Made by a program: the position numbers and the translations under genes. A DNA stretch of 64,000 nt, taken from the NCBI RefSeq assembly GCF_036321535.1, contig NC_087443.1, positions 67,766,001 through 67,830,000 on the forward strand. The letters run 5' to 3'. The notes under the pieces are model-generated. The model ran no database searches. It was not told the origin of the DNA and saw only the letters and a program-made list of their open reading frames with translations. This stretch comes from Camelus dromedarius. Its lineage: Eukaryota. Positions 1 to 64,000 of the stretch are shown here, piece after piece; position 1 is the stretch's first letter, and every line of letters starts with the position of its first letter.

Positions 1-17
1 ACTTAGGGTGGAACAAA

Positions 18-595
18 TTAGATTTACAGAAGAGTTACAGAGACAGTATAGAGAGTTCCCATAGACCCTTCACCCAGCTTCCTCCAACATCAACACCTTC
101 TATAAGCATGGCTCGCATTTATCAAAACTAAGAAATTAACATTTGTACATTAATGTAACTGCAGACTTATTCAGGTTTCCCCAGTCTTTCCATCAATGTC
201 CATCTTGTAGGATCCCACATTCATTTTGTGGTCGTGTCTCCTTAGTCCCCTCTGGTCTGTGACAGTTTCTTAGTCTTCCTTTGGTTTTTGTGACCTTGAC
301 ACTTTTAAAAAATAGTAGTCAGGCATTTTTGTAGGATGTCCCTCAATTTGGGGTTGACTGGTGTTTTCTCATAATTAAACTGAGGCTATAGGTTTTGGAA
401 AGATTATTATAGAGATAACGTCACTTTCTCATCACCGCATATTAGGGACATGTGACATCAAGCTGTCTTATTCCTGGCTATGTTAACTTGGATGTTAACT
501 TTTAGTTCCAGTGGTACTTGCCAGATTTCTTCACTGTAAAGTTACTACATCTCCCTTTCATTCTCTATTCCTTAGAGTGGAGCCCACACTCAAGC
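18..595 (-). mobile_element. L1MC-type LINE 3' end, antisense
   Basis: ttagatttacagaagagtt...cttcacccagcttcctcc...tgtaaagttactac matches the recalled L1MC 3'UTR. Confidence 0.8.
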
Positions 596-2100
596 AGAGG
601 GGAGTGGAGCTTTGGGAGGGAGGAACCTCTGAGCTTTTAAAAATACACAGCACACTAGGGTAGGGTTGCCAGGAGCAGGGAGGGCCCCAGGCCTGCCCAC
701 TGACTTGTTGGTGACCTTGGATGAGTCACTCAGTGTCTCTGAGCCGGGATTTCCCTCCCTCTAATGAAATCTAAGATGGCATTCGTGCCCCACAGCTGTC
801 TCCTGGGAGCCTTGGGAAGTTTTGGCTGGTAACACTTCAAGTTGCTGGAGTGTAGATCCGATGGGGGACCAGGGTCCTTGTTAATAACAGCTGAGGTCTT
901 GTTCCTGGTCTGTAAACATTTCCCAATCCTGAAGCCCGTCATCCCCATGACAGGAGTGTCCCCTACAAGTGGTGAGGCCATCACTATTTTTATAAAATGG
1001 TCTCATGTTATTAACATGCTAACAAGGGCTTGGCGTAGAAGAAACTACTGCAGGGAAATATTTCTGTAAAGTGAGTAATTCCTCTGAATTAGCCTTTTTG
1101 TATAAAGTCATTTTTCGCTTATTGGCATTTCTTAAACCAAGATGCTCCAGGAATTCCTTCCAAAGTACACACAATCTTTGTGCAAATGCTTTTGAACAGA
1201 CAGAATGTTTTCTACACAGACAGTGATGAACTTACCCTAAATTATCCAATAGAGTGATTATTTCGCATCCTTGGAGGTTGACTCCTTCCGGTGGACAATT
1301 GTGGCCAACCTGTATTTCTGACATTTGACACTCGGGAGAACTAAACCCCAAGAGGATTGTTGTTTAGTGATTTTAGCAAAGATGTTATCCACTGGGATTG
1401 GATGTCTTCCTTCATGTCTTTAGACATCAGACAGCCCTGCCATATCTGCACAACTCAAGGGTGTCATTTGAGTCGGCCCTGATGTGGGTGGTGCTCCCTG
1501 GAGTTCAGCCACATGGCAGCCCTGCCTGCCACCCTGTGGGGAGCACTGATGAACTCACACCCTCAGGGGCCAGTCCTCTGCTAAGCCTAGAGCAGGGCTG
1601 GTGTAGCACAGGAATGCCTTTTGGCTAAGACTTTGTTGTTATCTCCAAATTCAGCTCCACAATCACTGAGGTTCCGTGACAAGGTAAAAGAAGATGCTCA
1701 TCCTGCCTCTTTCCCTTACGGCCATGGCTGGACCACACAGCCCAGGTGACGTGCAGTGATGTACACTGTAAATCCTGATTGTCTTGAGGATGGCACAGTT
1801 GCCTGGGTGGTGTTGGAAGGGTGTTCAAGTATTTCTTTGTTAAATGTAAACAGTTAAAATAGACAAGAATTTTTATCACTCTTTTGGCCTTTCTTCATTT
1901 TATCTACAAAGAGCCTCAAAGCTGGAAGTGAGCCAGCGACTCTCTCATTCTTGGAAAGGCTCAGGCCAAGAAAAGCATCCTCACTGTTCCAGTCCTCGTG
2001 CCTGTCATAGCCAACTTTGCTCCGTGGTCTGTCCCTAAACACCTCTAATCCTTCCCTCTGTCATACCTCGCCCCTGAATAAAAGGCTCCCTGCCTTTCTT

Positions 2101-2188
2101 TCTTTTTTTTTAATGGGGGTACTGCGGATTGAATCCAGGACCTTGTGCATGCTAAGCACAGACTCTACCACTGAACTATACCCTCCCC
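2101..2188 (-). mobile_element. tRNA-Ala-derived SINE (camelid Vic-1 type), head plus A tail
   Basis: Reverse complement reads ggggagggtatagttcagtggtagagtctgtgcttagcatgcacaaggtcctggattcaatccgcagtacccccattaaaaaaaaa. Confidence 0.88.
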
Positions 2189-2394
2189 TTTCCCCCCTTT
2201 TCTTCTCTGTTCATCTAATTCAGTACTTTTCTTCAAAATCCAGTTCAGCTATGTGGGCTTAAGGGGGCCCTTTCTAACTGCTTTGGCTGCCGATTCGCTA
2301 GAACAGCTTCTTTGAAGAGGAGGACATGTACCTTCTGATCATGACACGTGTCTTCTGCCGTGTCCTCTCCTGCTAAATGGAGAGCAAGGATGGA

Positions 2395-2822
2395 CATGCG
2401 GTGTTTTTGCCAGTCCCGTATCTACTCCTCCTCCTTCCAGTAAAGGATCTGATTTTCCTTTAGGGAGCCAGCTCTCATCTCTCTATTCCTTCCTGTGCCT
2501 CCCAGCAACCTGGTCCAGAAGAGCCTGTGTGACCCAGGCCAATTAGCACTTTCCATTTTCCTGATCAGATGTTTGATTCTGGCGCTCTCGGGGTGGTCAT
2601 ATGGAAATAGTCCACCTGGGAGTGGAGCCTAGAAGAAAGCAGGGAAAAGAAAGAGTGATGGAGTCAGAGACAGAGCAGAAACAGAGATGATAGTAATGTT
2701 TGAGCCCCTGGATTCAGCTGTACCTGAAGTCAGAATTATTCTTAAGACTTTCCTGATACTTAAGCTTATATTTTCCAAGTTGTTTCAGCCAGTTTGTTGT
2801 CTGCTGTTTGCAGTATAAAGTT
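2395..2822 (+). mobile_element. LTR16/LTR33-type ERVL solo LTR
   Basis: gtgacccaggccaattagcac...tttgagcccctggattcagctgtacctgaagtc...agccagtttg. Confidence 0.65.
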
Positions 2823-3107
2823 CCTTGTGGGCAGGAATCATATCTTATCTATCTTAATCTTCCACTTATGGCAAATGCAGTGCTTTGTGTACATTTAGTA
2901 AGTGCTTCATAGATGGGCATTGCTGATACAGGGGGAAATATGCTAAACCAGCCAATTCAAAGGGGAACGTTTTTTATTTGATGAAAACCAAACAAATCCG
3001 AGTAGTTTTTTCACCTCTCACCTGGTGACACAAAGGGCAGGGAGGTAGCCTACACTTTCTTTCCCCACCCTCTACACCTTCTTCTCTGAATTATGGCTTC
3101 TTAATTA

Positions 3108-3300
3108 AGACTGTGGCCTCTGAGTTCAGGTGACCGGTCTTCAAACCCACATCTTGCTGCTTATAAGCTTTGTGTCCTTAGATAAGGTATTTAGTCTTTC
3201 TAATCCTCAGTTTCTTTCAGTGTAAAATGGGAAAAGTAATAATTCCTATCTCTTGGGTTGTCGTGATGATTACATGAGCTATGCCTCTTATAAAAAGGGC
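3108..3300 (+). mobile_element. MIR SINE (representative; further MIRs near 3590, 7012, 15262, 16720, 17040, 20560, 21830, 22730, 24020, 25080, 26030, 31640, 49140, 50190)
   Basis: cctcagtttctttcagtgtaaaatgggaaaagtaataattcctatctcttgggttgtcgtgatgatta core. Confidence 0.75.
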
Positions 3301-4059
3301 TGACTTAATATTATGATTATAATTCTTAAAACGCCAACATCTCCTCCCATCTGAACCCTTTAGCCTTCCCCTAGGGGGTACTTTGGGGCCAGGCCATACT
3401 GTGAAAAAAGGGGCAGGAAAAGTGTGAGAGTTGGGAGAGAGCTGGCCAGAAGGAAAGGAGGTGACATCCATGTAATAGAGAAAGCCCTCAGTTCCCATAC
3501 CTGCAGCCAGTCTCCACCAGGAATGAGGACACCACACCCTCAGTCTTTACAGATCTTTTGCTCCCCTTTATGGCCAGGGCAGTGGCAGACGAGAACACGA
3601 GCTCTGGACCAAGACCTATATTTCAAATTTCGGCTCTGGTCCTTCACAGCACTCTGGCCCCTTTGAGCCTCAGTTTCCTCGTGTATGAAATGGGGGTTAT
3701 ATTACCAACTTCAGGAAGGAAATCGCTTAGAATAGTAGGTACTTGAGTCATTATCTAACACAGATGTTTAGAGCCTAGTCGATGCTGCAGACCTTCTGAC
3801 ACATGACAGGGTGTGAAGTACCCACATGCACTCACGGACTTTAGACAGATGAGGAAGAGCGTTATCAGTCAATGAATCCTAATAAAACATGATGAGTAAT
3901 TTGATAGAGGAAGCACGGGGAACTGCAGAACTTACAATGGGAGGTTCAGCATAGGTTAGGCAGTTAGGAGATGATTAGAAGAGGAGGAGTGGTTGGACCG
4001 AAAAGGAGTAGAGAGTGAAATGGAAAACAAGGAGAGTCATGGAGTGTGGGGCATTATGA

Positions 4060-4535
4060 CCATCTCGCCAACATCCATTCTGTCCCTCAGCCTTGTGCTT
4101 TGGATGGGATCCCCTTCATTCCAGCTTCTGGGGTAATTTCAGCTCCTTGTCATAATAATTGGGTGAGATAGCCCAGATTTAAGCCAAATAGCACATGGCA
4201 TTCCCCTGGCCATAGGTTTGGTTAAAGATGGTCCAATTAGAACAAAGCTAAGATTCTTTCTTACCCTTGGATATGACCTAAACAGCTTTTTTTTTGTTGG
4301 CAGCCATCTTACAACCACCAGGGAAACCAGACTGAGAACAAAGCCTCAACATAGAGGGAAGAGCTAAGAGAATTACAGAACCAGAGCCCTGATCAAACTG
4401 TATCTGAAGCCCACTTACCACTGGTCTTTTGAATGATACAAGAGGCATAAAACAAAACAAAACAAAACAAAACTCCTTTGTTGTTTAAACCAGCTTGAGC
4501 TGAGCTTCGTGTTATTTTTAGTGAAATTAGTCTAA
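4060..4535 (+). mobile_element. LTR16-type ERVL solo LTR
   Basis: ttaagccaaatagcacatggcattcccctggcc...ggcagccatctt...gccctgatcaaactgtatctgaagcc...ttgtttaaaccagcttgagctg. Confidence 0.7.
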
Positions 4536-6204
4536 CCAAAACCCAAAAAATAGTAATTTGAAGAGTAGAGAACCAACATGGCAGTGCCTGATGATATCAA
4601 TACATCAAGATAAGGGCAAAATGTGTCCATTAGATTAAGCAACGCGGAGATCATTCTGACGTACTGGTCAGTTTCAGTTTAGTTTCAGTGGTGGGAGCAG
4701 GGTGGCAGGAAGAAGCCTATGCAGGCTTCTGCTGGACCTCTGAGTAGCCAGAGGACCCCCTGCCGCCATGAACCCTTGACTGTGCTTTGAGGGACATAAG
4801 CAATCCTATTGTCTGGCACCACAGAGAGATCAGATATTCCAAGAGTTTAGACAGTCTGTCCTGTTGTTCCCACAATACATCAAAATATTTCCCCTCAGCC
4901 TCCAAATTTTTTAACTATTTGGGTTCTATATTGGCATGTAGGCTTAACTATAGAAAGAACAGGATTTAGAGTAAACTGTATAAGAAGTTTCCTTTATCAA
5001 AGCTGATCTGTTGGATTAAGTTTTGACCGTTTTCCTTCTATGGTAGTCAGTTTACTACATCTTAACTCTTTGAGGATGGGAGTCACACATCTCTTGGAAA
5101 ATTAGATTAAAAACTATAGACCCTCTTCATAGGAGAGAAAGTGCCCCCAAATTCTGTGTACATTTCTAGGGCTTTGTGATTCCTATGAAGCTGGCCTTGT
5201 AGATTACATGGGCCATGGCCCAAACACTTGGTCATTTACAAGCACTAGTGAATCAATATTTCCTTAACCGGGGTCTTGTTCCAACGAAAAGAGGATTCCA
5301 ACCCATCAAACTAGTTCCCGCTTCCTGCCAACAGCTCTTGAAACCCTAGCTTTCTTTTCTAGCCCTCAGGGTCAGGTTTACGGCAGATCAAGGAAGGGTT
5401 TACGGCCTTCTTGCCCTGTTCAAACTTACACCAGCCTTGCTTCTCCCTGGATCTCTTCTCCTCTCCCTCTCCTCCCTGGATGCTCCTTCCCCAAGCACCA
5501 ATCTCCAGCCATGGTCTTGGTTAAAGGTTTGGATTTAGGAGGTGTGTATGGTTACCACTCTCATTCATTCATATCTTTATTCCAAGGTGCCTACCTGCAT
5601 AACGAGTCCAAGTTTTCAGCCGTCTGCCCGCTCAAGCCCTGGAAACCACACTCAAGGATCAGGTGGTGGTGAAAACATCTGAGTCCTCAAACTAACACAT
5701 TTTGCCACTAACATGCTCCTTGCCCGTGGCCTCAGTTATTCTCATCGTGGTGACTTGTCAGCATAAAAGAATTCACTTGTCCCAAAGTGTTGGTTTCAAC
5801 CTGGCTCAGGGGCTCACTGGTGAGGGGTGAAGAAATGTCTAATCTGAGGGCATTTCTTGCTGTCTGGCCCGGAGCAAACTCTTTTGCCCTAATGGTGTCC
5901 AATTTTTCCACCTGAGCCAAAGAAAAGGGTCTAAAATGTTTTGTGTTGACCTCTGTTAGCACTCGTAATTATGCCCTGATTGTTTGCATGCCCGACAGTC
6001 TTCCTTACTCGCTCCTTGAGGGTGCAGCCATGAATAATTCACCCTCGTGCCTGCAGAGTTCCAACAGATGATAACATTAATAAGAGCGAATGTGGACTGA
6101 GCTCTCCCTGCTCTGAGAATGGAGTTAAGCTCTGTCTGTGCTTATCTGCCTCACAAAACTACACAGGACCATCTATTCCTAAACCCACTTAAATTTCTTT
6201 AACA

Positions 6205-6990
6205 TTTCATTTCAAAATAAATTCAGACTTACAGAAAAGTTGTAAAAGTAGTATAAAGAATCCCTGTGTCTCCTTCACCCATTTCCCCCCAATGTCGACA
6301 TCGTACATAACCACAATCAAATAGTCAAAACCAGGAAATTAATGCTAAGACAATACTCCTGACTAACCCACAGACCTTATTCAAAATTCTCCAATTATAC
6401 CACTACTGGACACTTTCAACATGAAATCCAGGATCTCATGTGCATTTGGTGGTCGTGTCTCTGGTTTCCTTTCCTCTGAGACAGATCCTCATTCTTTCTT
6501 TGTCTTTTATGTCCGTAACACTTTTTGAAGAATATTGAAGAGTAGTTACTCACAGAATACCCTTCTATTTGGATTGATTGGATGTTTCAAGATTAGAACC
6601 AGATTACACATTAGGGGGCAAGAACACCACATCATAACAGGTGGTTCATGATGTCAATATATCTCAGGACTGAGAATATTAACTATGGTCACTTGGCAAG
6701 ATGGTGTCTGCCAGTTTTCTCTACACTAAAGCTACTATTTTTCCCTTTGTAATTAATAAATATCCTGTAGGGAAATATTTTGAGACTATATAAATATCTT
6801 GTTTTTCAGTCATACTTTGGCCCACTAATTTTAGCATCTCTTGATGGTCCTTGCTTGAGAACAATTACCCCTGTGATGTTTGCCAAATACTGAGTCTCCA
6901 TTTCCACATTCGCTTCTGCACTGATAATTAGAATTCCGCCGTAAAAAAAGATCTTTCCTCTTCTTTTTTTTTTATTATTTAATTATTCAT
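6205..6990 (-). mobile_element. L1MC4/5-type LINE 3' end, antisense
   Basis: ttcagacttacagaaaagttgtaaaagtagtataaagaatccc...gagactatataaatatcttgtttttc...cccactaattttagcat. Confidence 0.8.
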
Positions 6991-8029
6991 TTATACCAGG
7001 AGGGACTCATAGAATACTAACCTCATTTTTCAGGTGAGAAAACAGACTGAGAGCTATTAGATAAGGTGCCCAGAGCCACCAAACTGGGATGAAGAAGAAC
7101 CAGCATTTAGTCTAGGCCTACCTGAGTCCTTAACTGATCATTCTTTTTCCTGACAAGGTGAGACTTATAACTAGCATAGTTACTCTTTGCTTTGATAACC
7201 AAGAAGTTTAAATGTAAAACCACCTTTAGTATTATTGCCGGTACTTACAACGTGCAAACCTTGCCTCTGACATCCTATTTCTCTCTCACTCCCCTGTCTT
7301 TATGTTTTATTCTGATGACCGTTTCTGGGTGGTGTGGTGTTTGGTGTGGTTTGGTAAATCACCTTAATTTCCTTTTCGGGGATTCAATTAGTAATAAATA
7401 AACACATCTCTGAGGCTAGAATATAATAGGATTTTTATTATTGTTTGAAGTAAATCCATTTGATTGCTGAAAGACTATTTCCTGATTATAGTGTCCACAG
7501 CGTGGTCCTTGAGATTTGTCCAAGTGGACAAATTCGCAAACTATGCAAAATATACACTTTCTCTCTGTGCCTCCCATAAATGGGGGTGTCCAGATAGGGT
7601 TCTCAGTGGACATAACTATGACAAGTGCAAGGACATAACCATGACAGGTAGAAGTGCTGAACGCCCAAAGCTGATACATAGCGCAGCCAGTTTTAATGAT
7701 GCCCTGTGCATCTTTAAGATGAAACTCCAAATAGCTTACTCTAGGGCATTGTTTGAAGATTAAAGAGGCTGAGGGAGCAAGCGGTGAGCTCTCTAAGACT
7801 GCAAGTATTCGAGCAGAGGCTTCCAGAAGACAAAATACAAGGGTGGTCGCAGGGCAGGCCAGGGTCACTTGGGAGATGTGGATGGTAGACCTCTCTGCTT
7901 TGCTTCCCAGGTTCCATTTTCTCTCCTTTTGGAAAGCGTGTTTAAAGTGCCTTTGAAAATGCGTCCCTCCTCCACTCTCAGCTGTGTGGTTAAGGTAAGC
8001 TGAATCCACCCCCAGCTCCAGGGGTCTAA

Positions 8030-8345
8030 GCCCATAAGCCTAACCCACCTCCGACCATAATGACTGGTTCAGGTATGGGAGGTAACGAATTCAGAGCCGG
8101 AGATATGATAGCCAGTTCCTGGGGCCTTCTAAGAGAAAGAAGCTCATCTCCTCCCTGGAACTTTACGGAAGAGATGCCCTCACTCCTTGCAGCGGTGGAG
8201 TGAGAGGGTGTGAGGTCAGGAAGCACAGCAGCCATCTTGGGGTCCTGAGATGGAGTCTGCCTGAGAAGGGGATGAAACCAGAGAACTGAAGCTGAGAAAT
8301 GGAAATAGGTTGGAGCTGGGTCTCTAGCTCCCTCAGAAGCCGGAT
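8030..8345 (+). mobile_element. LTR16-type ERVL LTR fragment
   Basis: tgactggttcaggtatggg...gcagccatcttggggtcctgagatggagtctgcctgagaagggg. Confidence 0.55.
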
Positions 8346-8408
8346 TATTTCCTATTACAGGAAACAGTGAACTGCCATTTTTAAAATAAAAACAGTTTGG
8401 GTACAGGG

Positions 8409-8550
8409 TGGGGTCGGGGTAGAGCTCAGTGGTAGAGTGTGTGCTTAGCATGCACGAGGTCCTGGGTTCAATCCCCAGTACCTCCATTTAAAAATTTTTT
8501 TTAAATAAATAAACAAATTACCTTCCCCCTCCACACACACAAATAAAATA
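8409..8550 (+). mobile_element. tRNA-Ala-derived SINE (Vic-1 type)
   Basis: A box tagagctcagtgg, B box ggttcaatcc, AT-rich tail. TSD-like aaaataaaaacagtttgggta / aaaataaaacagcttgggta. Confidence 0.92.
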
Positions 8551-9539
8551 AAATAAAACAGCTTGGGTAGGGTTTTCTATCATTTGCAAGTGAAAGAATC
8601 ATAAATGGTAAAACCAGAGGGATTCAAAGTCTGATTTAGCTTCAGGATCATTGGGGGAGTTTATTCAGCACACAGATGCTGAGGGATTCTGAGTGTTTAA
8701 TAAACACCCCCAGTGATTCCTAAGCACCCAAGCCTGGGAATCAAGGGTCCCTGCTCACAAGCACTAGGACTGGCCAGTAGGAAGTCCTCAGGGTGTCCCT
8801 TCTGCTTCCTCCCCTCCCACCTCCCCTTTGCCAGGTGAGAGGCTCCCAGGGAGGCACCTGGTCCCAGGGCCCCAGCTTCAGTGCTTTCTATTCTTATGTA
8901 AAATTGCTTGTGTTCTTCTAGTTAGTGGCAGATCTGCCTGTTTGATGTTAATGAGTTTGTGAAGCCAACAAAAACATAAAAGATGAGGCTCTTCCAAGGA
9001 GAGAAAATAGAAAATAAAGTGCCATCCAAAATGGGATGGGTTTGAAATCCACCTTGAATCTCACCAGCCCCTTTCTCTGTTTTCCTGACTGAGTCCCTTT
9101 CATCCAACTGAAGAAATCAAGATAAAATGCCATCCTGGTGAATATCCTGCAAAACCAAACCAATCTGATTCACCTGGACAAAGAAAATGAAAATATTTGG
9201 CTGATCAAAGCGGGCACAGCTCCCCCTCAAACTCCTCCCACCATTAGGCTTCTTGTAGACAAGAGACACAAATTTCTCACACCTCAGTGATACTCCCTCC
9301 CATACTCGTTTCCAAATAGCCGCTTACATCCTGGTGCAAAAATCTTAGCTGCCTCCTAATCACCCACTTTAGGACATGGATGTTCTGATCTGATATTATT
9401 AAATGGAAAGTGGCCACTTTCTAATCTAGAGAGAAGCAGGGGCATTTTTAACAGCTAGAATCAAAGGCCTGGTCTCTTCTGTTCCTAATTATCAATAGTG
9501 TTTTATAATCTTATTAATATTGATACCCAGTATACTGAA

Positions 9540-9695
9540 NNNNNNNNNNNNNNNNNNNNNNNNNNNNNNNNNNNNNNNNNNNNNNNNNNNNNNNNNNNNN
9601 NNNNNNNNNNNNNNNNNNNNNNNNNNNNNNNNNNNNNNNNNNNNNNNNNNNNNNNNNNNNNNNNNNNNNNNNNNNNNNNNNNNNNNNNNNNNNNN
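9540..9695. other. N run, 156 nt (others: 53440-53595, 54084-54263, 56167-56322, 58055-58426, 58494-58805, 58993-59149, 59298-59493, 62936-63179)
   Basis: Counted directly. Confidence 0.98.
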
Positions 9696-10184
9696 CACTG
9701 GGGGAAGGCGTGAACCTAAAGGTACCGTCCCCTGCCTATTGGAGCCTTCTCAGCACACGCTGGACTCACTCGCTCTTAAAAATCAAAGGGTTCCATTAAC
9801 CGCCAGGATCCACACACAGCATAAAAATACACTTTCTCCTTGTAAAGTGCAGGAAAACAAAAGGTGAAATCTTGTAAGAAAAGAGATGATTAATAAAAGG
9901 AAGGTAATTTGCCTTTTGATTTTTGAAAGATGGTAGCAGTTAGACGTTTCCAATGGCAGAGCTGAGCTTTCCTGCTGGCGCTAGTCGGTAACAGGGTGAG
10001 ACACTTGGTTGCGGGAAATACAATGACTAATTCCAACTAATGTGTGTTTGGGTAGGTTTAAGAGCTTAAAATCTCCTGGTCAAATAGAATGCGTGTGCAT
10101 GTGTGTGCATGTGTATACATGTACACGCACATATGTGAGGGCAGTGGGCGTATTTTTTTTTCTCAGACAGCATCTCTTTAGGGA

Positions 10185-10612
10185 CAACCCTCCCTGCCCT
10201 GTACTATAATAATCACATTTAGACCACAAGGTTCAGATGGGGCTGACCCTACCCTTGTCCTAGATGCAGGCACATGACTCAAACTGGCCAATCAGAGCCC
10301 TTCTTGTGATTTATTTTTCAGAGCCTTTAGAAAAGACAGCACCATTTCTCACCAGGGTTTTAAGCAATCCTCATACCATTGGTGGTCACTTTGCCATGAG
10401 GTGGAAAGAGTCTGCCTGAGAAGAGGCAATCCAGAGGACAGTACAACCAAGCCAGGAAGAGAACTGAGTCCTGCTGACATCACTTGAACCCCTGGATCCA
10501 GCTGGACCTGAAGTTCACACTTAGGCTTCCAGTTACCTGAACCAATCATGAATTCTCTTTTTCTTGCTTAAGGCAATGTGAATTGGATTCTAACTGAAGA
10601 AATTCTAGCTAA
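10185..10612 (+). mobile_element. LTR16/LTR33-type ERVL solo LTR
   Basis: gggctgaccctaccc...ggcacatgactcaaactggccaatcagagc...gagtctgcctgagaag...gaacccctggatccagctggacctgaag...cttgcttaaggc. Confidence 0.75.
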
Positions 10613-11489
10613 CAGGAGAGATTAAGGCAGGATTTTTGGCCCCTCTTTTTCTCTTCTCCACAATACAGATGAGAAAGCTAAGCAAGACATTTGAGTTCAG
10701 GTGCCGGACTTAAGGATGAAATACAGAAAAAGAGGGTGCAGCAAGTTTATCAAGACAATGGAGTGGCGATGAGGAAACTGATCTGGTGCTGAACCTGGCA
10801 GAATCTCCTAACATCCATCCCATTTAACTGGGGGGACTGCAGCCATCTACTGCAGATTTTGCAGCCCCCATCAGAAGGAAGTCAGGGTCCCAGAAAGCCC
10901 CCAAATCAATCAGTGCCCTGGCCTGGGCTAAGGGAAGTCACAATTCTAAAGAGAAAGCTCCAGGAGTCTAAACACTCCTTGGGATTTGTAATGGGCCGTT
11001 GTGAGGATGTTGAGTGATACCCACACTCTGTGGTATTATATTCAGAGAGGAAGACCGTGCTGCTATAGTGAAGCCTCATCTTATTTTCTGACCAGGTTCT
11101 AAGACCAGTGTTAAAGTCAAAGTCACTGAAGGAGTAGAGTGGGACTGCAGCTAGCCTTGGCATAAGTAAGAAACTTAGAACGTAGTAAAACTAGAAAAAG
11201 GTAAACAAATTAGGAAAAGGTGCCTCCTCTGGACAGAAGAATCTGAAGCAGAGTACAAGGCTTGGAATGAGAAGCTCAAGCAGGGTTTTAGCTCTCATTT
11301 ACCCCATTTGCTGACACCTTGTGCAGTGCACAAACCGAACAACAGTACATGGCAGCCCCAGATACAGACTCCTCACCCAGCCTCCCCTGATTGACTGATC
11401 CATTGGCTACCATTCTTGCCTTCTATAAAACACCTCTGGGTATGTGTGCCTGTGGGCCTCTGAGTGCTCAGGGTTAGTAGGCTCCTCTC

Positions 11490-11870
11490 TAGTGTGCCCA
11501 GGCTCTCCTGCTTCCTTGGCTGAGTTGGATGCTTACTGTGAGTTCACCAGGTTTGTACTCAAATCTGTTTATGCTACTACATTGCAATTATTCAACTCAA
11601 TTAAAAAGTATGGTGACCAGGGGAAGGGTATAGCTCAGTGGCAAAGTGCATGCCTAGCATGCATGAGGTCCTGGGTTCAGTCCCCAGTACCTCCATTAAG
11701 GATAAATGAATAAAAACCTAACTACCTCCCCCAAAATAAAAAAATTAACTTAAAACATTTTTAAGAAAGGCGTGGTGACCAATGAAATGAGACTAAGTAA
11801 GGAAAGCATTGTGGTTTCTATGAGAACTAATGAATGCTTTGGAAAGAAAAAAGTAAGTTGCTAAAAAAAA
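11490..11870 (+). mobile_element. Probable TcMar-Tigger remnant split by a SINE
   Basis: gtggtttctatgagaactaatgaatgctttggaaag...gttgctaaaaaaaa resembles the start of a Tigger transposase region. Subfamily not determined. Confidence 0.4.
11620..11765 (+). mobile_element. tRNA-Ala-derived SINE (Vic-1 type)
   Basis: ggggaagggtatagctcagtggcaaagtgcatgcctagcatgcatgaggtcctgggttcagtccccagtacctcca. TSD-like aaaagtatggtgacca / aaaggcgtggtgacca. Confidence 0.92.
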
Positions 11871-11877
11871 AGTTCTT

Positions 11878-12040
11878 AAAATCAGGGAATCTTTTGGGGG
11901 TGATGGAAATGCATTGTTTCATACAGCTGTGTAGAACTGTATGCAACTGTTAAAACTCATTGAGTTATATACTGTAACTAGATGCAGTTTATTACATGTA
12001 AATTATTCGTCTATAAAAATGATAAGAAAAAATATAAAAA
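11878..12040 (+). mobile_element. L1M 3' terminal fragment
   Basis: ttttgggggtgatggaaatg...aaaactcattgagttatatac...aaattatt followed by an A-rich end. Confidence 0.7.
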
Positions 12041-12867
12041 GCAGGTGAGACAAAATCAAAGACTGAGAAAATTAAAACATAAAAATCCTTAAAGAGTCTT
12101 GCATTCTGATTGTTCCGCGAGTGCCTTTAAAATCTCACTTCACTTGGAGAAAACTGCAACTGGAAACCAAAGACGATGTGCAGTGGGCTTAGGCAGGACA
12201 GAGAAGCTGGGACTGCAAAGAGCAGAGCCAACCCCCAAGGAAAGCCTTGGTCCTACATCAAAAGATTGGTGGAGAAAATGTACCTTTATCATGTTTAATT
12301 TTTTTTTTAAGTGTTCAGTGTATAAAGATTCCTCACTTGAGCTAACTTTTTTGTGATGAACTGCCAACTTCTGCCCAGATTCCACCACGCAGCCAGGCTT
12401 CCACAGTCGTCTTCGTCACCCTGAGAATCCGTGAAGTCCTTCTGAGAGAGCGTGGTAGTGCTGTATGTCAGTAAGTCTATTGAATCTGTCCAGGCAGTGC
12501 AATCCATCTTCCCTCCTTTCTTCCAGAAGGAAGGCCGCCGTGTCTTCAGATGAGCATGCATGTAAGGGCCATGTTGCACAAAATCCTGGCTCCCACCCTC
12601 TCCGGACTGAGACACTGACACTCTGGGTGACCTCTGACCGAGGGAGCACAGGCTCACCCAGGGAAATGCAATCAGCTCCACCATTTGAGTTGCTCCCTCT
12701 CTCTCTCCATATGTGTGCTGCTGAATCCTTATAATTTAAATATTTCTATAATTGGAGTCCACCACACCGCCACTTATGTATAGCAGCTCATTCTTTGTTA
12801 TTTCCACCAACTCCTAAGCTGCGTGGTTGATGGGCTCTCCCACTTAGAATCATTGAGCATTAACAAT

Positions 12868-13305
12868 GGGAGTGTTGGTCAGTGAAATTATCATTCTCAG
12901 ATCGTCTCTCCCCTCGCTCCCTCCTTTCTATAGAGTTATAACCCTCCTCCCACGGTTTCACAGGGACACCTACTTCTCTGCTCCTTAACTTTGGGCTGAG
13001 GCATTGATTTGGCCAATGCAGACATGCCATGAGTAGGATATAAATGTGCTTATGCATTTGGCTTGTCATCTTTTGTTCCTTCCATATGCTATGAAAAGAA
13101 CATGCCCTATGAAATCAGGGGTCCAAGGACGATGAGGGAAACATGGGGCAAACCTAGGTCTAAGTCTACCAATAGCTTAAAGCAGAGCTGCCTTGGCTAG
13201 CTCATAGAGCCATGAGGTAGAAATACATGCATTTGTTACTGTAAGCCACAGAGACATAAGAGCTGTTTGTTACGTGGCAGAGCTGAGTAAAAACCTTACT
13301 AATAC
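12868..13305 (+). mobile_element. MLT1J-like MaLR solo LTR
   Basis: ctttgggctgaggc...tttggccaatg...ccatatgctatgaaaagaacatgccc...tactgtaagccacagaga...tgtttgttacgtggcag...ttactaataca. Confidence 0.75.
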
Positions 13306-13509
13306 AGCTTTTAGTGCAACTCACTGGTTTTACAGATGAAATCATTTACTATTGCTGTGATAACGCTAGACTGTTTTTGGTCTCAGTTCTTTCATTTGTA
13401 ACAGGTAAATACAATACCTGATGTCTTACCTGTCTTGCCCAGTTCTCAAGGATGTAACAAAAATAAAATGATGGCTGTGAAGGTTCGTCCAGTGTCATAA
13501 TCACAACAA

Positions 13510-13960
13510 TGCTGCCATGAAACCAAAACCGTTAATGGCTCCCCATCACCTACAGAATCAAGCAGCACTGATTGATCGTGGCACACAGGTCCCCATGTCC
13601 CTTCCTACATGCCATGACCACCTCACTTCTCCCCATTTCCACACACCATGTTGCCACCACTTGAATTGTTTGCTGCTCCCCAAACTGTCTCTGATCCTTC
13701 TCCCCTCCATGCCTTTTCTCCTGTCTGGTCCCTTCCCTTGGAATGCCTTTTCCTGCCATCGCAACTTTTAGAAACCTTCACTGTGAAACTCAAATATCAT
13801 GTTCTCCAAATGGTTTATCCAATCCCTTTAGCTAAAATTAAGTCGTATTTCCTTCCAGATAACGCGTTTTCCTTATATTTCAGGTATTGGGCTCAAGTCT
13901 ATCACCTACACTGAATGAGAATGAGCTTCTTGAGGATAATTTTTAATTTTCATCTCCCAC
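13510..13960 (+). mobile_element. L2 3' region
   Basis: aatggctccccatcacctacagaatcaag...ccttggaatgccttttcc. Confidence 0.65.
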
Positions 13961-14234
13961 AGACCCTAGCCTGTGAAGTATTGTATATATCCTTGACGTT
14001 TATCAATGATGAGATGAGGGACCTTACCCCAGCTCCAGAAAGCAGTTACCCTCGCAGACTGGTGGTATATTTCTGCCATATTCTAGCATTCTCCACAGTC
14101 AGTAAAGAATGGCCCTGACACAGCCATAAATGACGACCCAAGTAGCTACCACGCATTGAGCCCTTCTTCCCGGGGCAGGATCTGCTCCAAGCACTCTGCA
14201 CATGTTGTCTTATTTAAATCTCCCATTGCCTCAT

Positions 14235-14930
14235 TGAACGTGGTAGAGATTGCTCTGCTCTGTCCCTTTCCTCCTGGGTGCCCAGCTAGACCACATTTCC
14301 CAGATTCCCTGGCGATTAGGTGTAACCAAATGACTGGGTTCTGCCCAGTGGAAAGTAGGGGGGAGGTAGCATGTGCACTTCCAGACCAGGCTCATAAAAC
14401 CCTCCCCTGCAAAGCTCCCTCTTCTCTTCTGACAGTAGATAGAGCAGATCCAGCCAATGTCTTTGAAGCTTGGAGGATGGTGAAGCTGCAAAATGAGAAG
14501 AGTTTGAGTTTATAAATCATGCTCCAGGTGGGAGGCCACCTGCTGAATACAGTCGTCCCTTGGTTTGGTTCCAGGACCCCTATAGATACCAAAATCCCTC
14601 GGATGCTCAAGCCCCTTATATAAAATGGTGTAGTATTTGTATGTAACTCATGCATATCCTCCTTAAATCATCTCCAGATTACCTTACTACCTAATACAAT
14701 GTAAATGCTATGTACGTAGTTACACGCGCAAGCCAAATTCGAGTTTTGCTTTGGGGAACTTTCTGGAATTTTGGGGAGGAATATTTTTGATCCACGGTTG
14801 AATCTGCAGATGCGGAACCCAGGGATACACAGGGCCAACGATAATCCTGTATTGGATTGTGATATGATTATGAAATAAATGTCTATTCTGTTAAGCCTTT
14901 GAGATTTGAGGATTCCTACGTGTGCTGTTA
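14235..14930 (+). mobile_element. MLT1H/I-like MaLR solo LTR, split by MER2
   Basis: gctagaccacatttcccagattccctgg...tgactgggttctgcccagtggaa before MER2. ttggattgtgatatgattatgaaataaatgtctattctgttaagcc after it. Confidence 0.75.
14550..14840 (+). mobile_element. MER2 (TcMar-Tigger) element inserted in an MLT1 LTR
   Basis: ta|cagtcgtcccttgg...ggttccaggacccc...ataccaaaatccctcggatgctcaagccccttatataaaatggtgtagtatttg...gaatctgcagatgcggaaccc. Confidence 0.85.
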
Positions 14931-15837
14931 CCTGAGGAAACTTAAGTTTGGATTAAGTGATTTAAGGCAGGTTGCATAAAAGTTGGGGCTAGGATTTTAA
15001 CTCAAACTTAGCCATCTCCAAGTCCTGTGATTCTAACTATTATGCTATACTACCTCTCAGCTAAGGGAAAAAACAAACAAACAAATGAACAAATGAAAAC
15101 AAACCTCCCACTGGTGTAAAATCAGGGTTTTCTAGACCATGCCCACCCCCTCGGCTCTGAGATGCTGTACGAGCAGAGTTCCCACGGGGTGCTTTTGTGA
15201 AATTACAGAGTTGGTGCCTACTCTGAGGGAAAGAGGGAGCAGAGGGAAACAGGTAGGCCAGGCCCTCTGCATACAGTTATCTCGTTTAATCTTCACAATA
15301 ACCCCCGGAAGGTATTGCTACCCATGGGCTCAGAGAAGCTAAGCGGCTTCTTCAAGGTTCCGGAGCTAATGGAACATAGCATAACTGCGGTTCAAACCCG
15401 AGTCCACCTGATTCCAAATCTAGTACTTGTCTTTCTTCACCACCCAAAGGTAATATCATTTCATGGTCTATTTCGTCCCTTTCTCCATCCATCCATTCAT
15501 TCACCCATCCATCTATCCAGTCAGTGTTTGTTGGGTACCTCCTGTGGGCCAGGCACACTGCTGGTCTCTAGGGACGAAGGCCAGGTCTAGGTGAGCCCAC
15601 AAGGGCACCTAAGGCTCTCGGTTGAAAGAAGCACTTACTCTCAGGTGCTCATCCTGCATTCCCAGGACCGTGACATTTTTTAAAATTTAGATTTCCTCCT
15701 TAAATTTGGTGCCTTAGGGACCTGACCTGGTTGACCTCACCCTAGTCCCAGCCCTGACAGAGGAGTGAGAAAAACCAGGCATGAACTCTGTCCTTGGAGG
15801 GTTTACAGCTTAGAGAAGACAGACAAACTACCAACAT

Positions 15838-16258
15838 CCCAGTTACTATTGCAAATCACCCTAACCATAGTCCTACTGTAAAACCACATCACTTTATTAT
15901 GCTCATGGTCTGTGGCCAAGGATTCAGAAAGGCACAGAGGAGATGCTTTGTCTCTGTTCCACAGCGTTTGGAGATTCACCTGGAAGATTGGCAGTTTAGG
16001 AGTGACTAGAACAGGTAGGGTCTGGAAGCATCTGGACTGTGGTCACTCACAGCTCTGGCATCTCGCTGTGATGAGTTGAAGGTTAGGACAAGCTGGGTCT
16101 GTGTGGACCAGAGTACTGCATATGGCTTCCCGTAAGGCCTGGGCTTCTGGCCAAAGTGGTCACTATCCTGCCCAGACTCATGAGGAGGGGACGGGGCCCC
16201 ATCTCCCAAAGGAAGGACTATCAAAGTACTGGTGGCCATTTTAAAAACCATCACAATG
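15838..16258 (-). mobile_element. MLT1F/G-like MaLR solo LTR
   Basis: ttattatgctcatggtctgtggccaaggattcagaaaggcacagagg...ccccatctcccaaaggaaggactatcaaag...ggccattttaaaaaccatcaca. Confidence 0.7.
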
Positions 16259-18761
16259 ACCAAAATGAATGAATAATTCTTCTATAGAGGAAGGAAGCAT
16301 TATTCTATGAAAATGAGTAACAGAGGATTCTTGTGTGGGGAATGGATTGGTAACAACAAATATACCTCATTCATTCATTCATTCATTCATTCAACTAGCC
16401 AACATGTATTGAGCACCCATAAGGCACCCGGCCGGCAGCAGGTCACAGGGAGGAAGGGTCCTCCTGGGAGGGGAGGACAGTGCAGCTCCTGCTTTGTGTG
16501 GCTTGTTAACTGGCCGTACAGGTGGTGCTCACACATCCCACAGAATTGGTTCAGATTCACATGTCAGATCGTGTCCTGAGCCCCTCACAAGTGCTTGCCC
16601 TGGGGAAAAAGTTGAGGGTGACACAGAAGGTGTCACCCTTGACCTTGGAGAACTTGTCATTTGTGCTGTTACCAGAAGCAGCACCATTATTATTCGCAGG
16701 AACCTGGATGTCCTTAACCCTCCCTAGTGTTTGTAAAGGGATTATGGGCTCCAAAGCTCTTTCACACTCTTTACCTCACCTCAAACCTACCAGGCAGGAG
16801 GACAAGCCCCTATCCCCAACCATGTTCCCATTTCACAGATGAGAAAACTGAGCTCAGCAGGGTTAAATCTCAGGTGTGCCCCAAATCAGACAGCTAACGA
16901 TGGCAGCTTTGCATGACATGTGTCTGAAGAGTTGTTCAAAATTCTCAAGTCCCTTTTCTCCCAAGTCCATGTCTTTTTCCTTGCCATCCCTCCGTCTTTA
17001 TTTGCCTTCAGGGCCAACTACTTAGAAATAAGTGAATAAAGTAATTGCACACCTGCATGCCAGGCATCTCGTAGAGAACTCAGCCTGTACCAGCTCATGT
17101 CATCCTCGAATACTCTAGGACAGAGGTAGACCTACTCTCATCTCCACCTTGCAGATGGGGGAGATCAGGAAGGCAGAGCGACTTTCTCAAGGTCACCCCG
17201 GGAGTAAGGAAGCTGCAGAGAGGAAACTCGAGCCCCCATCAGTCTGCCTTGAAGCCAGTTGCGGCACCTCTGGGCTGGGAACGGCTGCACCTCCTCCATC
17301 CTCAGCTCCTGTGGTGGGAGCCCTGTCTCCAAAGCGCTGGGCTAAGGAGGACGTTCAGTGACCCAGACTAGGGTGCTCCGCCCTGGCCTCTGACTGGGTG
17401 AATATTCACTAGTCTTGCCAGCTTGGAGGAAGGGGCCTCGCTGATATCATCAATTATGCATGGCCCTGGGCTAAGACCAGTGCCCCGGGAATTCAAGAGA
17501 GGAGATGCTTGCACTGGGAGAGCGGCAGGGCAGTGGCATGGGGGTCACTCGCCTCTTGCTTAACTCTTTCCCTGCCTCAGCCCTGGTGACAAGAGCTGAG
17601 GCCCAGAGTTCTGTGTTGTGTGTCTCTGCCAAGGTTAGTGTTAGGCAAGCAACAGCTGGATGTCCCAACACTTCGGCCAGGCCAGCTAGCCCTCATTCAT
17701 TTCAGGCCTCATTAGTGCCCGCAGCTCGGATTTACACAGATGTAAATCAGGTCATTAGCACCTCATTGCTTGGCAAGGAGGTGTGGCCAAAAGGGAATTT
17801 ACGGATGGAATTGAAGGGGGTTGGGGGGATGGAGCAAACTTTGAGCCCAACTTTAATGTTTAACCTCTCTGACAATAGTGTCGCAAGCCTTCCCCACCAA
17901 TATCTCAGGCAATTTCTTGGGTGAAACAGTCGATAAATGCAAGTAGACAACAGATGGGGCTGGGTGGGAGGAAACGGACTGCTGAATTATACATCAGATG
18001 CAGGGGTAGCTAGCCTGGACCAATAGGAAGCCTCTTCTGCAGAGAAAGGCTTTCACAGGCCCTCAGTTCTCTTCCTGACCACACTTCACCCTTCCTTTGT
18101 CTGGGAAGAGAAGCCCCGGATCCTCTTAACACAGTGTTAAATCCTAGTGAGAGGGGAGAAATGGAAGGGAAGATAATTTGGAGAAGGGGGGTGGTTTGTG
18201 GGGAAGGTAGGGAGAGAGAGATCCATTTCTGGTAAATTATTAACAACAAAAAATTTCTCTCTCAAAAAAAAAAAAGTGCCCAACAGAACTTTCAAGTTCT
18301 CTAATATGAAAAGTCAAAAGTTTAACTGGGTGCCAGGGTGCTGATGCCAAGACCGGGTTCTGGCCAAGGCATGCTGGCCATGCATGAGCTGTCACCCCAG
18401 CACTGCCCTTCCCCTTCCTGAGAAGACAGTGTTGGCTCATGACAGGAGGCGGAGGCCTGGAGCCCTCCCTCTGGAGTCCTAGGCAAGAAGGCAGGATTCA
18501 GGCCCCTCTCATCTTGGGGGCTGAGGGTCCCTACACAGGACTTCACAAAACGCCAAGTGTGTTCTAAGGCTGGTCTCAAGTCAAGATGTGGGAAGCATCC
18601 ATTTTGGAGTCAAAACTGGATTTCCATTCTGGCATGGTCATTACCTGCTGTGCAACCTTTCACAAGTTACTTAACCTCTCTGAGCCAGTTTACTTAGCTA
18701 TAGAGTGAAGTCAACAAACTGCTTTAACAGAGTGAATGCCAGGATTGGACACAGGCTATCT

Positions 18762-18975
18762 CAGGGGTGGGCAAACTATGGTCAGTGGGCCGAATCTAGT
18801 GGCCACCTGTTTTTTTTTTTTTTTTAAGGTACAATTTTACTGGAAAACAACCATGTTCATTTAATTACTTACTGTCAATGGCTGCTTTTGTGCTACAACA
18901 GTGGAACTGAGACTAAACGGCCCCCCTCAAAGCCTAAAATCTCCAGCCTTTAGTAGAAAATTTGGCCTGCCCCTG
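18762..18975 (+). mobile_element. MER58A-like hAT element
   Basis: caggggtgggcaaactatgg...ccacctgtttt...aatggctgcttttgtgctacaacag...gaaaatttggcctgcccctg. Confidence 0.8.
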
Positions 18976-21900
18976 GGATATGTAAAGGACACACCTGGTG
19001 CTTCATAAAAGTGTGATCTGTGGTGGAGGTGGTGGTGAATTTCATTACTATCACCCCAGGGCAGTTAGGGCCTGGTCCTTCATTTTCAGAAGTGGGGGGC
19101 TTACTTCCCGCTCATAGCCCCTGCCGTCCACTCACTCTGCGTGCAGGTAATTACACTGGGGATGGGGCCTTTCCTGAGCTGCTGAGCATGCAGCATGTGC
19201 TAACGACAGCATCTCTCACCCCAGTGAGGACCAGGAGAGCCTTTAGAGGAGGCCCCCAATTCACGTGGCAGATGGCCACCCTGGAGCCCAGGAAGAGGTC
19301 CCGAAGCAGGTGAGATCCGCACAGGCGCAGAAGGCAGGCTGTGTTCTCAGGATCTCCATCCTGAACTCTCTTTGGAGCCAGTGTCTGCCTGGGGACAGTG
19401 AAGTGAGGAAAGAAAGGAGTCAGCCCACTCTTCTGGACGATCACTGGAGCCCAGCTGTGGCCCAGTTGTGGAAGAACAGTGCAGCCCCTTCCCCCCAAAA
19501 GGAGCAGGGCCCATCAGGGCCAGCTCCACACACTTCACTCCCGCCTTCTGGAGCCCAGCACCCAGGGAGCGAATGCAGCAAATCCTCGCCAAGTAAACTG
19601 AAGAGGAAGGCTGAAGCGGGCCGACTGAGAGAGCCCCTCCAGGTGAACACTGCTGGGTGGGTAAGACCTCTTTCCCTCTGCACAGTTTGCCCATCTCCCC
19701 AGGCGTCTCGTCTAACTCTCCCGGCACGGCTGGAGGGAAGCACTGTCTCTGCTTTACACTCGAGGAAACTGAGGCTGGCGCCGTTGAGACAAACTGTCTG
19801 TTCTAGGGGCCCAGTCAGCAGGATTCCAGCGGAAGCCCTCAAAGGCCTGTGGGCGGCCTTTCTTCCTTTCTGCTCGCTCTACGTGACGTATCTGCACTGG
19901 CCTGAATGGCGCGAATCATTCTCTCAGAGTAGCAACAGGAACTTGAAAAGCAGCCTGTCCAGCCCTGCCCACAGATACCTCCAGCCTGCTCCCCAGGCCC
20001 GTCTGGCCTCCTGCTGGCCTCTCCCTGCAGGCCCTGCCTGGAAGAACTGCACAGCACAGCTGACTGCCCACGGAGAGCTTCCTGCCAGGAGCCTGCGAGT
20101 GGTGCTTACACACCAGTTGCAAGTTTGCAAGACCCACACACCCGCCCCGTTATACCAGCCACAGGTGCCAAGTCCATGGACCCTACACAGCGGCCCTGGC
20201 ACCATGTATGAAGCATCTGCCGTGTTCTAGTGTTACGCGAAGGGCCTTACGTGCACTGGTACAGCAGTTCTCAAAGTCCCTGGGCCCTTTCAGGGTGTCT
20301 GCGAGGTCAAAACAATGTCATAATATGTTCATAAAACTACTAAGGCATTCCTTGTTTTTTTCACTCTCATTCTTTCATAAGTATATAATAGAATTTTCCA
20401 GAAGCTACATGATGTCATCACTCTGGCTGCCGATGGAACGTGCTTTCTAGAATTTTCTGAAGTGAAGTCATTGGGGTGCTCAGTAATTTTTAAGATTGTA
20501 AAGGGGTCCTGAGATCACAAGGTTTGAAAAATCACTGTACTATTTTCCTCTTTTTTTCCAACTCTCACAATATCCCTATGAGGTCGGTACTGTCATCTCT
20601 AGTTCACAGACAGGGAAATAAACTGAAAGAGGTAGAGCAACCCATCCAAGATCATGTAGTTAGGAAGCAGCTGAGCTGGGATTGCCAGCTGGTTCTGTCT
20701 GGGGCCAACAGCAAGGTCCTCTCTCCAGCTCTCCAAAGTAGACCACCTTGGAGGTAGGGATCATGACCTGGGGTCGCCCAAAGTGGTTTACTTGACTGCT
20801 TCCTTCTCTTCTGAGAATTCAGGAAATGCCAGACTCATTGGCCCTGTTTTCTGCTCATTTAAACAAGACAGGGGGAGGGACCCCTGGGGTGAACCCTGAG
20901 GTCCTTTTCAGATGGGCCACCCCAGACCCAGACCTCAAGGTGCCTACTGTGAGGATAGGTGAGGGCAGATGACAGACGGGCCATCCAGGACGGAGCCAGG
21001 AGGTCGTGGTACCCCTCCACATCTGCCCTCTGCCTTCCTTCAACTTCAGTTTTCCCCTTTTTTATTTGGATACAGAGTCAGATTTTATCCAATGTCTTTG
21101 CCAACAAGAAATTACTTTTTAAAAAACTGAAACAAAACAAAACTTTTTCAGTCTTTTGAAAGGTTGGCCCAGCCTTCCTTTCCCCCAGTCCTCTTGCTGC
21201 TAAGGGCTGTCCCCAGCAGCCTAGGCCAGGACTGGGCTTTGTTCCTGGTGTGAGTGACAGGAGGGTGACACCTGCTCATCTTTTAAACAAACAGCACCAT
21301 TTGAAATGGCAAAGGCGTTGGCGTTGGCGAAGGAGCCCCAAGAAACAGAACCCTGACTTTTGTTGGGTTTTTTCTTGGTGTGTGTGTATGTTGCGTTTTG
21401 TTTTGTTTTGGTTATTTTGTTATTCTGCATGCTTCAAAAGAGGCTTAGGTGGCCCTGGGAAGGCCTGTATTCTTGGCACCTTCCCTTCCCATGGGGCTTT
21501 TGTGGACTTGCTTCTTGTGTTGGTCTTGTTGTTCTAACTCAGAGATTTGGGCTGTAAAATAAAGAGGTGGAATTTTTTTTAAAGGAAACGAACGTGGCCA
21601 GAATGAAGGTGCTCTGAACAGCTAAATTACACCTGCAAACATACATTCTCGGTAGCCCCTGGGAACTGTATCCTCTTTCTCAGCCAATGAGCCCCACCCA
21701 CCAAGGCAAATTAGCTTGGGACCCGTCTTTGAGCCCCACTCTTCCTCACTGGCTGAGCCATTCCACCTCTGAGGTCTGTGGATTCTGTCTCCTTAACCAG
21801 TCTGCAGTGTTTGGTGTCACAGGAGTAAAATTAGTTCGGGCATTTTGGAATAGGTCTGAGTTTGAATCCCAGTGTGCCTCCTTTAACTTCCAGCGTGACC

Positions 21901-23247
21901 TTGGGCAAGCATGTCCCATACTGCCCTGGCTCCCTGTCCACTTTAGCAGCTGACAGTCCCCTCCCTCAAGTGCCCAGGGTCTCTCTCTGCTCGGTGACCG
22001 GAGGGCTTTTCCTGGTACCCAGGGAGCTCGCCCAGCCCTGGAGCAGAGTAACCGGACTGCTCTGGATTTAACCCCTCCAGAGAAGGCATCCACCAAAGAG
22101 GGACCGTGGCTGGTAAATAAACATCTCAGCTTCCTTGTGTCTTTGGGGGGATGGAATGATACTGGGCCCATGATTGCTCAAACGGTCCCCAGAAGGATTA
22201 AGCCCCAATTGCCCATAGCAATGCCTGTCCCTTCCCCAGTCCCTCACCGATGCTTCCTGGGGTCACCTCCCCAGTAAACTAACTGCTCCCAAGTCCTTGT
22301 CTTGAGATCTGTTTTTGGGGGTAAGACAAAACTCCTACAGCAGATTACTTGAGCCCCACAAGACTCAGTTTCCTCAGTGTTAAATGAGGTGGCAACAGCT
22401 CCCTAGCAGGGTTGTTAATAAGCAATAATGTGAAATAATCCGCATGCTGGCAAAATCCCTAAGTGCGTCGGTCTGCTGCAGGCTCTACAGAACCGAGGTG
22501 GGTGTTTTATGCAGTCCCCTTATTTCCTAATCACTGCAGGTTAATGTCCAGTGCACATGCTCCAGAGTTTGGAGAATCTGTGTGCTGCATGCATGTACTG
22601 TGGTACTGGTGTTGTCCTCTGGGCCCCTGTGACAAATGAAAAATGGCTACTCTAGAGAAGAAGGGGAATGGAGGTCTTGGGGTGAGAAGACAAGTTCGCT
22701 ATTCATTTGTCAGAAAGATTTCTGATCTTTCAGAGGCAGCGTGGAGGAGCGGAGAGAGAGTTTGAATCCTGGCCCCATCACTTAATGGCTTTGAAAATGG
22801 GAATAATTTGCTTGATCTTGCTGAGCCTCAGTCTCCTGTCCCATGGAACTGGACTGAGAATTACAAACAATATCTGCAAACCGTTAGCACAGAGGCGATT
22901 CTATTGCAGATGCAGAAATGAATGGTGGGGTCTCAAGCTTTCACAGATCTTAGAATTTCCTTGGGAGAGAAGATGGGACACTGAGGTAGCAGAGCAGGGG
23001 GTGACTGGATCCTTGGACACATGTTTATTGAGCTGTGCCCGAGGCACTAGAAGTGCATGACCAGCGTCCTCAAGGAGAGCCCTCTCTACTTCCACCCAGC
23101 TTATGAGTCTCCTTTTTTCCCTCCTTCCCTCCCTTCCTCCCTCCCCTCTCTTTCTTTCTTCTTTTTTTGCTTCTGTCTTCTCTCTCCATCCTTTTCTCCT
23201 CTTCTCACTCACGTTCTTTCCTTCCTCCATCTCTAAATCTGCTTTCC

Positions 23248-23440
23248 TGGGGGTTTGGGGTGCGGTGGGTATGGCTCAGCAGTAGAGCACGTGCTTAGCA
23301 TACATGAGGTCCTGGGTTCATTCCCCAGTACCTCCATTAAAAACAATTTTTTTTCTTAAATAAATAAACCTAATTATCCACCCCCCAAAAGAGCTTAAAT
23401 TTTTTTAAATAATAAATTAAACAAACAAACAAAAAAACTC
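23248..23440 (+). mobile_element. tRNA-Ala-derived SINE (Vic-1 type)
   Basis: Same head and tail. Near-perfect TSD ctctaaatctgctttcc (23231-23247) / ctctaaatctgcttttcc (23441-23458). Confidence 0.93.
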
Positions 23441-23689
23441 CTCTAAATCTGCTTTTCCTTCTTTCCTGCTGGAATCACAGGCCTCCAACCAGTAGCATCA
23501 CTTGACCCCTGAGGAACCACAGATCTGGGAGATCATAGGACTTGTAGGTCCCATCTGCCCTTCAGTGTATACTGGGGGCAGGCTTCATCCAACCCCAGGG
23601 TATTTGAATTTAAACGGAGGGAGGAGCATTACAGGCCATGAGTTCATCAAATATCTTCTAATTCCATTATATCTAAGATATTCTACAAG

Positions 23690-23896
23690 CAGTGGGATGC
23701 TGAGGTCAGCTTGTACTGGCTTGTAAGAGCTGATTATTAGATTTTCAGGAATTTTGCAAGTGGTTGATATCACATTGGTAGCTTGAAATTGGCAGTGGTG
23801 AGAGTATTTACACTTCAGAAATTGGCAGACATTGCAAATCAGGGATTTTCCTTTTCCCAGAGAGCCCGTGGTTAAACATTTATCAGCACACCATGG
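23690..23896 (+). mobile_element. MER63A-type hAT-Blackjack element
   Basis: cagtgggatgctg...ttttcaggaattttgcaag...ttggtagcttgaaattggc...gagtatttacac...gagagcccgtggttaaacatttatcagcacacca. Confidence 0.8.
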
Positions 23897-25817
23897 TGTA
23901 AAATGTAGGTAATATGAGAGGGATGGATTTGACTAGTCACAGGCCTTGCCTTCAAGGCACTACACAGCAGGCTTGATGATGATTTATAGTCTGGAGATAA
24001 ATTTCAAGTTCCAGAAGGTCACTCTCTTCCTCTGGCCTCAGTTTCCCATCTGCTAAATGGGAATCACAGTACCACATCCCTCCCTTTCTCACTGGGTTGT
24101 TAAGTGACTCACCAGAAACGATATACGTAAAAGAAACCCTACCGCCATCTGTACAGGACTGTTTCTGATCATCACAGAAACATCGTCTTGAGTGCCACCA
24201 AGAAGTAACTTATGATCCACACACAGGACTTGCCTGATGGACAACTGGAAACCAAGTTGAACTGTCATCAAGTTTTATCTCCCTTGGTTGGACTAGGAGA
24301 AGTTTGACAGCACACCCGTGGCTGCTGTATCTCTGCACCCCACAGAGTACAGCTAAACAGATGAGGAAGGGAGAGGGTTGGGGGAACCTGCAGTGAGTGC
24401 ACCCACAAAAGCTGTGTTCATGGGTGGCGGCAGAGAAAGTCCTGTCTTCTCTGATTCGTTGTGGGGAGGCTGTGGGATTCTTCAGCTATTTGAATGATTA
24501 AATGGAATGTCCTTGACGGATGAGAAAGAATGACTACATCGAGCATGTGACTTTGCTTGGAGTCTTCAAAGGAAGGCGGATGTAGAGAACCAAGCTAGAG
24601 TGATTCGCTTTATCACTGTGGATTTCTCCTTGGATCACGGATAAGCATCATCTTTAAGGTTACCAAGTCAACCGATTCCCCCGCTCCCCTCCCCCAAGCT
24701 CTAGTACCGAGTCCTGCTCTCCCCGCCCCCGCCCCGTAACCCTTTCTCCCTCCATGAAAGTCCCAGGCCTGTGGCATTTACATTTGGAACCACACACTCC
24801 GCAGCTTAATTATAGGAAAGTACTTATGTCTTTTTCTCTAATGATTTAATAGTCTGTCTTCCCCACCAAATTGTAAAGCCCTTCAGGGCATGGAATACCG
24901 TCGACGGAATCTGCTTCTCCTGAGCTTCTTGGTGCTCTGGGCTTGCTCAGGACATCAGAAGCACTACCACTGAGGGCGGACCTGCAAGGGTGTGGCTGCG
25001 CTTTGCTCTTTGGAGGCAGCCTCTCCAGGGAGCGCTCAGAAGGCAGCCAACCTGAAGTTGCTGGCTGATTCCTACAACCACCCAATGAGACCGGAGGTGG
25101 AAGCAGGTTCTTCTTACAGCCAAGGAAACTGAGGCACAGGGAGGCTCTGCGGCCCGCTTTGTCCTTTTGGTTAGCTTGGCCCCTGAAGCCCAGTGTGACT
25201 TGGTGTCAGCCTCCTCTTTGGATCTTTTTCCTTCTTGTTCATCTTCATGGAGAGCCCAGAGTGGTTTTAAAATTTTGTTTTTTCTCTTTCTCTCCTGCAC
25301 TGTGTGACTGTGGCAGTATATTCCTGGAACATCCAGTCAAAGAGCACCCCAGTGTGCTCCGAGGCCTGGGGACACGCTGTCCCCTGGGGCCAGGTGGCCA
25401 CTGGAGGCTACTGACATGGTGGCAGCACTGGCCTCCAAAGGGTTAAGGGAGCTGGTGCAAACCCCAGGGGGAGGGGGGCTGGCCCAGTCCCTTGGGGCAA
25501 CCCAGGAGGCTCTGGGCACAGACAGGATACCAGGGTCACAACCCAGCAGGGATCAGAACTGAGACAAAGGCCAAAGGGCCCTGCATCAAAGTCTCATTTC
25601 TCCCCCAGCCTGTCTGCTCTCCACTTCTCCTCGGCCTTCAGAAACAGCCTTGGACATCCACGGCCAGTCCTGGTGTCTTAGAGCATGTAACCCAATGCTC
25701 CTGCATTTCCCCCTGCTCAGCCCCACCAAGCCTTCATCCAGAACTCGGTTCCCAACAGGAACCTCTCATGCCTTGGTAGCCCTTCCAGGCCCGAGCCTCT
25801 GCTAAGCATTTCCTAGG

Positions 25818-26022
25818 GAGGGCTGCCAGAGAAAATCCGGGACACCAATTACATTTGAATTTCAAATAAATAATGAGTAGTTTTTCAGTATAAGTATGTC
25901 CCAAATATTGCATGGGGCTTAGTTTTGGTTTAAAAAAACCCACAAATTATTTATCTGAAATTTAAATTTAACTGGTATACTGAGTTTTTCTCTTTTCTGT
26001 GTGTGCTGACTCTGGCAGTCCT
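25818..26022. mobile_element. MER53-type hAT MITE
   Basis: agggctgccagagaaaatccgggacaccaattacatttgaatttcaaataaa...agtataagtatgtcccaaatattgcatggg...tttatctgaaatttaaatttaactgg...tctggcagtccta. Confidence 0.8.
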
Positions 26023-26525
26023 AGGTCTTATCCCGCAATAACTGTAGCCAACAGTTACTAATAATATTTTCATTTTACAGAGGGGAAGCTGAGTACAGAG
26101 CTTATAAACAGCAGAGTCAGGATTTGAACCCCAGGTTGGTGTTGGGGTTGGCGGGGTGCAAGTCCGATTTCAAAGCCCAAGCTACACTCACTGTACTGGA
26201 TGAGGCAATGTGTCCCGATTACGCCTGAGGTCTCCGAGGTCAGCCTGAAGTACCAGAACCTCTCTGCCTCAGTTTCCTCCTCTGTAAGTAGTGACCATAG
26301 CAGTGTCTGCCTCAGAGAGGTGAGAATTGAAGGAGCTCATACCCTAAGTCAAGGCATTGCCCTCAGATTCCTTACGCCTGAGGCACAGAGGTCTGAGGTG
26401 AGAGCTAGGATCAGAACCCCAGTGTACTATTTCCTGGTCCAGGACTCAACTCTTTGTAAAACCATGGGCCAATATCTTTGTGGGACCAGATGAGAAAGTA
26501 CAAAAAAAAAAAAAAAAAAATTACA

Positions 26526-26680
26526 GTGACAATGAATATATGTATGTTCATGTATAACTGAAAAATACTGCTCTACAGTGAAATGTGACACAACATTGTA
26601 AAATGACTATAACTCAGTAAAAAATGTTTCAAATAAATAAATAAGTTTGAAAAAAATTTTCAGAAGATATATTACTAAAA
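26526..26680 (+). mobile_element. 5'-truncated young L1 3' end (camelid-type)
   Basis: gacaatgaatatatgtatgttcatgtataactgaaaaatactgctctacagtgaaatgtgacacaacattgtaaaatgactataactcagtaaaaaa. Flanked on both sides by (A)n-ttaca. Confidence 0.75.
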
Positions 26681-26705
26681 AAAAAAAAAATTACAAACCA
26701 TTGCA

Positions 26706-26833
26706 GTGGAGAAGGTATAGCTCAGTGGTAGAATGTATGCTTAGCATGCACGAGGTCCTGGGTTCAACCCCCAGTACCTCCATTACAAGTAAATAAATAA
26801 ATAGACTTAATTACTTCCTCAAAAAAAAATAAA
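26706..26833 (+). mobile_element. tRNA-Ala-derived SINE (Vic-1 type)
   Basis: ggagaaggtatagctcagtggtagaatgtatgcttagcatgcacgaggtcctgggttcaacccccagtacctcca plus A-rich tail. Confidence 0.92.
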
Positions 26834-27574
26834 GCCCACATTGTAGGAGTCCTCACCCCTAGTGAGGAAAAGCAGGTTATGACTTTTCTATGTGTGCTTG
26901 TGTCTGCAGAGCTAAAATTCAAAATATGAAACAAACTTTTGGGCTCAGACATAACCAATCAGTGCTGGAGCAGGGTTCTGAAGACTCCTTTCCCATAAGC
27001 TAGGCATTAACCCTGTAATGACTAAATATTCAGAAGGTCTAGAGGAGTGGGGTCCTGGGTGAAGGGCAGGGGTAGCAAGGGAGCTCAGAGCAGTGGCTCT
27101 TTGCCATCCAGGACAGACACATTTTAATATTTTAACAGCCAGCACAGCCATATCCTCAGACTCATTTATCAGGGTGTTCACCTAACAGTCTGTCTCCACC
27201 CACTAAAAAGAAGAAAGGTTGAGGGATGGTGTGTTTGAGCCATGCCTGGTTGAATCCCCTGTAAACTGTGGAACAGTACAGGAATCATAACTGCTACAAT
27301 TAAACAGTCAGATATGCTGGCGCCAGTTCCTGCCAATCATGAGAGTTCCTTGCCATCAAAGTCTCATAAAACATCGTTAGCTCACGTTATTGTGAGTTCA
27401 ACAAATTTAGAATAGCTGTGCTATGCTGCCTCAAACAGGAAGAATAACTGTGAAAGGCTTTTAGAAAGCTTGGAGTGGACATTGGCGGGGGCTTTGTTGT
27501 TAGTCCAGTTCTGCCCCTGACTGTGAGGGCTTGGGGAAACCACTCCTTGATTTTGAGTTTGTAGAGTCAAAGAA

Positions 27575-28120
27575 CTGGGTGATACATTAGACATGGCTCT
27601 TTTGGTTACAAATGAAAACAACCAACTTAAACAGGCTTAAGCCAAAATCTGGATTTATTAGCTCACATAACTGAAAAGTTCAAAGATTAAGTTAGCATCA
27701 GGTACAGCTGGATCCAGGGGCCCAAACAAAGCTCCTTTGATTTTGTCTTTTCCTTACACTTCCATACTCAGGCATGCTCATTCTGTGTGGTAACCCAGGA
27801 GCTCTAGCCCGACATGACCCTTACAGCTGATAATTCCATCAGAGATAAAACTTCTTTATCCCAATAGTTAAAAAAATTCTCATTGAACTAGTGTGAGTCA
27901 CGTGTACATCCTAAACAAATCATCAGACTTGGAGAGTCAGAATACGCCCATTGACCAGGACTGGGTGATATGTCCAGCCCTTGGAGTCAAGGGGTAGGTC
28001 AGCCCCATCCAAAGGTCTGAGGGTACAAGAGTGTTGATTTCCCAAAGAAAATCAGGGTGCTGTAAGCAAAAGAAGGGAGCAAGGATCCTGGGAAGGCACA
28101 AATAGCAGGTGTCCACTACA
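27575..28120 (-). mobile_element. MLT1K/L-like MaLR solo LTR
   Basis: ttggttacaaatgaaaacaaccaacttaaacaggcttaagc...atttattagctcacataactgaaaag...ttcccaaagaaaatcagggtgctg. Confidence 0.75.
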
Positions 28121-29155
28121 GATGACTCTCAGGTGACTTCCGTTCTAAAGGTCTATGATTTAGGGAATAAACTTTTCTGCTTTCTCTCCTTTGATAGCTT
28201 ACAAAGAAGAGTACATGGAGGAGAAGGTAGGGTTCTCCTTCAGCTCCTTTCTGTTTCTTATTCCACCCATGTTATCACTGTCATGTGTCCCCTTGGGAAG
28301 AGATCAAAATGGAGAGCTGACTGTGTAAAAAGTCATAAAGCCACTCTTCAGTGGGATTTACGGAAGACATTCTGGGCCATCATTACTGAAAAGCAGGTCT
28401 CCATGAAAGAGTGACTCCACACTGATCATTGTAAAGAAGAAGGGTGCATGTGGCAGCATCCCCTGCTATCTGAGAAGCCACATTTTCAGTCGTACAGCAA
28501 CATTTTGCTCGTCTCCTTTCCCACAGCATTTACCCTGAAGAGTCCTCTGGTCTTTAAATCAAGCTCCAGGCTGATTTGTACGCTGTAATGGTGATATGCA
28601 TTGTCTGGCTCTAACCAGACTCAAACACCAAACGGTGAACTTGTTTGAGAAGGTGCAGTTTTCTGAGCAACAGTAGAAAGGAAAATGTTAATAAAGGGCA
28701 GTCCACTGAGCGGAGGTTAAATACTTTCATACTTCTCAACTAACCCAGAAACTTCCCTGAATTCTCATTTAAAAAAAAAAGTTCTCTGTAATCTGATGTT
28801 TTACCTCATTAAATGCTGCAATTTGAGAAGCAAGGAAAGGACGGAGTTGAAAATTGGCACCTGGTTCAGGTCACTGAGCTGCTATTCGATGTCTGGAGTG
28901 CCTGGTTCCTCTGTAGGGGAAGGCTCCGCGGAGGGACAGGGAACTAACTGGGGATTTCCTGTCACCTCCCAGAGGCCTTTTCCTCTCTTGGCTCCAATCC
29001 ACAAAGCCCATTCTGGCCCCTTCCTCTGCAGCCCTCCTCAGCTGCCCCGTTACACTCCGCCCCTGCCTTTGGGGGACATGCCGCCATGTTGATTTTTGCA
29101 TCCTGGTGAAAAGGTTGAGAAATCCAGGAGCAGCTGGCTCCTCTTCCTTGAAAGC

Positions 29156-29205
29156 ATTTCATTTCATTTCATTTCATTTCATTTCATTTCATTTCATTTC
29201 ATTTC
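29156..29205. repeat. (ATTTC)10 perfect pentanucleotide microsatellite
   Basis: Counted directly. Confidence 0.95.
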
Positions 29206-29347
29206 ATTTTCTTCTGCCCCTGACTCATTTCCTCTTTCCCTCCTGTATTTCTACTGTTTTCTCCTATTTTTAATTTTCCTCCCTTCTTCAGTGGCAGTTC
29301 TTAAATTTCTAATAAGAAACTCTATATAGAAACAACTTTGAAAATTA

Positions 29348-29447
29348 GTAATGTAACATAACAAAAACCATTGACTTGTACACTTGAAATGGCTGAATTG
29401 TATGGCAGGAAAGCTGTATCTCAAAAAAGTTGTTTAAAAAAAAAAAG
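29348..29447 (+). mobile_element. L1 3' terminal fragment with A tail
   Basis: ttgacttgtacacttgaaatggctgaattgtatggcaggaaagctgtatctcaaaaaagttgtttaaaaaaaaaaa. Confidence 0.7.
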
Positions 29448-31124
29448 GTAAGAACCACAATCTGGCTGAACATGGGACTGAAGCAACATTTACACAGCAG
29501 TGCTGAGACAGAAGACTCACTAATGACCCACATCCCAAAATGGGTTGTACACTCGCCACGACTGTTCTTCCTCCTCTTCAAAGGCCAAGATGGCAGATGA
29601 GTTTGAGGTTATGGCCCAAGCTGGGGAATCCGTGTACAGACTATCCCTATGTGGGTGGCAATCATTCCCCCCCACCGCCACGTAAAGTCCTATTTCCTAA
29701 GCGTTCGGAGGCTCAGAGGTTAAATGAAAGTCGCCGTGGCTTCCGTTTCTCAGAACTACCTGGTTAAAAGGTGTATGACTCATATTTGTCAGGGAAAATG
29801 TGATTTATCGATCTTCTTTTCCTCGTTGGCATCGCTTCCTCCTCCTCTCCGTTTCTCGGAGGTGGCTCTGGGACTTGGCAACCTGAACCCAGCAATTTAC
29901 GGGGAAGCTCTGCAGGCTCTCTTGTTTGGCTGCGGTGGCCACACTCGGAGAGAAGTCTCGGGGCTCCCCTCTGCTACCCCGGGTTCCCACACGCCACCTG
30001 CCCCCACTCACACACCCTCAGCTCGATAGGAAATTCGCCACTTTATGGCCTGGCGTAAAAGTGCCATTCTGAATAAACACAAAAGCAATCAAATGGTCTC
30101 GAGTTGTTGGTCTTAAATATCAGTCATGCTTCATCGCAGGCGAACGGGGCCTGTTGTGGGCATGATATCGTCATATAAAAAGTGAGGGCCTTAGGGGCAT
30201 CTTAATGAGGTGATAATGAGGAAAAAAGTGCTCTGGCCTGAGGGGGCCTGGCATTCACTATAACGTTCAAAGTGGGTTTAATCTTCTATCGGACTCCGTG
30301 CTGTACAGTATTAAGAAGAAAGGGGGAGAGACGTGAAGATGGCATCGTGGTAGGTGTGTGCGCGCATGTGCTTGTGTGCACGCATGCGCAGTGTTTTTGA
30401 ATTGTGTGTCCTCCTCGACCTCATGGCTCCTGAAGACCTGCCCGTAAGGTCATGAGGCTTTTCTTTTTATGCAGATTACCCGAGTCCTCGAGCAAGGAGC
30501 TTCCTTCTCCAATATCCAGAGCTCTTTATGTTCCCTTGCTCTGCGTGGATGCTGCCTTCCTTGCAGTATTATGCTGTGGTTGTTTTTCTGCTTTGCTTTC
30601 TAAGATGCCCTTTGTTTCTCCTGAAGACCTGCCATTATTTCAAAACCTTTTCTCTTTATGTGATGCATTATGGAGCAATCAGGCGAGGGAGCTTCCTATT
30701 TGGCCACACAGATGGTCTTTATTCTCCCTTCCTCCTTTCTTTTCAGACACTCAGAATAACCAGGTAGTTGAGAAAGTTCTTTGAAATGGGAAAGTAGTGA
30801 CAAACCCTTTACTGAGTGATTTAACCTCTTTGGGGGAGAAAAAGATTGTCTCAAACCAAGGTGGCATTGTTGTTACTATTGAATAAGAACAGTATCTGAG
30901 TTAAATTATTCATTCATTCATTTGTAACCTGAATGTTCCCTTGGGGGCATGGGACATCTTATTTATATCTATGCCAAAAATTACATTTGCTCTGAGTCTT
31001 CACGCATTTTACTAACAGGATTCCAGAGACTTTTTAAAAGTGGTTCTCCTATTCAAAGAATTCCAAGATTTTCTGAGTCATGGCCATGAATCAGTCCTCA
31101 TTTTTGCTCCCTTGCTGCCACTGT

Positions 31125-31560
31125 GAATTCATTCATTCTACAATCCATCATCCATCCATCCATTCATTCATCGATCCATTTATTTGCCCATCCATCCATC
31201 TATCCCTTTGTCCATCCATCTGTCCACTCATTTACTCATTCAACAAATATTTATTGAGCATTTAGTATGAACTAGGTATTTAGCTAGTGACTTACCTAGG
31301 GATATAGTGATGAGTGTGGATATCTGCTCCCTGGGAGGACGCAGCCTTGTGAGGAATACAGACAAAGAAATAGACACACAGTAGTGTCAAGTCCAGTGCA
31401 GAGCTCACTGGGAGCACAAAAAAGGGGACACTGGCCAGAGGGGCTCAGAGTAGGTGCCCCTAAGGAAATGCTTTCTAAGCCTAGAGCTAAAGGATGAGAA
31501 GAAGGAGGAAGGGAAGTGGGACATTTTTCAAAAAACAAAACAAAACAAACAAACAAAAAC
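31125..31560 (-). mobile_element. L2 3' end with expanded (TCCA/TTCA)n tail
   Basis: cattcattc...tccatccatcc...tcattcaacaaatatttattgagcattt. Confidence 0.7.
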
Positions 31561-31944
31561 AAGTGTATGAACTACTCTACTGGGCAAAGGAGTTCATCTT
31601 GCTGCTCCCTGAGCCTCTTAAGTCATGACGGGTTTTCATGTAGAAAGAACATGGATTTGGAGACAAACAGACCTTCGTGTCTTAGGACAATTTGCTTAAA
31701 CTTTTCTTGGTCTTGGTCGCCTCGTTTGTAGTAAGAGCAAGATAATAATTCCTAGCCCACAGTATTGTTGGGGTGATTAGATGTGTTATAGGCAAAACCC
31801 CCCAGCACAGAAAAGGTAGTTTTTATTACTATGAAAAGCACAAAAATGTATCAAGGTTCTTAAGGGTGGAGGTGGGGGTGGGGTGAGCCTTCCCCGGAAG
31901 CTTTGTTTTTTTTTTTTAAAGTAAGAACAAATAAACAAACACAC

Positions 31945-32060
31945 CCAGGCGTCATTCCAGGAGACTCTGAGTCACTAGGTCTGGGGTGGGTCTCTAGCAT
32001 CTGGATTTTTCTAAAAGCTCTGTAGGTGATTCTGATGTTAGCCATGGTTGTGAATCTCTG
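31945..32060. mobile_element. MER5A-type hAT fragment
   Basis: ccaggagactctgagtcactaggtctggggtggg...ggtgattctgatg. Confidence 0.65.
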
Positions 32061-32811
32061 CCTATATGCGTGCACGTAGCTGCCACGTTAAGTACATGGA
32101 AACCACAACAGAGAACCTATAACCGTGATTTAAAGTAACTATTAAACCGAGTTGGAACAGCACACTGATGGTCAGTAACCATCCTCCCTGGGTAATTGAG
32201 AAGGGACTTAGGAATCAGTGAAAGTTGAGCCATAGAATTTCTAAGGCTCTTAGAAATGCTATCTGTAAAAATGTCTGGCTTGAGTCAGAGTGGAATTTAG
32301 CTGTCATATTTTTCTTGCCTGACCACCATAACCCTTTGGTAATTGATCTAGTAAATTAGTAACTTATATCATACAGCAGCTTAAACTTTCTAGAGTTCAC
32401 GATTGCTTGCTGAAAATAGCCATCTGGCAGTAGAACTTCCAGTGTAACCAGGAAAGGAGAATTCAGACAGGCATTTGCTCGTGAAAAGTCTCAGTACTTC
32501 AGTCCCCGGTCTGAAATTTCAGTTGTTCAGGGTGGAATTCTTCAGGGTCTGTTTGTCAGTGTTCCCTGCTGGCTGTTTGCCTCTCATTCACTCCCTCCCT
32601 GGAAGACGGTACAATGCAATATGGCTACCGTTTGGATTTGCCTGGAGCTTGCGGACAGTCACCTCTTACAAATTGCTGGAAAAGCCTCAGGAATTAGCAA
32701 GCATTGGTCTTCAGAGGTGGCCTTGTTGCTCTGGAGATAGAATAAGAGGAGATGAAATCTTCTAGATTTGGCCTGAATCAATCCAAAAAAAGAAGAAGCC
32801 TACTATCCAAC

Positions 32812-32940
32812 CGTCTCCAAATATGGTTCAAGGCACCTGCCTGGGAATCACCTGGGGGAGCTTAGGAACCATGCAGATTCCTGGGCACCATCCCAGCCTT
32901 ACTGAGTCTAGTCTGAATTTCTGGGGAGGAGGGCCAAAGC
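32812..32940. mobile_element. MER5A-type hAT fragment
   Basis: gaatcacctgggggagcttaggaaccatgcagattcctgggcaccatcccag. Confidence 0.65.
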
Positions 32941-34740
32941 TTGCTCCCGATGTTTATGGTCACAACCACCTTATGAGAAGTGACAGCTCTTTTTAGTACA
33001 CCCTTCTTTTGCCACCAGTGGAATGATACTTATGCATTTACATTCAGGAAAAAATTGTACAGGTTAAGAGTACGAGGCATGGAGTCACCCATTTCTTCTC
33101 CCCGTTCCTTTGCCAGTTCCCATGGAGAAGTCCTATTCGCTTTTTGGACTTCAGTTACCTTTTCCATAAATGCCACTAACAGGTATCATAATTAAAAAGG
33201 AAGTTATAATTCCTATCCTCCTTACCTTAAAGGCCAAATGAGAAATGGATATGAAAACACTTTGAAAACTAAAAACACACAGTTCTATCATTACAGTTAT
33301 TTTATATGTGAAGGATCTGCAATTTCGAGATGTCCAACTAACAGTTTTCCAGGCCAAATGCTAACCAGGCTTCTTAATTTGGCTGTTTTCATTTTTATTC
33401 AAAGGCAGGAGAGGATACTTCCACACTCAATGAGCCATCTCGCTCTAAGCATAAATAAGACAGTTCAGATGTTGCAAAGAAACAGACAGGGATCACTAAA
33501 GACCTTCACATATCAGTCCAGAATTCTGTAATTCACATTTAGAGCAACTGGTGTGGGGAGGCTCAAGTAAATATGTTCCCCAAAGTCTATTATGTTATCT
33601 ACATCCAGGAAGCTGCTTAAGCCAGCGCTTCCTCAAACTAAAGCAATGTCCACTATCTTTGACTGCTTGCCTACTGAATTTTTTTTTTCCCTGTTTCTGG
33701 CAAATAAATAAATATCTGACTGCGGAACAAGCCAGCTTGATGCATTTTGTGACAGATCTTTCCCAACATTTTAATCTCTCAAGCCCCAGACATGAATCCT
33801 CAAGAGAGGAGGAAAGTATCTAAAATTTAATTGATATATTAAGAACCCTCTATAATCTGCCTTCAATTATCCATCTGAGGCTTCAGTCTAAGGAAGGAGG
33901 CTGTCTCCTTCTCAAGCTGCATTCCCTGACGTTTCTGCAAGTTTACAAGGAGACTGATGGAGATGACTGATGAGTAATGCATGAAGTAGTCCTGTATACG
34001 GCTGTCCGTATTTAGTCACTGAGGTCTCCTGACACCATTTCTCTGGCATAATTCTACAGGTGTCTACCCAATTTTTTGCTTTGAATAGATCTGTGTTCCA
34101 GGCCTAGAAGAAGTAACCACTGATGACAGAACTCTTGAAAAGTACCTATCCAGCCCTGGTAGGAAATGAGGAAAAGGTGGTGAAAAAGTAAGAGAAAGGT
34201 AAGAGGGAAAGGGGTCCCTGATGTCCTCTTTGGAGGATGAAATGCTTGCCTGGACTAAAACGAGTCCTCACGTTCATTTTGCTCATCCACTCAGTGGTCC
34301 ATTTCATTCATTTGTTCATGCGGGGCGGGGCGGGGCGGGGCAGGATGCTCTGTGTTCTGCCCGGGTGAAGGTCACTTACACACTGCCGCAGCCTGGGTTT
34401 GTGGCTGCAGTATTTACAAGCCGGGGAAGTTTTCTTCTTGCTTTGTTTGGGAGAACAAAGGTCTGTAAGCCAAACCCGCTAAAGCAACAGGGGAAGAAAA
34501 TCCAGTTCCACCTGGCTCCTCCTTGAACAGGTTCCCACTCCTTCTGGGGCAGGTGGGGCAGTCAGAGCCCCTAAACACTGGCTTGGAAAGGAAAATCCTG
34601 GAATCGTTTGATCCAGCTCTCAGAACTGTATTCTTCCAGGAACTAGAAGGTGACCTCCAGGGAGTTAACCCTTTTGTTCACAAGTTGAGGATGCAAGACC
34701 TTCAAAGCATTGAGAGGACATACTATATGAACTTGAAAAT

Positions 34741-34785
34741 GATGATGACGATGACGACGACGATGATGATGACGATGATGATGAT
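34741..34785. repeat. (GAT/GAC)15 trinucleotide microsatellite at a MIR tail
   Basis: gatgatgacgatgacgacgacgatgatgatgacgatgatgatgat, counted directly. Confidence 0.9.
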
Positions 34786-35000
34786 AAACAGCTCCCACTT
34801 CTTGAGCCGTCACTAAGTGGCGGGCACGATGCTTTGTGCTTTATATATGTGATCTCACTGCATCCTCACAACAACAGTCTGAGGTGGATACAATTATTAT
34901 TCGCATTTCATAGATAAGAAAACTAGGATCAGGAAAGTTAAGAATTGTGTTCAAAGTTGTACACCTAGTAGATAACACAGCTGGGCCAGCGTCTGTTTAT
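34786..35000 (-). mobile_element. MIR SINE
   Basis: gctttacatgc-like start, tgcatcctcacaacaacagtctgaggtgg...catttcatagataagaaaact. Confidence 0.75.
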
Positions 35001-36202
35001 CCTCTTTCTCTACCCTTGATCCACAGGGATGATAAAATTAAATGTGCTCCCTCTACTTAAAGCATCCCTTGTGGCTTCTACTCTACATTTTTCTGTGTTA
35101 GATTATCCGGGAGTTTTTTTGTGTGGTGAAGATGGTCCTTCAGGTCTGATTAGACTTTTTTGGTTCCAGAGTTTCACTGATGAAGGGAGACACAAAGGAA
35201 ATGTGAACTGGAGTATTCTTTGGCCAGAGTCTTGAGGCCACCCAGGGACCAGCTAGCTTTCAGCCCTAAAGACCCCAAAACTCAAGATCCCAGCTGGGTG
35301 AGCACAGGCAGTGAGAGGCATGGACAAAAGGACAGAAAAGACAAAAGAGGAAACACCAAGTCAACCCATGGGAACCAAGGAGAAAGCAGAGAATGTCCAT
35401 CCTGCGGGCCAGGTCTACATCTTTTCAGATTCTTCAGTGGTGATTGACTTTTATCTTCACAACTAAGTCTGGTGAACCAGGCTGGGAACAGAGGTGAGAA
35501 ATGCCTCTGCATGTCAAAAAAAAAGACCCCAAAACACACATACACACAAAACAGAACTCATGACAAGTGATGAGTTTTTAGGAAGTTGAACATGGCACAA
35601 CACTGGAATAAATGTCTCACTTCCTTTGAAAAGACACAGCGTCCATCTAGATATTTCTACGTGGTTGTCTCTGTTAACAAATCAAATGTAAGATTTCCTT
35701 GTCCCATCCTGTTTGATGTGGAATGCTATGTTTGCATCCTAAGTATCTGGAACTGAGTACACACTGACTAAATGTGTGTGGTTTAAATGAAGAGCACAGC
35801 ACTTACATCCGGGAGGGATCAAGCTTGGGAGATAACAGAGCAGCCCAGGGGGACAGAAGAGAACCAGTGGGCAGGCAGAATGGTTGGGCCACTGATTAAG
35901 CAGGTAGAGAAGGACTAAGTAGATGGTCTCATTTGGAAAGTCTGACAGCGTAGAAAGAAGTGGCGTGTAGGGACTGTAAGTCTAGAGAACTAAGCCAGAC
36001 TGTGAGCTGGAGATGAAAACTGAGAGAGCGCCAGGGATGGTGCTTGGATGTCAAGGAAGGACCCAAGTGTTACACTGTAATGGGAAGAATCGAGGTTTCA
36101 GAGTTAGACAAACCAAGATTGCTTCCTGCCTCTTCTACCTACTGGCCTGAGCTTCAGTTTAGTTACTCTTATCTACAAAGTAGAAGTAATAAAGCCAGTC
36201 TG

Positions 36203-36815
36203 GGCTGATTACTGATGTGTAGCAAAGCATCTCAACAATTTAGTGGTTTAAAACAAGAGCTGTTTTATTACATCTTGCAATTCTAGGCAGGGCTTGGCTG
36301 GGCAATTCTTCTGTTCCAAGCAACATCAATGGCGGTCACTTGGAGGTGTTCTGCTGGCTGGTAGGCTGCTGTGGAGGGTCTTGATGGCATCATCGCTTAA
36401 CAAGGTTGGCTGGCAGGCTCAGCTCAGCCGGGACAGTCAGTCAGAGCACCTACACCAGCACTTCCGGCATGGTGGCCTTAGGATAGCCGAGCTGCTTACG
36501 TGGCTCCAGTGGACAAGGAGAAAGCCGCTCGGCTTTTTGTGACTGAGCCTTTCACTGCACTCTGTTGGTTAAAGTACTCAGGACTCCACCCAGATCCAAA
36601 AGGGAGACACATAGATCCCACCACTTTTTTTTTTAATGAATTATTTTAAGAGAAAATTAAATTGTTATCATTTATGCGTACACCTTCATAAATTATTGTT
36701 AAGCTCAGTGATTGTGAAACCTTATTGATTAGACATAAGCAGAAAGATGAATTATGAAATAACAACCTCATCTCTTGATGGGAAAAGCATTGAAGAAGCT
36801 GCAGCCATGTTTTAA
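36203..36815 (-). mobile_element. MLT1F-like MaLR solo LTR containing a poly(A)-tailed insert
   Basis: tttagtggtttaaaacaag...gggcttggctgggcaattcttctgttcca...cagatccaaaaggg...cttgatgggaaaagc...gcagccatgttttaa. Confidence 0.75.
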
Positions 36816-36970
36816 GACTGATAACAGTACCTCATAGTGAAGATTAAATGGAAAGTATTTAGCACAACGTCTGGCACACAGTAGGAGCTTATAATGTCAA
36901 TGTCCCTTCCTCATCTTCTATGCACAGGTAGAAGAAAAATCTAAGTACGTGATCACACAGCAAGACGACC

Positions 36971-37590
36971 TGTATCAATTAGGATGTCTTCTAGCGGCGC
37001 TGGGCTGTGCCGGATCTAGCCCTCGCCCCTCCTCCATTCTCGGTTCACAGAGTAGTGCTCCAAATTGTCTGTGCTCTCTTCTTCTCGGAGTTCCCCATCC
37101 CCACTGTTCTCTACAGCTGCAAAACACACTACCCCAATACTTAATGGTTTAAAATGATGACAAAATTTATTTTGCTCATAAATATGCAGTTTGGGCTGGG
37201 CCAGGTAAGGACAGTTCATCTCTGCTCCACTTGGCGTCAGCGGGAGCAGCTCAAAGGCCAGGGCTGAAATCATCCAAAGGCTCGTTCACTCGTGTCTGCA
37301 GGGAGATGCCTTTGGCCGCTGAGTCTTCAGCTGGAACTTTTCATGTGGCTGCGTGGCTGCCTCACAGCATGGAGGCTAGCTCCCAAGGGGACCGAGTGAA
37401 AGATTTTTAGATTTAGTCTCGAAAGGCATATGGCATCACCTCTGCTGGAGCCACAGACCCACTGAGATTCAAAAGGAGGAAACATAGACCCTACCTCTCG
37501 ATGGGTAAGTATCAGGGTCACGTTGTGAGAAGAGCTGTGTGGTATCCCTTAGTGATGCAGCCATCTGTGGAAAATAGCATCTGAGACACA
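36971..37590 (-). mobile_element. MLT1F-like MaLR solo LTR containing a CpG-rich insert
   Basis: tgtatcaattagg...ctaccccaatacttaatggtttaaaatga...catctctgctccacttggcgtcagc...gattcaaaaggaggaaacatagaccctacctctcgatggg. Confidence 0.75.
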
Positions 37591-38085
37591 CACCTGCTTC
37601 CTCAGCCCATGGGGCCTTTGCACATTCTGTTTCCTCTACCCCTAATTAAGGCCTGCTCATCCCTCCTATCTCAGCTGAGTCATCATTTCTTCAAGGAAGC
37701 CTTCCTGAGCTCCCTGACCAGGTCATTTCCCCTTTGTTTATGGTTTCTGATTCCTATCACAGTTATGTTTTACATATGTACAAAATATGGATTGTAATTC
37801 TTATCATGGTTGTATTTTATATATGTGCATATAAATATGTGCATACAATTATGTATGTGTGTACATATATACATAAATATATACAGACAGACATAGATGT
37901 ATATGTGGACCCACAGACACACACACACACCCCCCCCAGTGTCTGTCTCTCTTTTAGGTGGTAAGCCTCACATAAAGAGGAGCTACAGAGTTCATCTGGT
38001 TTTGCTCATCACTCTATTCTCAGTGCCCAGTATAGGGACTGGGACTGGAGTATAGAAGGTGCTCACATATTTGTTGAATGAAAAA
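37590..38085 (+). mobile_element. L2 3' end with an embedded TA/CA low-complexity tract
   Basis: ctcagcccatggggcctttgcacattctgtttcctctaccc...gaagccttcctgagc...ggtgctcacatatttgttgaatgaa. Confidence 0.7.
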
Positions 38086-38989
38086 AATAATGCATGAAGG
38101 TCAAGGCTGGATTTTGGAGCCCCTTCATGCTGGGCTATCATTTTCTGATGGCTATGTTACCCTGAGAATTAACCTAGGTAAGAGAAGAGGTTCAGAAAAA
38201 GATGCTTCTGAGCTTGATGCTCAAGGAGCAGCTGGGCTCAATGTTGGGGGCTAAATCGGTGTTAATCTCTATAGAATGAATTCCTCCTGCCTCGCTCCCA
38301 CAGACTGCTTCCAGATACTAATGAGTTCATTTCATTTCAGAGCAACTCAGGTAGTTCCAGTCTTCTAAAGGGAACTATGGGAGACGTGGAATACTGGGCA
38401 AAATACAGGACTAATAAGTAGCTTCCAGTTGGAGCCAGCCCAGCCTCCAGCTCCTTTGTCAGTCAAAGGCAGGAGAGATTACCAGCCTGTTCTGACTTTG
38501 CGTCAGGATTAACAAAACACGCTCTGCTAGGGTGCACGTAGATTCTTCACTGGGCAAAGACGTTCAGGTTCAGGAAGCTTAAACCCTAATTACAGGGGGC
38601 GGGGAGGAAAGGGGCAGAGTCTGCAGTAGAAATGGGAAGGGTTCCCAGGAAGGACATGGAGAAAGGAAAAAAAAAAGCTTAATAACTGGTTTTGTTGTGA
38701 AATTAAAATGCCATGACACATTTGCCCACAGAAGGCAGAATCTATAAGAAGTAACAGAGACACAACCAACAAGTGGAGAGACCAGGTTCCTCCCACACCC
38801 ACGCCAGGGGGAAACCTGGGAGCCCAGGCCTCCCAAAGACCACGCTCACATCCTCATCCATGCTTGAATCCCGGCTTCTGGGGCCCTAAAGGCAGTGCAG
38901 CCCTTTTCCCATCTGCCCCAGGCAAAATCTGTGCACCTGGAAAGGAGAGAGGTCAAAAAAAAATGAACTAATACCTGAGGGGCTGAGCA

Positions 38990-39110
38990 GCAATTTTTAA
39001 CCTCCTTTTGTGTGATGGCCCCCTCTGGCCATTGGATGAAGGGTATGGACAACTTCTTAGAGTCCACGTTTTAAAAAATGCATTAAATAAAAGATACAGA
39101 ATTGATTGCA
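38990..39110 (+). mobile_element. hAT-Charlie-type MER element, 5' part (split by the L1)
   Basis: ttttgtgtgatggccccctctggccattggatgaagggtatggacaacttcttag...aaatgcattaaataaaa. Continues at 44561. Confidence 0.65.
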
Positions 39111-41709
39111 GACTTCTACAACTGACCAAGATTGTAATAGGAGTCAGATTTACCCTCCTGGCTGAAACAACTAAAAAGCCACAGTATATGAAACAATAGT
39201 TTTTAAAACATTGACTATCAGGCAACAAAAGATAGTGATCCTTGAGAAACAGGAAACATACTAGGTGAGCGCTGTTGATCTCGTCCTGCTTACTGACTGG
39301 AGAGTGTCCAAAGTATGTACAAGGACATAGCTGGTGGTCTCCCTGGGCTGAAGAGAAGGAGGTGGGAGAAAGGGGAGGACAAGGTGGCTGGGATTTGCAA
39401 AGCAGAATATCAAAGAGGAGAGAGCGGCACGGAGAGAGAACTCTAGAAACCTGGAGAGGTCTCCCTTGAGTCCTCAGCTGAGTACTGATCAGCATGTGTG
39501 TGTGAGGAAGCTGCGCAAGGCCAGGAAAAGAATCACCTGAAAGGATCAGAGGGAACAATTCTTAGAGTTCACACAGGATTGGGAATAGTTCCTCTTCTCA
39601 TCAACCAGATTAGAAAAACCTTATAATCCACATGTCGTCAGGTAGGGTACTAGGAACTGTTTTGTCTCAGTAGCTGGGAAAATCTAGCTCTAAACTAAAT
39701 GCTGCTCTGGTCTCACCCAACAGGACTTAAAAACAAGACAGAAAAAAATCAAACTGATTTCAATGAACTCAACCATGTCCTAGACCAAAGTTCAAGAGTA
39801 TGTAGACTATTTAGAAGAATAGAAAATAATTCAAAAATATCCAGTATCCAAAAAAGTAAAATTCAGTACCTAGCATGTGATAAAAAGTTACCAGGCATTC
39901 AAAGAAGCAGGAAAATACAACTTATAATGCATATGAAGATTAATCAAAGCTGATTGAGAAATAATACCAATGATAAAACTAGTAGACACACATTAAAACA
40001 AGAAGATACTCAAGAAGATGTCGGAAACATTGAGCGTAATAAGTAGAGACATCAAAGATAGATATTTTTGAAGACCCTATTAGAAATTCTAGAGATGAAA
40101 ACTATAATATCTGAGATGAAAAATACAGTAAATGAGATTAATAGCAGATTACACATTACAGAAGAATGATTAGTGGACCTGTAAACATAGTAACAAAAAC
40201 TATCCAAAATAAAACACACAGACAAAAAAAATCTCAAAGAATAGACAACATCACTGAGCTATAGGACAACTTCAAGCAGCCAAAAAATATGTAACTGAGG
40301 TTTCCAAAGGATACAGTTTTTATAGAAATGATGATCAAATGCTTTTCAAATCTGAATTAAAAAATACAAATTCAAAGATTCAAGAAGCTCAACAAATCCT
40401 CAGCACAAGAGACACAAACAAAATTACATCACCAAGGCATATCTTAATAAAATTGATTAAAACCAGTGATAAAAGAAAAAATTTTAAAGGAGTCAGAGAT
40501 AAAAAATAAAACAACACATTATGTATGCAGAAACAGAAATAAGGATGACAGTAGGATGCTTGTCAGGAATAATATAAGCCAGAAAATGGTGGAGCAAAAG
40601 CTCTAAAGTACTGAAATGAGAACAAAACTAAACAAAATAACTCCCCACAACTGGTAACTTAGAATTCTATACTCAGCAAAAATATCTTTCAGAAACAAAA
40701 GTGAAATAAAGACCTTTTTTAGACATACAAAGTTTGGAAGAATTCATCACCAGCATACTACAAGAAATGTTAAAGGAAACCCTTTAGGAACAAGGAAAGG
40801 AATAATGAATACCAGAAATGTTAGCTACATGGGTAATAGGAGTTTTTCCTTATTATTTAAGTATCTTTATAATATACTTGACTGTTTAAAGTAAAAATAC
40901 TGACAATATATTAAACTATAAATTATAATATACATGGCAAAATATATGACAATAATAATACAAAGGCTGAATGAGAAGTGGAAGTATATTATTGTAAGGT
41001 TCTTATACCATATGTAAAGAGGAATAATATCACTTGATGGTAAACTGTGGTATGTTAAAAATATATACTATAAACCCTAAAGCAATCATCAAAATAATAC
41101 AATAGAGTTATAGCTAATAAGCCAACACAGGTGATAACATGGAATAATAAAAATGTTTAATTAATCCAAAACTAGATGAAAAAAATAAAGAATGAAGGAC
41201 AGATATGACAAACAAAAAACAAATAGCAAACAGTAGATTTAAAACCAACCAAAACAATTCTTACACTAAATGTAAATGGTCTAAACATGCCAATGAAAGG
41301 CAGAGATTGTCCCAAAAAAGCAAGACTTATCTATATGATGCCTACAACATATTATTTTAAGTGTAAAGACACAAATAAGTTAAAAACAAGAAAGACTGAA
41401 AAAAGATAAATAATGCTAACGTGAACCAAAAGAAAGCTGGAGTACCTAAATTCACTTCAATGCAGATTTAGGAGCAAAGAATATTACCAGAAATAAAGAG
41501 GATCATTTCATAGCTGTATTTCTATATATTGGCAAGGAACAACTGGAAATGAAATTAAAATGTAAAAAATACCATTTACAATAGCATAGAAATATAGAGT
41601 CTGACTAGCACCAAATATGAAACACTTAGGGATCAATCTGACAAAAGATGTGTAAGATCTGTATACTAAAAACTACAAAATTTGTTGAAATAAATTAAAG
41701 AGCATCTAA

Positions 41710-42345
41710 CTCCTCATTCCTTAGGTATGAGCTGCACATAGTGACTTCTTTTCAAAATATATGGTGTGGAAAGATGGAAAAAAGAGAACTGGACAGTAGA
41801 GAAATCTGACAAATTGTCATCTTAGCCAGAAAATCAAGGCCAATATCAACAGTCATAAATCATGTTGATATATGTATGTTTGATATGATGTGATGAAAAT
41901 GGTACTTTACCTCTGTCATTTTCCTCCACAAAACCCATATCCCCAGCCTTATGAGAAAAACACCCTAAAAATTCTAACAGTGAGGCATTCTCCAAAATAC
42001 TTGACCAATACTCCACAAAACTGTCAAGATTATTAAAAACATGGAACATTAGAGAAACTGTCATAGTCAAGAGGAACCTAAGGAGACATGACAATTAAAT
42101 ATAACGTGGTATCCTGGATGTGATCCTGGAATAGAAAAAGGATGTTGGGCAAAAATGAAGGAAATCTGAATAAATTAAGGACATTAGCTATTAATGTTAT
42201 ATTAATATGGGTTCATTAACTGTAACAAAGGTATCATAGTAATGTAAGACAGAGGAAACTAAATGCATGTAATATGGGAATCTCTGTACTAACCTCTCAG
42301 TTTTTCTGTAAATCTAATACTATTCTAAAAAATTAAAGTCTATTA
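41710..42345 (+). mobile_element. L1MC1-like 3' end nested in the older L1
   Basis: gagctgcacatagtgacttcttttcaaa...gatatgatgtgatgaaaatggtactttacctctg...tctgtaaatctaatactattctaaaaa. Host ORF2 text resumes after it. Confidence 0.8.
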
Positions 42346-42447
42346 AAAGAATTAGGAAGTCCTAAATAAATGGAGATATTTACCTTGTTAATGGATAGGA
42401 AGACGCAGTTTTGTTAAGATGTCAGTTCTCCCTAAACTGATCTATAG

Positions 42448-42659
42448 CAGGGATAGGAAATCGTGGCTTATAGACCAAATCCAGCCCACCACCTGTTTTT
42501 ATAAATAACATTTCATTGGAACACATCCACAGTTGTATGTTTCTGCTTTAGCTCTCACTGCTCTTACACTACAATGGCAGAGTTGAATAGTTGTAACAGT
42601 GACAGCATGGTCTAAACTATTTCCTATCTGGTCCTCTACACAAAGTTTGTTGACCCCTA
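42448..42659 (+). mobile_element. MER58A-like hAT element nested in L1 ORF2
   Basis: cagggataggaaatcgtggcttatagaccaaatccagcccaccacctgtttttataaataac...aaagtttgttgacccct. Confidence 0.8.
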
Positions 42660-44076
42660 ATCCAATGCAATCCTTATTTAAATCCTAGGAGGCTGTTTTA
42701 TAGAAATCGACAACCTAACTTTAAAATTCATAGGAAAATGCAAAAGACTAAGAAGAGCAAAAACAGCCTTTAATAAGAAGAATAAAGTTAGAGGACTAAT
42801 ACTATCTAACGTGACTTATTGTAAAACTGCAGTAATCAACACAATATGGTATTGGTGTAAAGATAAATAGATCAATGGAAGAGTACAGAAATAGACTCAC
42901 ACATATATAATCAATGAATTTTCCACAAAAATGCAAAGGCAATCCAGTGGAAGAGGCATAATATTGTCAACAAATGGTGCCAGAAAAATTGGTTATCTGT
43001 ATTTAAAAAAAAGAATTTATATCTATAGCTTGTTTGCACCATATGTAAAAATTAATTTAAAATAGGTCACAGATCAACATGTGAAACCTAAAACTACAGA
43101 ACTTCTAGAAGAAAGCACAGGAGAAAATCTCCGTGACTTTTAGTTAGGTAAAGATTTCTTAGATCTGACACCAAAAAGACAAGTCACACACACGAAATAG
43201 ATAAACTGAACTTTATCAAAATTAAGAGCATCTGCCTTTCAAAAAGCACCATCAAAAGAACAACAAAAATAAATAAATAAAACAAACAATGGGAGAAAAA
43301 TATTTATAAATCACATATCTGATAAAGGACTTGTATCCAGGATACATTAAAAACTCTCAAAACTCAATGATAAGAAAACAAGCAATCTAACAGAAAATGA
43401 GTAAAAAATTTGAACCGACGCGTCACTAAAAAATATATATAGAGAGAGAGAGAGAGAGAGGGAGAGATTGTAAATAAGCACAGGAAAAGAAGATCAGCAT
43501 CATTAGTCACTAAGGAAATGCAAACTAAAGTCACAGTGAGATACCACCTCACATCCAGAACGTCTAAAATTTAAAAGACTAACCATACCAACCATACCAA
43601 CCGTTCCAAGTGCTGATGAGGAGGATGTGGAGCTCCTGGAGCTCTCCTACACTACTGGTGGGAATGCCAGTGCTACGACCACTCTGGGAAAAAGTTTGGC
43701 AGTTTCTTAAGCTGTTAAACACATAGCTATTACTTGACCTAGCCATTCCGCTCTTAGGTAATTACCCAAGAGAAATGAAAGCCTGTGTTCACACAAAGAC
43801 TTACACACTAATGTTTAATGCAGCTTTATGTGTAATAGCTGGGAACTGGAAACACAAATGCCCGCCAGCAGGTGAATGGATCAACAATTGATGTTTATCC
43901 ACACAATGCAATATCATTCATGAAATAAAAGAAGAGCAAACTATGGATGCACCAATCAGTATGGGTGAATCTCAAAATAATTATGCTGAACAAAAGAAGG
44001 CAGATTTCCTTTTTAAGTACCATACTGTATGATTCTATTTAAAGTTCTAGAAAATGCAAACTAGTCTATAATGATA

Positions 44077-44316
44077 CCAGAAAAGAATTACCATGTAATA
44101 TTTAGAGAGTTTGGGTTCTCAGCAAAACTGTTTTATACGCTAAGGTCTCAGAAATAAGACTACTAAAAATAATGATACCAAGATTGTCAAGGCCAGTGAA
44201 TTCCCCTGCACTGGAAAAAGTACATAACCACATTTGCACACTAAAGAGTGAGATGCAGGCAGAATAAAAATGGGTGGGAGGTGGGGGCGGGGCTACAAAG
44301 GAGAATCACTGTAACT
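44077..44316 (-). repeat. Inverted local duplicate of 56346-56588 inserted into an L1 3' end
   Basis: The reverse complement of 56346-56578 aligns to 44088-44316 (4 mismatches in the first ~118 nt, ~90% overall by eye). Flanked by ctataatgata (44066-44076) and ctgtagtgata (44315-44325). Confidence 0.93.
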
Positions 44317-44560
44317 GTAGTGATAGAAACCAAGTTCAGTGATTTCCTGAGGATTGAGGTCTAACGAGGGGCAGAAGGGAGAAATTAAAATAGACATGAA
44401 GAAGCTTCCGGGGGTGATGGATGGGTTCACTATCTTGACCGTGGTGATGATTTCACAGGTGTACACTTATATAAATTGTATCAGTTGTAGACTTTAAATA
44501 TAGGTAGTTTATCACACATCAATTATACCTCAATAAAGATGTTTAAAATAAAAAATAATT

Positions 44561-45335
44561 TAAAAATACACATAGGATTGCAAAAGAGCCCAGTTATATT
44601 GAAATGTAGCTATCAAAATATTTTTTAAATCTATGATATAATCACCTACATGCCTTTTTATTAAGGCAGGTCTAATAACTATTGCAATTTAGAAATAATG
44701 ATGAATACATATGCTATTTTGAGGTATTCATAGCCATTATAAGGTGACATGAAAATATCTGATTTCTAGCAACATTAAAGTCACAGTTGCCAACACCAAG
44801 TAGCAAAGCCAAGAAACAGAGAAAGAAACTGAGCTTTACTCACAGCATCAGAGCCTGATGATCTGAGGTTTGATTTCTATGCTTATGTCTGGTTTTAGTT
44901 TGACGATTAGAGTTAGCCTCATAAAGTGGATGATTTAGTTTCTCAACTTTTTCTCCATTCTGAAAGTCTGTTTACCTAATATGGGTAATACATTTGGGCC
45001 TAACAGTTACTTAGAGAATTATAGATTTTTATTTTTTAATTATATTTTATTATAAATTATTTCCACTATGTAAATAATATGTGTCAGTTATGACACATGA
45101 AATAATTAAGAATGTTTAAATATAAAGTTAATTTTTTCAAAAGGCCACAGTGACTGCTAATACTAGTTTGTTGCCCATATCAAAAAGAAAGAAAGAAAGA
45201 AAGAAAGAAAATTTCAGTGAGAGTTCAGTAAAAATAAAAATGCAATGTTTTTCCTTAAAACTCATAACCCCTTGGATTATGTCCATATAAAGCCCCCCTC
45301 GAAAGTCTTAGGGATCAGCTCAGGTTAAGAGGTTC
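44561..45335 (+). mobile_element. hAT-Charlie-type MER element, 3' part, with a further ~340-bp insert
   Basis: cataggattgcaaaagagcccagttatattgaaatgtagctatcaaaata...ggtctaataact...actgctaatactagtttgttgcc...aaatttcagtgagag...caggttaagag. Confidence 0.7.
45183..45210. repeat. (AAAG)n microsatellite
   Basis: aaaaagaaagaaagaaagaaagaaagaaaa. Confidence 0.9.
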
Positions 45336-48300
45336 AGTTCAGTGTGTAAAGCTATTTCTCAAAACTGCCACCCACCTGTTTTGTCTTCCTTTCCCCAGTG
45401 GGACTGACAGTTACTGTAGCAACAACAGTAAAGTACTGGGAGGCCTGGGCTTGGGAACAAGCAGCCTGCCTCCTCAAGAGGATGAATGGGCTGTGCACAC
45501 TCCGCCTCCTTGATGTGCTCTCCAGGATAGATCGCAAGCCTCTGGTTCCCTCCAAGAGTCAGAGAGGACGGAGTTCCTGAATAAAGGCCACCTCTAGCTG
45601 CTTCCGGGGAAAGCAAGCTTGAGTCCACAGGGCGGGCACTTTATCTTGTGCAGATTAAGTAGAGCAGAGTTAAACAGAACCTGGAGCTGCTGGGGCCCCT
45701 AGGCTCAGGGGTGGAGAGTGTAACAGTCTGCTTTGGTTCCAGCACCTTCCATGAGTTGTGATCACAGGAGTCGGCCCTCCTGAGTCCTTTGTGTCTGAGG
45801 GGGTCAAGTTCTTCCTGCTGATTTCCTGGTGGGAGCTGCTGGCTTTGGAGCTTAGAACACAGTTAACTCAGCCTTCTTTCCCCAACACTGCCCTCAGGAG
45901 CCCTAATTCCTTTGAAAGGCCTGTATTTGGCCTGCCACAGGGACTGGACTGGTTCCCTAACCCATTCGTGGTCAGTGTGTCCTGGAGGCCCGGCTCCCAC
46001 CTTCCTGTGGTCTTCATCCAGGCTGCTTTGTTTGCTCCAAGAACACCCTTTGGCCTTGCATCCCCTGGCTTCTCTCCTTACAAGGCCCAGTAAAGTTTCC
46101 TTTCTGCCTCTAGCCTGGTCGTCATAGAAGCTTACCTCTCTGCCACACCCCCAAGTCAAAAACAAATACCAATCTTGTCAGAGATTCTTGATACATTTTC
46201 ATGTTTAAAGTTTTCTGGGGAAAATCTCTCTCAGCCTTTCTTTACTCCGTTAAAATATGTTAAGTACCCACATTTGCATTTCAATTCTGTGGCTTTGACC
46301 CCCTACATTTCCAATCTCCCCTATTTAGATAAGGGCTCTTGGTCACCCAGGGATGGTTCCTTTGGCTGAGGGAGTCCTAGGTAGGAAGGCTTCATCTGAG
46401 TACCTCAGGTTTTTCCCTGGGGGAGTGGGGGGGGGGGAGGGGCGCTGGGAAAGTGGCTTGTGCAGAAAACTGGGGGCAGAATGTCACAGGAAAATTAAGC
46501 AGTAATCCCCCTTCTCCCACAACGTCTAGACCCCCATCTCTTGCAGAAGTTGTGATGGGCCTGGGTGGGACAAGAGCCATCAACGTTGGAGATCAATATT
46601 GGAGGCTGGGGCTCCGTGGGGAAGGTGGGGTGTTCTAATCTGAAGTGGCCAGAGGCAGGAAGAACAAGATAATGAGCCCTAATCGCCCAAAAGCGTCTTG
46701 GGCCCAGTGGGAAGTAGGGGTTATTTGATACATTCCAAGAAAGGGAGATTTTCTGGGCCAACAAGAGGGAACAGGAACCAGGAAAGCATTCTAGATGGTT
46801 AATGGGATGAAGCAGAAGAGGTGCAAAGGGAGTGGGCTGGACTCGTTTAAAGGTCTACGCTCTGGATCAGCACCAAGTCTCTGAAGGACAGACACTGAAA
46901 TTGAGGATGAGGTTGCTATTGCTTTACTGACCCACACCACCCTCCCCTGCCTAAGGCATTGGTAGCTGGGTGTTAGCGATGTGATTGACGACTGGTGGGA
47001 AGGGCTAATGAGTCCAGCAAAGCCGACAGTTATGGTACAATCAGGTACCGCCAAAGTCATTCATAGTTTATTACTTGTTCTGTTACCAACATTTCAGCTG
47101 CCCCAGGCATTTTTGAGCCACTCCAAGTGACTGGACAATGCATCTTCGCCACCACCGACTTGGCTGGAATGTAGGCTCATACTTGGCACAGGGATCTGGA
47201 AATGATCCAGATTTCAGGCTGTCTCCTTGACCTTCAATCAGAGCTGTCCCAAAGGAGTAACACGCTTGAGTGTGCTTGGCAGCTCCCTGCCCAGACTCTG
47301 AAGGACAGGCACCAAGCTCCAGCCATAGAAGCAAATCCAAGTGGACTTTGCCCCTAAAGGGAACTTGAGGAGACACTGTGGGTGGGGCAGGAGCCATACA
47401 TGGATTTAGGCAGACCACAAAGGGCAAGATTGTGTGCTCTGAGAGGGAGCACCGAGTTGAGTTCAAGTTCTAAACTCTTAGAATCTAGCCCAATTCCTCA
47501 GCACGTGTGAAAATGCTTAGTAAATCTTTATTGGACTCAATAGAACTATCTAGTGATGATATTAGCAAACATGAACATAGATTCTATAGCACTATGACAC
47601 TGGGAAATAATTTTAAAATTAATAGGATGGATACATATCATAGACAAAGATCAAGTCCAGTAGTTCTAGATATAAAAAATACAATGAAAATGCTTCTAGA
47701 AGTTAACATAAGAGGTTATCTTTGTGACTTTGGGCTAGGGCAAGATTTCTTAAACAACATACACAAAAGCAATAACCATAAAGATTAAAAACTTCTGTTC
47801 ATCAGAATGTACCATTATGAGACTGAAAAGGCAAGCCACAGAGAGGGAGAAGAGATCTGCAAAACCAAGGTCTGACAAAGTTCTTATCTAGAATATGTAA
47901 AGAATTCTTATAAATCAATAGGAAAAAGACAACCCATTTTGGAAAAAAAAGGACAAAATACTTAAATAGGCATTTCACTAAACAGGACATCTAAATAACC
48001 AATAAGCACGTGAAAAGATGCTCAATAGCATTAGTCATCAGGGAAATGCAAATTTCCCTATATACTCACCATAAAAGGAGGGAAACTGACAGTAGCAGGT
48101 GAAGCAACTGAAATACTCTACATCCTGAAAAAAATTGGTTCAACAACTTTGGAGAAATTCTCTGCTATCTGTTAAAGCTGAACATATGCATACCCTGATG
48201 TCACAGGAATTTTACTCCTAGGTATACATAGACTCAATAGGGATGCATTCAGATATAACAAAAAAGCATATACAAGAATAATATTTATAGCAGCCCTGTT

Positions 48301-48627
48301 TATCTTAGCTAAAAACAACCCAAAGTTCATCTATAGCAGAGTACATAAATAAATTCATATTCATTGTAATATGTGTATGTATATATTTGCAGAATATAGT
48401 GACTAAAATTATATTCATTGTATATTATAAATTTATATCCCAGTGTATACTGTGGACTATTACACAGGCATGAAAAAGAAATACTGCTATATTGTTGAAT
48501 CTCTTGGGCATAATGTTAAGCAAAAGAAGCCAGAACTCAAAGAGTACAATATCATATGATTCCATTTCCGTGATGTACACAAAGCTATTCTAATGCCATA
48601 AAAGTCAGAACAGTGGTTGCTTTTGGC

Positions 48628-48749
48628 GTAGGATTGCTAGATAAAATACAGGCCATCTAATTAAAGTTGAATTTCAGATTAGCAAATAATTTTTGATTAT
48701 TATAAGTAGTCCTAAGCAATATTTTTATTTGCTAAATCTAGCAACTCTA
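48628..48749. mobile_element. MER53-type hAT MITE, internally deleted
   Basis: Terminal inverted repeats taggattgctagat / atctagcaactcta. Internal ttgaatttcagattagcaaataat. Confidence 0.75.
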
Positions 48750-48863
48750 CTCTGGTTGGGGTGATATTGACTTGGAGGGCACATGAAGATTGCTTCTGTC
48801 ACTCTGATAATACTGTTCTATTATTTTGATCTAGATAGCGCTTACATGGGTGTGCCTGTTTCT

Positions 48864-49029
48864 TTTTTTTTTATTTATTTAAAAAAATTTTTTTTAGGTT
48901 TTTTTTGGTGAGGGGAGGTAATTAGGTTTATTTATTTATTTACACTTTTTGAGGGAGGTACTGGGGATTGAACCCAGGACCTAATGCATGCGAAGCACAC
49001 GCTCTACCATTGAGCTATACCCTCCCCTC
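48864..49029 (-). mobile_element. tRNA-Ala-derived SINE (Vic-1 type) nested in an L1 3' end
   Basis: Reverse-strand head at 48955-49027. TSD tgggtgtgcctgtttct (48847-48863) / tgggtgtgcccatttct (49030-49046). Confidence 0.93.
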
Positions 49030-50709
49030 TGGGTGTGCCCATTTCTAAAAACTTACCAAACTGAATGTTTTAAGGTTTTTACACTTTACTATATGAATGC
49101 TATACTTCAGCAAAAAGTTTTAAAGGTTTTAATGGGGGAGGCAGAGCGATATATGATGAGTCAGAACCTTGAGTGCCCCCCACCCCCGAGGCTTTACTGA
49201 CTTGAGTGAGTTTGGCCCAGTTTTCCCCAGTCTCAGGGTTATTTCATCTGTAAAATGGAAATAATTTTAATAAGAGCTACTTTTACTAACTCCATTTTAT
49301 GTAAAAGGAAACAGAAATGGAGGGAGGTGAAATACTGTGTTGGAGGAAACCCAGCTGGGGAGTGGCACTGGCAGGTTCAAGGCCATCATTCTAGAACCCA
49401 CGTGGCTCATCTCCGCATCCTAGTGCCTGACTGTTGGAGAGCACTTCTAAAATTGTAAAAGACTCAACCAATGTGAAGACTTTACTTAATGATTATTCAG
49501 GACAGGAATTGTTAATAGAAAGTCTAGAAAGTATTTGCAAAAATTTAAGGGTAAGTGCATTTTCCTGGTGAGATACTGGTGAGAGGGGGTCCCTGCCACC
49601 CTCCCCTGAGAAGCAGAAGAGCTAGGAGAGCCCCTGTTCTAAAGGAGTGGCCAGTGGTAGCCTTGACTGGACCAAGCCCCTGCCGGCCTCTGACCTGGAA
49701 TTCCTCTCTTCCCTTTTGACCTAGCTTCTTCCTTTCTTTTTTCTTTAGCCCCAGGCAAACCACTTCTCTGGGGAGCCACCTCTCAGTCACCTCCCATTTG
49801 AAAGCAGGGGCCAGGGTTGGGAGGGTGGCTGGCCTCCCTCACCAGGGAACTTGCTCTTGCTTAATTAGTGTTTGCAAAGGGCTGCGTATTATTAAATTAC
49901 TAGACAATTGAGACGAAGCCTTGGGGGCTTTTGAAATCTGTCGTGCTGCTCTCCCTCACTGAGTGGGAGGGATTTGCCCAAGGGGCAGGGAGAGAAGGGT
50001 GGTAGGGGACCCTCTCGCGGTGGGGGTGGCCCTCTCCTGACGGACAGCACCACAAAGAGATCCTAAAGAGCTTTTGCTGTAACTGCCCGGCCTGTCTTTG
50101 GTGCTTGAAAGTCACCATTCCAGATGTTTGCTTTGAGTTTAGGCATCTTTCCTTTTTACAGTGCAGCCACTCTTGAGAGGAGTAACCAGGAGAGATAAAA
50201 TAACAGTGATAAGAGCTAAGATGTACTGAGCCCTCCCGTGGAGCCAGGACCGTGCTAAATCCTGGCACTCCATTTCCATCTGGAGAGGGGAGGCAGGAAA
50301 GGAAATCTGCTCTATTGAAAGCCTCTGTGATCAAGGCAATTGTACCTGTTATTTCATTGAATCCTCAAGATAACACTCAGACATAGATGTTATGTCCCCA
50401 TTTCATAGATGAGTAAGTAGAGGCAGAATAATTTATGCATTGGCCCCATGTCACACATTCATACATAGCAGAGCCAAAATTTGAACCCTTCTGGTGAGAC
50501 TAAGATGCCCTTTAGTGCAGGGCATAGGTTCTCACCAGGGAGTGGAGGTGGCACAGTTTGAAACAACTCCCCTGGCCATTCTGATACAGCTTCCGGTTGG
50601 CTGGAAGGAGAGGGGATGGTGGGGCCCCCCCCCCATCAGTTAGAGAACTGACTTACTAAAGTGAGTGAGTTTACCAGACTCCTTTCAGAGAAGTGATTTG
50701 CTATAGAGC

Positions 50710-50933
50710 ACTGGTTCTCCACTGGGTGTGATTTTGGTCCCTTACAATTTGCAAAAAGGGACATGTGGCAATTTCTGGAGACATTTTTTCCTGTGATGAC
50801 ATGGGGAGGGGTTCCACTGTCAACTAGTGTGTAGATCACAGATGCTACTCAATGTCTAACAACACAAGGACAGCCCTGCACAACAAGGAATTATTCAGTC
50901 CCAAATGTCAATAGCACGGAGGTTAAGAAACTG
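50710..50933 (+). mobile_element. MER20 hAT element
   Basis: cactggttctccactgggtgtgattttggtccc...ctggagacatttt...acaaggacagccctgcacaacaaggaattattcagtcccaaatgtcaatag...ggttaagaaactg. Confidence 0.85.
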
Positions 50934-51199
50934 TGGCACTTTTTCGGGGGTGGTATAAGGAAGGAGGTAAATTGGGGAGACAGCCCTAGGCATCCAGAAG
51001 AAGCAAGTGAGAGAGGAATGGATGAGACTTGAGGAGAGATGTCCTCTATTTGACAAGGTAGCTGAAGGACAGGTGTGAGTTTTGCTTTAGAAGAAATTAA
51101 TTATGTTTTTGCCAAGATCTTCTTTTTACCACCAGAATAGCACAGAAAGTTGGTGAGAGTGATTCTGTTGCTGGGTTGACCCAGGAACCAGTAGCAAAA

Positions 51200-51390
51200 G
51201 AAGACCTGGACATGGAATCGGGAAACTTGACTTCCAGTCTTGGCCTGGTCATTGCCAGCTCTGCGATGGACCTCTGGGAGCCTCGGTTTCCTTCCCTATA
51301 AAATGGGGATAATTATATTTGTCCCCTCTACCTCACAAGGTATTGTGAGTAGCAGGTGGAGCAAGGTTTAAGAAAGGGCTTTGTAGAAGG
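51200..51390 (+). mobile_element. MIR SINE
   Basis: gagcctcggtttccttccctataaaatggggataatt...ctacctcacaaggtattgtgag. Confidence 0.75.
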
Positions 51391-54368
51391 ACAGTATCCT
51401 TAAAGGACAGAGGATGCTGCCTCTGCGAAATCTGCATGCGGATCTCGGAGCTTATTTTGGGTGGGTGGGGCTCATTATTTATTTTTAAATTAAAGGAGTG
51501 AAATGGAATCCTTTGTCATCCATGTGCTCTGAAATTCAAGTAGAGAAAAATTCGGCAAACAGAGCTTTAAAAATGACATGTCACTTGCAACGTAGCAACA
51601 GGTACCTTTTTACCCCCAATTTGGGGGAGGAGGGATGGCTATGAGAAGGAGGAGGAAAACCAAAGCATTTATTTCTTAAAATAGAAAGAAAAGCATTTTC
51701 TTTCTGATGATGATGCAAATAATCCATGCCTGGCTTTTAAGACCAAACAAAACCAGATAGTATAGAAAAGCATACAAATGCAAGTAAAAATTACCCCCAC
51801 TTCTATCATCTAGGGAAAAAAGTGCTGTTGATATTTTCGAAGGAACACATCCTTCATCCTTTCAAATACTTTAATGAACAATTATACTTTTTTTTAAACG
51901 GTGTTTTGCAGCCAGCAATAAAATAACATGAACAGCCAGAAGAGCGCATTAGAAAGATGATGCTTCTACAGAGGGGTATGTGAGGGTCCTTTAGAGAAGA
52001 AAAGATTACAAGACATCAGTATCAGATCCTTCCTTTAGGAAGGCCCCATCTGGCTTCCAGATAGTTACCACCTTTGCTGTTGGGTGATGGGGGTGGGCGG
52101 CAGGGCCTGGCGGGGTTAGGAGGGTCTCATAGGCACCTAGACACCATCACTCCAGCCCCTGGTGAACATTGGTAGGACTGAGAAGGGGAGTGGGCGGGGC
52201 CTCTGCTGGTTCTTCTCTACCCAGGACTTGAGTTTCCACAGGGGCAGAGCCCTTTGCTGGGTTGGAGTAAGGAATGTACTTGCTTTTTCCGTACACAAAC
52301 CATCAGGAACCTGGGCTGTCTTGAGAAAGCATGGGAGAATCAGTGTCTGGGTACCATGCATAGAGAAAGATCACGTTTCCAAGGGCAGTGTTGCTGGGAG
52401 GGGCAGCTGTGCTTCTTATGGGGTTTTGGGGTCATTATAATCTCTCACTCTTGGCATCCTGGAACCTTTAAGAAATAACAATTAATGCCTTCCCTCATGC
52501 TGTAGGTATTTACAGCGTGCCCTCAGGCTACCAAGACACAGCAGACAGTCCACTGGAAGCCTCCCTCCTTGTTGCTGCACCCATGCTGCAGGCTGTTGTC
52601 TGTACTGCGACCCAAACTCACTCTGGACCCTGAAACTCATCATTTATCTTTCTTCCCTTTCCTGTCCAAATGAGTGTTTCATTAGGAAATATAATCCACG
52701 AATATCATTGGAATTTACAGAAGCAATTGGGATTTTTGCAAGGCAGCGGGGAGCTGATTCTAATTCAGTCTCAAGTGATTTGATCAACATAGATTTAGTC
52801 CTTCCTCAAGGACAGACTGAGGCTCAAAGCTGCTTTGGATTCCTGGGGGGGAACCAAGCCTGAAATCTTCACACTGTGGACATGGGAGTCTCCTTAGATC
52901 CTTCACCTGCTCTGTCCCATGATGCTTTTGGCCAGAAGCAGGTGTGTCAGCCCACACCTAGATAAATTACAGGGGAAACAATGGTATTGTCCTCCCCTGA
53001 AATTTCACCTGCTCTGTCCCTTGAACAGATGTAAACCACCTTATGTGATTGCTCAATGTTGGTGGACATCATGTTTGCCTCAAGTTAAAGTGCCCATGTT
53101 TTTGTGGAAGGTGCTTTGATATCCATGACATTTTTGAACATAACAGTGGGTTTGAGCAGGTAAGGATGTTCTCTGAAAAAGGATGGGGTCACTGAAGCTT
53201 TTTTTTTTTTTTTTAAAGGAAAGCAAAGAAAACCTCGGGCATTTTAATATGTTAAATACACCCGCAATTATTAATTCTAAAGACTTCTACAAATCAACCT
53301 AGATGAAACTTCTTTCACCTTTTTCCTGCCTTTTCCTTCCCTTCTCAGAAACATTTAGACCTACCCTATGGCAATGACTCTTGGGAAGTCTCTGCCCTGT
53401 ATATCCAGTAGCACAAATAATTCAGCATAAAGCAGCCTGNNNNNNNNNNNNNNNNNNNNNNNNNNNNNNNNNNNNNNNNNNNNNNNNNNNNNNNNNNNNN
53501 NNNNNNNNNNNNNNNNNNNNNNNNNNNNNNNNNNNNNNNNNNNNNNNNNNNNNNNNNNNNNNNNNNNNNNNNNNNNNNNNNNNNNNNNNNNNNNNGAAAT
53601 GTACACCACCCCAAAATAAGGCAAGTTATGCAGTAAATGTTTCATTTATTGGCCTTCTTCCATTACTATTAGGGTTAAAAGACATCTTGTCAATAAGAAA
53701 GGTGTGTTTATGGAGGACTGATGTCTTTCGAAAGGCTGCTGCTGTCACAAATGCCTATAGCGGTAGTGAACAGCTAAGAAGGCAGGTGACGAAACCTTGT
53801 ACAAAACCTTGTACAAATGCATACATCTCCCGATTAACCCTTGGATCATCAGGCATTATTGTCACTTTATTGCCTGGACCTGTCATTAGCTGAAGCAAGG
53901 TGATCAAGCCAGGCACTTCAGAAAAATGCCAGAACAGAACAGTGTTCCTCAGGGTTCCAAGAAGAGGGTGTGTGCCTTTCCACATCCCTTGACAGAATAA
54001 CTGGGGGAAAATAAAAGGATGTCTGGGAAGGGGGCCCTTTTTGCCTACCCCTTCCTCCTGCTAAAGCTGAAAACTCTCAGGTGNNNNNNNNNNNNNNNNN
54101 NNNNNNNNNNNNNNNNNNNNNNNNNNNNNNNNNNNNNNNNNNNNNNNNNNNNNNNNNNNNNNNNNNNNNNNNNNNNNNNNNNNNNNNNNNNNNNNNNNNN
54201 NNNNNNNNNNNNNNNNNNNNNNNNNNNNNNNNNNNNNNNNNNNNNNNNNNNNNNNNNNNNNNNTTCCCTCAGTCAGTACACTCCCTGCATAGATAAGTCC
54301 AACACAGTGGGTAACAGATCATCCATCTTGGAGCTTGGATCTTTAAAGAAAAATCACACAGAACATGA

Positions 54369-54402
54369 ACACACACACACACACACAGACACACACACAC
54401 AC
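54369..54402. repeat. (AC)n microsatellite with one interruption
   Basis: acacacacacacacacacagacacacacacacac. Confidence 0.9.
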
Positions 54403-54624
54403 GTGCACGCATGTACACAACCCTGTCGAGGATAATTTAGTAGAATCTTGCTAAGTGATTGGGGGAGCTGAATATGGTTGTCAACATGTTTTCTCTACTT
54501 CTGGTGACTCTAAGCAGACTATCCTTGTTTTTCCTAAATTCTAAAGCTAAACTTCCAATAGAGTTTGTCCCTTTTGCTGGTGTGCCAGTGAGCCTCTTAG
54601 CATAACTGGGGTGTGGGCTGAAAA

Positions 54625-54760
54625 TATGGAATCATGGACTCTCTGAATGTTAGAAAGGACCTAAGAAAATATCCAGTCCAACCACCTCACCTGTCAGGTG
54701 AGATAGGACTAAGGGGCCATAGGTAACAAGGCCAATGGCCAGCCAGTTTCTGTCATCTCA
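54625..54760 (-). mobile_element. MIR3/MIRc-type fragment (last recognisable TE before TCF7L2)
   Basis: gaatcatggactctctgaatgttagaaaggacctaagaaaatatccagtccaacacctcacctgtcaggtgag. Confidence 0.6.
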
Positions 54761-56345
54761 TCAAGCACGGTCCCACATCTCAGAGGGGACCTACTAATTC
54801 GCCATAATTCCTCCCCCTCAAAGGGAACTGATGCCCAAAAAGTGATTTATATAAACCGAAACTTTCTTTTTACGCTCCCCAAGAAGAATGAAGTAGGAAG
54901 TGCCCATGAGAGAGATAACCTAGTCTCTTAATTTTTGAGGTTAAATGCAGATTACTACTATCAACACAGGGATGGCTGAAGGGAAGGAGAAAACAGAGAC
55001 GAGAAACAGCAGAAGGGCAGTGGATGAGGAGGAGGAGAAGGAAGGGGTGCTAAGGGACAGTCTCCTTATAGTCCAGGACCTGGGAGGGAAGAGGTCACAG
55101 CTTCTCCTCCAATCTGCCCAACCCCCAATATGCAAAACTGCTAGGCTCAGGCTCAAGTCAGGACTGGTCTGGTTTCCTCCCTGTGTTTAGAACCCCGGCC
55201 TTTGGGGAAGAACTCTTGGTCCTACTAACCAGGAGTCAGTCATCAGCACCTATAGAGAGAAGTAGCCTCAACACCTGGACCCAAGCCAACTGTTGTTTAA
55301 CATTTCACACCAAATCTACAAATTACATGTCCACGTTGTGGGCCAATCTGACTTTTTTTTTTTTTAATATTATATTACCTTGCTTTTCGCCAATTTCAGT
55401 TTCACACCCTCCACCGTTTCTCCCCTATCCTGGCATCACCTGAAGCCCTTTCAGAGACTCAGGGGTAATTGACCCTCTGAGATCTTGCTAGTCTCCCCAA
55501 GCCTTTTTATGACACAAAGCAGTGAGATTGAATGTGGCATGTGTGCTATCATGGAATAACTTTTAATTGCTTAATTAAATCAGAGATTTAAAGGAGGAAG
55601 GATTCAAGAGTTTCCTTTGAATGAGAAATATAAAGATATGCCGGAATGGATACTAATCATTGGAAGAAAAACCCTTAGTGTTTACACATGATAAAAATGC
55701 AGACCAGGACATTAAAAACAACAGGTAGACTCTTTAAAATTTTAATTCAGTATATTTATGAGCTTTTACTATCCAGGTAAGTCCTATAAAGGACATAGAA
55801 GTCCTCATTATCCAACTTAATTCACATCAAGATTAGATTAAAATAAAAATGCCACTGTACAGGACAAAGAAATTACCCTAGAATTGAGTTACTATAAATG
55901 TGTTCCAGTTTAAGCAAATAAGACCTTAAAACAGGCCTTAGGAAAGTCTATGCTGTACACTGAGTATACAGGTGACGATTAGCAAGCGTGAAGAGCTATG
56001 GTCATTCGCTACATGTGTAAATCTGAAGGCAACCAAGTGAAAAGACCTCAAAAAAGAAAACTGTTAAATCCATTTGTACATGGATTTAACAGTGAAGCAT
56101 TTCATTCTTCATGTTTTTACTTGGTGTCTTGAAATAATCCTTTCTGTCTCTACTCACCCTCTTAGANNNNNNNNNNNNNNNNNNNNNNNNNNNNNNNNNN
56201 NNNNNNNNNNNNNNNNNNNNNNNNNNNNNNNNNNNNNNNNNNNNNNNNNNNNNNNNNNNNNNNNNNNNNNNNNNNNNNNNNNNNNNNNNNNNNNNNNNNN
56301 NNNNNNNNNNNNNNNNNNNNNNTTCTGATTAATATTAAAGTTGGG

Positions 56346-56588
56346 AGTTACAGTGATTTTCCTCTGTAGCCACCCCCCAACCCCCCCACCACATTTTAAT
56401 TTTGCCTGCATCTTACTCTTTAGTGTGCAAATATGGTTACACATTTTTTTCCAGTGCAGGGGAATTCATTGGCCTTGTCAATCTTGGTATCATTATTTTT
56501 AGGAGTCTTATTTCTGAGACCTTAGCGTATAAAACAGTTTTGCTGAAAACCCAAACTCTCTAAATATTACATGGTAAATCTACTTTCG
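56346..56588. other. Unique upstream sequence that is the source of the inverted copy at 44077-44316
   Basis: Direct reverse-complement alignment. Not recognisable as a repeat, and next to N run 56167-56322. Confidence 0.85.
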
Positions 56589-57874
56589 TTTGGAAAGCTT
56601 AGGTGCTGATGGGCCAGCTGAAAAGCAGGTGAGATGTTTTTTAGGGATGGGTGAAATAATTTAGTACATCATGGACTCTAGACCAACACTGTTCCTAACA
56701 GGCAATTTGCTAATTTTTACTGATTTCTTTTTTTCTGGTTCTTTTTATCCCCTTTCATGTTGTAGATTCCAGTCCACTTCTCATTGGATATTTGCAAGAA
56801 AATGAGCGTTCTTGCTCCATTTTCCAGGTACACCGTGTTTTGGGACCCAGGCCTTTTCCCCTTTAACATAATTTTCTTCCCCATTTTGTAGCAAATCAAT
56901 CTGCTCCCCAGGAGAGAGCCTAAAAATCAACAAATACCTGCCTCAAACCTCAAGTTTTCCATCTCCTCCCTGAGGTCTTCCGGCATCAATGGGGTTAGCA
57001 ATTTCCTGCCAGAGCCATCTACATCTTGATTATTTGGTCAGTCTTTCAGGGATTTCATTTCACACCCCCCTTCCAGAAAGACTCCAGCACCACTGATCCC
57101 AGGGGTTGGTAAACTTTCAGTTTTATTTTCCCTGGCTGTGTTAACGCCCAAACTTTTCACCTCCAAAGTCAGAAAGGACTTTGAATTCTAGTTCATTTCC
57201 TACCACCTCCAACGTCAGTTTAAGAAAAAAAAAAAAAGACAACGCTCTACATTGAAAAGAATCATGTATTTTTCCTTAAGGATATTTTTAATGCCTCTGA
57301 CAAACACTACAGTATTTGATTGTTTTTTGGATAAAAAGTCATCTTGGCATATTTATTCTAGTGAGGCTTAAGATTTAGTGAAATGATTCACTATTAATAA
57401 ACAAAAAGGGGAGGGAAGACCTCGTGGGTTAATAGTTTCTTTCACTGCAGATGACCAGGAACTTTGCCCAGCCCTCCACTTCCCCAAGCTCTCTGAAAGT
57501 GGAGGGTTGATCTCTCTTTTTGACCACTTCTGTTACATCCCGCCCAAGGGTGGCTGATTTCACTGCTGGCCTAACCACTAAGCACCCCCCCACCTCTTCT
57601 TCGCAATACTCTCCTCTCCTTCTTTTCCCCTTCCTTAAGGCTTATTTCTAATATTTCTGAAGTGTACTTTTTCTGGGCCTCTCCCCATCCCCGCCCCCCA
57701 AGTGGGCTTTCCTTCCGCCTTCCTCAGCTCGGATTCCTGACTCGGTCGCCACCCCCTTTCCCTCCTCTCGTACTCCGCATTGTCTTTCTGAAGCCTCCCC
57801 CCTCCCGGAGCGAGTCCCCGTTCCCTCGCCCAGACTCCCGGGCTCGCACACACTCAGCGCAGGCCTCTCCCCCT

Positions 57875-58054
57875 GCGCACTCCTCCCTCCGTCTCTCTCC
57901 CCCCACCTCCCCCGCCCCTCTCCTCCTCCTCCTCCTCCTCTCCCTCCTCCCTCTCCCCGCGCCCGAAAGGATCATTGTTAGCCTCCCCCGCCCCGCCCAC
58001 CCCGGCTGTTTATTTATGCAGACGTCACCGAACTGGCCCCGCCCCCCGGCATCT
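57875..58054 (+). promoter_or_regulatory. TCF7L2 proximal promoter
   Basis: Polypyrimidine/(TCC)6 tract 57921-57938, SOX-type CATTGTT 57973-57979, GC/GT boxes 57985-58001, forkhead-type TGTTTAT 58007-58013, CRE-like GACGTCA 58021-58027 and a further GC box, all just before the masked TSS region. Confidence 0.7.
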
Positions 58055-58426
58055 NNNNNNNNNNNNNNNNNNNNNNNNNNNNNNNNNNNNNNNNNNNNNN
58101 NNNNNNNNNNNNNNNNNNNNNNNNNNNNNNNNNNNNNNNNNNNNNNNNNNNNNNNNNNNNNNNNNNNNNNNNNNNNNNNNNNNNNNNNNNNNNNNNNNNN
58201 NNNNNNNNNNNNNNNNNNNNNNNNNNNNNNNNNNNNNNNNNNNNNNNNNNNNNNNNNNNNNNNNNNNNNNNNNNNNNNNNNNNNNNNNNNNNNNNNNNNN
58301 NNNNNNNNNNNNNNNNNNNNNNNNNNNNNNNNNNNNNNNNNNNNNNNNNNNNNNNNNNNNNNNNNNNNNNNNNNNNNNNNNNNNNNNNNNNNNNNNNNNN
58401 NNNNNNNNNNNNNNNNNNNNNNNNNN

Positions 58427-58493
58427 GGAGAAAAAGACCCCAAAGCAGAAAAAAGTTCACCTTGGACTCGTCTTTTTCTTGCATTATTTTTTT
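58427..58493 (+). other. TCF7L2: Visible segment of TCF7L2 exon 1 5'UTR
   Basis: 67 nt between two N runs, recognised directly as TCF7L2 5'UTR sequence. Confidence 0.9.
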
Positions 58494-58584
58494 NNNNNNN
58501 NNNNNNNNNNNNNNNNNNNNNNNNNNNNNNNNNNNNNNNNNNNNNNNNNNNNNNNNNNNNNNNNNNNNNNNNNNNNNNNNNNNN

Positions 58585-58773
58585 NNNNNNNNNNNNNNNN
58601 NNNNNNNNNNNNNNNNNNNNNNNNNNNNNNNNNNNNNNNNNNNNNNNNNNNNNNNNNNNNNNNNNNNNNNNNNNNNNNNNNNNNNNNNNNNNNNNNNNNN
58701 NNNNNNNNNNNNNNNNNNNNNNNNNNNNNNNNNNNNNNNNNNNNNNNNNNNNNNNNNNNNNNNNNNNNNNNNN
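58585..58773 (+). CDS. TCF7L2: TCF7L2 coding exon 1 (beta-catenin-binding N-terminus); inferred, entirely N-masked, coordinates approximate
   Basis: The 312-nt N run 58494-58805 starts right after the 5'UTR anchor. It fits ~90 nt of remaining UTR, ~189 nt of CDS and the intron start as recalled for human. No codons are visible. Confidence 0.6.
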
Positions 58774-58994
58774 NNNNNNNNNNNNNNNNNNNNNNNNNNN
58801 NNNNNTTTTAATCTATTTCCTGGGCTTGGCAAATGTTGCTTAAAGGGGAGAAGTCGGGGTTGGGGGGCGGCGGTGGGGCGCCGCGGGGCCGGGCGGGCGG
58901 CGTGTCCGTGTGGTGCCACCATTGCAAAAACTTGTAACCCTGTTTTTCTCTCCCCCCTCAAACCCCCTCACCCCGCTGGCTCTTTTTTCCCCCN

Positions 58995-59061
58995 NNNNNN
59001 NNNNNNNNNNNNNNNNNNNNNNNNNNNNNNNNNNNNNNNNNNNNNNNNNNNNNNNNNNNNN
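58995..59061 (+). CDS. TCF7L2: TCF7L2 coding exon 2; inferred, N-masked, coordinates approximate
   Basis: A long polypyrimidine tract (58940-58992, ending tcttttttcccc) runs into N run 58993-59149, as expected for a splice acceptor before the ~67-nt exon 2. Confidence 0.55.
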
Positions 59062-59314
59062 NNNNNNNNNNNNNNNNNNNNNNNNNNNNNNNNNNNNNNN
59101 NNNNNNNNNNNNNNNNNNNNNNNNNNNNNNNNNNNNNNNNNNNNNNNNNCCGGGAGCTGCCCCCCGGGCCCGCCGCCCCGCGCGCCCCGGCCCCGCGCCC
59201 CGTTCGGCCCGGCCATGCGCCGGCCCGGCCGGGGCGCCTGGCCACTTGGGACACTTTCTAAAAAGTTTCTCTTCGCTCTCTCCCGCTCCGCGCGGCCNNN
59301 NNNNNNNNNNNNNN

Positions 59315-59440
59315 NNNNNNNNNNNNNNNNNNNNNNNNNNNNNNNNNNNNNNNNNNNNNNNNNNNNNNNNNNNNNNNNNNNNNNNNNNNNNNNNNNNNNN
59401 NNNNNNNNNNNNNNNNNNNNNNNNNNNNNNNNNNNNNNNN
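59315..59440 (+). CDS. TCF7L2: TCF7L2 coding exon 3; inferred, N-masked, coordinates approximate
   Basis: A pyrimidine-rich stretch (tttctcttcgctctctcccgctccgcgcggcc) precedes N run 59298-59493, which is large enough for the ~125-nt exon 3. Confidence 0.5.
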
Positions 59441-62400
59441 NNNNNNNNNNNNNNNNNNNNNNNNNNNNNNNNNNNNNNNNNNNNNNNNNNNNNGCCGCCC
59501 TCCCGGCCCTGCATGCGGCCCCTGCCCTGCCCCCTCCCTCCTCCTCGCTTGCCCTCCCCCTCCCCGCCTCCTCCCCTCCCCGCCTCCCCTCCCCCGCTCG
59601 TGGCCCAGGCAGCCCGAAACTCTCCAAACTTTTCTGCCTTTTGTGGACTGGATTTGTTTGCACTTCGCCATGTTCTTGCTTTCAGTTTGTTGCCTCGTGA
59701 TGTTGGGGAGACCTTTCTTTCCAAGCAGGGCTTTGTTGGCGGGGGGGGAAGTCAGAAGAACTTTTTTTTGCGCTCTGATTCCCCCCGCCCCCTTTGGTGG
59801 TGGTGTTTGTTTCTTCACCCTGGGAAGATGACTGTGTGGCTCTTTCTTTTCTCCCTCTCCCTTCCTTCCCTCTTGTGGCGTCTTGGGCTTTCCCCGGTTA
59901 ACCCCTTGGCTGCTGCTGCCGGGGACTGAGTGACTGGGCTGCGCCCGAGGCGCGGGGTAGGGAGTGGATTGTCCTCCGGGCGTTGGACTTGGGAACTGGC
60001 GGGCGCGCGGAGCCCGGGGCCTTGGAGAAGCGCCTCAGCTTTCTCTTTCGGCTGGTTATTTGTTTAGCTTTCTAGTGGCGATGACTGGCTCTCAGCCCTC
60101 CTCGCCTTTTCCCCTGGAAGGTCACGCTTCCCAGACTGGTCCCACTGCAAACTTGGGGGCTCTGGGCTTCCTTTTCTGGGGCAACCCCACAGGGCCGCGA
60201 GCGCCCTGGGGCGCGGTGGCGGGCTCGGCTGCCCGGCGCGCTGGCTGCGGGCTCTCCCGGCCCGCGCGGGGTGGAGAGGCCCCCGTGGCCGCTGTTCTTG
60301 GTTTGTGTGCAGCCAGGATGGCCTCCTCCAACCGGACTCGATGTATTTCTAGGAAATTTTGGTGCCTGGGGGTGTATCGCGGGGTCTGCGCTCGCCAGCT
60401 TCCGAGAAGGCCCTCGATGGGCCCTCGGGTGCCTGAGACCAGGGCGTGCGAGGCCCAAGGGTGTCCAGGGGTGAGGGAGGCCGAAGGCGCCTCTCCTTAA
60501 AGGGAGTGGGCTGTGGGCTGCAGATCGCGGGCCACCCAACTTTGGGGGCCCCAGGGCGGCACAGGGTGCAGGCTCTGGGGGGTCCCTTCCCTCAGCGGGA
60601 GTCCTGCGCCCACCCCTGATATATGTTAATAAGGCTCACCCCCTTCCCCGACCGGCCTCTGCCCCTTGCCCTTGCCCTGAACCCCCTCCCCCCATCCCAC
60701 CCTCCTCTCTAAAGCCTGGATTACGAATCTCTAAACGTTTGTGCCAGGCTTCTCGGGATTGTCATTTTACACCTTCTCTGGTTTGATTCCCCCTTCCTCT
60801 TATTTACACACGCTACTTTTTTTTTTTGTCGGTAACTCGAGATAGCAGTTTGAAATAGTGTACCCACTGTTCAGCAGCCGTGGACTCGGTGCTAATGGCC
60901 GAGGGCTTGCCGGACGGGAGTCGATCAGATCTACAAGTGTTTTTAAGCATTAAAATATTAACTATCAGGTTTGACTTGTTTTTTGGGCCCTGGCAAAAAT
61001 GGCAAGGGCATGCTAGACCGGTCATATTTTATGGCTAGGAAAGAGAAATAATTATTCCTACCCACCCCACCTCCCTCCCCTGCGCCCAGGCTTCTGCATG
61101 CTTGGGAAGCTGGGAGAGCGTTTCAGCCCGACCTCCTCTCGCTGGGCCAGCTCTTCCAGGCTGCAGGAGCCGGGCTGTGGGGTTGCAGCTGTAGGTGAAA
61201 CGTAGTCCAGTTACGTTGTATTTTTCTTGGGAGCTTGTGGGCATCTTGAGCCGGGAGTACTCGGCTCAGAATGGGAGAGTTTGTGTAATAACCAACCCGA
61301 CCAAACGACATTCCAAAGTAACCCTGAGAATTTCTTACTCCCCTCCCCTCCCCCTATGATGGAAGCCTCTCTGGTATTATTTTAAAATCCACTTAGCCAT
61401 CTGAAAGGCCATCTGAATATTGAGCTTTGATGGCAGGCTTGCTGGCCCTCTTGACTCTTTGCAAATTCCCTGGCTGTGACTGGTGGCAGTCTTGCCCTAC
61501 CTACTCTGTCCTGAAACTCCAACAGTTGTGTTGTGCTGTAATTAGGAAACAGGGAAATTGTTAAAGGCAAATAAATGATTTCCCGGTGTGAAAAGGAAGG
61601 CTCCCAACAACCCGTCCCCCTTTGTGGGCATTGTAGGAATACACAGCGTCTAGTTATTTTAATTGTGGACATAGCGGGTGGCCTGGTGCTGTGACATCAG
61701 ATTGAGTCTGAGAAGACGTTTCTGAACTCAGGAGGCAGTTTTAGTATTTGCGTCTCAAACACCAACAGGCATCTTTGTGCACCCACCCTTCCTTCTTCCT
61801 ATCGGTTACCTGTGTTAGTTTGTGTGCTCTAAAATTAAAGTTATTTATTTAAGTCGGTAAGCAGAGCAGTGGAAATGAGGATGAGAGGCTGTTTTGTGTC
61901 ACTCCTGACGTCTTCGATCAGAGGGCCGGCTTGCAATTCCAGATTTGATACAGCTGCGGAAGGAACCTATAGGCAAGATAGCAGTCTTTTCATGCTCATC
62001 TGAAATTCTTAGTGCTTCATAGAATGTTTCTGAGCGCAAGGTGTAAAGACAAATTAGCTATATGCTGTGTTCTTTTCCCTACCCTCCTTGGTGGTGGTAT
62101 TTTCTTGCTACATTTACTGTTACTTATGAGTGTACCTGTAAGCAGTCGCATCCTTTAAAAAGCAAACTCTTTGGATTCCCGATTCCTGCTTTTCTACTGA
62201 AGAACGTAAAGAATTAAGGAGTATCATTAAATGAGCTTATGATGAATAATACATTATCTCAAGAATAATGCTTTAATTGCTGAAGACGCCATAAAGCTTG
62301 ATAGTAATAATTTTATTTTAAAACGACAAAGATTTCTGCATAACATTAATGTAGTCTTTGATACAGTAATAGGACCGGCTTTTAAAAAGACAGATTCGAA

Positions 62401-64000
62401 TACAAAAAAGCATTAAGGAGAGAGGTCTGGTTAAGTAGATGGGAGGTGATAGACCCGGCAAATATTAGAATCGTGGTAACAATTGTATACTAAAGATAAG
62501 AATACTGTTACCATTTTAAAGTTGATTGGAAAAGTAGTTTTGCATTTCTTTTTCCTTCCTGCCAAATGAGAATATGGAATATGGTGGCCGAAATTCCAGT
62601 TAGGCTTGAAATTCTTTTTAAGGACTTGATTATTAGAGCTTTTGCATCTTTGATCCAAAGTTATTTGCTTTTCAGCTGACGCTATTTGCTACTAGGCTGA
62701 ACAAATAAATAAGCAGCATCTTGAATTCATTTTTGAACTTGGAATCCAGCATTTAAAGGAGACCAAGAGGGCCCTATTCATTGGGGTTTTATTTAGCTGG
62801 GCAGCAACTTCTTTTTCTGCCCGGTGAAAAATGGATGTTTTCTCCTCGCTCAAACAACATAATCCTTTCTAATACAAAAGATTTAGACCTCGGAGTGTGA
62901 AGGGTTAATGGTGGTCCTTCCCCGCTGTCCTCCCANNNNNNNNNNNNNNNNNNNNNNNNNNNNNNNNNNNNNNNNNNNNNNNNNNNNNNNNNNNNNNNNN
63001 NNNNNNNNNNNNNNNNNNNNNNNNNNNNNNNNNNNNNNNNNNNNNNNNNNNNNNNNNNNNNNNNNNNNNNNNNNNNNNNNNNNNNNNNNNNNNNNNNNNN
63101 NNNNNNNNNNNNNNNNNNNNNNNNNNNNNNNNNNNNNNNNNNNNNNNNNNNNNNNNNNNNNNNNNNNNNNNNNNNNNNNCAACAGTATTAATTCTGTGCT
63201 AATCTTTATAGGTTGGGGTTTAATGTCTGCAGTTTGGATTATGGGCTCACCATTCACCCCATAAGTCATATTTTAATGATTATACATTTAATATGCCAGC
63301 GCTTTGCAGTTTGTTGAAATGAAAGCTTTCTGAAACCCCAGAAACAAACTGTTAGGCAGTTGGGAGCCTAAAGTGTTTATCTGGAAGAAGTGTTTTTGGA
63401 AACTTTTGACTGCTGAAGGGAAGTAGCTTTCACGGATGCCCCCTATCTGATTGAGAAAAAGATTTGGAGGAAAACAATCCTTGTCCTTGCTAGGAGTTTT
63501 CTACCTTGATTTTTAATTTTGCTGATATGGATTTCATTTAGAGTCCCAGCTGGAAGCTGGTCAGCTTTCTGTTTCTTAGCAAGCTGTGAAAAAGTTACAG
63601 GAAGGTTTCCGGGGGCTGGCAGATCAAGAATGCTGTTCTGTTCGCAGCGCAGGATAACTGCAGTTCTGCACGCCATTAAAAAAATATTTGCTTTAGAAAC
63701 CCAGCATTTTAATAGTTGCACCAGAGGCTGTGCTTTTAAAGATTACAGTAGAAGTCTTTCCAGGTCTTGAATGCCTCCTCACATCCCCCGAGGTGCCTGT
63801 GTGCATGCAAAAAGTGCCTAGGGTTCTTGGTGGAGAAATGTTTGTTGCAACTTCTCTTACCCATGCACAGTGGGTAAACTACAAGGTGTCTAAGTGGATT
63901 TTGCATTTTGTCAGATGTTTCACGACAGGGGCCCCTGAATCACATTAAAAATGCACTGTAGAGAAAGGACAGCTGCAAATTTTTGTGCGGACGCGTGTTT

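Follow-up and report, generated by a model that had tools for sequence, protein, structure and literature searches.

Templated Insertions in Mammalian Genomes

The closest described relatives of the locus reported here are the repair-mediated duplications, which were recognized by Pace, Sen, Batzer and Feschotte in 2009 as inserts of DNA not belonging to a transposable element (TE) that lie inside TEs (PMC2671141). The criteria of these authors call for an insert of at least 50 bp, TE fragments that abut within 30 bp, one other copy in the genome, and a sequence that is not itself a TE, a retrogene or an L1 transduction (no poly(A/T) of at least 5 bp at an end). In human TEs 1,136 such insertions were counted, with the donor less than 5 kb away in 824 and on the same chromosome but farther off in 58, and the class was also found in cow (202 cases) and dog (192 cases) (PMC2671141). 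The inserts have a mean length of 162 bp and a maximum of 619 bp, and their breakpoints are characterized by microhomology of 2-9 nt and by filler of 1-68 nt (PMC2671141). Target-site duplications of 4-21 nt accompany 6 of the 39 proximal cases that were inspected, and a poly(A) tail is found in no proximal case (PMC2671141).

Another group of short templated inserts comprises the templated sequence insertion polymorphisms (TSIPs) of Onozawa and Aplan, which are divided into two classes. Three marks are needed for class 1, namely a poly(A) tail, a poly(A) signal situated 10-30 nt upstream and a target of the TTTT/A type (PMC5110952).

The present analysis concerns a stretch of 64 kb of dromedary DNA, hereafter called the window, in which a short segment of unique DNA occurs twice in opposite orientations, the second time inside an ancient L1. 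The best reading of this arrangement, to which we assign a probability of about 0.7, is a single old DNA-templated duplicative insertion of nearby chromosomal DNA in the course of break or fork repair. The features on which the argument draws are collected in Table 1.

Table 1. Features of the acceptor and donor loci, in window coordinates.
Feature	Position	Strand	Remark
Host L1 left of the insert: decayed ORF2 C-terminal end and start of the 3′ UTR	43610..44065	+	
Left copy of the 11-bp target-site duplication, CTATAATGATA	44066..44076	+	
Inserted copy (acceptor)	44077..44316	+	Clear donor homology 44084-44316
Ambiguous junction stretch, CCAGAAAAGAA	44077-44087	+	Diverged donor, filler or further L1
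Interior 12-mer, ATAATGATACCA	44169..44180	+	Identical to left-junction 12-mer 44068-44079 and donor 56485-56496
Right copy of the 11-bp target-site duplication, CTGTAGTGATA	44315..44325	+	
Host L1 right of the insert: remainder of the 3′ UTR, with CCTCAATAAAG and an A-rich tail (~44545-44570) at its end	44326..44570	+	
Old L1 3′ piece, in-window proxy for the empty site	48490..48627	+	Collinear across the insertion point
Donor segment	56346..56588	-	Clear homology 56346-56581; unique in the window

The Inverted Copy and Its Donor

When the window is compared with itself by blastn, positions 44084-44316 of the + strand give one gapped match to the reverse complement of 56346-56581. The match has an identity of 90.7% over 236 columns (E 1e-88), and the segment occurs nowhere else in the 64 kb. 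The coordinates and counts of the initial annotation, which had described this inverted copy from sequence alone, are essentially right; its count of four mismatches in the first ~118 nt is likewise correct, the positions being 44118, 44162, 44187 and 44196. A search for inverted repeats delimits a first pair of arms at 44084-44219 and 56446-56581, which are 136 nt long and 96% complementary, and two weaker pairs of arms carry the match on to 44316 and 56346. The spacing between the arms is 12,029-12,226 nt.

Gapped global alignment of copy and donor yields 232 aligned positions with 17 substitutions (12 transitions and 5 transversions) and 5 indel columns, corresponding to a K2P distance of 0.078. 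It had been stated that most of the differences fall in a G-rich tract. Differences are indeed present there, but with gaps allowed they account for 6 of the 22 differing columns, so that "most" was an overstatement. A second cluster consists of four transitions in 5 nt, at 44220-44224 in the copy and 56440-56444 in the donor. The copy reads GTACA at this place and the donor, on its minus strand, ATGTG; the CA/TG pair within the cluster fits a two-way decay of an ancestral CpG.

Divergence is not evenly spread along the alignment, as 5 of 136 positions are substituted in 44084-44219 versus 12 of 96 in 44220-44316 (Fisher p 0.019). This unevenness is not predicted by a simple model in which all of the copy has one age, and it counts against a single capture. 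It could be due in part to slippage in runs of A or G, to CpG decay, to repair synthesis of low fidelity or to later partial conversion.

The acceptor locus is found in independent animals. The stretch 43700-44700 is present in 20 sequencing runs of this species, which belong to 7 studies. Leaving aside the possible source sample, there remain 17 independent runs of 6 studies, which contain 0.96-0.98 of its sampled 31-mers. The insert is touched by 28% of the sampled words of this stretch, and of the 210 words that fall entirely within the copy only 13 also occur in the donor. An assembly artefact is ruled out, given that the copy occurs in independent animals and that an empty allele could not score so high.

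Two similar segments in one window might also be members of an unrecognized low-copy interspersed repeat, or might both go back to a third locus, and they would then lie close together by chance. A divergence of ~7-9% would suit two copies of a moderately young family, and the duplication around the acceptor is of the sort that a mobile element leaves. Moreover, the copy count covers the 64-kb window, which leaves room for a low-copy family or for a third, true donor elsewhere. However, the 64 kb hold two copies only, and a second copy would fall within 12.3 kb by chance with p ~0.012 for a family of 1000 copies and 0.0012 for one of 100 copies. No flanking duplication is found around the 56-kb donor segment, the insert possesses neither terminal inverted repeats nor a tail nor a small-RNA-like head, and on its left side the homology has a ragged limit and not the sharp one expected of a repeat. 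Weak evidence in the same direction comes from two 22-23-mers common to both copies, which have 0 exact matches in 241 million metagenome records. Metagenome records often carry host DNA. On balance, a repeat family or a third locus is very unlikely to be the source of the pair.

Other known kinds of mobile sequence were considered as well. Neither copy matches an Rfam family, and the RNA fold of the donor is no better than that of shuffled sequences on either strand (z 0.06 and -0.04); a retrocopy of a small structured RNA was rejected on these two grounds. A DNA transposon was rejected because no terminal inverted repeats were found in the insert. A duplication of 11 bp would suggest Mutator-like elements, which are not known in mammals. 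A Helitron was also rejected, since Helitrons leave no flanking duplication whereas the acceptor has one. Exact look-ups of four open reading frames of the window near the site (57, 53, 196 and 111 aa) returned no gene on record.

The Interrupted L1 and the Direction of Copying

The 44-kb copy is the acceptor, because it is this copy that interrupts the L1 and carries the flanking duplication, and it is sited in the 3′ UTR of a decayed L1 on the + strand. Copying the other way, with the 44-kb segment as donor, was rejected for the same reason, as both the interruption of the TE and the duplication are at the 44-kb copy. The nature of the host element is indicated by an ORF piece at 43775-43891, which matches residues 1184-1220 of the 1275 residues of human L1 ORF2p in a PDB sequence search (best E 0.04), all four of the PDB matches listed for this piece being ORF2p. 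A second PDB sequence search gave chance matches only, and three short L1 ORF pieces found no match in Pfam. On the other side, the element closes ~230 nt beyond the copy with an L1-type 3′ end and an A-rich tail; CCTCAATAAAG followed by an A-rich run is what we take to be the usual end of an L1, by its likeness to L1M consensus sequences.

When the insert is removed and one copy of the duplication is kept, the host flanks are collinear with the L1 3′ piece at 48490-48627 (nhmmer E 0.0022). The pre-insertion site obtained in this way is a proxy from a diverged paralogous L1 piece and not a family consensus. By this proxy alignment, one L1 is split into two abutting fragments by an insert of at least 50 bp. 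It counts against the single-capture reading that the empty site is drawn from the paralogous piece and the L1M 3′ consensus, and not from an orthologue. Decayed + strand L1 3′ end pieces lie both at 48490-48627 and at 11886-12029, and the two were detected only by nhmmer or relaxed blastn with the 3′ part of the host L1.

Junctions and Flanking Duplication

An 11-bp duplication had been noticed around the insert, and it is present in an imperfect form, CTATAATGATA on the left and CTGTAGTGATA on the right being identical at 9 of 11 positions. Random pseudo-insert positions reach 9/11 in 2.7% of cases if their boundaries may be shifted as freely as those of the insert. The duplication is therefore modestly significant alone, and it takes the collinear L1 flanks to make it convincing.

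The two junctions differ in sharpness. On the right, donor and copy agree through ...TCACTGTAACT, after which the donor continues with CCCAAC and the copy with GTAGTGATAG; the dinucleotide CT forms both the first two bases of the right duplication and the last two of the donor homology, which amounts to a microhomology of 2 nt. The left junction is ragged, with CCAGAAAAGAA at 44077-44087 facing CCAAACGAAAGTAGA in the donor. Diverged donor, filler and further L1 fit this stretch equally well, and further L1 would lengthen the duplication. The extension of weak homology to ~44077/56588 described in the initial annotation is thus one of three possible readings.

The insert itself begins with CCAGAAAAGAATTACC... 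and ends with ...TCACTGTAACT, and it has no tail. The earlier claim that poly(A) is absent is borne out, for both strands, by reading the ends of copy and donor. A nick site of the L1 endonuclease (TTTT/A type) is also missing, as had been claimed: the top strand of the duplication starts with CTAT, which follows a GT, and the bottom strand with TATC, which follows a TC.

The left junction contains a further peculiarity, as the 12-mer ATAATGATACCA occurs there, inside the insert and in the donor without a single difference. In 20,000 dinucleotide shuffles of the insert, a match of 12/12 has P 1.5e-4 and one of at least 11/12 has P 1.1e-3; allowing for ~40 junction windows, p is ~0.006, and it becomes ~0.04 should the A at 44071 have arisen later by mutation. 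The left junction may in this respect be a stepwise record of repeated microhomology invasion. The single-capture reading would then be refined into a multi-step template switch with two successive invasions of the donor by the broken L1 end, which would anneal to the internal donor near-match ATAaTGATA, add three nucleotides (CCA) and be released, after which it would re-anneal 100 nt upstream at the donor TTTCCA and be extended to the end of the copy. Both chimeric products and products of multiple invasion have been described for repair-mediated duplications (PMC2671141). However, the observation of the 12-mer was made post hoc and 9 of its 12 bases are plain L1 sequence, and we regard the refinement as possible but doubtful. 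The 12-mer could also be a product of chance, aided by a later G-to-A change at 44071.

Proposed Mechanism and Age

The initial annotation had proposed a templated repair insertion, inverted, from a nearby donor in cis and younger than the host L1. This proposal is supported by the interruption of the L1, by the flanking duplication and by the lack of marks of retrotransposition. We infer the following course of events, including the polymerase pathway and the age. A break or a stalled fork would have occurred in the L1 3′ UTR at ~44066-44076, and a free 3′ end would have primed on unique DNA 12 kb off on the same chromosome, in the opposite orientation. Some 235-240 nt would have been copied, from donor position 56588 or 56581 down to 56346, while the donor stayed intact, and the new strand would have returned to the broken L1 through the 2-nt CT match. 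The 11-bp duplication would be explained by fill-in of staggered ends or by re-entry 11 nt behind the exit point. The pathway may have been synthesis-dependent strand annealing or microhomology-mediated template switching. If a single capture took place in this manner, the pre-insertion locus is expected in non-camelids as a single site of the CTATAGTGATA type. The duplication is also a point against this reading, as 11 bp is usual for L1-driven reverse transcription and a flanking duplication is a minority feature of repair duplications.

The insertion is younger than the heavily decayed L1 in which it lies. Dividing the K2P distance between two lineages gives ~0.039 for each. With 1-2.2e-9 substitutions per site per year, which is a general mammalian range, the insertion would be, very roughly, 18-39 million years old, and it probably predates the divergence of the Old World and New World camelids or falls near it. 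The uneven divergence along the alignment makes this a soft estimate.

The Promoter Neighbourhood

As a result of the insertion, an inverted repeat pair of 233 nt, 12 kb apart, lies upstream of the promoter of a developmental gene, putatively TCF7L2; no effect of the pair is indicated. A CpG island extends over ~57.5-61 kb, with a GC content of 0.54-0.80 and a CpG observed/expected ratio of 0.5-1.0. Five masked blocks between 58055 and 59493 are interleaved with the island. A motif search with the TCF7L2 exon 1 peptide found none of its words in the translation of the unmasked window, and the exon is likely masked.

It had been suggested that a regulatory module was duplicated to a new position, and this idea is unsupported. 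The copy ends at donor position 56346, that is, 23 nt short of the masked block 56167-56322, and because it stops there the supposedly conserved block was not copied. A function of the copy is neither needed to explain its presence nor indicated.

Nature of the Template

The L1 break could also have been patched with RNA. A reverse-transcribed transcript from upstream of the promoter, or any transcript of the 56.3-56.6 kb region, would have filled the break as in class 2 TSIPs; in a variant of this explanation, L1 ORF2p would have placed the copy, lacking a poly(A) tail, at a staggered nick. Patches derived from RNA have been documented at breaks (PMC5110952), and the 11-bp duplication lies within the 7-20 bp of L1-type events. 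The donor region is, in addition, represented in RNA-Seq contigs, where the words sampled from 56323-57500 are found at a fraction of 0.39-0.67 in three runs of a single study, and it is probably transcribed today. However, these contigs give neither the strand nor the exact place of the transcript and could reflect carry-over of DNA. As for the records themselves, the study with RNA-recorded runs is labelled reproductive system. Several probable RNA runs contain 0.54-0.80 of the sampled words of this stretch, and parts of it are also found under two other species labels.

Several features of the insert speak against RNA. There is neither poly(A) nor a site of the TTTT/A type. A poly(A)-signal hexamer exists, AATAAA at 44263-44268 in the copy and ATTAAA at 56396-56402 in the donor, each directly followed by the G-rich tract, but the hexamer was not used as the 3′ end of the copied molecule, because the copy continues for 48 nt beyond it, through the G-rich tract, without an A tail. 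Class 2 events are devoid of a target-site duplication, which is present here (PMC5110952). In experiments, the donors of RNA-derived inserts were scattered over 18 of 24 chromosomes and were not preferentially nearby, so that a donor 12 kb away in cis would be unexpected (PMC5110952); this distance argues for a DNA template. The two RNA variants, taken together, are unlikely.

An argument from the copied strand, according to which it is the strand of a divergent transcript from the TCF7L2 promoter, had been put forward in favour of RNA. It carries no information: a tail-less double-stranded insert holds both strands, and its orientation says nothing on an RNA template because there is no tail or other strand-specific mark. 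The more specific version of this idea, in which a nascent upstream antisense transcript of the CpG-island promoter served as repair template in cis in the germline, is very unlikely. If true, the locus would be a natural fossil of break repair for which a local transcript provided the RNA template.

Comparison with Known Classes of Insertion

The camel insert and the TSIPs have in common a short templated insert and the retention of the donor (PMC5110952). The flanking duplication is a point of likeness with class 1, and the lack of a tail and the ragged, microhomologous junctions are points of likeness with class 2 (PMC5110952). In both classes, however, the inserted sequence is derived from RNA of distant loci, whereas the camel donor lies 12 kb away in cis (PMC5110952). 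With 11 bp, identical at 9 of 11 positions, the duplication exceeds the minimum of 5 bp for an L1 retrocopy or a class 1 event, while its very presence sets the insert apart from class 2. Class 1 and L1 retrocopies differ in turn by their tail, their TTTT/A target and their signal 10-30 nt upstream, none of which the camel insert has.

Replication-based template switching (FoSTeS / MMBIR) is usually put forward for copy-number changes of kilobases to megabases, or for template switches of less than 100 bp within a fork. The camel insert resembles the products of such switching, and short template-switch mutations, in its nearby inverted template and its 2-nt return microhomology; furthermore, re-entry behind the exit point would give the duplication, and error-prone synthesis could explain the uneven divergence. 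The scale of the insert is different, and the camel data do not separate replication from break repair.

The best reading of the camel insert is that it is a repair-mediated duplication. It is a non-TE insert of at least 50 bp, ~235 bp long, inside a TE, with an intact donor on the same chromosome and no poly(A), and having no tail, terminal repeats or Rfam family it falls outside the TEs, retrogenes and transductions that Pace et al. set aside. Its breakpoints show the signatures of the class, with the 2-nt CT overlap on the right, the 11-nt ambiguous or filler stretch on the left and a duplication within the range of 4-21 nt, and the class occurs in non-primate mammals including cow and dog. 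It differs from the class in its donor distance of 12.0 kb, which is beyond the 5 kb limit of confident classification and counts against the single-capture reading: the case falls in the same-chromosome group of more than 5 kb (n=58), which was not confidently classified by the authors (PMC2671141). A further difference is that the single other copy is known here for the 64-kb window. The camel, moreover, lies outside the survey of 2009.

The event is thus ordinary and not unusual, since its class was described in 2009, and it is atypical only in the 12 kb that separate donor and acceptor. On this reading it provides one more case in which germline break or fork repair copied a short piece of nearby unique DNA, from a group of mammals, the camelids, that the survey did not include. 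Because it is clean and datable, the insertion can be of some modest use as a marker in camelid phylogeny. Its longer donor distance, together with its flanking duplication, adds to features that are under-described for repair-mediated duplications.
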